Shown here: positions 1-43,003 of the stretch, in pieces
Layout: the number at the start of each line of letters is the position of its first letter
Numbering within the stretch: position 1 is the stretch's first letter
Notes under the pieces: model-generated
Seen by the model: only the letters and a program-made list of their open reading frames with translations
The model's database searches: none
Told to the model about the DNA's origin: nothing
Source: a virus
Reading direction: 5' to 3' (one strand)
DNA length: 43,003 bases
IMG/VR virus record: IMGVR_UViG_2597490185_000004
Coordinates: 1-43,003 of that record
Position numbers and translations under genes: made by a program

Positions 1-120
1 ATCAAACTTACGTACAAAGCCCGAAATTTTGTTACCGCTATTTGTCACAATTTCAATCGGTACATTGTGGAATTTCAGCCACGAAAGGCGCGATTTAATA
101 ATTTCGTAATCGTGATTCAT
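1..120 (-). CDS. Partial ORF running off the window edge; Hfq/Sm-like protein N-terminus
   Basis: Manual translation from ATG at 120, preceded by AAAGGAAAAGAGAA: MNHDYEIIKSRLSWLKFHNVPIEIVTNSGNKISGFVRKFD. It aligns without gaps to the Hfq helix + Sm1 region [29 protein letters not shown]. Confidence 0.55.
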   Translation of the reverse strand, partial: MNHDYEIIKSRLSWLKFHNVPIEIVTNSGNKISGFVRKFD

Positions 121-179
121 TTCTCTTTTTCCTTTAACATTAATCCATTATTGGATATTGTCATTTCCAAACAGGGCTT

Positions 180-908
180 CTATAAAAACTTAGAGGCTTT
201 CCTGAATTCGTTAGGGAACTGGTCTACGAAAATTTGCTGATCAAGATACTCAAGTGTGAAAACAGCCGAGAAAATCAGAAAATGTCGTTTATCAGGTCGT
301 GTGTCCGTAATTTGCCCCATCACATACTTTCTGTGAGCATCTTGGATTTCATCACCCGAATAGTTGGCTTTTTTGAAATAATCCAACTCAGAGCCATTCA
401 GTCGGGTTTCCTTACGCTTCTCGTTTCTCTCCGTGAAAATCTCCAATAAATCGTCCTGCCACAAATGATGAGGGCGCGGTAATTCACCCCACTCGCACTT
501 TGCCGCTATCGACAATATGCTCATAATGAAATAGCCATATTCGACACCAAGCTCATCCGCCTTTTGTCTGGCTTTCCATAGTGAAGTGATATTTGATTTA
601 GACAGATTAATAAACGGACAACGTTTAAGCCCCGTCTTAAATGGCGCCTTGCGAAAATCCTCCCTGCCGTGTCTCAGCATAATCTGCGAGTATTCACGTT
701 TATAGGCTTCTGCAAATAAGATGGTAGCGTCCATAGGGTGCAGATGCCGGTAGTCAAACCATTTGCTATCAAACAACGCTAATTCTTTGTTAGCGCGTGA
801 CAGACCAACGTTATCAACCGTCCACTGGTCTTTGTCTTGTGCCGTCCATGAGAGCATAAATTCCTGCGGGTCACCCTCTTTAATGAAATAATCCAATATT
901 AGGCACAT
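180..908 (-). CDS. Conserved phage-plasmid hypothetical protein
   Basis: 242-aa ORF. The motifs SKWFDYRHLHP, SLWKARQKAD and LPRPHHLW resemble an uncharacterised SSU5/pHCM2-group protein (recalled, not searched). Confidence 0.7.
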   Translation of the reverse strand: MCLILDYFIKEGDPQEFMLSWTAQDKDQWTVDNVGLSRANKELALFDSKWFDYRHLHPMDATILFAEAYKREYSQIMLRHGREDFRKAPFKTGLKRCPFINLSKSNITSLWKARQKADELGVEYGYFIMSILSIAAKCEWGELPRPHHLWQDDLLEIFTERNEKRKETRLNGSELDYFKKANYSGDEIQDAHRKYVMGQITDTRPDKRHFLIFSAVFTLEYLDQQIFVDQFPNEFRKASKFL

Positions 909-932
909 AGATACATTTAACCTTTTACTACA

Positions 933-950
933 TAAGTAAATAAGTACTTT
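933..950. promoter_or_regulatory. 18-bp palindromic operator-like box (1 mismatch)
   Basis: TAAGTA-AATAAG-TACTTT, upstream of 180..908. A minus-strand TGtTATAAA -10-like element is adjacent. Confidence 0.55.
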
Positions 951-1212
951 TTATAACAGCGAAAGAAACGAAAATCAATTCCGCTGAGAAGGTGTAAGTA
1001 AGAAAAAATGATAAAAAAAAGAGAGCAATACAAATGTCGTGCTCCCATAAGATATATATATAGATTTTGGTATTAAACAAACAACCAAAACAAATTAAGG
1101 ATCTCAATGATACCGCCTAACGTAGTATTCTCAAATAGATTTAAAATTCCTATATAAGAACTCTATTAATAACTATGAGAGCACGGTAGCTGTCATTAGT
1201 GGTAGGCGGATA

Positions 1213-1241
1213 TTCAATCCTAAAAAAAATCAATGTATAAT
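1213..1241 (+). promoter_or_regulatory. Sigma70-like promoter
   Basis: TTCAAT (1213-1218), 17-bp spacer, TATAAT (1236-1241), then GGAGG at 1266-1270 and ATG at 1276. Confidence 0.6.
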
Positions 1242-1275
1242 ATGCTTATAGATTGTCCAACATGTGGAGGGCAAT

Positions 1276-1914
1276 ATGGAACATATCAAATCAACAAGGG
1301 AACTCTCTAAGATGCCGTTTATTATTGGTGATGCGGATTTCAATAAAAAACTACGCATGCCGTCAAAGAACGTAGAACACACTCAATCGTTTTTAGATAA
1401 CGGTGTGACAGACTACACTTTGCCTGAATATGTCGTGCCGCACGGCTATCGCTTGGTCAAATCTTTGAAGAAAGATCAATTCCGTATGATCGCAGACGGC
1501 AAAGAACCAGAAACCGTTTACCTTGTTGAAGTATTTTTCCGAGAAGATATTGTTGTCGGCAAAACAACTTGTACCCAAATCAAAGTATGGCGTACTGTTT
1601 CGGCTAAACATCAGGAAGTCGTATCCGGTTTCCCGAAGACATTCTTTAAGCACCTTTTGATGAACCACAACATCGTCGTGACCGACGAGCAACAAACTGG
1701 TGACGGTAAGCGCTTCTGGGAAGCAATTATTTCTTGGGCGCTGAATATGAAATACAATGTTTACGCCTCAGATGGCACACAAGAAGATAGACCATTAATT
1801 ATCATTAAGACTATGGATGAATTTTACGACAAATGGGATGAATTTTGTTGGGGACACGATCCTGAAGTTCACACCCACCGCCTTGTGGTTATTAGTAGAA
1901 CGCCTCTGGTTTAA
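1276..1914 (+). CDS. Hypothetical protein, possible GNAT-like fold
   Basis: ORF 1264..1914, with the likely start ATG at 1276 after GGAGG. The C-terminal motif IVVTDEQQTGDGKRFW resembles the SD..Q/LT..G..FW pattern of phage GNAT-like proteins. Confidence 0.6.
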   Translation: MEHIKSTRELSKMPFIIGDADFNKKLRMPSKNVEHTQSFLDNGVTDYTLPEYVVPHGYRLVKSLKKDQFRMIADGKEPETVYLVEVFFREDIVVGKTTCTQIKVWRTVSAKHQEVVSGFPKTFFKHLLMNHNIVVTDEQQTGDGKRFWEAIISWALNMKYNVYASDGTQEDRPLIIIKTMDEFYDKWDEFCWGHDPEVHTHRLVVISRTPLV

Positions 1915-2090
1915 AATCCCCAAATAGGGGTTCTAAGTGGGGAAGAAGCTCAACAGAACGATTTTAGCGTAATCCATGCTGCTCAACAATGGCTGCCAAT
2001 TGAGAGACAAAAAATTGGACGGTTCCGATTTATTCCCCAACGTTGAACCTTATCGGGGGATGGGCAAAAATAGCCACGTCAGTATGACAG

Positions 2091-2212
2091 TCACAGGGGC
2101 CATCCATCTGTTTCTTCCGCCTGTTTGAGGGGCCTTAGCTGACCTTTTGTTACCTGTTCCGCAAGCGTGAATGTGTAGTGCCCCAGCATGGGAGTCCGTC
2201 AGTAAGGGGGGA
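2091..2212 (-). pseudogene. tnpA: Tn3-family transposase C-terminal remnant
   Basis: Minus strand 2189-2091 reads MLGHYTFTLAEQVTKGQLRPLKQAEETDGWPL*, closely matching the Tn3 TnpA C-terminus MLGHYSFTLAELVTKGHLRPLKEA. An out-of-frame SPLTDG lies just upstream (cf. SPLxHGHINMLGHY). Confidence 0.8.
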
Positions 2213-2584
2213 ACTGAGAGCTTTCAATGAAGATTTGTAATATATTGATTAGTAATATAATGGCTATTTAAATTGACCACTTAATGGCGATTACTGTTCC
2301 GCTGCTCCTCAAACCCCTATTTTCATCTCGCGAGATAGCCTAAGACCGGCTTCTTAAGACTCATCCGAAATACCTCAAAACCCATATTACATAAATTAAA
2401 TTTAACTGATATTCTTGTAAAATACCTCTTTAACCCCATCGACTGTAAACATACATAAATTTTTCCGATAAAATACCGATAAGTAATTAATCAAAGCAGG
2501 CTTGCGAAAAAAAGGGAATTCAGCACGTTGCCCAGAGTGAACTAGCCACGTTTATCAAAAATTGAATATCGAAAAAGGAACGAT

Positions 2585-4315
2585 GTGAAAACCTTTGAAC
2601 ACTATTTTCAACACGAGATCGCATATCTTCGCGCACTACAACGATTGATTAGCCAGGAAAAACCCCATCTGGCCGATATCCTCAATGGGCAAGATCCCGA
2701 TGTGGAAAGAATCAGCGAAGGCTTTGCATTTTTAACCGCACGTCAGCATCAAAAAATTGATGATGGTTTTCCGGAAATCACCCGCCCGACATTGCAAAGC
2801 TTACGCTCTCAGACCATTAAAGGCATACCAACTACCAGTGTCATGCAACTACACAGTGGGATTGGCGCAGACTCCGCCTGTTCAGTACCGAAAGTCAGTC
2901 AAATGACGACTGAGGCTGAATGCATCTTCGTGACCAGTCGGCAATGCGACATCGAACCGCTGGCACTGATCCGGCGAGAAATCTCTTATCAAGCAAAAGA
3001 AACCCAGCTCAAACTGACCTTTCAATATACCGGCAAGGATGACCATTGGCTTATCAACCCCATTAGCCTGTTTCTCAGTGCAGATAACACCGTGGCGGAC
3101 AGCCTGATGCTGGCGTTGAGGCAATATGCCTATGACATTCGGTTATACCGGGGAGAAACGTTGTGTCCGATGGACGGCATTCGTCTGGAACCGTTGCAGG
3201 GGACATCGCGTTTGATCCTGTCTCCCCCGCAAAAGTCAGGAAACTGGGCACCGCAATTATTGTTGGAATCCCTTTATCTGCCGCATGTCCACCACTTTAT
3301 GACATTGGTTTTGCCCACTTTCATGCAAGACCGTTTATCAATGGCAGAAACCAATGAATTTACCCTTACCATTCAGCTTAGTTGCGAGCTGGATGTGTCT
3401 GAAGCGCAAATTGAGCAGGCTTTTCACCTTCATTGTGTCCCGGTCTTCAACCGACAATCGCTGAGGTTAACAATCCCCTTTACGCCGGACAGTGCCCGTT
3501 ACTGTTTACCCATCGAGAACGGGATACTGGATGTTGTGGGGGTGGAGTTGGAGCAAGAGCCGGGGGAAGCCCTGCACCGCGGCCAGACATGCCAATTCTA
3601 CCCCACCAGCGTGTTGACGGGGATGGAGCGTTACCCTGATGATGAACCGGCGTGGTTCTATTCACTGGAAACGAGTGTTGATGCGTTGGGCAGGTTGCAA
3701 CATGAACTGGTGTTTCGCGATAACCGAAACCAATTAATGGCATCACCACCCGCGCATAAATTTGTTTGTCATTTCATGACCTTTGAGCTTCAAGCCCCGC
3801 CATTATCGCCCGGGGAAATCTGTTATGCCGATGAAAACATCCCGGATGATTTTCACATCAAAAACCTGACCACCGTCTCATCGCCTTATCCGCCGTTCAC
3901 CAATAACCACCATTACTGGACATTATTGTCACACTACTCCGCCAGTCCCTTTTTACTGTATTCGGCGGAGGCGCTTAAGCATTTGTTGCTGGGGTACGAT
4001 CTTTATGCCGATAAAGACAGAAACCAGAGCCGGAGGCTGCGGCGCCTGATCGGAGGCATTGTGACTGTGGAGTCTGTCTCTGGTGACAGGCTCGTGATGG
4101 GAGTTCCCCATCGTTGCCTGTTTGTTGATTTGACACTGGATAATACGGCTTATGAATCTGAAGGCGAGTTATTTGGGTTCGCCAATACCCTGTTTCAGTT
4201 TTTACCCTTTTGTCTGGCACAAGATATGCGGATGTTAATGAAATGCCACACAACATCGGGGGAAACCTATGTTTTATCTCGGTATCCTGTACAGGGATAC
4301 CGTCCGTTAATGTGA
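2585..4315 (+). CDS. tssF: Divergent T6SS baseplate subunit TssF (VasA/ImpG)-like
   Basis: 576 aa. The N-terminal YFQHEIAYLR...DPDVERISEGFAFLTAR...KIDDGFPEIT, internal FHLHCVPVFN and WTLLSHYS, and the C-terminal GELFGF are typical of TssF. Confidence 0.85.
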   Translation: MKTFEHYFQHEIAYLRALQRLISQEKPHLADILNGQDPDVERISEGFAFLTARQHQKIDDGFPEITRPTLQSLRSQTIKGIPTTSVMQLHSGIGADSACSVPKVSQMTTEAECIFVTSRQCDIEPLALIRREISYQAKETQLKLTFQYTGKDDHWLINPISLFLSADNTVADSLMLALRQYAYDIRLYRGETLCPMDGIRLEPLQGTSRLILSPPQKSGNWAPQLLLESLYLPHVHHFMTLVLPTFMQDRLSMAETNEFTLTIQLSCELDVSEAQIEQAFHLHCVPVFNRQSLRLTIPFTPDSARYCLPIENGILDVVGVELEQEPGEALHRGQTCQFYPTSVLTGMERYPDDEPAWFYSLETSVDALGRLQHELVFRDNRNQLMASPPAHKFVCHFMTFELQAPPLSPGEICYADENIPDDFHIKNLTTVSSPYPPFTNNHHYWTLLSHYSASPFLLYSAEALKHLLLGYDLYADKDRNQSRRLRRLIGGIVTVESVSGDRLVMGVPHRCLFVDLTLDNTAYESEGELFGFANTLFQFLPFCLAQDMRMLMKCHTTSGETYVLSRYPVQGYRPLM

Positions 4316-4333
4316 AAATAAGGACAGACAGTA

Positions 4334-6505
4334 ATGGATGGTTTAGTGTTTACCTGCCAGATAGGCAGATTGCCGCCGGCCACCTTTCAGGTGGTGAATT
4401 TCCAGTTACAGGAGCATTTATCACAGCTTTTTCACCTTAATCTGACCGTGATCAGCGCGCTAAATGACATCCCTTTGCGTGAACAACTTGATCGTGAAGC
4501 ATCATTAACGGTGATCCGCAATGGTGTCGTTGAACGTACCATAAATGGCATCATTGTGGGTGCAACACAAGGGAATACAGACGGCAGGCAGACTTATTAC
4601 ACCTTTATCTTGCGGCCGGAAATGTGGCGGATGACGCTCAATCAGGACAGCCGTATTTTTCAGCGCCAATCCGTTCCCGAAATTCTCACGCAGTTGCTGA
4701 AAGAGCATCGAATTAAAGCCGACAGCCAGTTTTATGATAGCCATGGGTATCATGCAAGACGGGAATATACGACCCAAAAACGGGAATCGGCCTATGAGTT
4801 CTGGAGCCGTTTGGCGGCGGAAGAAGGCATTATCTTTTGGTTTGAAGAAGACCAAATGTTCTTCAGCAATAGCCACTTGGGAATGACGGCGGGTCTCCCG
4901 TTAACCTATAACCCGCAGCCGGATACTGATGATACCGACGCGACCGTCTGGCAATGGCAATACGGGGAATACCTGTGCCCGGATGAATACCGCCATAAAG
5001 ACTATAATTTCCAGCGACCTTCCCAGCCGATGCTTACCCAAAGTACCTTGGAGCAAGCGGGCAATCATGCCGTGTTCGAAAGTTACGGGCGGTTCCAGTG
5101 GAGTAAGGAAGGCCAACCATTGGGGGACATTTATCTTAACCAGTTGAACAGTGAAAGTAAGATCGGCTCTGCGCAAAGCAACTGTATCAAGTTACGTCCG
5201 GGTAAAATATTCACGCTCAACGCCCACCCCGCGTTATCCATGAATGACCGCTGGCAGGTTGTCAGTATTACGCACACGGGGTCGCAGCCGCAGGCCGCAG
5301 GGATCGGCGGGGAAGGCACGACCTTAACCAGTAATATGACCTTTATCCCTGGCCGCGATGACTGGCGGCCACCGTACCGTTACAAACCCTTGGCCGATGG
5401 TGATGAATTGGCAACCGTGGTTGGGCCAGAAGGTGAAGAGATTTTCACCAACGAGTACGGGGCGATTAAAGTGCATTTTCACTGGAACCGCTACGACAAG
5501 CCGGGGGATGGCTCTTCGTGCTGGATACGGGTTGCCCAGGGCTGGAACGGCAACGGTTTTGGCTTTATGGCCATTCCCCGTATCGGTCAGGAAGTCATCG
5601 TTTCTTACCTGAACGGCGATATTGACCGCCCCATTGTGACCGGCTGCAATTACAACGGGCGCAATAGCCCGCCACTGGATTTGCCGGCACAAAAAACCCG
5701 CACAACGTTCAAGACTCATACACATAAAGGTGAAGGCTTTAACGAATTACGCTTTGACGATGCGAAGGGCAGCGAAGAAGTCTATATCCATGCCCAGAAA
5801 GACATGAACACCAAAGTGCTGAACAACCGCACGACGCAGGTTGATATGGATCATGAAGAGCGGATAGGACAAGACCAGAAATTGACGGTGGTACGGGATC
5901 AATTTGAGGAAATCCAACGCAGCCGTCAAACCCTGATCAAACAGGATGACGACGAGTCCGTTGCCGGTCATCAAACTTTACGGGTTGAAAAAAATCAGTC
6001 CACCACCATCACCGGGCAGCAAAGCGTCAACGTCGGTAAAAGCCAGTTGCTGGAAATCGCAGATAACCAGGAAATCAAGGTGGGGAAGCATATTGTGCTG
6101 CAATCTCAAAGCGGGCAAATCACGATAGGCAATGCTGGCGGCCAAATCATTATTGATCCGACAGGGGCTATCACGATTTCCGGCACCTCCATCTCAATGA
6201 CGGAGCACGCGGCCGGGAAAGCCGGCAGCCAGGCACTGTTTGATTATGCTGGTCGATTTATTCTGACCAACAGCAAGAACGGGAATAAGCCACTGGGCAA
6301 TACCCTGTATGAGATAAAAACCCCATCGGGGGTAGTATCCGGGCGTACCGATGCGTTTGGGCGTACAGCCATCGTACAGACGCCACAAGCGGATACGCTG
6401 GAGTTCAGCATCCCCGAAGAAAAAAAGGTAAAGAAAACCGAAACGCTTTACCACGTGGGGGATAATCAACCCGTGGATTACATCATGGAATTTAAGGAGG
6501 AATAA
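4334..6505 (+). CDS. vgrG: T6SS spike protein VgrG with C-terminal transthyretin-like extension
   Basis: QKRESAYEFWSRLAAEEGI, ATVVGPEGEEIFTNEYG, SSCWIRVAQGW, IPRIGQEVIV, FNELRFDDAKGSEEVYIHAQKDM, followed by beta-helix repeats and a C-terminal SGRTDAFGRT domain. Confidence 0.97.
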   Translation: MDGLVFTCQIGRLPPATFQVVNFQLQEHLSQLFHLNLTVISALNDIPLREQLDREASLTVIRNGVVERTINGIIVGATQGNTDGRQTYYTFILRPEMWRMTLNQDSRIFQRQSVPEILTQLLKEHRIKADSQFYDSHGYHARREYTTQKRESAYEFWSRLAAEEGIIFWFEEDQMFFSNSHLGMTAGLPLTYNPQPDTDDTDATVWQWQYGEYLCPDEYRHKDYNFQRPSQPMLTQSTLEQAGNHAVFESYGRFQWSKEGQPLGDIYLNQLNSESKIGSAQSNCIKLRPGKIFTLNAHPALSMNDRWQVVSITHTGSQPQAAGIGGEGTTLTSNMTFIPGRDDWRPPYRYKPLADGDELATVVGPEGEEIFTNEYGAIKVHFHWNRYDKPGDGSSCWIRVAQGWNGNGFGFMAIPRIGQEVIVSYLNGDIDRPIVTGCNYNGRNSPPLDLPAQKTRTTFKTHTHKGEGFNELRFDDAKGSEEVYIHAQKDMNTKVLNNRTTQVDMDHEERIGQDQKLTVVRDQFEEIQRSRQTLIKQDDDESVAGHQTLRVEKNQSTTITGQQSVNVGKSQLLEIADNQEIKVGKHIVLQSQSGQITIGNAGGQIIIDPTGAITISGTSISMTEHAAGKAGSQALFDYAGRFILTNSKNGNKPLGNTLYEIKTPSGVVSGRTDAFGRTAIVQTPQADTLEFSIPEEKKVKKTETLYHVGDNQPVDYIMEFKEE

Positions 6506-6507
6506 CA

Positions 6508-8073
6508 ATGGCGGAAAAACCTCAACAATTAAAACCAGGCACCATGTGCCCAGCTGTCACCTCAGTCAATTGCCGAATGGAGCAGATTGAATTCCCCAAA
6601 GATGAAGACCAATGCTACCTGGCAAGAAAAGCGGCGTTAGCCATTTGGGCACCCAAGATAAGTTTCAAAAAAGGAAAATCCATCTCCCTCAGACAGGCGA
6701 CGCTGAGCCAGTTGATTAAAGTAGAAGAAAATGCGTCTGATTGGCAATGGCAATATAAAGCAGAAGTAAGTTTTTACATGAGAGGGAGAAAGAAAACGCC
6801 ATTGCCTAAACTCGCGACAAGTGCAGGCAAAAAGAGGCTTTATGCAGGTAACTTACCCCACTCTGGAAGCTGGTTTTTAAATTTGTCTAAGCAAGACATC
6901 ATCAAACATGGTATTACAGGTTTGCGGCGACCTGATATTGTTTTAGTCAAAAATAAGCAGTTTCGCTGGCCGGGGCGTGACGCTCAATATCTTGATGGCT
7001 CCGTACATCCCGATAACCTGAAAGTGCTGATTGAAGTAAAATTTCCGGGAGACTCTTTATCAAAAGGACAAAAAAGAGATTATCCCCTCATTGCTGGTAA
7101 AGATCGCTTTGGTCTCTTTGTGGTTGAAGATAACCGGGATTCAGAAGAATGGAAAAATCAGTCAGCAGAAGCCAAAGCCGCTGAGATGGATTACATAAAA
7201 AAACATATGGCGTTGTTTGGTGGCTTATTTCCGCCGATTGACGGTAGTAATCGCCCTCCATCACCCGCACCAGCACCTGAAGTTAAACCGACACCACCCC
7301 CATCCTCTCCATTACCTATTCCGACCCACACAGGAATGGTCAGGTATATGCCGAAAAACCTCCCGCTGGTAAGTGAAAAACCGTGGCAGCATAAACCCAT
7401 GTTCAGTATCTGGATGGCTTTATCGCATGATCAAACCGTTCCCGCATTAATCACGCCCCCTGATGAATCATCATTTTGGGAACAAGTCGAAGCATTTTAT
7501 GATCAGGGTGTACAATTAGTGAAAGACGGGTTTACCTATACCAAGGATAGGGTTGTCCGAAGTTGGGAATGGACATGGGATTTAACGGCCAGTGGAATTA
7601 ATTACCTCACGGATAAAACACGTGAAGCCTTGGCGGCTTGCGGCGCCTGGTTTCGTGAATCGGGGAAATGGATAGCGGATGAAATTATTGATCCAGTAAC
7701 CAACAAGCTGAGCTATGCCATACATTGGGTGAGTGAAAAAACAGGGGAAATCGTTCGCCTTACCGAAGAAAAAATCACGGAAGCGGTGGAGATGCTATAC
7801 CAAAACACGGACTTGACCATTGAAGCATTAAAACACGTCGATTGGTATCAGATAGCGGCTGATTTGGGCAATGGAACCGTTGAATTAATGGTAAAAATCG
7901 GCGAAGAAATCGTTACCCTGATTGAAACCATTGTCGTTGTCGCTGCTATTGTTTTACTGGTTGGCTTAATCATTTGGGTGGGGAGTATTGTCGGCGGTGT
8001 CGCGTCGGCGGTATGGGCGATGTTGACCGCCGCAGCAGCGGGGATGGTCGCATTAACCGCGGCAACCGCATAA
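6508..8073 (+). CDS. Putative T6SS nuclease effector (VRR-NUC/TseV-like PD-(D/E)xK) with Pro-rich linker and hydrophobic C-terminus
   Basis: Directly downstream of vgrG. It has the motifs YKAEVSFYM, RRPDIVLVK and LIEVKFPGD, and a DUF3396-like gene follows it. Confidence 0.8.
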   Translation: MAEKPQQLKPGTMCPAVTSVNCRMEQIEFPKDEDQCYLARKAALAIWAPKISFKKGKSISLRQATLSQLIKVEENASDWQWQYKAEVSFYMRGRKKTPLPKLATSAGKKRLYAGNLPHSGSWFLNLSKQDIIKHGITGLRRPDIVLVKNKQFRWPGRDAQYLDGSVHPDNLKVLIEVKFPGDSLSKGQKRDYPLIAGKDRFGLFVVEDNRDSEEWKNQSAEAKAAEMDYIKKHMALFGGLFPPIDGSNRPPSPAPAPEVKPTPPPSSPLPIPTHTGMVRYMPKNLPLVSEKPWQHKPMFSIWMALSHDQTVPALITPPDESSFWEQVEAFYDQGVQLVKDGFTYTKDRVVRSWEWTWDLTASGINYLTDKTREALAACGAWFRESGKWIADEIIDPVTNKLSYAIHWVSEKTGEIVRLTEEKITEAVEMLYQNTDLTIEALKHVDWYQIAADLGNGTVELMVKIGEEIVTLIETIVVVAAIVLLVGLIIWVGSIVGGVASAVWAMLTAAAAGMVALTAATA

Positions 8074-8091
8074 TAAAGAAAAAGGATCATT

Positions 8092-9300
8092 ATGAATCAA
8101 GACGCTTACTTCGAGCATATCAAGGCACAGTTAACCAACTTTACCCTGCAAAGCGAACGCGATGTGACCGTGTCACGTTTAGGATTGGCCATCACCCTGT
8201 TTTTCAAACAAGGGTATACGCGAGAAAAAAAGGAGCGTATTCTCGCCTGTTTTCGACGATTTCGAGAAATGTACGGCGACAGATTACGATTCCATGCCCA
8301 CGAATTTAAAGGGCTAAAGAAGTTTTCAGCCGAAAATATTGAAAAGGTAGAGCAGCTAATTTTAAAAGCTGACAACGGGATATTTGTAGGTAATAAGATA
8401 TGCAGTTGGGATGTCAGTGATGCGAAAAATGCTGATGACGCGCCTCAATACAGGATGCATTATATTGATACGTGGGAAACTGATGGTAATGAGGCAAGCT
8501 CCTATTTATCTCTGGTATTACCGTGGGATCAGTTGGCAACAGATAAAGGGCAAACGGAATTTAACGAATGGCTGGCCTTTCTTTGTGAACAACTCAATCC
8601 CGATAGTGGGGAATGTGGTTACACATTAGTATTACCCCTAGACTATGAAATATACATGCCCCTAGAATATCAGCTTGCGATCCGTTATCCAACGATGCAG
8701 GTTAATTCTAATGTTTTTATCGACACCATGTATTTTTTTAATTCCATACGCAGTATTGACTGGATAACTTTGCTGTCACATCGCTTTATCAAGCGGTTGG
8801 GTGGTGAACAATGGGTAAGAAAAAAATTATCAGCCTATCCGGATATCGCCATTACTGAATACGGCAATGGACTGATAATTCGCGCCGGCGAATACCCTGA
8901 TTTGACCCCATTACCTGCCAGTGTGCCTGAAAGTTATATTGCGATTAATGAGTTAATTCGCCCTATACGTTATACCTTAAAAGATGAAGGTTACTCTTTA
9001 CATACCTATGGTGAAGGCCATTTCACAGGTGAAACCAGTGCCCTCTGGTATGCCCGTTATGACCGTGGCGCGTTACAAGTAGAGCCACTAATGGCGGGTG
9101 AGCCTGCCAGGGTGGATGGCTACTGGACAACCAAAGGGCGCGAAGGGCTGGAGAACGTCATCCTGCAAGGGGATATTGCCCCGGATGTTGAAGGCAATTC
9201 GCCGGGTACAACCGTGTGGCGTTTGGTGCGTCAGATTAAGCATGACGACATGAAAGATCTGAAAGAGCTAGAGGCACAACAAAATGCGGGCCACCATTGA
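8092..9300 (+). CDS. T6SS immunity protein, DUF3396/TsiV-like
   Basis: RLGLAITLFFKQG, SYLSLVLPW, SGECGY, EYQLAIRYP, IRSIDWITLL, GLIIRAGEYP and YIAINELIRPIR motifs; follows the effector gene. Confidence 0.8.
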   Translation: MNQDAYFEHIKAQLTNFTLQSERDVTVSRLGLAITLFFKQGYTREKKERILACFRRFREMYGDRLRFHAHEFKGLKKFSAENIEKVEQLILKADNGIFVGNKICSWDVSDAKNADDAPQYRMHYIDTWETDGNEASSYLSLVLPWDQLATDKGQTEFNEWLAFLCEQLNPDSGECGYTLVLPLDYEIYMPLEYQLAIRYPTMQVNSNVFIDTMYFFNSIRSIDWITLLSHRFIKRLGGEQWVRKKLSAYPDIAITEYGNGLIIRAGEYPDLTPLPASVPESYIAINELIRPIRYTLKDEGYSLHTYGEGHFTGETSALWYARYDRGALQVEPLMAGEPARVDGYWTTKGREGLENVILQGDIAPDVEGNSPGTTVWRLVRQIKHDDMKDLKELEAQQNAGHH

Positions 9301-9553
9301 CGGAAAGAAGATCATCCTGAAAGGGGACACCACAAATACGGGCGGTACGGTGCTGACCGGTTCAGGATTAACTAAGCAGGGTGAACCCGTGGCTTGTGTG
9401 GGGGATGACGTATTTTGTCCTGCGTGTAAGGGCACCGGCACTATTGCTGAAGGTTCCTCACTGACGGTGATTCAGGGGAAGGCGGTGGCTTTGGAAGGGC
9501 ACAAGGTAGATTGCGGCTGTCCCTCTGGCTGTACCCTTGTTGCTGGGGGATAA
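9284..9553 (+). CDS. PAAR-domain spike tip protein
   Basis: ILKGDTTNTGGTV, VACVGDDVFCPACKG, VALEGHKVDCGC: PAAR-like repeats with Cys/His metal ligands. Confidence 0.9.
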   Translation: MRATIDGKKIILKGDTTNTGGTVLTGSGLTKQGEPVACVGDDVFCPACKGTGTIAEGSSLTVIQGKAVALEGHKVDCGCPSGCTLVAGG

Positions 9554-9559
9554 TAAAAT

Positions 9560-9592
9560 CTCACAGGCGGTAGAATGGCTATCGCCTGTGAG
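9560..9592. terminator. Hairpin closing the T6SS cassette
   Basis: CTCACAGGCGGTAG-AATGG-CTATCGCCTGTGAG, a 14-bp stem with one G-U pair, just after the PAAR stop. Confidence 0.65.
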
Positions 9593-9716
9593 TGACACAA
9601 TTAATGGTCAAAAAATCAGCTATTCTTGTCTTCAGTTGATGATTGAAGTAAGCGAAAAGTTCATTACAAATAGTATTCACCCTTTTCTGTAGCAAATAGG
9701 TATCAGCCGTAGTCAT
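9579..9716 (-). CDS. Small 45-aa ORF, possibly a truncated phage gene
   Basis: ATG at 9716 has a good RBS (AGAGGAAAAATA-ATG). The frame runs into the hairpin that ends the T6SS cassette. Confidence 0.3.
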   Translation of the reverse strand: MTTADTYLLQKRVNTICNELFAYFNHQLKTRIADFLTINCVTHRR

Positions 9717-9758
9717 TATTTTTCCTCTCTTAACGATGAGATTAAAGTATAGACACCG

Positions 9759-9782
9759 AAAAAGAACGAACGCTGTTTGTTC
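9759..9782 (-). terminator. Possible intrinsic terminator after the partition operon
   Basis: Minus strand GAACAAAC-AGC-GTTCGTTC-TTTTT, with one mismatch in the stem. Confidence 0.4.
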
Positions 9783-9801
9783 GATAAAAAATCTATAATA
9801 T

Positions 9802-10164
9802 TTACGGAATCTTTTTATCCAACTCACTGATTAAATCTTTAATCTGCTCTGGGTTCGTCTCCAAACTCAATTCTAATGCAGCCTTAATATCACCAAACGG
9901 CAATGATGCTAAGGTAACTAACGCGGCTCTGAACACGTCTGAACGGCTTAAATTGGCTCGTCTTGGAACGACTCGTAATAGATCAACAAGTTCATGGTAT
10001 TCGTCTTCCATTGAAACGGTGCGGCTTTTGATTACCTCATCGCTGTTTTTACGACGACCGCGCTGTTTAACCGTTTTTTCTTTCAATGAGGAATTGCTCA
10101 AAAATTCCTGTCTTGCTTCTTCACGATCTTGCTTTGCAAGCCCAGCCATAGGGTTCTTAGCCAT
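9802..10164 (-). CDS. Small partition partner of ParA (type Ib, ribbon-helix-helix-like centromere-binding protein)
   Basis: Overlaps the parA stop. It has a basic flexible N-terminus, then SRTVSM (beta strand) and LSRSDVFRAAL (RHH helix pattern). Confidence 0.65.
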   Translation of the reverse strand: MAKNPMAGLAKQDREEARQEFLSNSSLKEKTVKQRGRRKNSDEVIKSRTVSMEDEYHELVDLLRVVPRRANLSRSDVFRAALVTLASLPFGDIKAALELSLETNPEQIKDLISELDKKIP

Positions 10165-10846
10165 CTACCTTTTCTCCATATACAAATTCTTTTACTAACA
10201 ATTCAATTTCTTTCTCAGCTTTTTTGTCGCGTTCTGTTTTTGGCAATTCAAAAATAGTGCGGCCGGCTTCTTCCGCATCGTCATAAACATTGCGGGCATA
10301 GATGTTGGTACTTAGAGCTGACATACCGAAGGTTTCACACACGTCTTTTGAAAACTGGATTCTTGAGAACTGGTTCGGCAATGACGGGCATTGGTTCATG
10401 ACAACACGAACCTTTAATTCTTCATTCAGTATTTGGGCTTTTTCGACAATGCGATCAAGTGCCGCTAGTGAGCGAACGTCACGGCGCTTAGGACGGATAG
10501 GCAACAATAAATGAGTGGCACAAAGCATTGCTTCACGCTGTACCTCTGAGTCAAAACCTCCAGCGTCAACGACGATATAATCATACTGATCTTTAATACC
10601 ATTGAGGTATTTGATCACGTTGTCGGAGCGATAGTGATAGGACAGTTTTTTAATATCCTCTCCCGCAGGCGTGCTTTCACGATCCTGACACCACTGATAG
10701 GTGGTTTTTTGGATGTCAATATCGAGAAGGTGTACTTTTTTACCGACCTTAACTAGCATGAAGCCAGCAATTTGTTGTGCAATCGTACTTTTGCCGGGAC
10801 CGCCTTTACTACCACCCACCAGTATGATTTTTGCGTTCTTACTCAT
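10157..10846 (-). CDS. parA: ParA-family partition ATPase
   Basis: Deviant Walker A KGGPGKST, LLDIDIQ and YDYIVVDAGG. There is no N-terminal HTH, so it is type Ib. The start is 10846 or 10879. Confidence 0.92.
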   Translation of the reverse strand: MSKNAKIILVGGSKGGPGKSTIAQQIAGFMLVKVGKKVHLLDIDIQKTTYQWCQDRESTPAGEDIKKLSYHYRSDNVIKYLNGIKDQYDYIVVDAGGFDSEVQREAMLCATHLLLPIRPKRRDVRSLAALDRIVEKAQILNEELKVRVVMNQCPSLPNQFSRIQFSKDVCETFGMSALSTNIYARNVYDDAEEAGRTIFELPKTERDKKAEKEIELLVKEFVYGEKVDG

Positions 10847-11009
10847 GGTATTTGCCTTATCTGTTTTAGGATTATTCACGTACCGCGTTTATTGTTTTAT
10901 ATAAGATACCTTTGTTGTTTTCAAATTGGAAGAAAACCTATAAATAAAAGCATTTAAAAAAATATATTATTTTTTTATTAATATTGTTTAGATAAATGAG
11001 AAAAGGCGA

Positions 11010-11228
11010 CTACTTGTCGCCCTTCCTCCAACCACAGAGCCTGTGACCTATCAAATTGTGAGTGAGTATTTCTCTTGCGGTAAAGTCAGTTAAAGTATCC
11101 TCTGACCCTATGTATACTGGGGAAGCAGTTTCGCAGAACGCGGGGGAAGTGTTGGCAATGTTATTTACGCATCCAATCGTTGCGAAGCTCATCAATAACA
11201 GCAATGCTACTTTTAGAATGAACCTCAT
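11010..11228 (-). CDS. o-spanin (Rz1-like lipoprotein)
   Basis: From ATG at 11228: MRFILKVALLLLMSFATIG-C, a lipoprotein signal. It overlaps the end of the upstream i-spanin and closes the lysis cassette. Confidence 0.7.
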   Translation of the reverse strand: MRFILKVALLLLMSFATIGCVNNIANTSPAFCETASPVYIGSEDTLTDFTAREILTHNLIGHRLCGWRKGDK

Positions 11229-11397
11229 GCTCAACCTCACTCCTTGCATCAAGCGTGACTTTAAGCCGCTCAACTTCATCTTTGCGGCGTTTAATTTCCA
11301 TCGATTTTCTTACTGCTTTGCCGCCCAAATGATATGCGGAAAAGAGGAGAGCGATAACAGCCAAAGCAGTGTATAAAAATGCTGTCAGTTTATTCAA
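11161..11397 (-). CDS. i-spanin (Rz-like)
   Basis: N-terminal TM helix followed by a charged helical segment; follows the endolysin and overlaps the lipoprotein gene. Confidence 0.7.
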   Translation of the reverse strand: MNKLTAFLYTALAVIALLFSAYHLGGKAVRKSMEIKRRKDEVERLKVTLDARSEVEHEVHSKSSIAVIDELRNDWMRK

Positions 11398-11501
11398 TTT
11401 ATTTCCACCTTACATAGCGTCAGGAAAAGAATAGGAAAGTTTAACAAAATATGACCTTCCAATACTCTGTATTACAATCCAAACATAATTAACCCAACTC
11501 G

Positions 11502-12203
11502 TTACTCAATACCTTGTTTAAAACGTTTGATCTGCGAATATGAGATAACACACGCTACAGCAATCGTTGCAATCCCGAAGATAATGCGAGCCACTGAACC
11601 ACTGGATAAATGGCTTTCTGACTTAACTAGCGCGTCAGAAACTTGCGGCATGACTTCGGCAATCTGACCTATTCCCAAAGATGCCGCAACTGTTGCGCTG
11701 GCGGTTTCTTTTGTCACAGGCACCTTAGCGACCGTTTTGGCTTTCTGTACGATACCGGCGCGACGTAAGCCTTCGTCGATCACTTCGCGGCTATACCAGC
11801 TATTAATTGTTTTCAACCCACCCCGACCATTTTCCTGACGAATAATAGCCTCCACCAGTGGACGAATAATTTCATATTTATGGAGATCAATATTCTGATC
11901 AGGACATACACCAACCGTCTTACTAACAAATTGAATGTAGATTTCGGTATGATTTTCGACAACAGGTGCCCAACGTTCGATGATTTTACGAACCGTATCG
12001 ATACGTGTGCCATTGGCCGTTTTACGTTTGTCATGGTAGGTAATCAACGTCACGGTCAAAGCGCGAATGCCGTAAGCCGAATCTACAAATGAACAAAATC
12101 GTTTGTCTTGAGGAGTCTTGGTTAACCCCTGCCACGGCGACCCCATCTCAAGATTGCCGGGATTGTTGTTACGTATTCCACGAGGTAATCCTTTACCAGC
12201 CAT
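11502..12203 (-). CDS. Putative endolysin (lysozyme-like RGIRNNNPGN family) with hydrophobic C-terminus
   Basis: RGIRNNNPGNL, YGIRAL, IIERWAP..EN and AIIRQENG motifs; lies between the holin and the spanins. Confidence 0.75.
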   Translation of the reverse strand: MAGKGLPRGIRNNNPGNLEMGSPWQGLTKTPQDKRFCSFVDSAYGIRALTVTLITYHDKRKTANGTRIDTVRKIIERWAPVVENHTEIYIQFVSKTVGVCPDQNIDLHKYEIIRPLVEAIIRQENGRGGLKTINSWYSREVIDEGLRRAGIVQKAKTVAKVPVTKETASATVAASLGIGQIAEVMPQVSDALVKSESHLSSGSVARIIFGIATIAVACVISYSQIKRFKQGIE

Positions 12204-12214
12204 CGTAACTCTCC

Positions 12215-12553
12215 TTAGTTACCAATACCGTTCTTTAAGCCCCATGCCGCCAGCCCGAAAATAAGTGCAACGACAACGATAGAACCGATTTTTGACAGAA
12301 TTCCTCCGTAAAATCCGCTGGATAGGTTATCCAAACGAACAAGGAGTTTTTCTAAATTTGCGTGTTGGATACTGTGTTGTGCCGCGGTCATATCGCCAAA
12401 ATAGGCTTTAAGGTGGCGTTCAACTTCCTCACCCACTTTGTCTTTTAATTCCTCGCGCAAGTCGGTAGCGATTTCCTTTGCAACCACTCTTGCGATGCGA
12501 TCAATGATCTCTGGTGTTAATTTCCCCACCTCGTTAGCCATTTTAACCTCCAT
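12215..12553 (-). CDS. Putative holin
   Basis: Small protein with a single C-terminal TM segment (IGSIVVVALIFGLAAWGL), immediately upstream of the endolysin. Confidence 0.55.
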   Translation of the reverse strand: MEVKMANEVGKLTPEIIDRIARVVAKEIATDLREELKDKVGEEVERHLKAYFGDMTAAQHSIQHANLEKLLVRLDNLSSGFYGGILSKIGSIVVVALIFGLAAWGLKNGIGN

Positions 12554-12599
12554 GTATTCGGCAATCGGTGTGGGGATTTTATAACATTTATTAACTTAA

Positions 12600-12617
12600 T
12601 ATGTAAGCAATTACCTA
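12600..12617. promoter_or_regulatory. 18-bp palindromic operator-like box (1 mismatch)
   Basis: TATGTA-AGCAAT-TACCTA, upstream of the lysis cassette. Confidence 0.5.
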
Positions 12618-15600
12618 TTATTTTTCAGCGCATCAACCTGTTTTTGCAGGTCTTTTACAGATTCAACCAATAATCCTATGACACTGTTATAGTTCAAACG
12701 CAACAAACCATTTTCATCTTTAGTCACTGCTTCCGGCAATATATCTTGAACTTCCTGAGCAATAAGGCCGGCAGAACGGCTACTATTGTTGTTATCATCA
12801 GATATGGTGTAAGTATAACCACTTAATTTTGACAGTTTTTCGCTTGCATCACTGATTGTTGCAATATCTTTTTTGGCTCGTTTATCTGATCTGATATAGA
12901 CATCGTTAAAATTGCCATTACCTCCACAGTAAAACGATCCATCAGTACGCATTTGCCAGTCGCCACCATTAACACCGTTGTTAAACATAAGATGACTGCC
13001 AGAATCTTTATAAATATATCCATCAACTTGTGAACCATTATTAAATATAATATGGCGACGACCATTTCCTTTAAAAAGTAAATTGCCATGTATCTCGCCG
13101 CCAGATTTTTCTAAATAACGGCCGTCAGATTCACCTTTGGTATAACTGTCACCTCTATTAGCGTAATTACCTTTTGGCTGATATTTATTGTCAGATTCGC
13201 CTTTAGTATAGCTGTCTCCTTGAAGAGCAAATACACCTCCTCTCCCTGGATGGTGAATTTCACCCTTCCAGACACCACCCTGTTGTACTGTCCATCTCCA
13301 AACTCCATCTGCTTGAAAAAAGAAACTTTGGTTATTTACGGCTCCAGTTATGACATTTGGCGCTCGCACTTCGCCACTAAAAGTATGGGAAGCGGCATTG
13401 GCATAATTTCCTTTGGGTTGATATTTATTGTCAGATTCATCTTTTGAGTAAGCGTAATTCTCTAATGCAATCACACCGGTTTTTTGAGGCAACGCAGCAA
13501 CAAAAATATTAGCGCCATCTTTTTCACGATAGATAAAGTTTAGTGGTGCGCCACCGTGAGGGGATGTTTCAATAACAGCATAGCGGCCATCAGGCTTGGT
13601 TAACTTAACCCCGGTATAATCATTACTCCATGATGCCGTTAAATACCCAACCTTAAGCTCTTCTTTCGAGTTTTTTAAGGCATATTTACCGTCAGATTCA
13701 CCTTTGGAGTACGCGTCTACGTCACTCGCAGAAGGTTTATTTTTAGTTGTATAAAACTCTGTCCAAGGCTCTTCAAACCCATAACCATCCCTAGCCGAAC
13801 GATAGGCTATGCTATTATTCTTATATACTGATTTTAACTGAAGTGACGGTGTACTAAAGCCTGATGTCCCCATATTAAAATGAACAATAATTTGTGTATG
13901 GCCACCGTAATTTGCATTATATATACCAGATGCCGCATTCCACGGGACGTTATCCTTTGAAACAGTGTCCTTTAATCCTCTATGAAACGCACCAACATCA
14001 GCCGCATTCAACGTAATATCTGATAACAATGATTTTCCATTAATTTTTCGGCTATTAGAGACGGTGTTCTGATCGATTGCATAATCACCTTTCGGCTGGT
14101 ATTTGCCATCTGATTCACCTTTGGTGTAATGCTCTTCTAATATGGCGGCAGTTCCCGATTTTTTGGGGTGTTTGAATTCGCCAACATAGCGATCTCCGAG
14201 ATTAGCCAGCCAACATGCTTCGCCATTTTTGGGTTCTATCCATGTTCTATCTTTACCCCTAACCCCCGAAACAAATCCGGGTCCATATAGATTTGTATCA
14301 ATCGATAAATTCCCGCGTTCGTCGACTGCTGAGGCCAAAACGTAATTGTATGTCTTACCTTCTAACACCCCTTCAGGCAAGGTTTCCAGCGGTGTTGATA
14401 ATTTCCCTACATTTAATACTGTGACGTTGGTCTGCTGTACATTACAAATCAAATCAAATGGATAAGCACCAAAATGAACATAAACATCATATTCATCATC
14501 TTTAGTATTGATTGTTGCCACATTATTTGCAGCGCCATTATTTGTTCTATAAAGAGAAGCATTAATGCCTTTGGGATAACCATTACCAGACCGCAAAACA
14601 ATTTCAGACATGGCAGTTTGTTGATAAGCCCCAACATTATAGCCACTCCCACCCACCAGCTCTATACGTATAGTACTCGGTTTACCCGGATGTTGAGGCA
14701 TAACTACCTCGGCTATTTTTGTCCAAGTAGGTTTATCCGATCCTAGAGATATTGCAAGAGTCTTCCCTTTGAGGAGATCTTCTTTTATTTGTGCGGCAAG
14801 TGTTGCTCTATTGGCTGCATCCAACGCCTTGCTTTCTGAGGCTGCGGCTAATTCCGCTTTTTTGGTTGCCAAAGTAGCGGCTTCTTGTGCTGCATTTATT
14901 GATGACACCGCTACGTCTTCCGATGCTTTTGCTGATGCCTGAGAGACGGACGCCAGTTGTGCTGAATGTGTGGCGTTAGTTTCGGAGACTTTTGCAGCAT
15001 CTTGCGAACTTTTGGCTGCATTGGCTGCATTGAGTGCATTAGCTTCTGAGGCTTTTGTGGTAGCTTCACTCGCCTTTGAATTAGTTTCAGATAATTTTGC
15101 AACTTTAGCTGCATTATCAGCAACTTTTGCATCATTCCCCAATTTCGCAAGAGTATTCGCCGCATCTTTTGCCGAATTTTCAGCTTCGAATTTAAATAAT
15201 TCGGCATTACCTTCTGAAACTCTAGCGTTTTTCTCTGATGTAGCAGTATTAGTTTCTGATAATTTGGCGTTAGATTCGGACGTTTTCGCCGATTTTGCAG
15301 AAATTGAAGCATTAGACTCAGAAATCGCCGCACTAGTAGCTGCACCGATAGCTTTATTGGCTTCTTGTTCAGCCTTATTAGCAGAAGAAAAGGCATTGGA
15401 GGCAGATTTAGCGGAGGCATATTTAAATGATTCAGCATTGGTTTCAGAGGCTTTTGCTGCTATTTGCGAACTTGATGCTTGTTTGGCTTTTTCAGTCGCG
15501 GAATTTTCTGAGGCTTTAGCGTTATCTTCTGATAAATTAGCACTAACTTCGGATGATTTCGCATTCGTTTCCGAGGTCTTGGAGGCAAGTTCAGATAATT

Positions 15601-16393
15601 TGGCTTCTTTAGCTAAATTAGCCACATTAGTTTCGGAAATCTTTGCAGCCAATTGCGAGGCATTTGCTTCTTTAGCTGAATTAGCAGTGTTATTTTCTGA
15701 TGTCTTAGCTGCAACTTGTGAAGATGCAGCATCTTTAACTGAATTAGCTGCATTGGTTTCAGATGTCTTAGCATTATTTTCTGAAATTTTTGCCGACGAT
15801 TGAGATGAGGATGCCGCAATTAGGGAATCTTTCACTGCTTTCGCAGAATTAGTTGCCTTTTCTTCACTAGCTTGAGCTGCTGTTTGCGATTCTTTTGCTG
15901 CTTTCGCAGAATTAGCTGCATTTGCCGCTTGATGTCCAGCATCAGTAATCAACGCCCTATTTTTATCAAACCACCCAACGCGAGTTTTGTGCGCTGCATA
16001 GATAGTTTCTAGTGAATCAGCTGTAAATTTAGTACCATCATCTCGGATAATAACGACTGGTGACGGCGAAGTTAACCAGCGTCGAATCTCACGGAAATCT
16101 GTAGATATTGATTGCAATAATGCCGAGAATCGTGCACTAAACTGCGATAAATCCCCTTCATAAGTGGTAATAATACGACAAGGTTGATCCTTGATCGAAC
16201 CTCCCTTATAAGCCTCAGTTAATGTGAGTTCTGTATCACTTTGAACACTTTCGATCTCATATAAAAGGTTGTCGGAGCCAATAAGTACCATGCCTGGCAT
16301 AACTCCATATTTTGCCTGCGACCAAGAAGTGCCAACACCTTTAACTTTTTTGCTTTCTTTCTCAAAAGAATTAGTACCTTCCCTGTACCACAT
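12611..16393 (-). CDS. Side tail fibre with Ala/Ser-rich shaft and C-terminal intramolecular chaperone (peptidase S74-like)
   Basis: The likely start is MWYREGT at 16393 after GAGGAG. It has Stf-like A..SE.NA repeats, repeated YTKGESDGKY motifs and a C-terminal IRSDKRAKKDI...SAGLIAQEVQDILPEAV. Confidence 0.9.
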   Translation of the reverse strand: MWYREGTNSFEKESKKVKGVGTSWSQAKYGVMPGMVLIGSDNLLYEIESVQSDTELTLTEAYKGGSIKDQPCRIITTYEGDLSQFSARFSALLQSISTDFREIRRWLTSPSPVVIIRDDGTKFTADSLETIYAAHKTRVGWFDKNRALITDAGHQAANAANSAKAAKESQTAAQASEEKATNSAKAVKDSLIAASSSQSSAKISENNAKTSETNAANSVKDAASSQVAAKTSENNTANSAKEANASQLAAKISETNVANLAKEAKLSELASKTSETNAKSSEVSANLSEDNAKASENSATEKAKQASSSQIAAKASETNAESFKYASAKSASNAFSSANKAEQEANKAIGAATSAAISESNASISAKSAKTSESNAKLSETNTATSEKNARVSEGNAELFKFEAENSAKDAANTLAKLGNDAKVADNAAKVAKLSETNSKASEATTKASEANALNAANAAKSSQDAAKVSETNATHSAQLASVSQASAKASEDVAVSSINAAQEAATLATKKAELAAASESKALDAANRATLAAQIKEDLLKGKTLAISLGSDKPTWTKIAEVVMPQHPGKPSTIRIELVGGSGYNVGAYQQTAMSEIVLRSGNGYPKGINASLYRTNNGAANNVATINTKDDEYDVYVHFGAYPFDLICNVQQTNVTVLNVGKLSTPLETLPEGVLEGKTYNYVLASAVDERGNLSIDTNLYGPGFVSGVRGKDRTWIEPKNGEACWLANLGDRYVGEFKHPKKSGTAAILEEHYTKGESDGKYQPKGDYAIDQNTVSNSRKINGKSLLSDITLNAADVGAFHRGLKDTVSKDNVPWNAASGIYNANYGGHTQIIVHFNMGTSGFSTPSLQLKSVYKNNSIAYRSARDGYGFEEPWTEFYTTKNKPSASDVDAYSKGESDGKYALKNSKEELKVGYLTASWSNDYTGVKLTKPDGRYAVIETSPHGGAPLNFIYREKDGANIFVAALPQKTGVIALENYAYSKDESDNKYQPKGNYANAASHTFSGEVRAPNVITGAVNNQSFFFQADGVWRWTVQQGGVWKGEIHHPGRGGVFALQGDSYTKGESDNKYQPKGNYANRGDSYTKGESDGRYLEKSGGEIHGNLLFKGNGRRHIIFNNGSQVDGYIYKDSGSHLMFNNGVNGGDWQMRTDGSFYCGGNGNFNDVYIRSDKRAKKDIATISDASEKLSKLSGYTYTISDDNNNSSRSAGLIAQEVQDILPEAVTKDENGLLRLNYNSVIGLLVESVKDLQKQVDALKNNR
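13120..14130 (-). repeat. Five dispersed copies of a Y(S/T)K(G/D)ESD(G/N)(K/R)Y-encoding motif in the tail fibre
   Basis: The DNA core TC(A/T)GATTC..CTTT occurs near 13125, 13191, 13431, 13692 and 14109. Confidence 0.8.
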
Positions 16394-16420
16394 TCCATGT
16401 CTCCTCATTCAAATGGATAT

Positions 16421-16438
16421 TAAGTATTTAGATACCTA
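16421..16438. promoter_or_regulatory. 18-bp palindromic operator-like box
   Basis: TAAGTA-TTTAGA-TACCTA, upstream of the tail fibre gene. Confidence 0.7.
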
Positions 16439-16474
16439 TTATTTAAGCAGTATTATCACACACAATAATGCCAT

Positions 16475-19400
16475 TTACAGCAAACCAAGCCTAACTCGCA
16501 AAACCCCCTTTTCGTCATAAACATCAATGCGATTGTTGGAAATGTTTAATCGACCTTGTCCAGACGTTTGGCCGTTCATCTCCAACTGTCCATTCTTACC
16601 TAATCTCCAGCCTGTTCTTCCAGATGAATAGTTGTCAGATTGTAGATCACCAACTTTACCACTGCTTATTGAACCATTTTTTATATAAGCGGCATTCATG
16701 TAGGTAACGCCGTTCTCGACAACAAACGGAGTGGTCACAACACTGTTGTTTACGTTAACTAAACCAAACCGATCAGCCTGAACGAGAAATTGTGAAACCG
16801 TGTTATTTACTCCTAATGCTAGGCCAGCTGCATAGTTTTTTCCGTCTTTGGTGGTCTCTATTTTCAGATTCCAAGAGGCAGAAATTTTCCCATTAATCTC
16901 GGCTACTGCTTTTGTAGTTTGCTGAACAATAACAGTGTTTTCATTTAGGTTCGCTTGAACAGTGTCTACACGCTTACCAAGTGCTGAATCGCCGTTAGCA
17001 CGAGCCGACTGTTCTGATTTTACAGCCGCCTCGTTAGCGTTAGCCTTCGCCAAAACCTTAGAGATTTCCCCTGCTAACGCTTCATCTTTTGTAGTTCTAG
17101 CATTTGCTTCATTAGCAACCGCACTGGCAATATCTTTGGTCGTTTTCGCACTTAAGGAATAGACTTGGGTTGCCAAACTTTCATCAGCGGTTGTACGTGC
17201 GTTTTTCTCCGCCAACACTGCCGCTTCAATATCCTTGCTAGTCTGTGCCTTAAGGTGTTCAACACTTTGAGCCAGAGCGCTATCTTTGGTAGCACGAGTA
17301 CTTTTTTCCTTGTCAAGTTGAGCCTTGATATCTGTACCGACTTCACTTCTCAATTGGGTGATTTGTTTAGACAATGCTTCATCTGCATTTGCTCTTGTCT
17401 GCTTTTCCTCACTTAACTGCGCCTTGATGTTTTGGTTTACTTCGCTTTTAAGTTGTGTAACCTGCTTAGACAATGCCTCATCTGAATTTGCCCGTGTTTG
17501 CTTTTCTTCATTTAATTGGGCTTTGATGTTTTGATTGAACTCTGCGGTCATTGTTTCTATTTTTTGAGACAATGCCTGCTGTCCATCCACTATGACTTTC
17601 TGGTCAGTAAATATCTTGGCGTTGGTTTCACGTTGTTCCCTAACTTCTTCTTCACCTTTTAACGCAGTATCAATAGCTGCCTTAGCCACAGCTTCAACAG
17701 AACCAGAAACGCGAGCGATTGTCTTTTCGGCACCAATAACCGTAGATTCAGCCCGCTTAATGACTGCGTCATGACTGTTTATCTTTGTTTCAATCAACTC
17801 AACTTTTTCAGTTGTCGCTTTGTCACCTTCAATACGAGCATTTTTTTCTTCGAGTAAGACGGTTTCTATATTACCTTTTACCGTTTGAATCGCCTCTAAC
17901 GTTGAAGCGAACTTCTTATTTTGCTCATCGACAGTATTTTTGATTTTGGTAATCTTAGATGCATTGTCACCTGCATCTTGCAGGGCTTTTTTAGCATTCT
18001 CTTTTACCGTTTCAACGGAAGAATTTAGACTCTCTTGAGAAACCTTAATTTCACCCGTTATTTTGCCAATCTCATCAATTTTCTTATCTGATTCATCCAC
18101 TAAATCTTGAATCGCATCAATCTTTGTCTCCGATTTACCAATCAAATCATGTATTGCATCAAGATCTCCTTTGGCAGCTTTAGTGTCGATTTCTTCTAAT
18201 AACTCTTTACCGAGTTCGCTTGAAGTAATTTTATTCTTCAAAAAGGACAGAACATCCTTCGTGGCTGCCTGCGTACCTAAATTAGAGTTTACAAGGCTTA
18301 ACATACCTCGTTTGTTGATCGCCCTAACCCAATAGAACCATGCTATGTCATCATCCAGACCTGAATGTGTAAAGGTTGTTGATGGAATCTTTGCCAGCAA
18401 ACTCGCTGTTTCTAAGTTATTTGTTTTTGAACCATAAACGTAAATCGTATCTAGATCGATTGAGTCTGGATTTACCCAAGTCAGCACAATTTGTCTGTAA
18501 TCACCAACAGCAACCAGATTTTTAGGTGCTCCGGGAGGCATCAAAGTACCTAACGTTTTGTAAACAGTCACTAAGGTTTCTGTTCGTCTGCCAGTGATTG
18601 AAATTGCAAATACTTCAATATCATAATTAGCATTGTCTGCAACATTTAGAATTTCACATTGGTTATCGGTAACTTCCATGAGAATCCAATTGTCTATTAC
18701 ATCACTGCGGCGATAACGGACAACATATTTGGGGGAACGCCCTTCCCAAGATACAATCAGTTTCACCGCCAAATTACCGGGTGATGAAAGGTAAGTTGTT
18801 TCCATCACCTGCAAACCAACCGGTTTGCTGAAAGTCGGATCTAAGACGCTTGATTTAGGTGGAATGAGGATTGCACCACGGTCAATCGCTTCAAACTTAG
18901 ACGGGTTGTGCTCAACACCGGTGATCTCAAACGTGCCTTTTTCATCGCTCTCTTTCACACTCAGAACACGAATTAAAACGGGTTCTAAATCAGGTTCAGT
19001 AACCGTCCAAACACCCATTTCTACAGGTTCATCACCTGCCTTAATGGGTTCTTTAAATGTTACAATCTGATATTCGCCAGCCAGTTCAAGCAAGTTGCGA
19101 TCTATCATACGGCTGTCAGCCGTTAAAAATGTGATAAACGCCCCTTCTTTATCGAGCCTTACTGATGCATCCAGTGTTATGCTATTTTTGGTAAAAGACT
19201 TAATACGACCCGAATTACGCTTACCGGAGCGATATTTATCTTGTAATTTTACCAATTCACCGGGAACCAGAAACGAACTATCAATCCCTGCTTTGAAGAT
19301 AACAACATCTGTCTCCATTTTCGCAGTGTAAAGCAGCCACAGCCCCGTTCTGTATGCTTGCCCTCGGCTGGTACACCCAAACGCCAGTGATTCCGTTTTA

Positions 19401-20749
19401 CGGATGCCAAAGCGCTTCTTGGCCTCCTCGTCCTCGATGTATTCAACATTTTGTTTGTAAAGGTCATCTTTGTCGTTATAAGTAACAACGGCAACGGTTG
19501 GACGATCTTTTCGTGAAGACCCCTTACGAACGACTTTATCGATGATATTTGCTGCCGAAAACTGCATAACAGGTGTAGCTGGACTGTCTTGTCGGAGATT
19601 GATCATACCGCCAGCCCAAAACACCATGCCCCGGAATACTGATGCAATGTCAGAGATGACCTTATACGCTTCCTGACGGCTTACAATCACGGTATTAATC
19701 GTGAACCGTTTTTCCATCCCACCGAAGCCATCAGGAACTTCTTGATCACAATAGCGCCCTATCTGATAGAACTGTCCTTTGTCTATCATCGATTCATTAA
19801 CGAAATTCCCTAGACCATATCGTTTATTGATAAGTAAGTCGTAGAGAATCCATGCAGGGTTAGATGACACCTGAATATCAAAGCCACCATCCCAGTCACC
19901 TTGGTAGGTGTTATCGGTAGGAAGATAGTTTGAAGGAACCCGAATTTTCATCCCCGAAACAAGGTATGAGCGGCGAGGCATATTCCCGCCAAATTCCCGT
20001 GAATCAATGGTGATCCCAACAATCGCACTGTTAGGGTACGCCATTTTTGCAAATACGATTTCTCCGTAGGATGCCACTACGGTTTTGTTATGCAGATAAT
20101 CGCTATTGGTATCGGGTGTAAATCGAACGATCCGAATACGGTAGTTTTTGCCGGGTTTAGGCAAGTCAATAAAATATTCTCTCTGGAATTTACCGCTCGA
20201 TTTTTTGGCAACTGTAATTATATTATCTTCATGGCCTAACGGAATTACAGGCTTAAACGAATTATCGCCTATGGCTAATTGAAACTGGAATTTCACTTCC
20301 GCCCCATTTATGTCTCCGTTTTCTTTGTCAGTCGAGGTTATACGGGGAAATTCCATAATGATCCGCACGCGATCGGCATCATCATTGTCAATTTGCAACG
20401 TTTTAGGTTTAGTTGTTTTAAGCTCTGTTGCAACATTATAAGGGGTTTCAATGTCGCCAAAACCATCTATTGGGGCTTGGTTTTGCTCTCCCCTCCTTTC
20501 CCAAAACTTCACTCCATTGAAGTTTGATGAGCTGTCAGGATTCAACAAAGGTACATTGTCCAAGAAAATAGACTGGCCGCCATTTTTCAGACCACCAATT
20601 GCACCTTCGCCCAACAGATCCAATATTGAAGCGAGTGTTTTAGATTCAACGTTGTCGGGCGCTTCAACTGACTGCCTGGGGCTGTCGTTGTTCTCGCCAC
20701 CACCAGCCCCCGCTATGATCACTTTTTCTTTTTTCACCGCAATCTCCAT
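16475..20749 (-). CDS. Central tail tip / host specificity protein (lambda gpJ-like)
   Basis: LDLLGEGAIGGL, AYPNSAIVG, SSNPAWILYDLL, YQIGRYCDQEVPDGFGG, FN3-like domains, a coiled coil and the C-terminal GVLRVRLG. Confidence 0.93.
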   Translation of the reverse strand: MEIAVKKEKVIIAGAGGGENNDSPRQSVEAPDNVESKTLASILDLLGEGAIGGLKNGGQSIFLDNVPLLNPDSSSNFNGVKFWERRGEQNQAPIDGFGDIETPYNVATELKTTKPKTLQIDNDDADRVRIIMEFPRITSTDKENGDINGAEVKFQFQLAIGDNSFKPVIPLGHEDNIITVAKKSSGKFQREYFIDLPKPGKNYRIRIVRFTPDTNSDYLHNKTVVASYGEIVFAKMAYPNSAIVGITIDSREFGGNMPRRSYLVSGMKIRVPSNYLPTDNTYQGDWDGGFDIQVSSNPAWILYDLLINKRYGLGNFVNESMIDKGQFYQIGRYCDQEVPDGFGGMEKRFTINTVIVSRQEAYKVISDIASVFRGMVFWAGGMINLRQDSPATPVMQFSAANIIDKVVRKGSSRKDRPTVAVVTYNDKDDLYKQNVEYIEDEEAKKRFGIRKTESLAFGCTSRGQAYRTGLWLLYTAKMETDVVIFKAGIDSSFLVPGELVKLQDKYRSGKRNSGRIKSFTKNSITLDASVRLDKEGAFITFLTADSRMIDRNLLELAGEYQIVTFKEPIKAGDEPVEMGVWTVTEPDLEPVLIRVLSVKESDEKGTFEITGVEHNPSKFEAIDRGAILIPPKSSVLDPTFSKPVGLQVMETTYLSSPGNLAVKLIVSWEGRSPKYVVRYRRSDVIDNWILMEVTDNQCEILNVADNANYDIEVFAISITGRRTETLVTVYKTLGTLMPPGAPKNLVAVGDYRQIVLTWVNPDSIDLDTIYVYGSKTNNLETASLLAKIPSTTFTHSGLDDDIAWFYWVRAINKRGMLSLVNSNLGTQAATKDVLSFLKNKITSSELGKELLEEIDTKAAKGDLDAIHDLIGKSETKIDAIQDLVDESDKKIDEIGKITGEIKVSQESLNSSVETVKENAKKALQDAGDNASKITKIKNTVDEQNKKFASTLEAIQTVKGNIETVLLEEKNARIEGDKATTEKVELIETKINSHDAVIKRAESTVIGAEKTIARVSGSVEAVAKAAIDTALKGEEEVREQRETNAKIFTDQKVIVDGQQALSQKIETMTAEFNQNIKAQLNEEKQTRANSDEALSKQVTQLKSEVNQNIKAQLSEEKQTRANADEALSKQITQLRSEVGTDIKAQLDKEKSTRATKDSALAQSVEHLKAQTSKDIEAAVLAEKNARTTADESLATQVYSLSAKTTKDIASAVANEANARTTKDEALAGEISKVLAKANANEAAVKSEQSARANGDSALGKRVDTVQANLNENTVIVQQTTKAVAEINGKISASWNLKIETTKDGKNYAAGLALGVNNTVSQFLVQADRFGLVNVNNSVVTTPFVVENGVTYMNAAYIKNGSISSGKVGDLQSDNYSSGRTGWRLGKNGQLEMNGQTSGQGRLNISNNRIDVYDEKGVLRVRLGLL
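17030..17545 (-). repeat. About five degenerate 33-aa (99-bp) tandem repeats in the gpJ coiled coil
   Basis: NIKAQLNEEKQTRANSDEALSKQVTQLKSEV / NIKAQLSEEKQTRANADEALSKQITQLRSEV / DIKAQLDKEKSTRATKDSALAQSVEHLKAQT, and further more degenerate copies. Confidence 0.8.
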
Positions 20750-20760
20750 ATCACAGTTAT

Positions 20761-20778
20761 TAGGTATTTATCAACTTA
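20761..20778. promoter_or_regulatory. 18-bp palindromic operator-like box (1 mismatch)
   Basis: TAGGTA-TTTATC-AACTTA, 12 bp upstream of the J start, with a minus-strand TATAAT adjacent. Confidence 0.6.
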
Positions 20779-20924
20779 TTATAATGAATTAATTTATAGA
20801 CGAATACAATTATGAAACTATAAATAAATAGTCTATGTTTCAGTACGATAGAACGAAAAACACCGTTAGTCAGTGATTACATCACGGTAAAAGAAATAGA
20901 AATGAATTTTATAATATTACAAAA

Positions 20925-20944
20925 AGAGGCTTTAATTAGCCTCT
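20925..20944. repeat. Left copy of a 20-bp target-site duplication (terminator hairpin)
   Basis: AGAGGCT-TTAATT-AGCCTCT; 19/20 identical to 23348-23367. Confidence 0.85.
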
Positions 20945-20996
20945 CAAGTTACTGACAAAATGCTGGCTTTTTATCTGGCACTTTGTCAGTAACCTG
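20945..20996. mobile_element. 52-bp miniature inverted-repeat element (IS1182/IS5-like ends)
   Basis: CAAGTTACTGACAAAATGC ... GCACTTTGTCAGTAACCTG is a 17/19 inverted match. It shares TTTTTATCTGGCAC with the element at 23151-23347. Confidence 0.75.
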
Positions 20997-21016
20997 AGCT
21001 GGAAACATTTCCGGCT
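20997..21016 (-). terminator. Hairpin just downstream of birA
   Basis: AGCTGGAAA-CA-TTTCCGGCT, with 8 of 9 positions complementary. Confidence 0.5.
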
Positions 21017-21022
21017 TTATAT

Positions 21023-21982
21023 TCAACAACCTCTCAAGGATATTTCTCCACCAATATAAGGTGTAACTACACCATTAATATCAAGAAGTAATGCACCTTG
21101 TTGGTCAATTCCTCGGGCGATTCCGCAAGTTTCTTGATCACCAATAATTAATTTCACAGGGCGATTAATAAAATTATCTAATTCAAACCATCTCGAAATA
21201 AAAGGAGATAACCCTTCTTTTTCAAACTGCACGAGCGCTTTTTTAAGTTCAATGATGATTTCAGCAACTAATTTATTCCGCTCAACTGTCATGCCTGTAT
21301 GCAATAAACTGGTTGATTTTTGATTAATTATTTTCTGTTGTTCATTACTTATCGAAATATTGATCCCTATTCCGATCACAATTTGTGCAGCATCCCCTGT
21401 TTTCCCTGTCAATTCAACCAATATTCCAGCCAGTTTTTTATCATCCAAATACAAATCATTTGGCCATTTTACCTTTACGTTTTTCGCTCCTTGCCGATTA
21501 AGTACTTCTGCAATCACAATCCCAACAACTAAGCTTAAGCCTATTGCTGCCGCCGGCCCTTGCTCTAAGCGCCAATACATGGATAAATATAAGTTCCGCC
21601 CAAATGCTGAGATCCATTGCCTACCTCGGCGTCCTCTTCCTGCATACTGATATTCTGCAACGCAGGAATCACCTGAATTAAGCTCAGGCAGCTTCTCCAG
21701 CAGATATTGATTCGTTGAATCAATAACAGGGATTACCTCAATGTGATCATTTGGAAGATAATCTGCAATAATTTTGCTATCAAGAAGGTCCATTGATATT
21801 GGGAAGCAGTAACCTTTTCCCGGAAGGGTCAAAACCTCAACTCCCCATTCACGGATTGTCTGAATATGTTTATTGATCCCTGCCCGGCTCATTCCCAATT
21901 CTTGACCAAGTTGCTGCCCAGAATGAACTTCACCATCTGATAAAAATTTAATTAGTTTTAACGGAATACTAATATCTTTCAT
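21023..21982 (-). CDS. birA: Bifunctional biotin-[acetyl-CoA carboxylase] ligase / biotin operon repressor
   Basis: N-terminal HTH (HSGQQLGQELGMSRAGINKHI), IDSTNQYL, AEYQYAGRGRRGRQW and KVKWPNDLY..DKKLAGILVE. The start overlaps the murB stop (ATGA). Confidence 0.98.
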   Translation of the reverse strand: MKDISIPLKLIKFLSDGEVHSGQQLGQELGMSRAGINKHIQTIREWGVEVLTLPGKGYCFPISMDLLDSKIIADYLPNDHIEVIPVIDSTNQYLLEKLPELNSGDSCVAEYQYAGRGRRGRQWISAFGRNLYLSMYWRLEQGPAAAIGLSLVVGIVIAEVLNRQGAKNVKVKWPNDLYLDDKKLAGILVELTGKTGDAAQIVIGIGINISISNEQQKIINQKSTSLLHTGMTVERNKLVAEIIIELKKALVQFEKEGLSPFISRWFELDNFINRPVKLIIGDQETCGIARGIDQQGALLLDINGVVTPYIGGEISLRGC

Positions 21983-23019
21983 GAAATACATTCCACCGCA
22001 TCTATCTCACCCTCACTACCGATAAAGCGTACTTCAGGCTCTAAATGAATATTAAACTTTTCGGCTACTTTATTTCGGACATAAGCAGCTAATGCAACAA
22101 TATCCTGCCCTGTTGCATTTCCTTTGTTAATTAATACTAATGCCTGGTTTGTATGAATAGCCGCATCGCCAACGGAATATCCTTTTAAATCACATTGTTC
22201 AATCAACCACCCTGCTGTAATTTTTACACTATGCTCATTAACGCAATACTGAGGGCAATCTGGGTATGTAAATTTAATTTTCTGAGCTAATGCTGCTGAT
22301 ATGATAGGGTTTTTAAAGAAACTCCCCGCATTGCCCATTATTGCAGGATCGGGTAACTTACTCTGGCGAATTTCACACACCATATTAAATACTTGCTCTG
22401 GAGTCACATCTTCTCGCGAGAATTTAGCCAAACCACCATAAGTTAACGTTGGCTCCCAGATTTTATTCAAACGTAACCCGACGGCAGTAATAGCGTAATC
22501 ATCTTTATATTGATGTTTGAATATACTATCTCTATAGCCAAATTGACACGCATTGGCCATTAGACGAATTGAATTTCCCGTTTTCAGCTCAATAAGCTCC
22601 ACATACTCACAGACATCTTTAAATTCAACGCCATATGCGCCGATATTCTGAATAGGGGCAGAGCCTACATTTCCGGGAATTAACGCTAAGTTTTCCAAAC
22701 CGTAAATCTGTTGGTTGAGCAAAGAGATGATCAATTGATGCCAATTTTCACCTGCACCAACATGAACATGCCAAGCTGTATCAGACTCTTGTATATTAAT
22801 ACCAAGAATGCGGTTTAGGATCACAGTACCTTTAAAATCGTCGGTGAAAAGAACGTTACTTCCTCCTCCCAACAATAAAATAGGATGATTCTTTTCCATT
22901 GCTTCTCGCCATAAGGTCAGAAGAAATTCAATAGAGGTGGCTATACCGATATGATCGGCGCTGGCTGAAATGCCAAACGTGTTGAACGCTTTTAGTTGGG
23001 TAGATTGACAAACAGACAT
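21979..23019 (-). CDS. murB: UDP-N-acetylenolpyruvoylglucosamine reductase
   Basis: LGGGSNVLF, GAGENWH, LENLALIPGNVGSAPIQNIGAYG, CQFGYRDSIFK, GNAGSFFKNP and LEPEVRFI. Confidence 0.98.
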   Translation of the reverse strand: MSVCQSTQLKAFNTFGISASADHIGIATSIEFLLTLWREAMEKNHPILLLGGGSNVLFTDDFKGTVILNRILGINIQESDTAWHVHVGAGENWHQLIISLLNQQIYGLENLALIPGNVGSAPIQNIGAYGVEFKDVCEYVELIELKTGNSIRLMANACQFGYRDSIFKHQYKDDYAITAVGLRLNKIWEPTLTYGGLAKFSREDVTPEQVFNMVCEIRQSKLPDPAIMGNAGSFFKNPIISAALAQKIKFTYPDCPQYCVNEHSVKITAGWLIEQCDLKGYSVGDAAIHTNQALVLINKGNATGQDIVALAAYVRNKVAEKFNIHLEPEVRFIGSEGEIDAVECIS

Positions 23020-23127
23020 TCACTTTAGGCTCAATAGGTAATTTAAGCCGCAGTCTATCAGACTCTATATTTGAAAGGTAAATAGTTACCCAATACCTAC
23101 CTGTTAATAAAATATAAGAGAGCTAGA

Positions 23128-23151
23128 AAAGCCACTCATTAGAGTGGCTTT
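23128..23151 (-). terminator. Intrinsic terminator upstream of murB
   Basis: AAAGCCACTC-ATTA-GAGTGGCTTT, a perfect 10-bp stem. Confidence 0.75.
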
Positions 23152-23347
23152 AGATTACTGACAAAGGGTTTTTTATCTGGCACCTTATTGGTTTTATCTG
23201 TGATTCAGCCGTGCATTTATCGGGTCAAAAACCCAATCATGCTCAGGAAAAGACGTGTCGGGGATAAATAAGGAAAAATCGGAAGATAATGGTTGATAAT
23301 GAATACCGCAAACCCCGCTACTTTCAACGAGGTTTGTCAGCGGTCAG
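23151..23347. mobile_element. 197-bp MITE (IS1182/IS5-like ends)
   Basis: TAGATTACTGACAAA ... TTTGTCAGCGGTCAG terminal inverted repeats with no coding capacity. It abuts a hairpin at each end. Confidence 0.75.
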
Positions 23348-23367
23348 AGAAGCTTTAATTAGCCTCT
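23348..23367. repeat. Right copy of the 20-bp target-site duplication
   Basis: AGAAGCTTTAATTAGCCTCT, followed by TTTGTTTTTT. Confidence 0.85.
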
Positions 23368-23424
23368 TTTGTTTTTTAAGCCACGAAAAGACCTTTAATC
23401 TCATCCAGATCCAGTTCTAATGGC

Positions 23425-24039
23425 TCAGTTAATTAATTGTTCTACGGACAATTTAAGACTGATTAACTGAGAACCAACGAGGATTTCTTCACCGTAAATA
23501 ATAGGCACAGGTGCACCCTGTTCTACTGTATTTTGAGGGCCGTCAAAGTAAGTTGAGTTTTTACGATTATCAGCGCCTCCTGTATAGGGGTTAGGTGTTT
23601 TTGTAAGAAGCCCCATAACTCCACCAATCAACATTGATGCTCCTGCTAACGCTAATGCATAGTTTTGAGTATAAAGACCGACCACAATCAAAACAGCCCC
23701 AATAACTGCCTGAATAGCACCCATAACCTTAGCGCCAGCCCCCCGATAGATGGGAGTAACGCAAACATGAACCATATCCCCATGATTTTCCATCTGGTAT
23801 TCAGTTTCACTCATATCTCGTATTGTGCCGTTAGCTCTGGTCACACGGATATGGTATTTCTGGTACTTTGTAGCATTCTGTTTCATCCAGGCGAGCACCC
23901 CCTGTCTATTGCAGTTAATGATGCTAATGCCCTGCCGTACCGTAATACATTTGACTCTGTGCTCTTTGCCAAACTTCTTACCCAACACGCCACCAAATTC
24001 AAACGTGACTAAATTAGGCTCTTTTACTTTTTCACTCAT
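23425..24039 (-). CDS. Tail assembly protein I-like
   Basis: GVLGKKFGKEH N-terminus, hydrophobic centre and STYFDGPQNTVEQGAPVPIIYGE; L-K-I-J synteny. Confidence 0.9.
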   Translation of the reverse strand: MSEKVKEPNLVTFEFGGVLGKKFGKEHRVKCITVRQGISIINCNRQGVLAWMKQNATKYQKYHIRVTRANGTIRDMSETEYQMENHGDMVHVCVTPIYRGAGAKVMGAIQAVIGAVLIVVGLYTQNYALALAGASMLIGGVMGLLTKTPNPYTGGADNRKNSTYFDGPQNTVEQGAPVPIIYGEEILVGSQLISLKLSVEQLIN

Positions 24040-24809
24040 AGCAATTCCTTATGCCGTAAATGATGGATCGTTGTTTTCTGATACATTCCACCGTAAACTG
24101 CTTTGCAGCTTAAGCGGTCAGATTGGTGGTGCAAAATCAGGTTATCACCAATATAAACCGCACAATGATCGGGCATTTTTGCTCCTATCTTCATAAGAAA
24201 CAGATCACCTCGTTTGGGCTGTGTTCCGTAAGGCAGTTTAACAAACCCTTGTTCAGCAAAGTTTTCACTGAGAATATCTTTATCACCATCCCACCAATTG
24301 GGGATATGAAGATGCGAACATGCTCCCACCTGAATATTAAATTCCCGTTTGAGATAGTCACGGCATAACATCCAACAATCAAAGACGCCAAAAGCGTAAG
24401 GCCGCCCCTCATAAGGCATCTCAAAACCATTAGGGGTAATAACATTCACATCACTTATAATGAATTCACTGTCAATTTCAGGGTTATAGTTTTTTGTCAC
24501 GTTAATGATAAACCAAGGAATTTCAGAGGATTCACAGCCAGCCAGATCCGCTTCACTGGCCTTATTTGTTCTATCCGTATGGCTATGCCATACCCCTACG
24601 ACTTCCCCTTTATTTTCTGCTGCTATTTGATCCTCTGCATCCATGACAAAGAAATTAACAGGGTCTTCCGCAACGTTTTTACACAACACAAGTTCATACT
24701 TGGCTCTTTTCGTATTAACCAACAATCCACAAGCCTCATTAGGATAAGTTTGGATTGCCGCCTGTTGCATTGCCAAGTATAAAGCTGTATTCATCATTTC
24801 TTGGATCAT
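24036..24809 (-). CDS. Tail assembly protein K-like (JAB/MPN + NlpC/P60)
   Basis: YPNEACGLL, VWHSH, SEAD, GVFDCW, DHCAVYIG and ILHH. Confidence 0.93.
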   Translation of the reverse strand: MIQEMMNTALYLAMQQAAIQTYPNEACGLLVNTKRAKYELVLCKNVAEDPVNFFVMDAEDQIAAENKGEVVGVWHSHTDRTNKASEADLAGCESSEIPWFIINVTKNYNPEIDSEFIISDVNVITPNGFEMPYEGRPYAFGVFDCWMLCRDYLKREFNIQVGACSHLHIPNWWDGDKDILSENFAEQGFVKLPYGTQPKRGDLFLMKIGAKMPDHCAVYIGDNLILHHQSDRLSCKAVYGGMYQKTTIHHLRHKELL

Positions 24810-25513
24810 GCTCGTGTTGCCCCCGGAAAGCCGCCAAACATAATGATGCCATCAGCAAAGTAATTCTTCCGTGCTCGGCAACTGGATAACCGCTTAGGGC
24901 AAAAGTCTGCTCCGGGGATAGAAGTCGGTTTGTCATCTTTATCAAAAGCAGGGCCAGTATATCCACACTCTGCACTACGATAATTCCACTGACAAGAATT
25001 ACGGATCACTTGTCGGTTAGGAAGCTGTACCCCCATTAAGTCATAAACTGACGCCAGTTCAAACTCCACTATTTCGCAGGTCTCAAGCGTTTTCTGGTCG
25101 ATAAACCATATATCATCAGGAAAAGACTGTTCGGGATTTGCATCAGGATTGACGCCATCAGGGAAATTCTCGGCATCAAGAAAACACTGCATCGTTCGCT
25201 TGCGTGTCACCTGACAACCTAACAAATCGTCTTTAGTTTGTAGTTCTGCCGAAATCATCCCATGCAGATTAACGACTTTTAATTTAGGTCTTGGAAGTTT
25301 ACCTTCTCCACTAATGTCAAATCCTGTTGCCTTGATTGGCATAGGTTGGTAAGTCTTACCCTGCCATATAACAGGTTGATTCACATCATTTGTACCAGCG
25401 TGAAAATAGAATCGCCCTCCCCCAGTATTTTGGGGAAGATCGATAATGAAAAATTCAAATATAGAATCTGGTGATAGCAATTGAATTTGCTGTCTGATTG
25501 ACTTCACTGTCAT
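24806..25513 (-). CDS. Minor tail protein L-like
   Basis: FHAGTN, LPRPKL, FLDAENF, and the C-terminal Cys pattern CQWNYRSAECGY..C.KRLSSC..FGGFPG. Confidence 0.93.
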   Translation of the reverse strand: MTVKSIRQQIQLLSPDSIFEFFIIDLPQNTGGGRFYFHAGTNDVNQPVIWQGKTYQPMPIKATGFDISGEGKLPRPKLKVVNLHGMISAELQTKDDLLGCQVTRKRTMQCFLDAENFPDGVNPDANPEQSFPDDIWFIDQKTLETCEIVEFELASVYDLMGVQLPNRQVIRNSCQWNYRSAECGYTGPAFDKDDKPTSIPGADFCPKRLSSCRARKNYFADGIIMFGGFPGATRA

Positions 25514-25535
25514 TATGTTTCATTCCTTAAAATCA

Positions 25536-25560
25536 TGCTATTCCCAGTACGGGAATAGCA
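25536..25560. terminator. Intergenic hairpin between M and L
   Basis: TGCTATTCCC-AGTAC-GGGAATAGCA, a perfect 10-bp stem with only a weak U-tract. Confidence 0.45.
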
Positions 25561-25565
25561 CAGTT

Positions 25566-25898
25566 TTATTCGAATACTTGTCTGAATGTCGCTGTTAAGG
25601 TTGCACTTCCCTGACCTCTTGTAACATTAAAACCTTCACATACAATTAAATAAAGTTTTTTATCTGGAGATATCCAATTAAATGAATCTTTTCCACCATG
25701 TTCGTAAAGAAAATCTTCTATTTCTTGAATGAGGGGATAGCCCCCTTCAAATACCAGACTCCATTCGTACTTTCGCCAATTAAATCCCGACGTTAATCGT
25801 TGCTCATAACCTTCATCAAACGACTGTCTACTGATTGCCGGTTTGAAGTTTTTACGGGATTCAAATTTTGGATGCCACTTGAAGGTTTTCCGTTCCAT
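25566..25898 (-). CDS. Minor tail protein M-like (distal tail)
   Basis: TFKWHP, FDEGYEQR, FLYEHGGKDSFNW and LTATFRQVFE. Confidence 0.9.
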   Translation of the reverse strand: MERKTFKWHPKFESRKNFKPAISRQSFDEGYEQRLTSGFNWRKYEWSLVFEGGYPLIQEIEDFLYEHGGKDSFNWISPDKKLYLIVCEGFNVTRGQGSATLTATFRQVFE

Positions 25899-25901
25899 GT
25901 G

Positions 25902-28900
25902 TTACTCCGTTAACATACCACCAGGTCGTTTTTCTTCGGTCATTGTCTCAAGAACAATGGATTTAATTTTCTGAGCCGTCTCGTTCCATGCAGATTCATT
26001 GCTTGAGTTACTTTTTTCTTCTTTATCTCCTCCCTGATTGACTACAGAAATGGAGATAACAACATTCTTATCTGAACCTGCACCAATATCATCACCAGCG
26101 ATGTTCATATTCACGGGAATACGGCGACCATCAGGCAAAGGTACATAGGCTTCATTGTGCGATCCCTCACCGAAGAGTGCTAGTTGAGGTGAAGTTGCAA
26201 TGCCACCTTTTGAATAGGCTTTTAGCGGAATTTCGCCCAACGATCCCATAATGCCGCCTTTTGCAAAAGTGGAAGTATATGATTGCCAACTGGTTGACAT
26301 ACCCATTGCCCCCGTATTAGCCGCAGAACCTGCCGCTCCTACACCCGCGCTTGCTCCTCCACCATATCCGGCTGCTACTGTCGATCCAATTGTTCCTGCC
26401 ATTGATACAATAGAACCAGCAGTACTTGCTGAACTACTTGCCGTCAGAGATGCTATGAAACTTATAACGGCACTTCTTGCCAAACCTAGCGCAACTGAGA
26501 ATGAAGTCACTGTTGTGGTAGCTGAAATATCAGCGGCCGATTTTGTTTGGGTTGCGGTTGTACCGGTGATCATTGCCCATAATTGTTGTGCATAACCGGC
26601 AATAGTAGAGAAGATGCCATCTGATTGCATTGTCTTCAATGCACCGGTTGTTTCTGTGGCCGCCTTACCGAGAGCTTGAGTAGATTTAGCAATGCCATCG
26701 TCGCCTTCCTTAGCACTAGAGCCACCGAACATACTCCCTATGCTCCCTACAGCTCCACCGATTTTTGATATGAGGCTTTCTCCCGTATCTCCGCCAGCAC
26801 CTAAGCCTAATCCATTAATCATCGGTGAAATAACCATGCTGCGGATAAAGCTGCGTTGAAGCTCTTTAAAAATAAAATTACCGAAATCAGCAATATTAAA
26901 TTTACCGGTATCAAGAAATTCCATAAGCTTATCTTCGAGGTTATCGAAAATATTCTTCATGTTTTCGTCAATTAATTTACCCAGATTCTGGTAATCATAT
27001 GCCATTCTCGCCGTAGCGGTTTCAGTCATACGAACCATTGCTTCCTCTTTGCCAACATGGAACTTAGCCTGCTCTGCTTTGAGATATTTTGAGATTTCAA
27101 TATTATTCTCATTTGCCTTGATAATCTTGGCAAAATACTCGTCTGCTTCTTGGTGGTTTTTTTCAAACTCGCTACGCATTTCTGCAACGGATTGAGTCAT
27201 ATTGCCTTTAACTGTATTCGCAAAACCCGCCCATTTTGAGATAAGTTGATCCGCAGAATCTTTGGTTAATGCCTTTTGGTAATCGTCCGCTCCTGCGGTG
27301 ATTTCCGCTAGTTGTGCTTTGGCCTTATCTATCTGTTCTTGGCTTAGGATGCCATCTTCTGGTTTGGAGCTACCCAGTTTGGAAAGGCTTTTGGTTAGTG
27401 CATCAATTGATTGTTTATATTTAATAACTTCTGTACTGCCAAAACCGACTTTTTCCGCCACACTTTCGGCTTGATCGAGGATTTTTTTGTTCTCCTCGGC
27501 CATTTTCTCTGCAAGCCTTTTGGCCTTAGCTTCTTTTGATTCTCCTTGATGAGAGGATTTCCTGCGGTCGGCTTCATCTTGAATACGAGCATTAGCTAAA
27601 GCTACATCGATCTCCTTCTTCTCTGCTACTGAAAGTTTTGCGTAGGCCTCTGACAAATTATCAACGGCAATTTTTTTACCAACCAAAGCCTCTATAATTT
27701 GGAAATTAGCCTCTGCTTCTTTCTCTCCTTTCGCAATTCTGCCATCAATTGTGGCAACCTTTTCACCACTATTAATGCGATCACCTAACGAAAGCCGTTC
27801 ATTATTTTTCCTGATAGTAGATAATCTTTTTTCTAACGCATCATTCGCACCATCATTGAAGTTTCCATCAAGCCCTTTCCAGCCATTAAACATCAATTCT
27901 TTGCCGTCTTTAACCATTTGCGCAAGATTGCCGATCTGGTTAGCTATATCATAGTAATGTTTGCCAATTTCTTCTTTTTGCGATATTAGTTTTTGAAGAA
28001 ATACATCGTTTTTAGCTGCCACAGCATCACCTAATTCGGCTGTACGGTCAGCGATTTTTTTGTTAATTTCTTCTTGTTGTTTTCCAATAACATCTCGAAC
28101 TTTCACGAGGCCTAATCGTTGAGCTTCCACTTCCTCATCATAAGCGGCACCTAGATCTTCTGCTGCTTTTTTACGAATTTCTGCCTGCCGTTCTGTCGAG
28201 TCTTTGTTGGTTTGAAGGTCTGCATCTCTCTGTTTTTCTATATCCGAACGTTTCTTCTGGTAATCAGCTTGTCGGATATTTGCAGCTTTTTGGTTTTCTT
28301 CCATTACCAGCTCTAACTTCTTGCGCATATGCTCTTTTGCACGAGCAAGCTCGGAGGCTCGAATTAAATCTTGGTTGTTATCATAATCTTTCTGTGAATC
28401 TTGTTGCTTTTTTAATGCATCAGTGTATTTTTTTTCTACTCCTTCAATAACACTATCAGTTACAATCAATCCTGATTTTTTGTTATTGTAGATTTGTTCC
28501 CTATGCTCTAAAGCATCATTTAATTCTTTGTTTGATCTATCTAAAACCTCCTTTTGTTCTTTTAATTTAGCCTTAAGCAAAGCAAGTTGTTCATCTGTCA
28601 CCATGCTAGGCATGTTACGAGCTGCCTCTGTCGCATCTATAGCTTTTTGCTCAGCCTGTCCAAACCACCATGCAAGAGCGGCAACAATTTCAATAACTGT
28701 TGTGATAGCAGCAATGATAATATTTGCTTTCATAGCCATATTTAGGCTGCGCCATGCATAAGCCATTTGCCCGATTGCGACAGTTGCTACATTCAACGAG
28801 CCTCCCATACGCTGTGAACGTTCTGCAACCGTTGAAATATGTCGCCCAAAGCTAATCAGACCGCCACCACCCCCAGTGATCGTAGTCGCAATAGCTCTAT

Positions 28901-29969
28901 TAAATGAAGTAATCGAACCAATTGTTGTCTTTAAAAAAGACAGGAAGATTTTTGTGCCGCCAATTAGCAACAGGATTTTTAGTAAGGAGGTCAATGCTGA
29001 CTGATTGTTCACAACCCAAGTAAGCATTTCACGAGCAACATCTATAAATCCTGTAACCATCTCGCCAAATTGTTTGCCGTAATAGGACGCAGCATCACTC
29101 ATTAGCAGCCTATTAATGTCTTTTAGAGCATCTTTTACCGCATCCATATAACCGGCATCACCGATGGATTTAGCCATTAGCGCAGCGTTGGTTTGCATTT
29201 GAGACACCAACCCTGAATAAGTGCTCATCATCCGTTGTGCTGATCCCCGATAAGAAATCTCCATGATGTTGAGCATTCCTTTTATTGCGGTTGTAGCCTC
29301 AACTTGCCCTGACGATATGGCTTTCGTCAGTTCGCCCATAGAAAGGTTCATACTGGTTGCCATTGACTGCATGGCAGTAGGAATAGCCTCTCCTAATTGC
29401 TGACGAAGCTCTTCCATTGATATGACGCCTTTGCCGGACATCTGCTGAATTGCAATTGTTGCTCGTTTAAGCAATTCACTATCGCCACCAAATCGAGCAA
29501 CCGAATCAACCATCGCATCTAACGAACCTTTGGTTGGGTCGATCCCCGCCGATTTTAGTTTTACGAAGCTGTCTGAGATAGATTCAATAGAGAAAGGCGC
29601 ATTTTTAGCTTTATCAATGATAAAATTAAAATCACGCATTGATTCGGCTGCTTTATCCGAAGATGTAGCCAAGCCTTGTAACATGACTTGCAGGCGTTCT
29701 AATTTCCCTGCGCTATCAAGTATAGTTTTTTGCCAATCAAAAAGGGCAGTCTTTAGCGTTCCAATAGCAAAAGATGCCATACCGATTGTGGTAATCGTAT
29801 CTGACAAAGTGCGATTAAAACCTCTAAACCCGCCCTCTAAGCGCTTAACACCCGTACTCGCCTTTGTACCTTGATTAGATAGACGATTGAGTAAACGACC
29901 CGCATTATCGATCTTTATCTCAAACTCTTTGCTGTCTAGCGACAACCGAAAACCTAATGAGTCAGCCAT
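25902..29969 (-). CDS. Tail tape measure protein
   Basis: 1355 aa, helical. It has an N-terminal tape-measure domain (QMSGKGVISMEELRQQLGE) and a C-terminal FAKGG..GEG..EAYVPL..RPGGML. Confidence 0.93.
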   Translation of the reverse strand: MADSLGFRLSLDSKEFEIKIDNAGRLLNRLSNQGTKASTGVKRLEGGFRGFNRTLSDTITTIGMASFAIGTLKTALFDWQKTILDSAGKLERLQVMLQGLATSSDKAAESMRDFNFIIDKAKNAPFSIESISDSFVKLKSAGIDPTKGSLDAMVDSVARFGGDSELLKRATIAIQQMSGKGVISMEELRQQLGEAIPTAMQSMATSMNLSMGELTKAISSGQVEATTAIKGMLNIMEISYRGSAQRMMSTYSGLVSQMQTNAALMAKSIGDAGYMDAVKDALKDINRLLMSDAASYYGKQFGEMVTGFIDVAREMLTWVVNNQSALTSLLKILLLIGGTKIFLSFLKTTIGSITSFNRAIATTITGGGGGLISFGRHISTVAERSQRMGGSLNVATVAIGQMAYAWRSLNMAMKANIIIAAITTVIEIVAALAWWFGQAEQKAIDATEAARNMPSMVTDEQLALLKAKLKEQKEVLDRSNKELNDALEHREQIYNNKKSGLIVTDSVIEGVEKKYTDALKKQQDSQKDYDNNQDLIRASELARAKEHMRKKLELVMEENQKAANIRQADYQKKRSDIEKQRDADLQTNKDSTERQAEIRKKAAEDLGAAYDEEVEAQRLGLVKVRDVIGKQQEEINKKIADRTAELGDAVAAKNDVFLQKLISQKEEIGKHYYDIANQIGNLAQMVKDGKELMFNGWKGLDGNFNDGANDALEKRLSTIRKNNERLSLGDRINSGEKVATIDGRIAKGEKEAEANFQIIEALVGKKIAVDNLSEAYAKLSVAEKKEIDVALANARIQDEADRRKSSHQGESKEAKAKRLAEKMAEENKKILDQAESVAEKVGFGSTEVIKYKQSIDALTKSLSKLGSSKPEDGILSQEQIDKAKAQLAEITAGADDYQKALTKDSADQLISKWAGFANTVKGNMTQSVAEMRSEFEKNHQEADEYFAKIIKANENNIEISKYLKAEQAKFHVGKEEAMVRMTETATARMAYDYQNLGKLIDENMKNIFDNLEDKLMEFLDTGKFNIADFGNFIFKELQRSFIRSMVISPMINGLGLGAGGDTGESLISKIGGAVGSIGSMFGGSSAKEGDDGIAKSTQALGKAATETTGALKTMQSDGIFSTIAGYAQQLWAMITGTTATQTKSAADISATTTVTSFSVALGLARSAVISFIASLTASSSASTAGSIVSMAGTIGSTVAAGYGGGASAGVGAAGSAANTGAMGMSTSWQSYTSTFAKGGIMGSLGEIPLKAYSKGGIATSPQLALFGEGSHNEAYVPLPDGRRIPVNMNIAGDDIGAGSDKNVVISISVVNQGGDKEEKSNSSNESAWNETAQKIKSIVLETMTEEKRPGGMLTE

Positions 29970-29971
29970 CC

Positions 29972-30328
29972 TTAGCCCCTACCGAATATATTCCTTAATT
30001 TCAATTCGGCATCTGGATCAGATTCGGCATGGAAAGGTGACAACACCTTTTTCATGATGACCGGCTGCCCCAATCGTTGCTGTAAACTTTTCTCAAATGC
30101 CGTATAACTATCCGCCGTTGCCTGAGCACCCCTTACTGTCTGCAAACGGCGAATATCATCTTCTGACTTGATACGGTCTATGTTCCGACTTAATAACCAG
30201 AACCGTTCAAGCGGCATGGCGATAACCGATTCCGTGGTTTCGCCATAGAAAGCAACAACACGACAAAAGTAGAAACCGAAATCGATAGAAATAATTTCGA
30301 CTCCGTTTTCTTGACGGGTTATTACTTT
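29972..30328 (-). CDS. Tail assembly chaperone gpT-like frame, probably reached by -1 frameshift
   Basis: The frame of 29972..30217 stays open upstream across the gpG stop (KVITRQENGVEIISIDFGFYFCRVVAFYGETTESVIAMPLE...). It is the -1 frame relative to gpG. Confidence 0.75.
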   Translation of the reverse strand, partial: KVITRQENGVEIISIDFGFYFCRVVAFYGETTESVIAMPLERFWLLSRNIDRIKSEDDIRRLQTVRGAQATADSYTAFEKSLQQRLGQPVIMKKVLSPFHAESDPDAELKLRNIFGRG

Positions 30329-30651
30329 GCGTCTTCTCCAGCGTGATGCTCATTGGTTTCTTCGCCTTCATGAAATGCAAAGAGGACAATTTGCTGGATT
30401 TGTTCTGGCGTCAGGTTCTCTACCTCAGCTTTTGCCATTTCAGGAAGCAGCTTGCGAACAATTTCAATACCCGCCTTTAATTGCTCAACCGGAGTTTGGT
30501 TTTCAATATCCTCAGAGTGAAATTGCTGCGCCAGCGCAAACAGACCAACCGTCATTGGCGACATTTTATAATTCACACCACGCAGAGTAACTTCTTTAGG
30601 TTTTGGGGCAATTGCATCAAGGTCAAGTAATTTTGCCATCTTAAACTCCAT
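30322..30651 (-). CDS. Tail assembly chaperone gpG-like
   Basis: Small acidic protein between the major tail and tape measure genes; ends GCA AAG TAA. Confidence 0.8.
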   Translation of the reverse strand: MEFKMAKLLDLDAIAPKPKEVTLRGVNYKMSPMTVGLFALAQQFHSEDIENQTPVEQLKAGIEIVRKLLPEMAKAEVENLTPEQIQQIVLFAFHEGEETNEHHAGEDAK

Positions 30652-30656
30652 GTAAT

Positions 30657-30681
30657 AAAAAGGGCTTCTATTCGAAGCCCT
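30657..30681 (-). terminator. Intrinsic terminator downstream of the major tail gene
   Basis: Minus strand AGGGCTTC-GAATA-GAAGCCCT-TTTT. Confidence 0.65.
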
Positions 30682-30690
30682 ATAATATAA

Positions 30691-30708
30691 TAGGTATAAA
30701 CATACTTA
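30691..30708. promoter_or_regulatory. 18-bp palindromic operator-like box
   Basis: TAGGTA-TAAACA-TACTTA. Confidence 0.7.
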
Positions 30709-30814
30709 CCAGATTAAATTAATTAATCTTGATTTGTCTCGTGCTCTGTCACAGATTGACTATTCTGAACCACGCCTCTCTCTAATTCTTTATCTTTAGG
30801 AGCATGTTCAGTAC

Positions 30815-31306
30815 TTACTTTTTTTTTGCCATTTTTCCTAATACACCACTGTCATCAGGGTAGGCATTAAATTCAATATTGAACACACGAACATCATCAT
30901 GCTTGTATGCCATATTGAAGCTACCTGCTGTTGCAGTACGAGGCAAGGTGAGAACATAATCATCTTTGTTCAATGGAGTTAGGACAAGGGATTGAGCAAC
31001 TTCAACCAGATTGATACCGATACCGGTCTTGATGGTGATCTCATCACCTGAACCACCGACTTCACTGCCCGGCATTACTGTTGCCAAACGTTCCAGCACA
31101 GTTTCAGCCAAAGGTACAGTGACTTTGATGTTACGCCCCTGAATCAGTTCAGAAACAGTTGTTTCACCAAACTGATCAACAGTCACTTTCAGCGTATCGG
31201 TTGTAACTTCAACTTCAACACCACCCTTGGTATACCCCAAATCAATGCCATTAAAAGAAACATTACACGCACCTAGCTTAATATTCTCTACTTTATTTCC
31301 AGCCAT
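30815..31306 (-). CDS. Major tail tube protein
   Basis: NIKLGACNVSF..DLGYTKGGVEVEV..VDQFG; positioned before the chaperones and tape measure. Confidence 0.85.
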   Translation of the reverse strand: MAGNKVENIKLGACNVSFNGIDLGYTKGGVEVEVTTDTLKVTVDQFGETTVSELIQGRNIKVTVPLAETVLERLATVMPGSEVGGSGDEITIKTGIGINLVEVAQSLVLTPLNKDDYVLTLPRTATAGSFNMAYKHDDVRVFNIEFNAYPDDSGVLGKMAKKK

Positions 31307-31323
31307 AAGTATTCCCTTACTTA
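31306..31323. promoter_or_regulatory. 18-bp palindromic operator-like box overlapping the major tail gene RBS/start
   Basis: TAAGTA-TTCCCT-TACTTA. Confidence 0.65.
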
Positions 31324-31709
31324 TTAAGTATATAACAACTAAACTCTATCACAACACCTGCTTCAAAAGAACCCCCATCGTTTTGAGGATAGATAGCCGG
31401 TAATGTAACAGCCTGAATAAAATTAAAGTATACGCCTTTTATCTGAACATCCCGCACAGAAAGGTGCTTCATAATTGATGTACTCAGTTCAGTAACCTTA
31501 CTAATGCTTTCTGCTCTGATCATCAAAGGAAAAATATCTTGGTAATAGCCCGTTAATTCGTTATCTATTGCAATGCCATCATTAGGCGACATAACCAAAA
31601 ATCCACGTGTCACTTTTGGCGGCATATAGTAACAAAACAGGTCCTTGCCAATCACCCCGACCTTTTTAGATCCAAGATATTCCGTAAAAGCTTCAAGAAT
31701 CATTTCCAT
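31317..31709 (-). CDS. Putative tail terminator
   Basis: 130 aa, immediately upstream of the major tail gene; assigned by synteny. Confidence 0.6.
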   Translation of the reverse strand: MEMILEAFTEYLGSKKVGVIGKDLFCYYMPPKVTRGFLVMSPNDGIAIDNELTGYYQDIFPLMIRAESISKVTELSTSIMKHLSVRDVQIKGVYFNFIQAVTLPAIYPQNDGGSFEAGVVIEFSCYILNK

Positions 31710-32197
31710 CTACCTCTGCCGAAACCAGCACGTATACCTGCATCTTTCAGATCATCTCGACGCCGTTTCCAAACTGTGTTTCCTGCGCGTTCAATATAGT
31801 TTTTTCCAACCTTAACTTTCATGCCTGAACCGTAGTTTTCTACCTGCTTGAGCCTTGACTTAACCCCTAGTCGATACTGTGAACTGTTCATATAACCGGC
31901 ATACACACCAATAGGTACGCGTCTTACAGGTCTTTTGTTGTTGCCAATGCCAGATCTCATTTTGCTTTCCGAGACATACAGGTTCACATGAACTTCGTTC
32001 TTTGAATTCACTACATGAGCGAAAACGGAGCTTTCAAGACTACCTGTTTCACGGGGCGTCATCGCGCGAGCATATTTCTGCATTTCCGCCGCCATCTTAC
32101 GAAGCTCATTCAAAAGGTTTCGCTTCAACGCATTCTGGCTATGGGTCAGTTTTTCCTGAGCACGCTTAAATGAGCCAATATCTACTGAGATACCCAT
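31700..32197 (-). CDS. Tail completion / neck protein (HK97 gp10-like)
   Basis: Basic protein with ARAMTPRETGSLESS and YAGYM motifs; synteny. Confidence 0.7.
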   Translation of the reverse strand: MGISVDIGSFKRAQEKLTHSQNALKRNLLNELRKMAAEMQKYARAMTPRETGSLESSVFAHVVNSKNEVHVNLYVSESKMRSGIGNNKRPVRRVPIGVYAGYMNSSQYRLGVKSRLKQVENYGSGMKVKVGKNYIERAGNTVWKRRRDDLKDAGIRAGFGRGRWK

Positions 32198-32535
32198 AAA
32201 TTAGCCCCCACTTCAAAATGCCCCTCCTTTCCTCTGAGTCCGAATCGGTTATGAACTCTTTTTACTTCCAGTTTCACCCCCTCGATCAACAGCACATCAT
32301 CCAGTTTTAGCTTTGACGACTTAGGAAATATGATCACCGCATCAAAAAGCTCCATATCTGCTTTTCCTCGTGAAGCCGAGCTATCAGCACGTACAGAAGT
32401 CCGGTCGTATTCCTCGATGAAACGAACGATCCCGACATCTGCTTTACCCGCGAAAAACAGCTTTGGCTCTCCGTACATGGATAACGTTTCTGACTTCCGA
32501 TAAATTGTTGCAGTTGATTGCCGGCTAAACTTCAT
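32182..32535 (-). CDS. Putative head closure protein
   Basis: The likely start is MKFSRQ at 32535 after GGGGTGAT. It is about 117 aa and beta-rich, with DMYG-like SMYGEP and LKLDDVLLIEG; synteny. Confidence 0.6.
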   Translation of the reverse strand: MKFSRQSTATIYRKSETLSMYGEPKLFFAGKADVGIVRFIEEYDRTSVRADSSASRGKADMELFDAVIIFPKSSKLKLDDVLLIEGVKLEVKRVHNRFGLRGKEGHFEVGANLWVSQ

Positions 32536-32536
32536 A

Positions 32537-33376
32537 TCACCCCCTACGAATACGGATAGTGTTGTCGATGTAACGAGCGATAATCCGCCATGTTTTACGT
32601 GACAATGAACGGGTAGCTGATCTGCCGCTACGATACATATTGGTCGTCTCACCAATTGATTCTGACAACAAACCATCATCCCGCGCATCAGAAGCCCCAC
32701 CGTTCTCAACGACAGCGACAGCTTCAATCATGCAGGCTTCCGCCAAGTCTTTAAGGAAATAATCTGGCAATGATCTGAATTCTTCTTCGCTCAGTTCAGC
32801 AAAATCAATTATGTTGTTTTTAAATTCACCTGATAGATAAAAAGGCAGGGTGTTGGCGGTCAGTACGTTTTGAGGTCGATCGTACTCGTTATCTGAGATT
32901 TTGTAGACCTTTTTGATATCGAATCGCATGTTTTTTAGACGTTTTGTGGCTTCCATTAATGCCTGACGCTGTGTATGGCCGTTCAGCATTAAGAAGCTGT
33001 CTGAGGCGTACATATCCATAGCCGCCAGTTTCGCTTCCATCAACGACACAAATGATTCGCCTGGCACTGACAAATCTAATGAGTTGATAATTGCGTAATA
33101 CTGCTCATACTCAGATACGCGACCGCTCTGTGTCACCGACTTAACGATCACACGACGTATATCCTTTGATTTATCACCAGCCAATTCGTTATGTTCGCCT
33201 GAAACTGAGAACGAAATGCTCAAATCACCGCTTTCGATGGCGATAGGAACGTCTTCAACAACAGCTTTACCGGAAATATCAAACAATGAGTAAGTGGCTG
33301 ATTCGACATCAAGAGCATCAAACACAAAGGTGAGAGATACGGTGTTTCCCGATTTAACCACGTCCAGTTTTGACAT
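32537..33376 (-). CDS. Putative head-tail adaptor
   Basis: SFVSLMEA...ALMEATKRL...GLLSESIGE, a pattern typical of adaptor proteins; synteny. Confidence 0.6.
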   Translation of the reverse strand: MSKLDVVKSGNTVSLTFVFDALDVESATYSLFDISGKAVVEDVPIAIESGDLSISFSVSGEHNELAGDKSKDIRRVIVKSVTQSGRVSEYEQYYAIINSLDLSVPGESFVSLMEAKLAAMDMYASDSFLMLNGHTQRQALMEATKRLKNMRFDIKKVYKISDNEYDRPQNVLTANTLPFYLSGEFKNNIIDFAELSEEEFRSLPDYFLKDLAEACMIEAVAVVENGGASDARDDGLLSESIGETTNMYRSGRSATRSLSRKTWRIIARYIDNTIRIRRG

Positions 33377-33801
33377 TATTCACCTGCGATTTTCAAGATG
33401 CTTTCGATCATGGCTTCGATTGATTTTTCTCGCACATCTAGATCATTACCGATTTTACGTAACGCCGAAATGCCGCCTTTATCGGCCACAGCTTCTAATT
33501 CTGCTCGTGAATAGCGAACACCCGCTTTTTCGGCAGTTCGTTCCATCGGTTTTACTGGTTGCGCTTTAGTTTCCGCTTCGAGGGCTTGTTTCGCTGTTAA
33601 TTCGCGGGATTCTGATAATGAGGCTGCGCCACTCATGTTTTTACCGTCGATAGTTTCTGCTTTCATAATTGAGCAAATACGCTGCTGATCGAGGAACGGG
33701 ATTAGTGATTTACTAACACCGTTTTCAAATTCAACTCCAAACATAACACCGTTGTAACCGGAGAATGCAGATTCAATGAGTTTGATTTTGGCTGGATTCA
33801 T
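33376..33801 (-). CDS. Hypothetical head-region protein
   Basis: 141 aa. The N-terminal ~50 aa are similar to the 33849..34055 product, and the C-terminal part (ELEAVADKGGISALRKIG) is a small helical domain. Confidence 0.7.
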   Translation of the reverse strand: MNPAKIKLIESAFSGYNGVMFGVEFENGVSKSLIPFLDQQRICSIMKAETIDGKNMSGAASLSESRELTAKQALEAETKAQPVKPMERTAEKAGVRYSRAELEAVADKGGISALRKIGNDLDVREKSIEAMIESILKIAGE

Positions 33802-33848
33802 TTTTTTCTTTCCTTAAAGTGTGTGCGGTCGTCCTGACCACACTTAAT

Positions 33849-34055
33849 TTACTCGCCTGAATCGTCTGCCTTTTCCGGTTCAGGCTTCTTAACTGTATCT
33901 GCCACTAACTCTGAGCGAACCGTTGATAAAATACGTTCTTGTTTACGCTGACTTACCGGTGACACAGTTACGCCATCCTTAAAACCGGTCATAAACAAAT
34001 GTCCCGTGTAACCACGCATTGATCTTTCGGTCAGCTTTACTTTCTTTTCGGCCAT
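33849..34055 (-). CDS. Hypothetical head-region protein
   Basis: 68 aa with RBS AAGGGA; paralogous to the N-terminus of the downstream gene. Confidence 0.7.
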   Translation of the reverse strand: MAEKKVKLTERSMRGYTGHLFMTGFKDGVTVSPVSQRKQERILSTVRSELVADTVKKPEPEKADDSGE

Positions 34056-34073
34056 AGTTTTATTCCCTTATAT

Positions 34074-34107
34074 GAAAAAAGGGTGGGCTTTCGCCTCACC
34101 CTTTTTC
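34074..34107. terminator. Intrinsic terminator after the major capsid gene
   Basis: GAAAAAAGGGTGGGC-TTTC-GCCTCACCCTTTTTC, with A/T tracts on both sides. Confidence 0.8.
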
Positions 34108-34122
34108 GGTCACAAGTACCTG

Positions 34123-35007
34123 TTACAGTGCAACGCCAGTCAGTGCTGAAATTGCCTTGTCGTGTTTGTTTGCCAGAGAGCAATACCATTTAACACGAGT
34201 ACGGGTGGCATCTTTGTTCTGCACTGTACCGATGCTTTCAACAACGATACCGGCGTTGTCACCGCCGTACAGACCGGTCAGACCGTTTTCTTCGCTCAGG
34301 TGCAGACAGTAAATGTCAGCTTTCTTCGCTTTAGTATCGCCAACAACAGGAATAAAGTCGTTCACAATGAACGGTACACCGTTGTGGGTCAGCATTGGGC
34401 GACCAAAGTTTTCGATCATGATTTCTTGTGGGCCGACATTTACAGTACGCAACAATGCACGATAGGCACGAATATGCTCAGAGCGCATCATGATAGCGTC
34501 AGCACCTAAATCTTTAACCGCATCGACCAGTTCATCCAGCATGGAAAAGGTCATGGCGGAATCGGCAACAATTTTTTGGTCGTTGTGGATCAGCTTCGGA
34601 ATACCGTCGAATGACTTAGCGTTTGTAACACTGTCACCTAAAATCAGGTTACGGCGGAATGCACGAGCCAGACCTTTCACTTTAGCGCGGATCTGAATAG
34701 CCAACTGGCTATTGGTGTCGGCCATAGTGGTCGCGAGGAATTTATCAACGTCCACGTCACCTGCCATGATTCGCAGTTTAGCAACGTGTTCAGTGAACTT
34801 AGCCGCACCTTCCGGTACGACGTCATTCACGTCAATGAAAGTAGCCTCACTCAGTTCAGATTCGCGGTTGTACAGGTACGCCTTAGAATCCACTTTCATG
34901 AATGGAAGTACCGCAAACAAATCTTCGCGGTCGATAATAGTTTCGATAACGCCTTGTTCTAAAGTGTTATTCGACAGCTTTTCAGCTTCTTCACGCAGTA
35001 ATGGCAT
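34123..35007 (-). CDS. Major capsid protein (HK97 fold)
   Basis: 294 aa with GDVDVDKF, LILGD...FDGI and LDELVDAV; follows the scaffold gene and precedes a strong terminator. Confidence 0.88.
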   Translation of the reverse strand: MPLLREEAEKLSNNTLEQGVIETIIDREDLFAVLPFMKVDSKAYLYNRESELSEATFIDVNDVVPEGAAKFTEHVAKLRIMAGDVDVDKFLATTMADTNSQLAIQIRAKVKGLARAFRRNLILGDSVTNAKSFDGIPKLIHNDQKIVADSAMTFSMLDELVDAVKDLGADAIMMRSEHIRAYRALLRTVNVGPQEIMIENFGRPMLTHNGVPFIVNDFIPVVGDTKAKKADIYCLHLSEENGLTGLYGGDNAGIVVESIGTVQNKDATRTRVKWYCSLANKHDKAISALTGVAL

Positions 35008-35072
35008 CGTAAGTTCCCTTTATACGCACACACAAACATTGATTCGGGGAACATCCTGTTCCCCATTTTGCT

Positions 35073-35939
35073 TTAATTGCCGGAGCGCATTTTTGCCACG
35101 CCAGCGGCGATTTTATCGAGAGCATTCAGCTCCTTCAGTGCCGGCTTACCACCTGCACCCAAATCGGTATTTGAACCTGCACCCGGCCTCGCTTTGCTAC
35201 GCAACAGAGCATCAGATTCAGGGTCGGCTTTTAAAATCCGCTCAATGGCCTGCTCAAACGCTAACGGTGAGCCGTTGCCATCTACCAGAACAGCACGTTC
35301 TTTTGCACCAGCAGGTTTGTCATAACCAACAACGATACCGTCTTCACCCACTTCAAAATGCCCCCCGTAAATAACGCGGGCCTTTGATGGGGTAATCAGA
35401 GTTTCTTCACGCAGGAAGTTCGAGCCACTGAATGCAGAACCGACCGTTAGCTCAAGAATTTGAGAACGCAGTGTGTCTTTTTCACCTGCAAGGGTCGCAA
35501 TCACATCGTCACGGCCTTTCAGTTCGGCTTGGTGTGCTTCAATCATCTGCTTTTTGACAGCATCGAATTCACCACGTTTCTCTTGTTCTTCCTGTTCACG
35601 GCGCTGTTTTTCTTCTTCCGCAGTTTTCTTAGCAGTGAGAAGTTCGGTAATTTGTTCAGGGGTTGCGTCACCAAATGCGGCCAATTTATCTGTCAGCGAT
35701 TTGTTTTCGGTTTTGCGCTTCATCGTTTCCTTAACGAGATTCGCCTTTTCCGTTTCGGACGCCTTTAGGCGATTAATCAATTGTTCTTGTGAAAGATCGA
35801 CGTAATCATCTTTAAGCTCTTCGGTTTTCCTCTCTGGTTCACCAGCAGAAACACCACCGCCACTACCACCCTGTATACCATCGTCCGCAACATCCATTAA
35901 GATGCCACGATTCGCCATCAGCATTTGCCATAAATTCAT
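35073..35939 (-). CDS. Capsid scaffolding protein
   Basis: Charged coiled-coil protein between the portal and capsid genes, with a Gly-rich C-terminal GAGS motif. Confidence 0.75.
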   Translation of the reverse strand: MNLWQMLMANRGILMDVADDGIQGGSGGGVSAGEPERKTEELKDDYVDLSQEQLINRLKASETEKANLVKETMKRKTENKSLTDKLAAFGDATPEQITELLTAKKTAEEEKQRREQEEQEKRGEFDAVKKQMIEAHQAELKGRDDVIATLAGEKDTLRSQILELTVGSAFSGSNFLREETLITPSKARVIYGGHFEVGEDGIVVGYDKPAGAKERAVLVDGNGSPLAFEQAIERILKADPESDALLRSKARPGAGSNTDLGAGGKPALKELNALDKIAAGVAKMRSGN

Positions 35940-36018
35940 CGTTTACTTTCCTTGTAAAAATCACTCGGTTTCTTGAGTCGATTTCGGATCTGTCTCTCGA
36001 TCTTTTCCGATTAAATAA

Positions 36019-36036
36019 TAGGTATTTACCTACTTA
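36019..36036. promoter_or_regulatory. 18-bp palindromic operator-like box
   Basis: TAGGTA-TTTACC-TACTTA, overlapping the portal stop and upstream of the scaffold gene. Confidence 0.7.
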
Positions 36037-37517
36037 CTTTCAAGCGTTAATTGCGCATTTTTAAGCGGAAATTCCCTTAAATCGCTTTCAAAAGCCGATT
36101 TCATGGTTTTTGAAACATTGGGGAAGATCTTGTCAATCAAGATTTCCATTTGGTGACGGCGTACTGAATCAGGCGCTTCAATCTCTTTTAGCTGTTTCGC
36201 AACATCAAATTCATCCATCAAACCGCGAACATCGAAGCTTTCGGGGTATGAAACGAGTTGATCAATTTCTTCCTGTGACTTTTCCTGCCCCATCCATTTA
36301 GCTGCAAGGTAAAGCATCTGACGTTCCGCTCGTTGTAACCGCTCGGCTTTCGTAATAAGCAAACTATTCACGCGCTGGAAGTCATACGCTTTAGCCGCAC
36401 CTGAACTATTGTCGATACCTTTAGCGTTATCCTGTTTGGTACGCTCGCCAGCCACACCTACCGAATGGTAGATTTCGTTGATAACTGTCTGGACGGTTTG
36501 AATAATCATTGATGCCTGTTTTGGATCTGGTGACATATAAAACGGCTGCGCTCCACCTTCTGCGTCATAAGTGAAAACTCTCTTCGTACCAAACTCTAAA
36601 ACTTTTTTATGATCATCATCACCAGGCAACATTGACTGAACCGGTATCGCCAATTGACTGAAAGTCTGGTCTTGGATAATGGCATCGAGGTTAGACAGAT
36701 AGTTGGCCACGGCTCGGTCGAGGTAGGCGATATCATCAATCAGCGACGGGCTGAAATAACGCGATTCAGCATTCCCCATGCAATCCACCGGAAATACGGG
36801 TACAACGCCCAAGTTATGCTCACCTGAGTTTTCGATACTGATCTGCGTTTGCTTACCGCTACCTTTCTTCGTTTCCTTGAACAGATACCAGTCATTTTGT
36901 GTCCATAAACGGTAACGGTTTTGCTGTTTACCAGATGAATTGAATGGATCTGCATCGTCACGAACTAACTCATGTGTTAAAGCCCAAAGCATGTTGCCGT
37001 CATCGTCATAGGCAAAATCCAGCATTTGCTGTGGAGGCATCCAATAGGCATAAGCACGGGCATCGGTTTTCTTTTCATCCGCGACTGATGACACATCAAT
37101 GTTTTTCATTGTGGAATCGACAACGACCCAAATACGACCAAACACCGACGTTTGAATGTCGATAGATACCATCAGCTCATCAATCGTCATTTGCTCACGG
37201 GTGGCGCGATCCCAAAAATTTTTAACGGAGTCAGGTGCATCCTCGCGTTCACGAGAAATGTTCTCTCTGAATATGTATTTGTTGATTAAGTTAACGACCT
37301 CACGAGTATGGTTAAACCGATAGGCTCGTTCTAAACGTTCCTTAAATTCAGTGTCACCCTCTTTAAAGTAACGAAAGATGTTATCCGCGAACCACTTTCG
37401 GCCGCCAGCGTAGGTGGATGCCAAGAAATTCCAATGTTCAATCCGCCCCTCATATTCAGGATGCCGACGCTCAACCAGTTCCTTTAATTTTTTTCCATCT
37501 AGATTTTCATTGTCCAT
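36030..37517 (-). CDS. Portal protein
   Basis: 495 aa following TerL, with HPEY..W, RLERA..FN, HNLGVVPV and SSGAAK motifs. Confidence 0.88.
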   Translation of the reverse strand: MDNENLDGKKLKELVERRHPEYEGRIEHWNFLASTYAGGRKWFADNIFRYFKEGDTEFKERLERAYRFNHTREVVNLINKYIFRENISREREDAPDSVKNFWDRATREQMTIDELMVSIDIQTSVFGRIWVVVDSTMKNIDVSSVADEKKTDARAYAYWMPPQQMLDFAYDDDGNMLWALTHELVRDDADPFNSSGKQQNRYRLWTQNDWYLFKETKKGSGKQTQISIENSGEHNLGVVPVFPVDCMGNAESRYFSPSLIDDIAYLDRAVANYLSNLDAIIQDQTFSQLAIPVQSMLPGDDDHKKVLEFGTKRVFTYDAEGGAQPFYMSPDPKQASMIIQTVQTVINEIYHSVGVAGERTKQDNAKGIDNSSGAAKAYDFQRVNSLLITKAERLQRAERQMLYLAAKWMGQEKSQEEIDQLVSYPESFDVRGLMDEFDVAKQLKEIEAPDSVRRHQMEILIDKIFPNVSKTMKSAFESDLREFPLKNAQLTLESK

Positions 37518-37532
37518 ATAAAATCCTTTTAA

Positions 37533-37550
37533 TAGGTATTAAAATACCTA
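37533..37550. promoter_or_regulatory. 18-bp palindromic operator-like box
   Basis: TAGGTA-TTAAAA-TACCTA, within the longer palindrome TTAATAGGTATT-AA-AATACCTATTAA upstream of the portal gene. Confidence 0.7.
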
Positions 37551-37556
37551 TTAATT

Positions 37557-38816
37557 TTAGCGTGAACCACCGAGAATAGTGCGCTCTTTAATCGGGAATC
37601 TTCTGTGAATTGGGTAGCCAATCGCATCGGTACTATGCTCTACGCCTGCTGCCTTATCAACATCCCTTGAACCCGGCTTGTAAATTACCTTTTCAAATGA
37701 TTCTATCAGGTGTTTACACTTAGGATCTATGTAGAGCCTAACTGTGCCTGCCGCACTCATCAACATACGGTTTGTGGAGTTAACACGATCTGCAATAGGC
37801 GGGTGTTTCTTCGGGAAATCGATTCTGGTGAAACCTTTTTCCTTAAAAATATCGATATCCGACTCACCACGCGCATGTTGGCGATAACTGCCAGCCGGGT
37901 CAGGGAAAATAACGACCTGACTTTTCCAACGCCAATAACGCCGCTCAATCTCATCACAGACCTCTGCTGTATTTGATGAAAACAGTACAATCTCATCAAT
38001 CGCCCACAATTCTCCGTTCGGCTGAGGTTGCAATACAACAGACGACATAGGATCGATGTTAAAGTCCTGTCCTATCCATATCGGCAGTTTAGGGTTGAAC
38101 TCACACTCCCTGACATGTGTCTTGCATTCAAACGGATAGTAAACACGCCCCGACATATTCTCGAACGAAGCAAGGTATTCCTGCGCAAATGATTTAGGGT
38201 CCATATCCTCGCGAGCCGCCTCAATCTCAGACTCAGGAACAAACGGAGAATCTGCGGTAACAAACTGCCAGCTTTTCCAGTGCCCTTTTTTCTGCATCGA
38301 TTTACTCTGCCCGATAGTCCACAGCTTATGAAATGCCGAGTAACCTTTCGGTGTACCAATGATTAACGCCTCACCTTTTGTAGATGAAAGAGTAGGACGA
38401 ATAACCTTGTACCAAGTATCAGGCTTCATATCCTGAAATTCATCAAGTACAACAAAGTTCAATGCAACACCACGAAGCGTATCAGGCTTATCAGCACCTT
38501 TTAATGCCAACTCACTGCCATTTTTCAACACAATGGTCATTGTGGTATCGTTTTTCTTCCTGACCCACTTACGAGGGATCAGCTCTTGCAAATCATCCCA
38601 AAGGATTTGTCTCGCCATCTGGTATGTTGGCGCAATATACCAAACACGTTGCTTAGGGGCTTTGATGGCGGATTTCATCAATTTTGAGATCGATAAACGC
38701 GACTTACCCCAACGACGGCCAGCACACACCACTTTAAAACGGTGAGGCGACTTAAAGACTGACATTTGACCGCTGTGGAGCTGAACGAGTTGAAGCCCCT
38801 TATTAACCTGAGACAT
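37557..38816 (-). CDS. terL: Terminase large subunit
   Basis: LHSGQ, Walker A AGRRWGKS, LRG, Walker B VVLDEF, IGTPKG, and nuclease-domain GQDFN and HSTDAIGY. Confidence 0.96.
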   Translation of the reverse strand: MSQVNKGLQLVQLHSGQMSVFKSPHRFKVVCAGRRWGKSRLSISKLMKSAIKAPKQRVWYIAPTYQMARQILWDDLQELIPRKWVRKKNDTTMTIVLKNGSELALKGADKPDTLRGVALNFVVLDEFQDMKPDTWYKVIRPTLSSTKGEALIIGTPKGYSAFHKLWTIGQSKSMQKKGHWKSWQFVTADSPFVPESEIEAAREDMDPKSFAQEYLASFENMSGRVYYPFECKTHVRECEFNPKLPIWIGQDFNIDPMSSVVLQPQPNGELWAIDEIVLFSSNTAEVCDEIERRYWRWKSQVVIFPDPAGSYRQHARGESDIDIFKEKGFTRIDFPKKHPPIADRVNSTNRMLMSAAGTVRLYIDPKCKHLIESFEKVIYKPGSRDVDKAAGVEHSTDAIGYPIHRRFPIKERTILGGSR

Positions 38817-39421
38817 TACTCACCCCCGTCACTTTCTTCATCATCGTCGAGGTCGAGTTCTTCTGATAGATCTACAGGTTCATCTGATTTACGCAGCTCA
38901 GCCACTTGGCTCTGTGTCAGTTCACCGAACATCAGTGATGGCAGGTCGTCTTCTTCAACATCCACTTTATCCATATTGAGTGCTTTACTGGATACCTCAA
39001 AGCACTTACTGAGCGTGATGGATGCACGTTGCAACGCTTTTATATTGGCTTCACGCTCGGCGAAGCCAATTAATCCACCACCCGTTGCAGTAGATTTAGA
39101 GCCTTCGGTTACTTCTCGCATCAGTAACGCCGCAATGTTGAAAGCGAAGCGGTCATATTTGCCTCGTCTTTCTTCAATCAATGCGGTTCGTTCTTTTGCC
39201 CGGATCTCCGCTTCAGATTTGATTGCATCACGAACCAGCTTTCCTACCGCGTCAGTGCCTTTCACAACCTTCCGTTTTTTGAAATGCCGTGATAGCGTTT
39301 CGCGTCTTACCCCGAAACGCTCTTCCAACTGAGATAACGAAAATTCACCGGAAGACCACGCTGCTTCTGCTTCCGCCCATTGTGAAGCAGAAAGCCGTGT
39401 CCTTTCTTCTTTGGTAGTCAC
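38816..39421 (-). CDS. Putative terminase small subunit
   Basis: N-terminal HTH (SLSQLEERFGVRRETLSRH) and acidic C-terminus; coupled to terL. Confidence 0.75.
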   Translation of the reverse strand: MTTKEERTRLSASQWAEAEAAWSSGEFSLSQLEERFGVRRETLSRHFKKRKVVKGTDAVGKLVRDAIKSEAEIRAKERTALIEERRGKYDRFAFNIAALLMREVTEGSKSTATGGGLIGFAEREANIKALQRASITLSKCFEVSSKALNMDKVDVEEDDLPSLMFGELTQSQVAELRKSDEPVDLSEELDLDDDEESDGGE

Positions 39422-39566
39422 TCGAAAATTCCTTTTTCCGCAGTGTTAATGTAAAAGCCTTGCTCCCATAATATGTATATTAATTTCTTATTTAAAAAAT
39501 AACTAAACATTCAATTTTTGTTATTTTCATTAATTACCAATATATATTATTTATATCAAGGTATTA

Positions 39567-39833
39567 TTAACTATACATTTTTGCAACCGCAGAACCGAGA
39601 TCAGTCAGTTTATAAACGACACGGTTGTATGCACCACCAGCGGAACGTTTTCTCAAACCACCTTTAATTACGAATCCTTTTTTAATCAAAGCACGGATAG
39701 AAAACTGCATTGATTGCTTTGTCGTTTTGTAAGGCAGCATTTCCAGTAATTCATCCATATCAACCGGATTCTCTCTTTCCATTCCAATCCATACAGTGCG
39801 GATAATCATTTTTTGTTTTTCTGTAACGTCCAT
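39567..39833 (-). CDS. Small winged-helix DNA-binding protein
   Basis: VTEKQKMII...MDELLEML...SMQFSIRALIKKGFV is a LexA-N/MarR-like wHTH pattern. There is no peptidase domain. Confidence 0.65.
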   Translation of the reverse strand: MDVTEKQKMIIRTVWIGMERENPVDMDELLEMLPYKTTKQSMQFSIRALIKKGFVIKGGLRKRSAGGAYNRVVYKLTDLGSAVAKMYS

Positions 39834-39846
39834 GTTGTATTCCTTT

Positions 39847-40752
39847 CTACAAAATCATTTTTAAGCGTTCTAAATCCATTCCTGAGCGCACTTCTTGATT
39901 ATCAAATGCCAGAAGTGGTATTTCACTCGGAAGCGTTTTCCCGAAGTCTGGATTGCGATATGCGCCATACAACGGGGTTGTAAAGCTGAGGTTGTGAATT
40001 TCCTTGAGTAATTTCACCATCGCTTCTTCGGTTATTAGCGTGTCAAGAATGTTCTGAATAGTTGTGCCACGGTTACGACCCGCTTTCGCCAAAGACGAAT
40101 TCTTGTGGTAGTTGGCAGTCAAATCAGCCAGTGCTCGGCGACGGCGTGTTTCCGTCATGGCAAACAATTCTCCCACGATTGCCTCGGTATCACCGGCATC
40201 CGAACGGAAGTGACGCTGATAAACCCGCAATGCGCTTTCGTAGGTTTTCGGACGCTCCGGTCGAATAAATTCAAATCCGGCTTTCATGGCAAACGGATTG
40301 TATTTGCTCATAGAGGATTGAATCTCAATGATCGACTTATCGTGCATACGAGAAGCGATATTGACTAGCCGGTAACTGATTCCTAACCCACGGTAAAGAG
40401 TGTCAACCACACAACGACTTATCACTGCAAAGTTGGCATTCACATACTTACCCCAATACTGGTTCGCCACCGTTGTATTGGTTGTTGGTTTCAACTTAGG
40501 AAACATCCGGTGGCGCGGTGCAAGCAACAGCTTCGGATATGCCATCACGACAACACCGACCAGACGGTCGCCAATCGTGCATTTGTAGTAACATGGCGCG
40601 AATGGCTTACTGTCAGTCTTGTAGTGAAGTGATTTCAATTCATGCCAGTCTTCAATCGTGCCTTTCGACACGATCATTTCTTTCATAAAATCGAGGTGCT
40701 TCGGGAAGTACTCCTCATTATAGCGTTGGATCACCGTACTGCTCATGCTCAA
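39847..40752 (-). CDS. GNAT-fold acyltransferase (Mom-like candidate)
   Basis: LHY, RLVGVVV, ISRCVVDTLYRGLGIS (GNAT motif A) and PFAMKAGF (motif B). Confidence 0.75.
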   Translation of the reverse strand: MSMSSTVIQRYNEEYFPKHLDFMKEMIVSKGTIEDWHELKSLHYKTDSKPFAPCYYKCTIGDRLVGVVVMAYPKLLLAPRHRMFPKLKPTTNTTVANQYWGKYVNANFAVISRCVVDTLYRGLGISYRLVNIASRMHDKSIIEIQSSMSKYNPFAMKAGFEFIRPERPKTYESALRVYQRHFRSDAGDTEAIVGELFAMTETRRRRALADLTANYHKNSSLAKAGRNRGTTIQNILDTLITEEAMVKLLKEIHNLSFTTPLYGAYRNPDFGKTLPSEIPLLAFDNQEVRSGMDLERLKMIL

Positions 40753-41396
40753 CCCTCCGTCGCGTAATCAACTTTCACACGCTCTTTGTAGTGTTTGGTG
40801 ATAGTGATACCCGGACGTAAGGCATTGATCAGGTCTTCATGAGTGGTGGCTACCATCACGGTAGCACCAATTTTACGCGCCGCTCTCTGGAAGTTAGAAG
40901 TGACCGCCTGAGCTGTTACACGATCCAATACAGCACCGAACTCATCTGCCGCCCACACATTCGCGCCAGACTCGATCAGTTTTGCGATTTTTAATCGGTA
41001 ACGCTGTCCATCAGACATCTCGGATGGCTTGCGAATAAACAGGTAAGCATCGTTGAGTCCGGCCATCGACAGCAGACTTAATGCCTCTGCGGTTGTCTTA
41101 CCGACCTGATCAATGACGTTTTTATCATCGTCAAAGGTAATATCATCAATGGATGCAACAGTTTTTCCTTCATCTTTCATCAGGCGTTGCAATTCACGCA
41201 AGATCACAGATTTGCCTGAACCTGATTGCCCTGTGATATAAACAACATCCCCCTGGTCTATTTTGACTGGCAGATTGTCGTATAAAGTGAATTGGTTATC
41301 GTCCATTCCTAAGCCGAAAGATTCCGCCACCTCGAGTGTGCGAGTAGTTTTAGTGACACGGGTATCAAATGAAACGTTAATCAGATAGTCGCTCAT
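40749..41396 (-). CDS. Soluble ABC-family ATPase
   Basis: Walker A GQSGSGKS, signature MSDGQ, Walker B WAADEF and H-loop ATTHE. No permease gene is nearby. Confidence 0.88.
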   Translation of the reverse strand: MSDYLINVSFDTRVTKTTRTLEVAESFGLGMDDNQFTLYDNLPVKIDQGDVVYITGQSGSGKSVILRELQRLMKDEGKTVASIDDITFDDDKNVIDQVGKTTAEALSLLSMAGLNDAYLFIRKPSEMSDGQRYRLKIAKLIESGANVWAADEFGAVLDRVTAQAVTSNFQRAARKIGATVMVATTHEDLINALRPGITITKHYKERVKVDYATEG

Positions 41397-42067
41397 GACT
41401 GCTCTCCGTACACTTCCTGAGAAACTTTGTCAGCAAACGCCAGAAATGCGTCCAGACCCTCTTTTCCCGTAGTTTCTTCCATGTAGGCGAGTAAATCCCC
41501 AACGATAATTGCGGAGCTGGCAGGGATGGATTTAAAGCCCATTACGTCACTGAGACGAACGTCTTCTTTTGCGACTTCATGAGTGATTTCGTCGCGTTCC
41601 TCTTTCTGACGGTCGGTTTCCAGTGACAGATCAGACACCAAATCGTCGGTAGCCATTGAGCCAGCCATATCTTCAACCAGAACACTTAATTCACGCTCAG
41701 AAAAACCGTATACGGCTACGTCATTGTCGATCAGCCCTTTCAGTTCTTCTTGTAAAAGCAATGCGTCATAATCGGTGCTGGATAAGCGGTTATCTTCGAG
41801 TCGTTTGGCCGCGACTTCTTTTTCGCCGAGATCGTCACGAATAATGACGGGTACTTTTGCCAGACCCGCAAAAATAGAGGCTTCGGTACGACCATGACCG
41901 GTGATAATCACCATATATTTATCAACAGTGATAGGCTGATCGAAACCACGCTTTTTAATCGCTTCGGCAAGGTCTTTAATTTGTTGTTCGTTGTGCTTTT
42001 TCGCATTCTTCTCATACGGAATAAGCGTTCGCGGGTCTAAATAAACGATCTCAAATTTCTTTTCCAT
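41393..42067 (-). CDS. ParB/Sulfiredoxin N-terminal domain protein
   Basis: LIPYEKNAKKH, GFDQPITVD, IITGHGR and RLEDNRL. Confidence 0.85.
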   Translation of the reverse strand: MEKKFEIVYLDPRTLIPYEKNAKKHNEQQIKDLAEAIKKRGFDQPITVDKYMVIITGHGRTEASIFAGLAKVPVIIRDDLGEKEVAAKRLEDNRLSSTDYDALLLQEELKGLIDNDVAVYGFSERELSVLVEDMAGSMATDDLVSDLSLETDRQKEERDEITHEVAKEDVRLSDVMGFKSIPASSAIIVGDLLAYMEETTGKEGLDAFLAFADKVSQEVYGEQS

Positions 42068-42768
42068 CAGCGCACTTCCTTGTATTTTTCAGCAATCATC
42101 AGCAGAGCTTCGCCGGCATCTTCCATTTTGTTACCGGTCTTAATGACTTCGTCACGGATCACTGCTGCAATAACGGCTTCGATTGTTTCTGCCGCTTCCG
42201 TTGTCACTTTGAAACGCATGGTTTGGTAGGCGCTTGTCTCGCTTTTTTCAGCACGTTCACACAGAGACTCAGAGTCGGATTCATCCATCCCTGTTCCGGT
42301 GCCCATTTCGCTACTCAACGCCTCTAACTCACGAAACGCAGCTTCGGTTGAAATGGTTGGCATAACATCGTTGAGAATGTCGTCAATAGGAGCAAGGTCA
42401 GCAAAGTTGTAGGAGATATCCGCCTGAATGTCCTCCAGCAGTCGGGCGAAACTTTCAGCATCGTCTTCACCGTATCGCTCGTTATCGATAACCGAGATTT
42501 GTTTTGCCGTGGAATCATCGATCACGCCTAAATTGGCAATTATGATAGTCGGCATTTTGAGTTCTACAGCGATTCTCCAACGATGCTCGCCGCCCAAGAT
42601 CTCGTATTTGTCGCCAACCTCACGAACAATGACAGGCTTGAATAAACCGAGTCGTGTTACTGACTCTTTAAGCTTATCCATGTTCATCAACGGAACACTG
42701 TTCGTATTCCAGCCGTTAGGAACAAGTAACCCCGTCTTTACCTCTAAAAATTTAGTTTTACTTTCCAT
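42067..42768 (-). CDS. ParB/Sulfiredoxin N-terminal domain protein
   Basis: LVPNGWNTN, GLFKPVIVRE, YEILGGEHRWR and DNERYG. Confidence 0.85.
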   Translation of the reverse strand: MESKTKFLEVKTGLLVPNGWNTNSVPLMNMDKLKESVTRLGLFKPVIVREVGDKYEILGGEHRWRIAVELKMPTIIIANLGVIDDSTAKQISVIDNERYGEDDAESFARLLEDIQADISYNFADLAPIDDILNDVMPTISTEAAFRELEALSSEMGTGTGMDESDSESLCERAEKSETSAYQTMRFKVTTEAAETIEAVIAAVIRDEVIKTGNKMEDAGEALLMIAEKYKEVR

Positions 42769-42791
42769 TGTATTTTTTCCATACTTTTACA

Positions 42792-42809
42792 TAAGTATTC
42801 ACTTACTTA
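42792..42809. promoter_or_regulatory. 18-bp palindromic operator-like box in a divergent promoter region
   Basis: TAAGTA-TTCACT-TACTTA, with a minus-strand TATACT adjacent. Confidence 0.7.
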
Positions 42810-42846
42810 GTATAGTGATTTTTTCATAAAACATAAGGTCTTATTC

Positions 42847-43003
42847 ATGAATATCGTTATTGCATACAACGCAGTTAACGCATTAGTCAGCAAAAATGCT
42901 GACGAAAGCGTATTGCGTTGTATTCAGGATTCACTGAACTATGAGGTGGATGGGGCGCAGTATAAATCGAGTGGATGGGATGGCAAATCAACGATGTTCA
43001 ATT
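42847..43003 (+). CDS. Partial ORF running off the window edge; possibly an SF2 helicase N-terminus
   Basis: ATG at 42847 after TAAGGT: MNIVIAYNAVNALVSKNADESVLRCIQDSLNYEVDGAQYKSSGWDGKSTMFN. The helicase call rests only on recalled similarity and synteny, as no helicase motif is visible. Confidence 0.5.
   Translation, partial: MNIVIAYNAVNALVSKNADESVLRCIQDSLNYEVDGAQYKSSGWDGKSTMFN

Follow-up and report, generated by a model that had tools for sequence, protein, structure and literature searches.

The locus

The stretch of DNA analysed here (the window, 43,003 nucleotides) belongs to an SSU5-like phage-plasmid record of 109.8 kb with Rep3_N, ParA, ParB, terminase, portal, capsid and tail genes, that is, with an initiator, a partition system and a full virion set. 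Its size, its Rep3 initiator, its ParA/ParB pair and its lambda-like tail block are those of SSU5-like phage-plasmids (about 110 kb), and its top DNA matches are enterobacterial plasmids of 100-110 kb and SSU5-type phages. The record is classed as linear and 93% complete, and it encodes its own RecA. Two chromosomal housekeeping genes, murB and birA, sit between tail genes I and J. A preliminary description had reported both as intact at this place; the coordinates hold and both proteins pass their NCBIfam cut-offs. The SSU5-like relatives examined differ from the window in having neither murB-birA nor IS1182 ends in the I-J gap. In related phage-plasmids this gap is a site of accessory genes. 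The features are as follows (strand in brackets where one applies):

16475..20749 (-): gene J (tail fibre/tip; 1424 aa), an intact gene which lies downstream of the insert (PHROG 31, central tail fibre J, E 0)
20925..20944: 20-bp target duplication, left copy; the phage I-J terminator hairpin, with the minus-strand U run still behind it; single in L005-L007
20945..20996: 52-bp element, in which two left ends of IS1182 form a palindrome, joined via the subterminal hairpin of the left end
20997..21016: terminator hairpin of the chromosomal birA/coaA, where chromosomal homology stops on the left
21023..21991 (-): birA, biotin ligase/repressor, 322 aa from the first ATG, intact; the E. coli start aligns at residue 4
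21979..23019 (-): murB, UDP-N-acetylmuramate dehydrogenase, 346 aa, intact
23020..23150 (-): native spacer upstream of murB; the rrn-operon terminator hairpin (~23128-23150) lies at its end, where chromosomal homology stops on the right
23151..23347 (+): 197-bp element, an internally deleted IS1182 whose left end is fused to its final ~169 bp
23174-23254: transposase remnant inside the 197-bp element
23348..23367: 20-bp target duplication, right copy, with one mismatch to the left copy
23425..24039 (-): gene I for tail assembly (204 aa), also intact, which lies upstream of the insert (PHROG 32, E 5e-48)

Both proteins score over their full length above the curated cut-offs: MurB reaches 482.9 bits against 277 (profile NF000755; PDB 1mbb, E 1.6e-133) and BirA 561.8 bits against 474 (profile NF008849; PDB 1bia, E 7e-139). 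Residues R159, S229 and E325 of the E. coli MurB and the GRGRRG motif of BirA, which we take to have catalytic roles, are matched in the window's proteins. Judged from sequence, both genes likely still encode working enzymes. The part homologous to Xenorhabdus chromosomes is bounded exactly by the rrn terminator on one side and the birA terminator on the other, the 5S rRNA being left out of the captured segment. The inner ends of the two small elements sit at these two terminators, in agreement with the preliminary description, which had placed terminators on both sides of the operon.

The target duplication and the empty site

The direct repeats at 20925-20944 and 23348-23367 are identical at 19 of 20 positions, and the repeated sequence is itself a hairpin. 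The rough chance of finding a match of at least 19/20 precisely in register with the two outer tips is 2e-10. The whole unit of 2403 bp is the only thing which carries a duplication; neither small element has one of its own. A single hairpin without insert is found at 3 of 12 tail-I loci (L005-L007, in sister phage records about 84% identical in nucleotides), whose alignments to the window break off at both repeat copies. No part of the insert, IS ends included, was matched in five sister records, three of them at least 90% complete. An exact scan of viral contigs for the hairpin returned five matches, namely the three sister records and two unrelated contigs. An empty site of this kind had been expected in relatives, with one hairpin and not two, and one copy is indeed all that the sisters hold.

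Raw reads were examined at both junctions in run X1, which may be the window's own source sample; it tests the assembly and does not stand for an independent isolate. Depth is 147-197 across the phage-only bins, both junction bins included, with no joints, and at the left junction, at 44-bp resolution, it stays flat at 157-167 with no loose end. Among the loose ends listed, none lies at either junction; the one listed at close resolution is at 21030. Phage read depth is about that of the chromosomal copy, and the depth of the cargo is about twice that of the phage. This doubling could suggest that repeated IS ends joined a chromosomal murB-birA into the phage contig. However, it is explained by a second copy, which diverges by roughly 8% and whose reads are clipped at 21030 and 23112. 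Together with the flat junction depth and the one-hairpin empty site of the sister phages, this makes an assembly artefact extremely improbable: the misassembly which the preliminary description had asked about is rejected on the X1 reads, which run through both junctions unbroken, and on the sister empty sites, and it can be regarded as largely refuted.

The parent IS and its preference for hairpins

Full-length copies of an autonomous IS with the same ends exist in Xenorhabdus. They measure 1576-1584 bp and have CAG...CTG tips; the transposase, taken from the copy L116, has 475 aa, scores 483.8 bits against a cut-off of 270 for NF033551 and carries the domains PF05598 and PF13751 (DUF772 and DDE_Tnp_1_6) of an IS1182-family DDE enzyme. 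The window's ends match this parent at 34/37 positions for the left end and at 146/168 for the right part. Whole hairpins are duplicated (25, 26 and 35 bp) around three of the four full-length copies, and a hairpin adjoins 47 of 74 IS-like ends (a set which counts in the four ends of the window as well as orthologous repeats and some matches due to chance) as against 62 of 1500 random positions. The family assignment, the palindromic targets, the long duplications and the existence of an autonomous element, all proposed beforehand, are thus borne out. A left end lies at the birA terminator in L024, L029 and L077, oriented as in the window's inner arm, while in L120 a right end adjoins a second copy of the same hairpin; the birA terminator is a natural target of this IS. 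In the openly accessible literature, we found no report on this Xenorhabdus element.

The two small elements

Both small elements fit the form of a MITE: they are short (52 and 197 bp) and non-coding, with ends from an autonomous IS. The outer tip of the 52-bp element is changed (CAA for CAG). In the 197-bp element the left end is damaged, with a TAG tip and a 4-bp deletion, the right tip reads CAG for CTG, and the fusion point is a GGCACTTT-type microhomology of 8 bp which occurs twice in the IS. Beyond the remnant inside this element, no match to the IS1182 transposase was found in the 109.8-kb record. The preliminary description had seen a MITE pair with inverted repeats CTGACAAA/TTTGTCAG. 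These repeats are present, but the real ones are longer and reach the CAG...CTG tips; similarly, both elements lack a transposase as stated, but they are no pair of like elements, since the 52-bp piece has two left-type arms and the 197-bp piece one left and one right end. The unit as a whole has a left end at one outer tip and a right end at the other, the combination which a transposase requires. A composite inverted so as to move on two right ends is ruled out, the left outer end being of left type.

According to the preliminary description, transposase-less MITEs lay at both chromosomal terminators and were mobilised in trans as one unit. The outer ends do form a correct left/right pair with a duplication, the genus holds autonomous IS copies, L148 is a further left-deletion-right derivative, of 277 bp, and MITE-bounded composites (TIME-COMPs) are known to move (PMC13367494). 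However, a second copy of the 197-bp deletion form was not found in 35 genus genomes (one per species, often drafts): the element has 28 matches in 17 of them, each to the left or the right part alone, and none crosses the deletion junction. This fits a deletion which happened at the window's own site. Moreover, no two-armed mini-element or deletion derivative that we found carries a flanking duplication, and the X1 reads have no extra depth over either small element. Nor do they give any sign of the small elements beside the isolate's chromosomal murB-birA, where the preliminary description had looked for them. A gapped pattern with mismatches, run without a positive control, had no match in 251 family genomes, a result which carries no weight. 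Mobilisation in trans of two pre-existing MITEs is not supported by the other observations; we consider it unlikely, and it is the weakest of the three routes discussed here, one IS with a spare left end being the most likely.

Clear two-armed pieces elsewhere number four, of 50-53 bp: one left-left (G007) and three right-right, with differing sequences. All four join unlike, unrelated flanks in the manner of recombination scars, and none has a flanking duplication; the left-left piece (G007:C124, L187) is similar to the 52-bp element and lies between two different hairpins. Seven further pattern matches were fetched and are likewise free of flanking duplications; two of them (L235, L239) resemble a single two-armed site in decay, and the other five resemble single ends or chance matches.

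Proposed origin of the unit

In our preferred reading, to which we give about an even chance, murB-birA entered the phage-plasmid as a transposon made of one IS and a spare left end, like TnSha1 of staphylococci, and lost the transposase afterwards. The scheme starts from what is observed, namely the ends, the duplication, the empty site and the parent IS with its hairpin habit. In a Xenorhabdus-like donor, copies of the IS would have landed at two terminators, the rrn one upstream of murB and the one of birA/coaA, each copy with its left end towards the genes. A crossover or deletion between these two left ends, at the 30-bp subterminal palindrome, would then have left the 52-bp piece and with it an outward-facing left tip, either before the jump or after it, by collapse of a larger composite. 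The transposase would have paired this left tip with the right end of the rrn-side IS and inserted the unit at the I-J terminator, doubling the phage hairpin. Finally, a 1.39-kb microhomology deletion would have taken out the transposase, and the outer-tip mutations on both sides would now immobilise the unit.

We favour this one-IS transposon because the outer tips are a left/right pair and the birA terminator is a natural target, and also because two precedents use a spare IRL and one IS. In the first, TnSha1, a spare IRL, sh-fabI and IS1272 (IS1182 family) follow each other; IS1272 targets the terminator hairpin of a housekeeping gene and inserts at its base, and the spare left end (IRL') lets it take sh-fabI to other replicons as a second copy of a core enzyme (PMC4923244). 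The route thus has a precedent, IS1272 mobilising the housekeeping gene fabI between terminator hairpins (PMC4923244). The window's unit shares with TnSha1 an IS1182-family element at terminator hairpins, a core-gene passenger, a spare left end and the order of parts: left tip at 20945, birA-murB, and at 23151-23347 a left end, the deleted transposase and a right end. TnSha1, in contrast, keeps its transposase and partly deletes its target without duplication, whereas the window's unit has lost the transposase, duplicates a 20-bp hairpin and has no known resistance phenotype; its spare end is a two-armed IS-derived palindrome, its cargo a two-gene operon and its recipient a phage tail region. 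Hence the unit works like TnSha1 but is not classed as one, as it has no transposase and a duplication in place of a deletion.

The second precedent is the transfer of chromosomal mfmAB to the Aminobacter plasmid pMET-1 by an IS1182 with an additional IRL; in the part of that source available, one IS and an additional IRL bound a chromosomal segment with a target duplication, as in the window, but the segment is about 57 kb, the duplication 5 bp and the IS intact, and hairpin targeting is not described (10.1101/2025.04.28.651035). TIME-COMPs (PMC13367494; PMC4133298) likewise hold passenger DNA between two short transposase-less elements; TIMEs derive from Tn3, form repeated families and bound resistance genes, while the two small elements of the window are unlike each other, come from IS1182 and did not turn up as families.

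Several points count against the one-IS transposon: the four two-armed pieces with unlike flanks are more directly predicted by the route set out in the next paragraph, TnSha1 partly deletes its target where this IS duplicates it, and the cargo has its own peculiarities, which are the broken MurB columns, a promoter scan with no site upstream of murB and the failure to find a donor (see below).

In that other route, the IS came first and the cargo later. A plain IS1182 would have transposed to the phage hairpin and thereby duplicated it; the phage-plasmid would have integrated by homologous recombination with a chromosomal IS upstream of murB; an aberrant excision between the phage-side and birA-side left ends, at the subterminal palindrome, would have released a murB-birA circle with a 52-bp scar. 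Such a course reproduces the layout of the window exactly, down to a 52-bp piece which directly links the hairpin of the phage with that of birA. It agrees with the unlike flanks and missing duplications of the four two-armed pieces, with the inverted subterminal loop of some IS ends (L100, L148, L201), which suggests exchange at the subterminal palindrome, with the differing hairpins on the two sides of the full IS L116, with two ends from the birA terminator which now adjoin different genes in G004, and with the RecA of the phage-plasmid. On the other hand, it needs two rare recombination steps after the transposition, where a single transposition accounts for the same ends, and neither the insert nor its IS ends were matched in the sister records, the hairpin being empty in L005-L007. 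We regard it as possible, though clearly less probable than the one-IS transposon. F-prime factors and specialised transducing phages, in which chromosomal genes near the crossover point end up on the episome, resemble it; the insert differs from them in its borders, which consist of IS ends lying at terminators, with a duplicated target, and of no attachment site.

Source and state of the cargo

The phage murB-birA shares about 92% identity with the copy on the isolate's chromosome, a comparison which the preliminary description had proposed. The differences are mostly synonymous (61 of the 75 examined). Recent uptake from the isolate's own chromosome is ruled out, at least 166 positions differing over about 2.1 kb; a stand-in for a lost chromosomal gene is also ruled out in this isolate, whose second copy has about equal depth and no listed coding indel. 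Of 34 matching genus genomes, the one closest to the window's genes reaches 82% identity. In a tree of 30 genus loci and one outgroup, the window's copy stands alone on a branch of 0.23 with no supported sister, so that no donor can be named, and neither a donor chromosome nor an intermediate was found among the genus genomes compared.

Among 27 differences placed on the window's side, 20 are synonymous, where about 70% non-synonymous ones would be expected under neutrality (p 3e-6); this excess may have arisen in the donor chromosome instead of on the phage. The window's MurB breaks five columns which are invariant in 30 other copies, the highest count of 31 rows (the others have 0-4). A scan for sigma-70-like promoters gave 5 sites against 9.4 expected, none of them upstream of murB. 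The phage copy would serve as a second, non-essential copy alongside the chromosomal one.

A further-reaching reading, which we advance tentatively as rather improbable, is that this IS1182 lineage acts as a terminator-to-terminator capture device and that murB-birA is kept under selection on the phage. The IS would land at terminator hairpins and duplicate them, its self-complementary subterminal hairpins would recombine to give outward-facing ends, and whole core transcription units would be excised at their natural borders and fixed on phage-plasmids. Lysogens would then gain a second allele, of foreign origin, for a cell-wall enzyme and for the biotin sensor. If the genes are expressed and selected, phage-plasmids would transfer alleles of essential genes between species; if they are passengers only, the locus is a tidy fossil of a known mechanism. 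It is in any case a natural example, with clean borders, of core chromosomal genes on a phage-plasmid, for which the empty site, the parent IS and the resident copy are all available. The idea drawn from TnSha1 in staphylococci, that housekeeping genes are recruited at terminators by IS1182 elements, is thereby extended to an enterobacterial lineage; there the IS duplicates the hairpin, where TnSha1 deletes its target. The two-armed pieces of 50-53 bp provide a recognisable mark of rearrangement at IS subterminal palindromes, which can be searched for genome-wide.

In the openly accessible literature, we found no report of murB-birA in a phage-plasmid, and a scan of viral contigs, which detects close relatives only, found no relatives of MurB. 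MurB records number 29 in the phage collection and 67 in the plasmid collection. Judged by title or size, many of the enterobacterial matches among those listed look like chromosomal pieces, and the one which we opened (NC_021742.1) is a chromosomal purH-murB stretch.

Structure and read support of the insert

In its tail region the phage-plasmid carries a core operon captured by an IS1182-family element, a genuine event with clear borders:

16475-20749, tail gene J
20945-23347, unit of 2403 bp carrying birA and murB, with a 20-bp direct repeat (one mismatch) on either side
20945-20996, 52-bp element, left side of the unit
23151-23347, 197-bp element, right side of the unit
23425-24039, tail gene I

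The preliminary description placed intact murB and birA between tail genes I and J, exactly inside a 20-bp direct repeat identical at 19 positions, and this is borne out: both genes are full length, score above the NCBIfam equivalog cut-offs and align over their whole extent to the E. coli structures, while the repeat lies exactly around the unit. We aligned the reads of X1, one run listed under the species label of the isolate and possibly the source of the assembly and not independent of it: 4409 reads aligned at 85% likeness, 3043 of them at least 99% alike. Depth stays at 147-197 in the phage-only bins, both junction bins included, and at finer scale is flat (157-167) over the left junction; the sole loose end at that scale is at 21030. 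The insert is real; with such flat junction depth and no joint reported in the X1 alignment, an assembly artefact is hardly conceivable.

Across most of the cargo the depth is doubled, a second murB-birA copy being present in about half of the reads. This copy is clipped at 21030 and 23112 and has 166 listed differences from the window (about 92% identity). Because its right loose end resembles the usual Xenorhabdus chromosomal rrn terminator, we took it to be the chromosomal operon of the isolate, which supplies the identity to the host copy that the preliminary description had called for. Therefore the insert is neither a copy taken recently from the isolate itself, which the identity rules out, nor a replacement for a lost chromosomal gene, which the presence of the second copy rules out.

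The slot between the tail genes

The 109,800-bp record G000, whose first 43 kb form the window, contains there terminase, portal, capsid, a lambda-like tail block and ParA/ParB, and beyond it a Rep3 initiator, RecA, DNA polymerase III alpha and nucleotide-metabolism genes. The DNA flanking the insert best matches plasmids of 100-110 kb from Moellerella, Providencia and Pectobacterium (about 70%), followed by SSU5-type elements. G000 is an SSU5-like phage-plasmid, inferred to exist outside the chromosome and to produce particles.

An empty site with one hairpin, as had been expected, is present in three sister phage records (L005-L007, the closest 3 of 12 viral-contig tail-I loci, about 84% at the nucleotide level): their alignment to the window stops at the left repeat and resumes from the right repeat. 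In these records the single hairpin terminates a Phd/ParE-type toxin-antitoxin pair (about 6669-7216) which is absent from the window. Elsewhere the I-J gap holds a Shedu defence gene (L003, 2835-3725), two other, unassigned ORFs (L002) or nothing (L001, L004, L009, L015, L211). Because its contents vary in this way among relatives, we regard the gap as an accessory or exchange slot. The insert sequence had no match in any of five sister records.

The parent IS and its hairpins

Both small elements derive from a 1.58-kb Xenorhabdus IS with CAG...CTG tips. The autonomous element sharing these ends on which the earlier reading depended does exist: at locus L116 the transposase is unbroken (475 aa) and passes the IS1182 cut-off. 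In L114 and L117 it lies in two frames; the split, near residue 190, is at roughly the same place in L114, L117, L144 and L127, and could be a common lesion or a programmed frameshift.

Whole-hairpin duplications (25, 26 and 35 bp) accompany three of the four full-length IS copies; the full IS of L116 has unlike hairpins at its two sides. In a scan of the fetched loci, a hairpin adjoins 47 of 74 IS-like ends versus 62 of 1500 random positions; counted among the ends are the four of the window, orthologous sites and some matches due to chance. A left IS end, oriented as in the window, lies at the birA terminator in L024, L029 and L077, one clade in the tree, and in L120 a right end adjoins a second copy of that terminator hairpin. 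In Xenorhabdus genome G004 the L024 and L120 ends, from the birA/coaA terminator, are now on separate contigs; because they sit beside different genes, birA and coaA were apparently parted there by an IS-linked rearrangement. Both IS ends have subterminal palindromes, the hairpin loop being inverted in L100, L148 and L201 relative to most copies.

How the insert arose

In the 197-bp element a left end is joined through an 8-bp microhomology to the final ~169 bp of the IS, and the 52-bp element consists of two left arms around the internal hairpin of the left end. These four are the only IS ends in G000, three of them with altered tips, and apart from a remnant G000 has no transposase. Two-armed palindromes of 50-53 bp occur elsewhere (left-left in Xenorhabdus genome G007; right-right in G007, G011 and G023; loci L187, L185, L186, L184): all four join unlike flanks, and none has a flanking duplication. 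Their appearance suggests scars left where the subterminal hairpins of the IS recombined.

The structure shows that transposition into the phage hairpin took place, because a left end forms one outer tip and a right end the other, with the duplication outside them; what moved has to be reconstructed. According to the preliminary description, two MITEs were mobilised in trans as one unit. We consider this unlikely, as neither element was seen in multiple copies or with a duplication of its own, and IS scars is a better name for them than a MITE family. None of the 35 genomes yielded the exact 197-bp deletion form: there were 28 matches, and not one of them spans the deletion junction. Since this is so, and since the layout has precedent, we favour, at about even chances, a complete IS with an additional, spare left tip, which would have carried murB-birA into the phage hairpin, the transposase being deleted later. 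A third route gives the same layout and accounts for the joining of two different hairpins by the 52-bp piece: an IS would land first, and RecA-type integration and then an aberrant excision through the two left-end palindromes would come after it. We rate this route as less probable than carriage by the complete IS but likelier than the MITE route.

IS1272 (IS1182 family) inserts at terminator hairpins and with a spare IRL mobilises sh-fabI, part of the target being deleted (PMC4923244); it replaces inverted-repeat targets without duplication (PMC5678879); about 57 kb were transferred to a plasmid by IS1182 and a second IRL, with a duplication of 5 bp (10.1101/2025.04.28.651035); IS1182 relatives are active with or without passenger genes and duplications (PMC12056078); and MITE-bounded composites are mobile (PMC13367494). 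From 10.1101/2024.06.02.596822, PMC3281130 and PMC10969869 came nothing specific to this case. In its workings the window's unit resembles TnSha1, without being a member of that type. A literature search with ISfinder and most subscription papers outside its reach turned up neither murB-birA on a phage-plasmid nor this IS nor the two-armed pieces.

Origin and function of the cargo

MurB of the window is 80-84% identical to Xenorhabdus proteins, and 34 of 35 genomes of the genus have a murB-birA match (best 82% at the nucleotide level). Homology to these chromosomes spans 20997 to 23081-23151. Its limits are the hairpins of the birA/coaA and rrn terminators, so that coaA and the 5S gene are not included. 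The captured rrn terminator stem (23128-23150) is one symmetric base pair short of the chromosomal versions seen, its folding being kept. In the tree the window copy stands on its own long branch, and because no supported sister is offered, the copy in the isolate's chromosome is the closest relative known.

Between these two copies, 61 of 75 distinct sites examined (out of at least 166 differences) are synonymous, as are 20 of 27 window-side changes polarised with 30 outgroup loci, whereas about 70% non-synonymous would be expected under neutrality. To judge from these sites, purifying selection acted on the lineage of the allele, and may have done so in a donor chromosome. The window MurB departs from five otherwise invariant columns, the highest of 31 rows, and BirA from two, which is mid-range. 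The native spacer upstream of murB is retained, and our scan found no consensus promoter in it; murB-birA is oriented like the tail genes, and an I-J terminator was already part of the empty site. Most likely the cargo is a working, non-essential second copy. Extra BirA would be expected to tighten repression of the biotin operon.

Other cargo and records

The 44-kb record L210 (NC_021742.1), labelled a Serratia plasmid, is chromosomal DNA (a purH-rpoBC-murB stretch), annotated without plasmid genes. A second cargo of about 7.9 kb lies in the window (about 1910-9800), with tssF-like, vgrG, VRR-NUC nuclease effector, TsiV immunity and PAAR genes. It has no match in five sister records and no IS1182 ends at its edges; in G285 its flanks are about 44 bp apart, with a terminator-like hairpin between them. 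A further short TsiV-type immunity gene lies outside the window, apart from this T6SS cluster, at 101794-102162 of G000 (L218:2794-3162).
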